DNA of 13,924 nucleotides from an uncultured archaeon (GTDB lineage: Archaea; Asgardarchaeota; Thorarchaeia; Thorarchaeales; Thorarchaeaceae), in NCBI GenBank assembly GCA_964648855.1, contig CAZYLT010000032.1:1-13924 (forward strand), written 5' to 3'. Every line of letters begins with the position of its first letter. The stretch's first letter is position 1. Positions 1 through 13,924 of the stretch are shown piece after piece. The notes below the pieces were generated by a model that did not search any database, was not told where the DNA came from, and saw only the letters and a program-made list of their open reading frames with translations. Position numbers and translations under genes: made by a program.

Positions 1-37
1 CTTTCAATCCTCACAATATGAGATTAGCTTCTGCAAG
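1..37 (-). CRISPR. Leader-proximal CRISPR repeat of left array (array continues beyond window start)
   Basis: Minus strand reads CTTGCAGAAGCTAATCTCATATTGTGAGGATTGAAAG: 37 nt, canonical ATTGAAAG 3' end, CTCA-N5-TGAG hairpin, 28/37 identical to the repeat at 13888-13924. Only one copy is visible. Confidence 0.85.
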
Positions 38-151
38 AGGGCGGTTTTTTGCTTGTTTTGGCGAAATAAGCACGCATAACAACGCCTTGGCAGACCCCTT
101 GCGGTGATGTCATTTCTGCACCTTCATTTATAAGTATCACCGCAGAGTCAA
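38..151 (-). promoter_or_regulatory. CRISPR leader of left array with TATA box (TTATAAAT, 126-133) inside an inverted repeat (100-108/136-144)
   Basis: Non-coding, abuts the repeat, and is colinear in inverted orientation with 13770-13887: shared TGCGGTGAT..TTATAAATG..CAGAA.TGACATCACCGCAA..GTTATG..AAGCAAAAA..CGCCCT. Confidence 0.85.
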
Positions 152-160
152 CGGATTAAA

Positions 161-1768
161 TTACGTCAACGCTTCAAGCCACTCATGTGCTCTGTCTTCT
201 GGGTATGACCACCGCTGTGCGTGGTCGTCCCAAAGCTCATATGGAAATCCCCATCCGCCATAAATCCGGTTTGATAAGAGTCCCACCTGAGCCTCTGCTG
301 GCAGATCTACAATAGAAGCAGATACCCCGTAGCCGCCTCCTGACGGTAAGCGCAGTACCAGTATCAGTCGTCCATCCAATGTGTAGGATATGATAGCGCG
401 AGGAAACCTCTGTGACCAGCCTGCAATTGCCTCAGCTGTTTCTTGCTCGGAAGTAGTGACCAACACATCTTCGACTAAGCCGATATTATGTACTTCCCAT
501 TGGGCCTCTATGAGTCCTTCTTCTCTCAGCTTCTTGACGGATTCTGCCACTCTATGTTGTCCCACTTGGAGTGATTCGCGGATTTTGGTTATTGAGGTGG
601 TTCCTGACCGCACTAGATTCAGCACCTGCATATCAAGGCATTCTAGCCTGATACGAGTCTTGGCAGCCGGTTGTGTGATTTGGGGGAAAACTGAGCCCAA
701 TCGATCTCGATGTATTTTTGCTAGTTGAACCTGCAGAAAGCTCCAAGGAATATTCCATCTGCCATCATCAGGAGAATAGTAGTCAAAGGACTTGGTGACT
801 CCCGAAGTGACAATCTCCCACATATGTGACGTTAGGCCCCATTTGTCCATCATAAGGAGTCCATCCTTCATGATTCGAATACTTCTCGGATTACTAGGGA
901 CACAGATCGTTGCCATTGCATCCCACGCACCAGATTGCATCTTTCTGAATGAGTAGAGGAAGGGGCAGTTCTGAAGCAAGGAATAGGCATCTTGGAGGGG
1001 CTCATTGATTTGTATCAACATAGTGAACATGCGTATTCCAATCTTGGAAAAGGGAATTCTATCGAATTTCCTTAGAACTCCGCTATTCTGTAGTTCAGAA
1101 ACTTTTCGGGATGTCCATTGTTCTGATATTCCAACGGTTTCTGCTATCTGCTTCATTTTAGCATCTGGCATCCTCATCAGAGCATCAATGATTTTCAGTT
1201 CAGTCCGACCTAATGAAACTCTGAACTTGGGAAATCGAAGATGCATAAACGTGAGATAGTCTTCAAACTCTAGTGGGATTTCATATTTCTTCATAACCAA
1301 GAATTCTTCAATCAAGTCATTGAATCCTTTTGGCCCCATCAATTCGTACAAGCGAGCATATGTAGTGGAGGGGTTGTGAAAAAGCATAGAGCCAACTTGC
1401 GCTCGAGGATACAGTTCTTTCCAGAATGCTTCCCAGGTTTGTCTGCCTTCTTCAGGTAAGTTCTGACGAGCAAACTCCATGGCGAGATCCTCTATGCATT
1501 CACCGCATAGGTTAGCATTAGAGAATATTGTCGAAAAACAAGCGAAGGATGTTGCGCCTTGAAGTAGATTGTCATCCTTCAGAGATGTAGGTGAAACGAC
1601 TAGAGCATCATCTTGAATGACTGCAATAGGCTTACTCTTCCCATCTTTCCGTTCGAGAATACAGTTGGGCTTTGAGCTGGTTTTGACTCCCCATTCTGCC
1701 ATAATCTGTTTCTCACATGCATCCCATACTTTTAGGACAAGAGAAATCCGATTGTCGCTTTCATGCAA
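161..1768 (-). CDS. Putative transcriptional regulator: unknown N-terminal domain plus two tandem Lrp/AsnC-like wHTH + alpha/beta modules
   Basis: 535 aa, TTG start. wHTH1 is ELKIIDALMRMPDAKMKQIAETVGISEQWTSRKVSELQNSGVL...FSKIG. wHTH2 is LDMQVLNLVRSGTTSITKIRESLQVGQHRVAESVKKLREEGLI...NIG. Both halves end in similar motifs (FDYYSPDDGRWNIP / FPYELWDDHAQRWSYP). Confidence 0.7.
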   Translation of the reverse strand: MHESDNRISLVLKVWDACEKQIMAEWGVKTSSKPNCILERKDGKSKPIAVIQDDALVVSPTSLKDDNLLQGATSFACFSTIFSNANLCGECIEDLAMEFARQNLPEEGRQTWEAFWKELYPRAQVGSMLFHNPSTTYARLYELMGPKGFNDLIEEFLVMKKYEIPLEFEDYLTFMHLRFPKFRVSLGRTELKIIDALMRMPDAKMKQIAETVGISEQWTSRKVSELQNSGVLRKFDRIPFSKIGIRMFTMLIQINEPLQDAYSLLQNCPFLYSFRKMQSGAWDAMATICVPSNPRSIRIMKDGLLMMDKWGLTSHMWEIVTSGVTKSFDYYSPDDGRWNIPWSFLQVQLAKIHRDRLGSVFPQITQPAAKTRIRLECLDMQVLNLVRSGTTSITKIRESLQVGQHRVAESVKKLREEGLIEAQWEVHNIGLVEDVLVTTSEQETAEAIAGWSQRFPRAIISYTLDGRLILVLRLPSGGGYGVSASIVDLPAEAQVGLLSNRIYGGWGFPYELWDDHAQRWSYPEDRAHEWLEALT

Positions 1769-1772
1769 GGCT

Positions 1773-2423
1773 TCAATCGCCCCATAGCATCATTTTCCGT
1801 ACTCTCTTTAGCTGAAGTACAGTTTTCCCAAGGTCTGTTATCTCAACTCTCTTCTGTCTGTTGTGTAACTCTCTTGAGATATACCCGGCGCGTTCTAATT
1901 CTTTAAGATGTTTTGAAATAGAAGAGGCTCCTAATGAAGTTCGGGTGCCTAGTTTTGTTTGAGAATTCACAGCCCCACCCAAATCAATCAATTCAGCCAA
2001 GATATTCTTCTTGGGTTCTGTGAGCATAGAAACTGAGACAGGCTCGACTTGCACAATCTCGCCCATCACATTACCATCCTTCTCGGTCACGAAATAGACT
2101 GTTGAATCGGTAAATAGGGCAGCCATCTGTGCAGCTGAGGTCATCACCCGGGTCCCACAGGATATATTGAACTCAATCTCATATTCCGAATGTTCCAACA
2201 CTATCTCCAAGATGCCATTGAGGATTTTGTGATATCTCCAAGGATCCACACGCTTCGCAATAACAGGGATGCCGCCCCTCTTCATCCTACCCATTATTTC
2301 CTCCAGTTCGTCTGAATTCTTTTCGGTGTATACCAGTGCAACCTTGTCCCCACCACATTTCATCAACACATAGTCCACCCTCTCGTTTGCATGCAATCCC
2401 AGAGTTGCGATATGGAGCTTCAT
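1773..2423 (-). CDS. csa3: CARF (Rossmann-like) + wHTH CRISPR-associated transcriptional regulator, Csa3-like
   Basis: N-terminal HIATLG beta-strand motif, DKVALV strand and FNISCGTR (CARF SGGxR-like) motif; C-terminal wHTH SSISKHLKELERAGYI...VEITDLGK. Start placed at ATG 2423 (MKLHIATLG) rather than 2456; TATA-like TTTTAAT at 2455-2461 on minus. Confidence 0.8.
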   Translation of the reverse strand: MKLHIATLGLHANERVDYVLMKCGGDKVALVYTEKNSDELEEIMGRMKRGGIPVIAKRVDPWRYHKILNGILEIVLEHSEYEIEFNISCGTRVMTSAAQMAALFTDSTVYFVTEKDGNVMGEIVQVEPVSVSMLTEPKKNILAELIDLGGAVNSQTKLGTRTSLGASSISKHLKELERAGYISRELHNRQKRVEITDLGKTVLQLKRVRKMMLWGD

Positions 2424-2473
2424 TCTATGTCGAATATGGGAGAACACGAGGCGCATTAAAAGCTTCGAATTGA

Positions 2474-2488
2474 ATGGAAAGTTTCCAT
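2474..2488. promoter_or_regulatory. Perfect 7-1-7 palindrome upstream of the csa3 TATA box; candidate operator
   Basis: ATGGAAA-G-TTTCCAT, 12 nt upstream of the TATA-like element. Confidence 0.45.
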
Positions 2489-2669
2489 CTAGACTTCAAC
2501 TTATGTTGCGAGAGGACAATTTCGGCATTCTGTCTTCTCAGTGATTAGTTCCTACTTATTCTCGATCAATATGATCGAGTCAAGTTGGCCCCCTGAGGAC
2601 CCAGATTGGCCATGGAGTCCGTTCTAGAGAAGCCATGGCTTCAGACATGATGTCTGCAGTATAACTGAC

Positions 2670-2721
2670 GAACACAGCCAATAGCCAATCCAACACTCTA
2701 CTTGGCTGTGTTCCTTTTTTT
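2670..2721 (+). terminator. 12-bp stem-loop followed by T7 on plus strand; also directly downstream of the csa1 stop on minus
   Basis: GAACACAGCCAA (2670-2681) / TTGGCTGTGTTC (2702-2713), 20-nt loop, then C-TTTTTTT. Confidence 0.5.
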
Positions 2722-2722
2722 G

Positions 2723-3667
2723 TTAATGACACTCATCCCAGTACGGACAGTCTTCATAGCATTTCTCAGGAAGGCCTGGGTCCCGCGCATCGAATATCAA
2801 CTTCATAGCCATATCTCTTATCTCCAATAGTTCCTGCCTAAGTGGTTCCTCCAGGTTATGAACATCATAATCGATCGATGGGGGCAATTCCTTCCCAAAA
2901 TGGCAATACACGATACACCCCACATCTACAGGATATTCATGAATGCTCTCGATTACCATCCCGTAGCCAGTGGTCGCCAACCTATGAAACCGTCTTCTTC
3001 TTCCTGTTTTGATATCAAGAACAACGCCCTCTGAACCATATGCATCCGCACTTAGGTATCCGCTTAGTCCTAGATTCCTGCCATCGAGCTTTTGTTCCAC
3101 AACCACAGGGATTGCAGTACTGACCAATGCGTCCAGCCCGATGTAGGGCTGTGATGAGGAAATCCTATCAATGGACGCAACAATCTGATTCACTTGATAA
3201 TCCCACAGCCATTCCATATTGGATTTGACCTCCTCATGCCTAAAATGGCCGCCACGGCCATCAACTTCTATTTTTCGCCGATTCCTCAGGATGCTCTTTA
3301 TCACTGTGTCTCTAATTTGTGTCAAGAAGGTTCCAACTTCACTTCCCGATTTCAGCCCGTTGGAATACATAATCTTCTTGCCATGTTCGAATACTGAGGC
3401 CACGACCTTATGATACATGCTGCCTGCTACCATCTTTGCATTGGTTGGGCGTTTTTTCCCCTCAACATGATGCAGGTAGATGTCCCGCATGCTCTGACAA
3501 TAGCGGCTTGCAATTTCACTTAATGAGAGTGTAAAGTCATACGGGGGGTCGATGGGAGATACTTCCCAAGCCCACCCTCGAAACCGTTCATCAACAACAA
3601 TTTCTCTTGAGCGTTTCCGATATCTTCGAAGAAGTCTGCGCTTAATCTTCTCAGGCAGCAAATACAT
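2723..3667 (-). CDS. csa1: CRISPR-associated Cas4-like protein Csa1
   Basis: Csa1-type N-terminus VDERFRGWAW..PIDPP...LSEIASRYCQSMRDIYL; RecB-like LSAD...LDIKTG; C-terminal CYEDCPYWDEC Fe-S cysteines. Confidence 0.9.
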   Translation of the reverse strand: MYLLPEKIKRRLLRRYRKRSREIVVDERFRGWAWEVSPIDPPYDFTLSLSEIASRYCQSMRDIYLHHVEGKKRPTNAKMVAGSMYHKVVASVFEHGKKIMYSNGLKSGSEVGTFLTQIRDTVIKSILRNRRKIEVDGRGGHFRHEEVKSNMEWLWDYQVNQIVASIDRISSSQPYIGLDALVSTAIPVVVEQKLDGRNLGLSGYLSADAYGSEGVVLDIKTGRRRRFHRLATTGYGMVIESIHEYPVDVGCIVYCHFGKELPPSIDYDVHNLEEPLRQELLEIRDMAMKLIFDARDPGLPEKCYEDCPYWDECH

Positions 3668-3696
3668 CTATATCCCTCACTCCCCTATCTCATCAA

Positions 3697-4512
3697 TTAT
3701 CCATTATCTATTCCATCGATTTCCACTTTGACCTTGCCTAGCCCTGCGGTCCGATTCTTACCAACGTTGCTCATCTCAGCGAATCTTGCAAGGCATACAG
3801 TTAGTGGAATAAAGGGATCATCGGAACCCTCCACTGCATATTTTGCATTTCCAATGAACCCGATGACTGACCTGTTTCTCCCTAAAGAAACCTTTACTGT
3901 TCTAATTCTATGGGCGGTGACATACAAGTTCTGCTCAACCCATTGATAGTAGTCACTGATACGATCCACAGCCGTTGTACCCTTGATTGAATTCCAAACT
4001 CGCAGGAGTGCAGGAAATATCTTCTCGGGAGATGGAAGAAGGTATGCCTTATCACTCCCAAATTGGGAGAACTGAGTTGGCGTCATGAATTTCACTCCAA
4101 TCTCAATTCTTCCATTATGGTCTGAAACACCGGTGGTCCAGTCCTCTGCCAATTTGCTGGGATTGTGGTTTGCAAAGTCTATTCGCTTGACTGGAAAATA
4201 ATGGTGGTGGAGTCTAAGTTTGCTCTTGGGGTTCAGGGCGATACTTCTAACAGCATTCTCAAACCCGTCTGCATTGAATAGATTCACTCCAAAGTCGTAA
4301 ACCTCTCCCTCCTCAAAGTGTGTACGGAATCGTGAACCAAAGGGTAGTGGTTCCAGAGCGTAGGACCGTATTCGAGGTGAGTCATGAACCTTGCCGCTCA
4401 ACTCTTCATCGTGCTTCTGGAGCAGGCTGAGGAATGCTGCTCGAAGAGGAACGCCTGAAAACCCGATAGAGCCTGAGAAATTGCTTGCTATATGAAATTT
4501 CAATGATATCAC
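3697..4512 (-). CDS. cas6: CRISPR pre-crRNA endoribonuclease Cas6
   Basis: FMTPTQF, LPSPEKIF..LLRVWN, GFIG and C-terminal G-loop NVGKNRTAGLGKV. GTG start overlaps the cas3 TGA; AGGAGG SD at 4523-4528. Confidence 0.93.
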   Translation of the reverse strand: MISLKFHIASNFSGSIGFSGVPLRAAFLSLLQKHDEELSGKVHDSPRIRSYALEPLPFGSRFRTHFEEGEVYDFGVNLFNADGFENAVRSIALNPKSKLRLHHHYFPVKRIDFANHNPSKLAEDWTTGVSDHNGRIEIGVKFMTPTQFSQFGSDKAYLLPSPEKIFPALLRVWNSIKGTTAVDRISDYYQWVEQNLYVTAHRIRTVKVSLGRNRSVIGFIGNAKYAVEGSDDPFIPLTVCLARFAEMSNVGKNRTAGLGKVKVEIDGIDNG

Positions 4513-6587
4513 AATTTTTCATCCTCCTGTTCTCGAATCCTATGTAGATATGCTGCGACCAGTGCCCAATCGCCCACAACAAGGGCGCCGCTTCCACCAC
4601 TCAAATACAATCGTGGAATCCTGAAGTCATTTAGTTTATCAGGACGTCGCCATAGGAAGACAATATTTCTATCATGGAGAATCTGGTCAGCAATACCAGC
4701 CATTTTCTTATCTGGGAATCTTACCGTTACATGTTTCTGAAGATAGACACCTATGCGGTTCTCATACGGATTACCACGCCTTGCAGAAACACGAGGATAA
4801 CCGGTTCTCTCGATGTCGTCTAGAACGAAGATTGGCTCATCGTGTGAATGACGGCCCTTGATAGGACTAGGTATTGAATCCCAGTGTTTTTCTGCCTCTT
4901 CGATATGACCGGTTAGTCTGAACATCTCTAGTACATCAAGTTCCGTGTATACCGACCCACCTGTATCATTTGATGTGGAGGTGTTGAAACGGGCAAGCAC
5001 TGAATTCATTGTGCCCCTGAGAAATCCATTTTCTGCCATTGTTTCTACAGTTCGAGAATTCAGTTCGAATTCTATGTCATCCTCCGAGAGAGAGCCAATT
5101 ATGTTTCTGAGGTTGACATCGCCAGTGCTAGTATTGCAATTTGCATCCACTAATGTTACGAAGAAGTCTGCAGCATCTTTTAGGTCATAATCCTGTGTCC
5201 AAGAAAAAGGATCTCTACTAGCAGCAAGTGCCATGGCAAGCAAGAGGGGTCTGACTTCGGGACTGCATAGGAAGTCTGCGTAGGATGGAAGTTCCTTGAA
5301 TGCGTCTTGAGAATGGAGAATGAAATCGTCGAATGACAAAGTATCGACCGAAGCCATCCGAGTTGCCATAGGTAATGGAACATACATTGTGCACTCACAA
5401 GGACCATGTCTGCCGCCCCTTCCAAATCTCTGAAGAAATGAAGCTAAATCGTGTCCCTCCATAACGAGGTATGGTACATCGAAGTCAATACCAACTTCTA
5501 TCGCGGAGGTCCCAATCAGGATTGCTTTATTCATCTGTTCAATGTCTGGTCTCGCATTTCGTGGGATTAGTCCATGTATTTGATACAATGATTCCTGCTG
5601 ATTGATGCCCCGCGCCTCTAACTCCTCGGCAACAGCCCTTGCTACTCGGACAGCAAATATCACTGATGAAAAGACGCCCAAGACCTTCACTTTGCATTTC
5701 TCATAGGACTCATGGAGGGATTTCTCGAAGTAGTGAAGAATTTGACTGGCTGCGTCCTCAATATCATCATTGCTGGTCATGACCTGACTCTGTGTTTTGA
5801 GATGACAGAGAGTTTCATGACGGATTTGACGGTTATTCGGAGAACTGGTAGATATCGAAGGCACGGAGATGACATCAATCTCTGCATAGGTGTTCTCAAG
5901 CAACGAAAGGGTTTCACCATGTGTGGCACTTAGGTAGATGAGGTCAACGAGAGGCTGTTTGGGAGTACCTCTTAATTCGTTCAGCATAAAGAATACCCTA
6001 GCAAGGGTTGGTCCGGAATACAAATGAAACTCATCAATAACAAGAGTCTGGAATGTACCCAGTTGCTCAGTGATTCTACCATGACGGTGATACTTCCCCA
6101 CAAACGCGAGATAGATGGTATCCGGATTGGTCAGGAGAATTCTCATTCTGTCCCGTGAATGAGTTAGAATACGGTCTATAACACTCCCCTTCGCAGAATC
6201 ACCTGCCATTGCCTGAAGGCTTTCTCCGGTCAGATGGATTAGGTCGATGTCAGTATCCCCAGGATAGCTCGTCCAATCGACACCCTTTTCCCCAATGACC
6301 AATGGTTTCATTCCTAGTTTTTTCAGCAAATCCTGCATCGCTGAAACTTGATCCTTCACCAAGGTGTTTGTGGGATACACAAAGATGGCAGGAGTTTCAT
6401 GTCGTATGACACGTGCAAGAGAGGCAAGTGTTTTACCAGACCCTGTAGGTGCATCTAATACAATCACAGAAGACTCAGACTCTATTGTCTGAAGCTGATG
6501 CGTGTAGAGCCGATCCAGCTCTCCGAATGGCTCATCTGAATATGAGATGTATGCATCTTTCACCACTACATCAGCATCACTGTTCAA
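4509..6587 (-). CDS. cas3: Type I-D helicase Cas3' (no HD domain)
   Basis: SF2 motifs APTGSGKT, YPTNTLVKDQ, LTNPD, DEFH, LSAT, GTSAIEVGIDF, QRFGRGGR; no N-terminal HD nuclease. Confidence 0.93.
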   Translation of the reverse strand: MNSDADVVVKDAYISYSDEPFGELDRLYTHQLQTIESESSVIVLDAPTGSGKTLASLARVIRHETPAIFVYPTNTLVKDQVSAMQDLLKKLGMKPLVIGEKGVDWTSYPGDTDIDLIHLTGESLQAMAGDSAKGSVIDRILTHSRDRMRILLTNPDTIYLAFVGKYHRHGRITEQLGTFQTLVIDEFHLYSGPTLARVFFMLNELRGTPKQPLVDLIYLSATHGETLSLLENTYAEIDVISVPSISTSSPNNRQIRHETLCHLKTQSQVMTSNDDIEDAASQILHYFEKSLHESYEKCKVKVLGVFSSVIFAVRVARAVAEELEARGINQQESLYQIHGLIPRNARPDIEQMNKAILIGTSAIEVGIDFDVPYLVMEGHDLASFLQRFGRGGRHGPCECTMYVPLPMATRMASVDTLSFDDFILHSQDAFKELPSYADFLCSPEVRPLLLAMALAASRDPFSWTQDYDLKDAADFFVTLVDANCNTSTGDVNLRNIIGSLSEDDIEFELNSRTVETMAENGFLRGTMNSVLARFNTSTSNDTGGSVYTELDVLEMFRLTGHIEEAEKHWDSIPSPIKGRHSHDEPIFVLDDIERTGYPRVSARRGNPYENRIGVYLQKHVTVRFPDKKMAGIADQILHDRNIVFLWRRPDKLNDFRIPRLYLSGGSGALVVGDWALVAAYLHRIREQEDEKL

Positions 6588-6590
6588 CTA

Positions 6591-7385
6591 TCAATTCCCC
6601 TCAATTTCTGGAAAGGATGAAGCAAAGCGAGATCTCTCAGGAATTGGGCATACGTGCTTGTATCCGTAATCATCCGTCGCTATGATGTGTTCTCCTTCAA
6701 GTTCCGCATTAACAAGGATTGGAGATGGGGGGACTGTCAAGAGACTGCCTTGATGGATATGGGTATTTTCAGGAAGGTCATTCACATTAACTGGACAAGT
6801 TGGATGAAACCTTCCGTCGCCAATTTCCCCGTTCATCTCACAGGTTTCCAATCGTACTGATGTGTATTTCTTTCCCAGTCGGATGACAGAGGGAGGTTCA
6901 TCACCGATTACATAGAAATAGTAACTACATAACGGCGGGTGCTTGTAGTAGTGCCCCTTCTTTGGGACGTTGATGTTGTCTCTTTTCATGACATCCAATA
7001 GGGAGGATCCAATGCTATTCCATGTAATCTTGACAAGGCCCTCCTCTCTCCAGTCTTCCAGTTTCCTAGAGCCCACCATCCTCTGCCCGCTCAGCCATGA
7101 TCCTGCTTTGGTTTCTGCAGTCCGAGCTATGTCATAAGGGAAGTCAGAATTTCGCGCCGCTGGAGTGGCGTAGGTTCGCATAAGCGGCATATCCTCCTCA
7201 TAATGGGGTTGTGTCCCAGATATAACCCTTCGAACCGGAGAAACGTCGCGATTGATTGCATACATCAGTGCATAGTTATTCAGCAGGTTCGCTGGTTTCG
7301 CAGATGCACCATAGTCTTGGCTGGCAAAGAACAGATAGTCATGACTCGTCATAATGACCAAGTAGATATTCGGAAACGAAGCCAT
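6591..7385 (-). CDS. cas5: Type I-D Cas5 (Csc1)
   Basis: DYLFFAS..G, LNNYALMYA, YATPA and IRLGKK motifs of Csc1; located between cas7 and cas3'. Confidence 0.88.
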   Translation of the reverse strand: MASFPNIYLVIMTSHDYLFFASQDYGASAKPANLLNNYALMYAINRDVSPVRRVISGTQPHYEEDMPLMRTYATPAARNSDFPYDIARTAETKAGSWLSGQRMVGSRKLEDWREEGLVKITWNSIGSSLLDVMKRDNINVPKKGHYYKHPPLCSYYFYVIGDEPPSVIRLGKKYTSVRLETCEMNGEIGDGRFHPTCPVNVNDLPENTHIHQGSLLTVPPSPILVNAELEGEHIIATDDYGYKHVCPIPERSRFASSFPEIEGN

Positions 7386-7400
7386 GCTAGTATCATGCTC

Positions 7401-8321
7401 CTATTTCTTCTCAGACGCTGTTTTCACGAATTCATCCACATCTTTCTGCATGTCTTCAACTAATGACTTGTCTAATTTGGTGTCTCGCACTTCTTCAATC
7501 AATGCCTTGGTTTCCTCTGGGGAAAACAGGACAAGATTACCGCGCGATGCCGACATGTCTGCATACTTTGATAGAATGTCATGAGTTGCTTCATTAAGAT
7601 CTTCGCCCCACCTTGATGCAAGCTCCAGACTGTACTCCAGGGATGTGATTATTTCATCATATCCGCCCACTATGCCCAGTATCGAGTTACGAACATCACC
7701 CTTAACCCTCGTTTCAGCGCCATAAGCCTTCGAAGCGAGAAGTGTCTTCATGTATACTAAAAGCTCCTTCCACGTTACTGATGTCAAACTGATGACTGAA
7801 GGAAAGTTTGCTAATGGAGTCACATTATGAGTAAGGTTCAATGCCTGACCGGTTTTTTGATTCGCCTCATCAATGGCATTGAATGTGATTGTTTCTAGTA
7901 GGTCTTCAAACGGTTCAATTGAGAAGGCAGTAGAATACTCCACTCTGTGTTTGATGTTATAGGATGAACCTCCTCCAACTGATACCGCACCAAAGAGCGC
8001 ACATCTTGGACACTTCATGCACAAGTTATCCTTCAGAGAGCATTCATAGTCCTTAACGGTCCTAAGTAACCGCGAGAACATTCTGTTCTCCACAGCCTTC
8101 TGCTTGGAGGCCAAAAATGCAACCTTCACAGTTGGCTTAGCGGATTCGATTGATTCAGGGATAACAACGGTGTTTAATTCCCTGCTCTCCTCCGTTCTGA
8201 GCACCGTGTAGTCGTGTGTCTGTCTAACTGCCATCACCTGAACTACGCGTGCATCAAGTAGAGGAGATATCTTATCAACAAGATATTCGTCCAGTTTTGC
8301 TAATGATTTCGGTTGTGTCAT
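7401..8321 (-). CDS. cas7: Type I-D Cas7 backbone (Csc2)
   Basis: KQKAVENR, C..CPRCALFG zinc site, KHRVEYSTAFS, TFNAIDE, FPSVISL and YGAETRVKG motifs of Csc2. Confidence 0.92.
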   Translation of the reverse strand: MTQPKSLAKLDEYLVDKISPLLDARVVQVMAVRQTHDYTVLRTEESRELNTVVIPESIESAKPTVKVAFLASKQKAVENRMFSRLLRTVKDYECSLKDNLCMKCPRCALFGAVSVGGGSSYNIKHRVEYSTAFSIEPFEDLLETITFNAIDEANQKTGQALNLTHNVTPLANFPSVISLTSVTWKELLVYMKTLLASKAYGAETRVKGDVRNSILGIVGGYDEIITSLEYSLELASRWGEDLNEATHDILSKYADMSASRGNLVLFSPEETKALIEEVRDTKLDKSLVEDMQKDVDEFVKTASEKK

Positions 8322-8323
8322 AT

Positions 8324-8944
8324 CTATTTCTCTCCCTTCTTCTGTTTGTAATCATCCCAAAACTCCTTCACTACCTCCTGTAACTCGGAGGGTGTAGAGA
8401 ATGGGTCTTCAATATCATCAAAAGATTCGTACTCTGGGGCTTCGATGAGATACTCGTTGATTGAGCCAATCGATGAGTATTTTTCCTGCAACCATTCATG
8501 GAATTTCCTCTGTATCCCCTTTCTCTGCCCCACCAGCTTGCCCTTGTATACACCAAAGAAGATCTCGTCGTCCAAATCTTCAACAGTCTTCAACCATTTT
8601 GTTGGAGGAAGAAGTGCACGAAGGTCGGCTAATTTGGCAGCAGCTTCATCTAAACGCTCTGCAGCATCTGCCGAAACACCTCTCGGGCTCTGCTGGTTCC
8701 TATGAATACTCAGCACGTAGCCCTTCACTGCACCCCAATTTATGTCTCCAGTAGTTGTTATCTTTGTCAAGAACTTGCCTACTGGCCCCATAAGTGCATG
8801 CTTGGAATCTGACATCGTCCCTGGGGGATGATATGTTTCCAAATACTTGATGAGAGCTTCAACTGATTCTTCTCGTGTTTGCCTGATTTTTTCAGTATCG
8901 GTTTCTTCTTGTTCTCGTTCCATTCGGATTACCAATTTTATCAC
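8324..8944 (-). CDS. cas11: Separately encoded Cascade small subunit, Cas11d-like, with a C-terminal extension
   Basis: Helical protein between cas10d and cas7. YLETY...SKHALMGPVGKFL resembles, from recall, the Y..FY...S.HA...P..K.L segment of Cas11d / the Cas10d C-terminus. AGGTGA SD at 8941-8946 suggests a true start at TTG 8935 or ATG 8923. Confidence 0.72.
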   Translation of the reverse strand: MIKLVIRMEREQEETDTEKIRQTREESVEALIKYLETYHPPGTMSDSKHALMGPVGKFLTKITTTGDINWGAVKGYVLSIHRNQQSPRGVSADAAERLDEAAAKLADLRALLPPTKWLKTVEDLDDEIFFGVYKGKLVGQRKGIQRKFHEWLQEKYSSIGSINEYLIEAPEYESFDDIEDPFSTPSELQEVVKEFWDDYKQKKGEK

Positions 8945-11596
8945 CTAGATTAATTTTGATTCTGTAGTTGTACCAACAAATGCTGGTAATTGTTCAAGTA
9001 ACTTGATTAGTTGCGCTTTTTTCCATCTCGGGAGTTGCCCACGATTCTCCATCTCAGCTCGTCGCAGAATGGCGCCACGATTCATCGATGATAAACGCAG
9101 CAAACGATCTTTGCCCAGTTTTTCTACAAAACTCATTGACACCAAGGTCAAGGAGGCCATTTTCTGCAACACTGCCTGTATCTGATGAAGTTGTACATCG
9201 GATGATATGCCCAGATTAGAGAGAGCAATATCTGCTGTTGCGGTCATGGGTACGCGTACCAACCCACGGGTTGTCAAGTCTGTTAAGGGTTCAAATCCTT
9301 CAATGTATATGACTCTAGCAAGAAACAAGTCAGCCATTAGTAATGACAGGAGGTATGTTCGAAGAGCAGTTGTGCTATCAGCCTCATTCTCGTCCCCATA
9401 GAGCTTGTTTCTGAAGAAAATGAACATATGACTTGGTGTTAGGTAAGAAGTATATTGCATCTTAGAGGGCGGGCTGTAATTCTGCAAATGTCGAGCATCT
9501 ATCACGATTGAGCCGCTCAAATGCGCCTTTGCCAGAGACTCGAATGTCTTCTCGTCCGGTTCGTCGCTTACCACTTCATATTTGATTTTGCTTGGATCAC
9601 TACGTTCCTGCTCAAGATGCTCGCTCAGTTTGTTTACACTAGTGGTAGTAGGCCGCATCATTTTGAACAGCTGTTCGGTGTTATCGATGGATTCCCCTGT
9701 AGCTAAGGCGTCATACACACGAGGCATATTCCAGACCTTTCCCGTACTCAGACCCAGTTTCTCAATGCGAGCAAAATCGTCCACCATTCGCGACCAATTT
9801 CGAAATACGGCTGGTGATAGTGATAGGTCTGGGAGCAGCACTAAGGTTGCATTTGGAGAAGACTCGAAGAAAAAGGCACGTAGGGTAGCCTCAGTACTAC
9901 AGACAGTACAGACTTGTGCTTTTCGTCCAGCTCCGATTTTTGTTCCTCCAGGAATGAAATTGGAAAACATCTGCGAGCCATCTCCAAAAAGTGCAGCTGC
10001 AGCATCGTCTTCACTGATAGAGCCGCAGAGGCTACAAATTCTCTTTCTCTGGTTTTTTCCTTCGAGGTATCGACTATATGTTTCCTTGGAGATATCTCGC
10101 ACTTCATCCCCCACCGTAAGGTCGATCGGCGAGTAATGAACGTCGGTTAGAAGAGATTTCTTCGCCGATTCCGTCAGAATTTGCGGCGCGTATTTTTTGT
10201 ACTTGGATATTACGTCCTTCAAAAGCTGGATGAGGCTCTCCACTAGAAGACTTCGCCTTTCTTTATTCTCATGAAGGCGTTCGCTATCCATTTTCCATAG
10301 GCTTGCTATTGTTTCTACTCTATCATCCGCTGATGTAGTATGTGTCACCCCGCTTAGGCTATCGAACGTGAAATCTCCGAGATATTGATTCAGCCATTTG
10401 TTTACATCTTCAAGAAATTCCTTCCCGATGTCTGCAGACTCCGCAATCTCTTCATACTGCTTCAGAAAATCAACAGCGAAAACAAGCAGGTTGAAATCAG
10501 AGATCATCAAAGCAACAATCTCTTCCGGATTGGATTTTGATTTCTCAACGAATTCATCAAGCGCAGCTTTGAATTTTGCCTTTTTCGACGAGCGTTTCAG
10601 ATAACTTTTCCCGTAATTCGCAGGTTTGTTCATCGCGGGCATAGAAGAAAGAAAATGGATTAGCTTGGGAATGTCCTTTTCTCGCACTACCTCTACACAG
10701 GGCCACTTCGTCTGTGTGAGAGGCCCTAGTACCGCATTTGTCATGCCTACTTGGTAGGCATCCGATTCTTGGAAGCTCTTGAACTGTTCATCAATCAAAT
10801 CCATCAGTCGCTCTCGTGGGTTGGGGTCCCCCCCCTCCTCCCCAATGAGAATATATGCTACTCCATTTCCAAAATGCAGTAATGGTTCATACCCAATCTC
10901 CTTCATCAGCTCGATAAGAGCTTGATTAAGAAAGCTTGAAACCAATCCCCGAATAGATGACAGTTCGTGATACTGGAAGGATATTGATTTCCCAGGTGGA
11001 AGGTCTGGGTCCCATGACTTCTTTGCAATGTCGCTTGACGATTTCATACTCGCAATACTATCGCACAATCTGATGACAGGAGATAATTCATCGATAGGAC
11101 CAACTTGGCGACGACGCCTAGACGCCTCAGCTCTATTCTTTGCGTCGTGCGTGTAGACAACTATGTTCAGTACTCTATCGATCAATTCAGAGAGATTGAT
11201 ATTTTTTCCCTGACCAGCTAGTCTTGCCTCTACTCCTGCTAGAATGTCAAGCAAGTCCTGCCGGCTGTCTGCTGTTCCATCATCATGTGAGAAATCGTCG
11301 TTCTCATCTCTCCGCTTATCCATGAAGTTCAAGGCAGCCCGTTGCCACTTATCATGAGCCTTTTGATAGTCATGAAGAAAACCAGCCAAGCTCGCAATAT
11401 TGCAATCATCTTCATCCAGGTCGAAGACATTTTTCCCTATAATGCGAGCAATTGAAGCTACATTGAGAGAGTGGACTAGCAAACTTTGCTTGCCTCCTTG
11501 TCCAAACTTAGCATATTTGTGCTGCCAATCTCGATTCATTGCCTCTTGGAGAAGGGCTTGTTCGAGTTGTTCGGGTTCTATATTAAGGCGGGTCAT
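8945..11596 (-). CDS. cas10d: Type I-D large subunit Cas10d (Csc3) with N-terminal HD nuclease
   Basis: SLLVHSLNV...FLHDYQK...YTHD...CDSIAS HD motifs; YEPLLHFGNGVAY; CSLCG...FSN...CTVC zinc finger; no GGDD. ATG at 11596 is preceded by a GAGTGA SD (ORF track starts at GTG 11605). Confidence 0.92.
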   Translation of the reverse strand: MTRLNIEPEQLEQALLQEAMNRDWQHKYAKFGQGGKQSLLVHSLNVASIARIIGKNVFDLDEDDCNIASLAGFLHDYQKAHDKWQRAALNFMDKRRDENDDFSHDDGTADSRQDLLDILAGVEARLAGQGKNINLSELIDRVLNIVVYTHDAKNRAEASRRRRQVGPIDELSPVIRLCDSIASMKSSSDIAKKSWDPDLPPGKSISFQYHELSSIRGLVSSFLNQALIELMKEIGYEPLLHFGNGVAYILIGEEGGDPNPRERLMDLIDEQFKSFQESDAYQVGMTNAVLGPLTQTKWPCVEVVREKDIPKLIHFLSSMPAMNKPANYGKSYLKRSSKKAKFKAALDEFVEKSKSNPEEIVALMISDFNLLVFAVDFLKQYEEIAESADIGKEFLEDVNKWLNQYLGDFTFDSLSGVTHTTSADDRVETIASLWKMDSERLHENKERRSLLVESLIQLLKDVISKYKKYAPQILTESAKKSLLTDVHYSPIDLTVGDEVRDISKETYSRYLEGKNQRKRICSLCGSISEDDAAAALFGDGSQMFSNFIPGGTKIGAGRKAQVCTVCSTEATLRAFFFESSPNATLVLLPDLSLSPAVFRNWSRMVDDFARIEKLGLSTGKVWNMPRVYDALATGESIDNTEQLFKMMRPTTTSVNKLSEHLEQERSDPSKIKYEVVSDEPDEKTFESLAKAHLSGSIVIDARHLQNYSPPSKMQYTSYLTPSHMFIFFRNKLYGDENEADSTTALRTYLLSLLMADLFLARVIYIEGFEPLTDLTTRGLVRVPMTATADIALSNLGISSDVQLHQIQAVLQKMASLTLVSMSFVEKLGKDRLLRLSSMNRGAILRRAEMENRGQLPRWKKAQLIKLLEQLPAFVGTTTESKLI

Positions 11597-11644
11597 TGTA
11601 ATCACTCATTCAAGTGGCAACTTGGTTTCACTGTGTCTAATATC

Positions 11645-11738
11645 CTTAGCGCGGTATTTAAGGGACAGGGCCAATCCGTAGACATACAACAATTTGCGCT
11701 AAGACTGCATTCTAAGCCACATTGTCAAATAAGGGACA
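11645..11738 (-). promoter_or_regulatory. Putative promoter/operator region of the cas10d effector operon
   Basis: TATA-like TTAAATA (11655-11661, minus) flanked by inverted repeat CTTAGCGC/GCGCTAAG (11645-11652/11696-11703). Motif at 11716-11738 is shared with the cas1 upstream region. Confidence 0.5.
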
Positions 11739-11794
11739 TCTAATGAGAGTAATGAAATTAAACTAATGTCGGAAAGTAGTTATATTCAAGTACC

Positions 11795-12433
11795 TCAGAA
11801 GTCCCTACAGAAATCTGCAAATCCACACCCTACGCGGCCTTTTGAGCACTCAGGGCGAGGACGAGGAACAGTACCTTGTTGAAAAATCTTCTTGATTTGG
11901 TTGATATAGTACATTGTTCTGCGCTTGACGCCCTCTGTAAAACTAACTTGAATCGAAGTCGGTTCAAGCATATAATGAACCACACCACGTCTAACAATAA
12001 TATCCTCTGTTTCCTCAATCAAAAGAGCAAGTGTGCTAAGCTGATATTTATGATCCATTCGTACTCCACCTCGGTTGCTCTTCATGACCTTGAATTCTAC
12101 AGGAATCAGCTCCGAGTCAGTGGTTTCAATCAGCATATCGAGGCGTCCGTGGACTCCTAATCGGTTAGATTGAAGTGGAATGTCAAATTCCTTTGTTCTA
12201 AAATCAAAGGGTAGGTCCGATTTCATTATGGACTTCCTCCTTTTCTCTAGGTCCGAAAGCAGCTCGTGTGACTTCTTTGCATCTTCCTGCTGCGATCCCA
12301 TTATGGGCTTCAATCGCACAACCCTTGTGAAATAGGTGACTCTCGGACAAAACACAAATTGTTTGACATCTGTAGGAGTCACTATTCTTTTGCCTGGTTC
12401 ATTTCGTTCAGAATACCGATACTTGTGTTTCAT
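11795..12433 (-). CDS. cas4: CRISPR-associated exonuclease Cas4
   Basis: VTPTDVKQFVFCPR, GRLDML, IPVEFK, YQL and C-terminal Cys cluster. ATG 12433 chosen on AGGAG SD at 12444-12448; overlaps the cas2 end. Confidence 0.92.
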   Translation of the reverse strand: MKHKYRYSERNEPGKRIVTPTDVKQFVFCPRVTYFTRVVRLKPIMGSQQEDAKKSHELLSDLEKRRKSIMKSDLPFDFRTKEFDIPLQSNRLGVHGRLDMLIETTDSELIPVEFKVMKSNRGGVRMDHKYQLSTLALLIEETEDIIVRRGVVHYMLEPTSIQVSFTEGVKRRTMYYINQIKKIFQQGTVPRPRPECSKGRVGCGFADFCRDF

Positions 12434-12698
12434 CGCGTTCCATCTCCTTTTGAGCACCTATCAAAACACGGTTCGAAAAGCAGGAATTGCATAATGGAAA
12501 AATTATGACTGAGTCAGTTTCTTCCCCGTCGTTTAGCAGTTTTCTCATGTCTGTATGAAGGGAACGCAAGGCGTATCGAGAGAGAGGTCCCTCGAACGTG
12601 CTGTATTGAATCCGTTCTAAACCATAGTCTTTCATTCGACTGCTTATTTTATTTCTGAGAGCGTCGCTTGAGATGTCATAAACGGCAATATAGTGCAT
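12408..12698 (-). CDS. cas2: CRISPR-associated endonuclease Cas2
   Basis: 96 aa; IAVYDISSD..R, YGLERIQYSTFEG, DSVIIFPLCNSC. Confidence 0.96.
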   Translation of the reverse strand: MHYIAVYDISSDALRNKISSRMKDYGLERIQYSTFEGPLSRYALRSLHTDMRKLLNDGEETDSVIIFPLCNSCFSNRVLIGAQKEMERDETQVSVF

Positions 12699-12701
12699 GC
12701 G

Positions 12702-13724
12702 TCACCACCTCAATGTGAAAGGCTCATATTTGGTAGATTCTCCACGCAAGAATCGGGAAACAGCCCAAGCCTGTCTGACAATCACGTTCTTAATCTGAAT
12801 TGACTTCCCTTCATAATTCACTCGCTCTTCCAGTCTACTGATAATGTCTGATGCGAGCATATTGCGGCATTTCTCCGATAACTCATCATCAGAGAGAACA
12901 TCATCGAAGGCCAATTTGCCTTTTGTCACCATGGCCATAATAGTCCGATCAACCACCTGCTGTCTGAATTCCTCTATCAAGTCAAGAACCATGGAGGGCC
13001 GCCCGGGTCTGTCAACATGCAAAAAGCCTGCAAAAGGGTCAAGCCCAGCTTTGCTAACAGCAGTCCAGACTTCAGAATAGAGAATTCCATATCCGTAATT
13101 GAGAAGCATGTTAAAGGGGTCGCTTGCCCCACGAGTTTCTCTCCCAAGGAAGTTGAATTCTGGAGGGATAACCAGTGAAGCCCCATTCCAGTATTGTGAT
13201 GCTGCGCGGCCTTCGATATTCATTAGAGAGTTTCTTTTCTTTGAGGACATATTCCCTCCAATCTCGTTCATTTCCTCAGAGATAACATCGATCTCAGTTA
13301 CCAAATCAAATAACTTGTCTGAGGTGGCTGGCTGTGTTCTAGTTCGATTCTTTGCCCAAGTATACAATAAGTTTCTCTGGTTTTTTAATTTCCCTTTGAT
13401 GAATGCAGAAGAAAGATGAGTTGCCGCAGTGGTTTCTGCATTCATGTACTGATTTCGTCGAGTCAGTACTGTTCCATGCCCGCTCGTGGGAGTGAGGAAA
13501 GCAAACGGCCTGCCCGATGAATATGTAAAAGCAACCGGGACCCTGTTATCTACTGCAAGATACACGGCTGCAGAACTCAATGATGCTCCAGAGGACGAGA
13601 TCAGTATTCTCTCAACGTCAGATGCAGGGAATTCTGCAACCTTTTTTCCCTTCTTTTTTACTACGAATCTTTCTCCAGTTTTGCCAAGGAATAGTCCAAA
13701 ATCCTCTAGGATGATTGTATGCAT
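12702..13724 (-). CDS. cas1: CRISPR-associated integrase Cas1
   Basis: LMNIEGRAASQYW, DPFNMLLNYGYGIL, GLDPFAGFLH, MVLDLIEEFR with catalytic E/H/D(E) intact; GGGAGG SD upstream. Confidence 0.97.
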   Translation of the reverse strand: MHTIILEDFGLFLGKTGERFVVKKKGKKVAEFPASDVERILISSSGASLSSAAVYLAVDNRVPVAFTYSSGRPFAFLTPTSGHGTVLTRRNQYMNAETTAATHLSSAFIKGKLKNQRNLLYTWAKNRTRTQPATSDKLFDLVTEIDVISEEMNEIGGNMSSKKRNSLMNIEGRAASQYWNGASLVIPPEFNFLGRETRGASDPFNMLLNYGYGILYSEVWTAVSKAGLDPFAGFLHVDRPGRPSMVLDLIEEFRQQVVDRTIMAMVTKGKLAFDDVLSDDELSEKCRNMLASDIISRLEERVNYEGKSIQIKNVIVRQAWAVSRFLRGESTKYEPFTLRW

Positions 13725-13759
13725 GCAACTCCCTCCCTTTGGGTGTATTGAAGGACCGT

Positions 13760-13887
13760 TTGTCCCCTATTGACAATGTTGCGGTGATGTTTATAAATGG
13801 AGCTACAGAATTGACATCACCGCAATGAGGTGAGTGCTATCGACGTTATGAAGCGAGATAGCACAAAAAGAAGCAAAAAGGCGCCCT
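13760..13887 (+). promoter_or_regulatory. CRISPR leader of right array / divergent cas1 promoter region; TTTATAAA (13790-13797) within a perfect 12-bp inverted repeat
   Basis: TTGCGGTGATGT (13779-13790)-N23-ACATCACCGCAA (13814-13825); homologous to the left leader. Confidence 0.85.
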
Positions 13888-13924
13888 GTCACAGAAGCTA
13901 ATCCCAAAGAATGGGGATTGAAAG
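13888..13924 (+). CRISPR. Leader-proximal CRISPR repeat of right array (array continues beyond window end)
   Basis: GTCACAGAAGCTAATCCCAAAGAATGGGGATTGAAAG: 37 nt, GT start, ATTGAAAG end, CCCA-N5-TGGG hairpin. Confidence 0.88.

Follow-up and report, generated by a model that had tools for sequence, protein, structure and literature searches.

A candidate peptide-gated regulator, built from a pseudo-peptidase domain and two Lrp/AsnC modules, in a type I-D CRISPR locus of an Asgard archaeon

Introduction

A type I-D CRISPR-Cas locus of an Asgard archaeon of the Thorarchaeia harbors a three-gene module composed of a micro-peptide gene, a gene for a CARF-wHTH protein, and a gene for a 535-residue protein in which a domain of peptidase fold precedes two Lrp/AsnC modules, the latter protein being the putative receptor and regulator. 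Sequence comparisons and structural models establish the domain architecture of this protein, show that its zinc motif is lost and that the peptide ORF is coding, and document the co-occurrence of peptide and regulator, their co-variation at the level of clades, and a repeated association with cas genes of several subtypes. The large protein is a real Asgard DNA-binding protein, undescribed in the literature searched. The interpretation that we prefer, and to which we give about even chances, is that of a peptide-gated regulator, similar to Rgg/SHP in its mode of action without being related to it, the cleft of a dead peptidase being bound by the peptide and DNA binding being switched. If true, this would represent convergent evolution of RRNPP-like signaling from a pseudo-enzyme, and would mean that the lineage closest to eukaryotes employs a short linear motif, rich in Pro, as a signal. 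To our knowledge, CRISPR regulation in Asgard archaea is unstudied, and we know of no peptide-controlled transcription factor system in archaea. None was found in the literature searched, where the module is also undescribed, an earlier mention in the 2020 Asgard CRISPR survey (Makarova, CRISPR J) being possible. Annotation pipelines have overlooked a conserved gene that lies in many CRISPR loci of Asgard archaea, and the module to which it belongs is directly testable, as it comprises a peptide of 18 residues that can be synthesized, a soluble protein that folds well, and DNA targets that are defined.

Genomic context

The window (the whole stretch of DNA analyzed, 13,924 nucleotides) is the entire contig C32 of a 3.1-Mb genome that is 94.6% complete, and is flanked by a 27-repeat array on contig C33 and a 66-repeat array on contig C11. 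Every annotated gene is located on the minus strand: a type I-D cas set, csa1, the CARF-wHTH gene, and the gene for the 535-residue regulator. The features of the locus are as follows.

1-37, minus strand: first repeat of the left array, which continues on contig C33 (27 repeats)
100-144, no strand assigned: left leader inverted repeat, with 9-bp arms and a 27-nt spacer, bracketing a TATA-like box (127-133); the first repeat lies about 62 nt away
161-1768, minus strand: regulator, 535 residues, with a gluzincin domain predicted to be catalytically dead ahead of two Lrp/AsnC modules
164-652, minus strand: Lrp/AsnC module 2, residues 373-535
653-1219, minus strand: Lrp/AsnC module 1, residues 184-372, a wHTH, an alpha/beta domain and a Trp-rich tail
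1223-1768, minus strand: N-terminal domain, residues 1-182, predicted pseudo-peptidase (gluzincin, M1/M4-like) with HExxH replaced
1773-2456, minus strand: Csa3-like CARF3-wHTH regulator, with the CARF motif N-x-S-x-G-x-R retained
2457-2570, no strand assigned: divergent intergenic region between the CARF gene and the peptide gene, with a palindrome (2474-2488) and CAACTT at 2497, candidate autoregulatory operators
2571-2627, plus strand: unannotated gene for an 18-residue micro-peptide with the core WPPEDPDWPW
2609-2721, plus strand: structured 3' tail of the peptide transcript, with a hairpin over the last codons, a 12-bp hairpin (2670-2713) and a T7 tract (2715-2721)
2723-13724, minus strand: type I-D genes cas1, cas2, cas4, cas10d, cas11d (8324-8944), cas7/csc2, cas5/csc1, cas3', cas6 and csa1
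13780-13824, no strand assigned: right leader inverted repeat, with the same arms and spacing
13888-13924, plus strand: first repeat of the right array, which continues on contig C11 (66 repeats)

The first-pass annotation had placed an ORF at 161-1768, 4 nt from its neighbor, and both the ORF and the spacing are real: the regulator gene begins with TTG, after a gap (1769-1772) from the stop codon of the CARF-wHTH gene. In the public record the protein has 513 residues and is begun at Met23; the longer, 535-residue form is favored here because of a conserved W15, a modeled helix spanning residues 2-26, and the fact that the closest relative shares this non-ATG start.

The repeats that border the window (1-37 and 13888-13924) are differing 37-nt variants with differing internal hairpin arms, and share one Cas6 and one Cas1/2. 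In cyanobacterial type I-D systems Cas11d is an internal product of cas10d; in this locus, and likewise in related ones, it is encoded by a gene of its own after cas10d, at 8324-8944 (PADLOC, E 2e-21).

Architecture of the regulator

The AF2 model of the regulator, built from a 60-sequence alignment, has a pLDDT of 94.9 and a pTM of 0.90, and the entire confident model is accounted for by a gluzincin fold and two Lrp modules. Two wHTH matches are present, at residues 186-234 and 378-423. An internal duplication of a wHTH plus alpha/beta module had been proposed from the sequence and is borne out: residues 184-372 and 373-535 are homologous by hhalign (99.05%, E 2e-18), at 11% identity, a relationship that BLASTP leaves undetected. 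Foldseek identifies the arrangement as tandem Lrp/AsnC, placing the tandem-Lrp enzyme NirDL (4ch7) at the top (E 3e-8), followed by FFRPs, with E-values of 2e-5 to 1e-3 against PH0061, LrpA and LrpC; the order of wHTH and then RAM domain that is characteristic of Lrp/AsnC proteins occurs twice in the chain. Like NirDL/AhbAB (PDB 4ch7), the regulator thus carries two Lrp-type modules per chain; unlike NirDL, a siroheme decarboxylase with which it shares 11% identity, it has an additional N-terminal pseudo-peptidase, Trp-rich tails, and no heme-pathway context.

The N-terminal domain, previously regarded as being of no known type, adopts a gluzincin fold. Residues 1-185, folded alone, reach a pLDDT of 92.6, and in a wide VIA search all 50 matches listed were zincin-fold (zinc-metallopeptidase) proteins, nearly all of them gluzincins, with M1 aminopeptidases and thermolysin leading the list. 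The best match (178 residues aligned, rmsd 4.4) has a Z of 9.8, which is only moderately above the background quoted for the tool, the list nevertheless being uniform and the whole domain being covered. Foldseek returned the same peptidase families with E-values that are not significant, while language-model features pointed, as a lead, to peptidase MA clusters; no sequence relative of the domain was found in the PDB. The HExxH zinc motif is absent from the first 260 residues in 120/120 homologs, and at its position the family consensus is R-E-A-F-x, the window protein having F-A-C-F-S. Conserved residues of the domain are D94, W112, W116, Y/H131 and P133. The CGEC motif, which had been singled out as a feature of this region, is not conserved and is rejected as a metal site on that ground, C88 being present in 29/120 homologs and C91 in 20/120. 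From sequence and model, we infer a pseudo-peptidase that has a gluzincin fold and lacks catalysis, and that may still bind peptides.

Zincin-fold domains that work with HTH regulators beside an immune operon are also found in CapP/CapH (of CBASS), IrrE/DdrO and ImmA/ImmR, where the HExxH protease is active and the repressor is cleaved by it (bioRxiv 10.1101/2022.04.27.489752). The present protein resembles these pairs in its components and differs from them in the absence of HExxH from all 120 homologs, the fusion of the domain to tandem Lrp modules, and the presence of a micro-peptide gene.

The CARF-wHTH partner

The neighboring gene had been called csa3, an assignment that stands with respect to type and falls short with respect to family. 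The protein encoded at 1773-2456 is a Csa3-like CARF-wHTH protein with the (D/N)-x-(S/T)-x3-(R/K) motif, and its best PADLOC match is CARF3 (E 4e-37); however, it scores 49.3 bits against the Csa3 model TIGR01884, under the cut-off of 60.2. It is a member of a CRISPR-associated regulator group. As in Csa3/CasR of Sulfolobales (PMC8844856), it combines CARF and wHTH domains, carries a motif-2-like S-C-G-T-R, and adjoins csa1. It differs from these proteins in its sub-threshold score, in the replacement of the motif-1 Phe by Leu, in its pairing with a large regulator even where cas genes are absent, and in the lack of a detectable type III cOA synthase in the genome; neither a type III Cas10 nor a RAMP protein that might provide the CARF protein with cOA was found in this 94.6% complete assembly.

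The micro-peptide gene

The CARF-wHTH gene and the regulator gene had been proposed to form a two-regulator module. The pairing holds, since the two genes occur together, in both orders, at about 31 of the 63 loci of a neighborhood set with flanks of up to about 10 kb; the proposal missed a third part, an 18-codon peptide ORF at 2571-2627. This ORF lies upstream of the CARF gene and divergent from it, and its Pro/Asp-rich core ends in W-P-W.

By its pattern of sequence variation, the ORF is shown to be coding. It is present in 25/25 CARF-then-regulator pairs for which upstream sequence is available, and seven held-out family loci carry it as well. Variation in the invariant codons is purely synonymous: over 27 loci the penultimate Pro is written with all four codons (7/7/6/7), the final Trp is invariant, and the stops TAA, TAG and TGA are used 13, 8 and 6 times. 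Synonymous change amounts to 40% in the peptide frame as opposed to 7% and 13% in the other forward frames, and in 26/27 loci an ATG in frame is found 12-21 codons before the ORF ends. A profile of the peptide scores 34.9 at the window and 16.9 at the next-best place in the genome, the lowest leave-one-out score being 18.9. A loose DNA pattern for the peptide, run over 400 genomes, gave no more matches than its reversed control, and exact-pattern scans of IMG/VR yielded no viral copy of the regulator or of the peptide motif. No Rfam match was obtained, and a scan for bacterial promoters and terminators found nothing.

The peptide ORF tracks the large regulator and not the CARF gene, because it is found directly upstream of the regulator both where the gene order is reversed (L051, L053, L054, L058) and where an adjacent CARF gene is missing (L042, L087-L089, L091). 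In a quick IQ-TREE run four peptide subtypes map onto regulator clades, a correspondence that reflects shared ancestry and is not independent evidence. No peptide gene adjoins about 20 solo regulator paralogs, the one on contig C6 of this genome among them, so that either some copies do not need the peptide or it acts on them in trans. In family f15 (L125, L128) the WP..DPWP core of the peptide is preceded by a hydrophobic leader and an A-x-A site, and this signal-like leader favors the peptide itself as the product; the Thorarchaeia peptides, that of the window included, have no signal sequence.

The peptide transcript is usually convergent with the next gene and ends in hairpins and a T tract, which rules out a classical attenuator in the I-D loci. 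A different function is suggested by the proline-codon CreT of P. aeruginosa, which consists of a Shine-Dalgarno sequence (SD), a mini-ORF with consecutive Pro codons, and a stabilizing hairpin (bioRxiv 10.64898/2026.06.02.729485). The mini-ORF could be a ribosome-stalling toxin of this kind, silenced by both protein regulators and forming an addiction module that protects the locus. The window shares with CreTA an SD, a Pro-containing mini-ORF and a hairpin within a cas locus, with hairpins and the T tract after the ORF, and its peptide does contain Pro-Pro. The Pro-Pro pair is nonetheless not invariant, being absent in L038, L042, L045, L046, L050, L062 and L073, which retain the acidic and P-W residues; the ORF has 12-28 codons with a conserved amino-acid motif, and some orthologs carry a predicted signal peptide. 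A CreA guide was not found, the window containing no CreA-like degenerate repeat pair and the longest spacer match to 2457-2722 being 10 nt, and the association is with a protein regulator, not with Cascade. Such a toxin would also leave the dead peptidase domain unexplained, and we consider it improbable.

Leaders and candidate operators

The inverted repeat that had been reported in the leader is real. Across 12 related leaders the sequence of its arms varies while complementarity is kept, with 80.6% of positions paired as compared to 65.1% in shuffled controls and 20 two-sided changes; the signal is specific to the register and is lost on sliding. The TATA box between the arms is invariant, and in one leader (G015b) the complementarity of the arms is lost. 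The inverted repeat belongs mainly to this I-D leader family, and was not found at most homolog-linked arrays of other types.

These data bear on the possibility that the tandem-Lrp protein senses an amino acid or another metabolite and binds the leader repeat, either controlling array transcription or bending the leader for Cas1-Cas2. Its true Lrp/AsnC fold, the end of its gene 17 nt from the left inverted repeat, and the co-varying arms around an invariant TATA box are in keeping with such a role. Against it, the arm sequences vary while the HTH helices stay similar, leader G015b is devoid of complementarity, the repeat was not detected at most homolog-linked arrays of other types, and the peptide and the pseudo-peptidase are ignored. 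The regulator is only one candidate ligand among others, because inverted repeats of this kind are bound by Cas2 in type I-F leaders (bioRxiv 10.1101/2023.05.26.542337), and because histones are the archaeal adaptation host factor in Pyrococcus (PMC13748974). We therefore hold metabolite-dependent leader binding to be a doubtful explanation, of low probability.

A better candidate for autoregulation than the leader repeat is a clade-specific hexamer (CAACTT in the window, at 2497) in the divergent region between the peptide and CARF genes, which is present at 12/14 loci of the clade, the maximum in shuffled sequence being 9. This hexamer is not conserved upstream of cas10d, and no shared motif was found among cas10d promoters; no operator thus connects the regulator to the cas promoters. 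An AAGTTG-type hexamer was also considered as an operator of the Cascade promoter and rejected, the palindrome at about 11612-11625 being unconserved in nine other I-D loci, the closest included.

The TATA-like box of the right leader (13790-13797) has a self-complementary sequence (TTTATAAA) and could drive transcription in both directions, of the array and of the divergent cas1 operon.

Distribution and association with CRISPR-Cas

Regulator homologs, which belong to Asgard archaea (Thorarchaeia), are found in 30/36 family genomes, multiple copies being frequent. The profile of the N-terminal domain matches 41/59 family genomes and six other Asgard families; among those searched, the large families f5, f9 and f21 gave none. 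About 150 clusters (at 50% identity) are found at E below 1e-30, and similar shapes exist in Bathyarchaeia.

The first-pass annotation had described the protein as a candidate new CRISPR regulator, and the linkage to CRISPR loci is confirmed, although it is not exclusive. Cas genes or an array are located near the regulator at 26 of the 63 loci: ten show the same I-D order, four lie before a second I-D clade, two have I-A/B genes with cas1, six have type III genes, two a Csx1-like gene, and two csa1 only. In addition, 13 of the 28 cas1 matches of the family lie within 15 kb of a regulator homolog, a proportion far above chance because cas1 is present in only 19/86 genomes, with the reservation that related genomes are not independent. 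The regulator family is strongly cas-enriched across subtypes. It is nonetheless not a dedicated cas gene, since many copies occur without cas: in genus g5 the regulator family is present in 14/16 genomes, against 1/28 for cas1, and this genome has a solo paralog (C6:115713-117326, 32% identical) between an ABC permease and an amidohydrolase.

Copies of this kind raise the possibility that the module is a self-regulating peptide/regulator cassette that is carried in defense islands and integration hotspots and exerts no control over CRISPR-Cas. The 37/63 loci whose retrieved flanks contain neither cas genes nor an array (about 10 of these loci lie on short contigs), the occurrence of the module in genus g5 almost without cas1, the recurrence of copies at an ABC exporter/amidohydrolase site with or without cas, and the lack of a shared motif in cas10d promoters could all be accounted for in this manner. 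A mere passenger, however, would not be expected to recur with I-D (two clades), I-A/B and III systems in several regulator clades, to keep an identical gene order in 10 other I-D loci from several genera, or to be partnered by a CARF protein from a CRISPR-associated regulator group. We regard such a passenger cassette as unlikely, and a peptide-gated regulator remains the preferred reading.

The chromosomal site in question has an ABC exporter on one side and an amidohydrolase/aldehyde oxidoreductase cluster on the other. It houses regulator copies at L001 (the C6 paralog), L041, L045-L048, L056, L072 and L077, and in some genomes holds a whole I-D locus or an array, which suggests that the site is a hotspot of insertion where solo copies are left as remnants. 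A gene of 470-510 residues with no Pfam or PADLOC match is situated between the regulator and cas10d in the second I-D clade (L087, L088, L089, L091); the 490-residue neighbor found there is not a paralog. Homologs of about 710 residues (P0107, P0115, P0116, P0130; their Atlas cluster is mostly Bathyarchaeia) have an extra 200-residue N-terminal domain with no Pfam match, and are not CARF fusions, as the extension does not match the CARF profile.

Proposed mechanism and relation to peptide-sensing systems

In the peptide-gated mechanism, the Pro/acidic/Trp peptide would bind the substrate cleft that the dead gluzincin domain has kept, and the bound peptide would switch DNA binding by the two Lrp HTHs. 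The regulator and the CARF-wHTH protein may together close a feedback loop through their action on the divergent peptide/CARF promoter, and, where the module resides within a CRISPR locus, as it does here, it might conceivably also tune array or cas transcription. In family f15, where export is predicted, the peptide could be a population signal; in Thorarchaeia it could work inside the cell or as a leaderless signal. Weighing against this mechanism are the solo paralogs that have no peptide gene next to them, the many modules found away from CRISPR, the lack of signal sequences in Thorarchaeia peptides, the moderate Z of the peptidase match, the hexamer's lack of conservation before cas10d, and the failure to find a type III Cas10 or RAMP in this assembly as a source of cOA.

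RRNPP sensors employ a TPR-like helical domain. In the present case the candidate sensor is a dead gluzincin domain joined to two Lrp modules, and no TPR Pfam family appears among the matches listed for 60 family members. The module differs from RRNPP systems also in its archaeal host, its CARF-wHTH partner and its linkage to CRISPR. The resemblance to the Rgg/SHP and RopB/SIP cassettes of streptococci (RRNPP; PMC13361665) resides in a tiny peptide gene divergent from an HTH regulator, in peptide variants that track regulator groups, and in the existence of leaderless and exported forms, export here being deduced from a predicted leader.

A more ambitious version, in which archaeal quorum-like peptide signaling through a dead protease receptor would integrate a CARF nucleotide signal and switch Asgard CRISPR-Cas by way of the TATA-bracketing leader repeat, appears to us rather unlikely as a whole.

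Other CRISPR-related elements of the genome

Two further contigs of the same assembly carry related elements. Contig C51 (1065-5121, L157) contains a type IV CRISPR module with Csf1, Csf2, Csf3, Cas6 and a CysH-like gene. A spacer from the right-hand I-D array is identical to part of this module (39/39, C51:2623-2661), which is probably a mobile element targeted by the I-D system of the host. On contig C42 (5266-8774, L148) a second cas1 directly follows a trio of E2-like, ThiF/E1 and JAB genes, with a PIN gene nearby, the trio being a ubiquitin-like conjugation module that adjoins a solo cas1.
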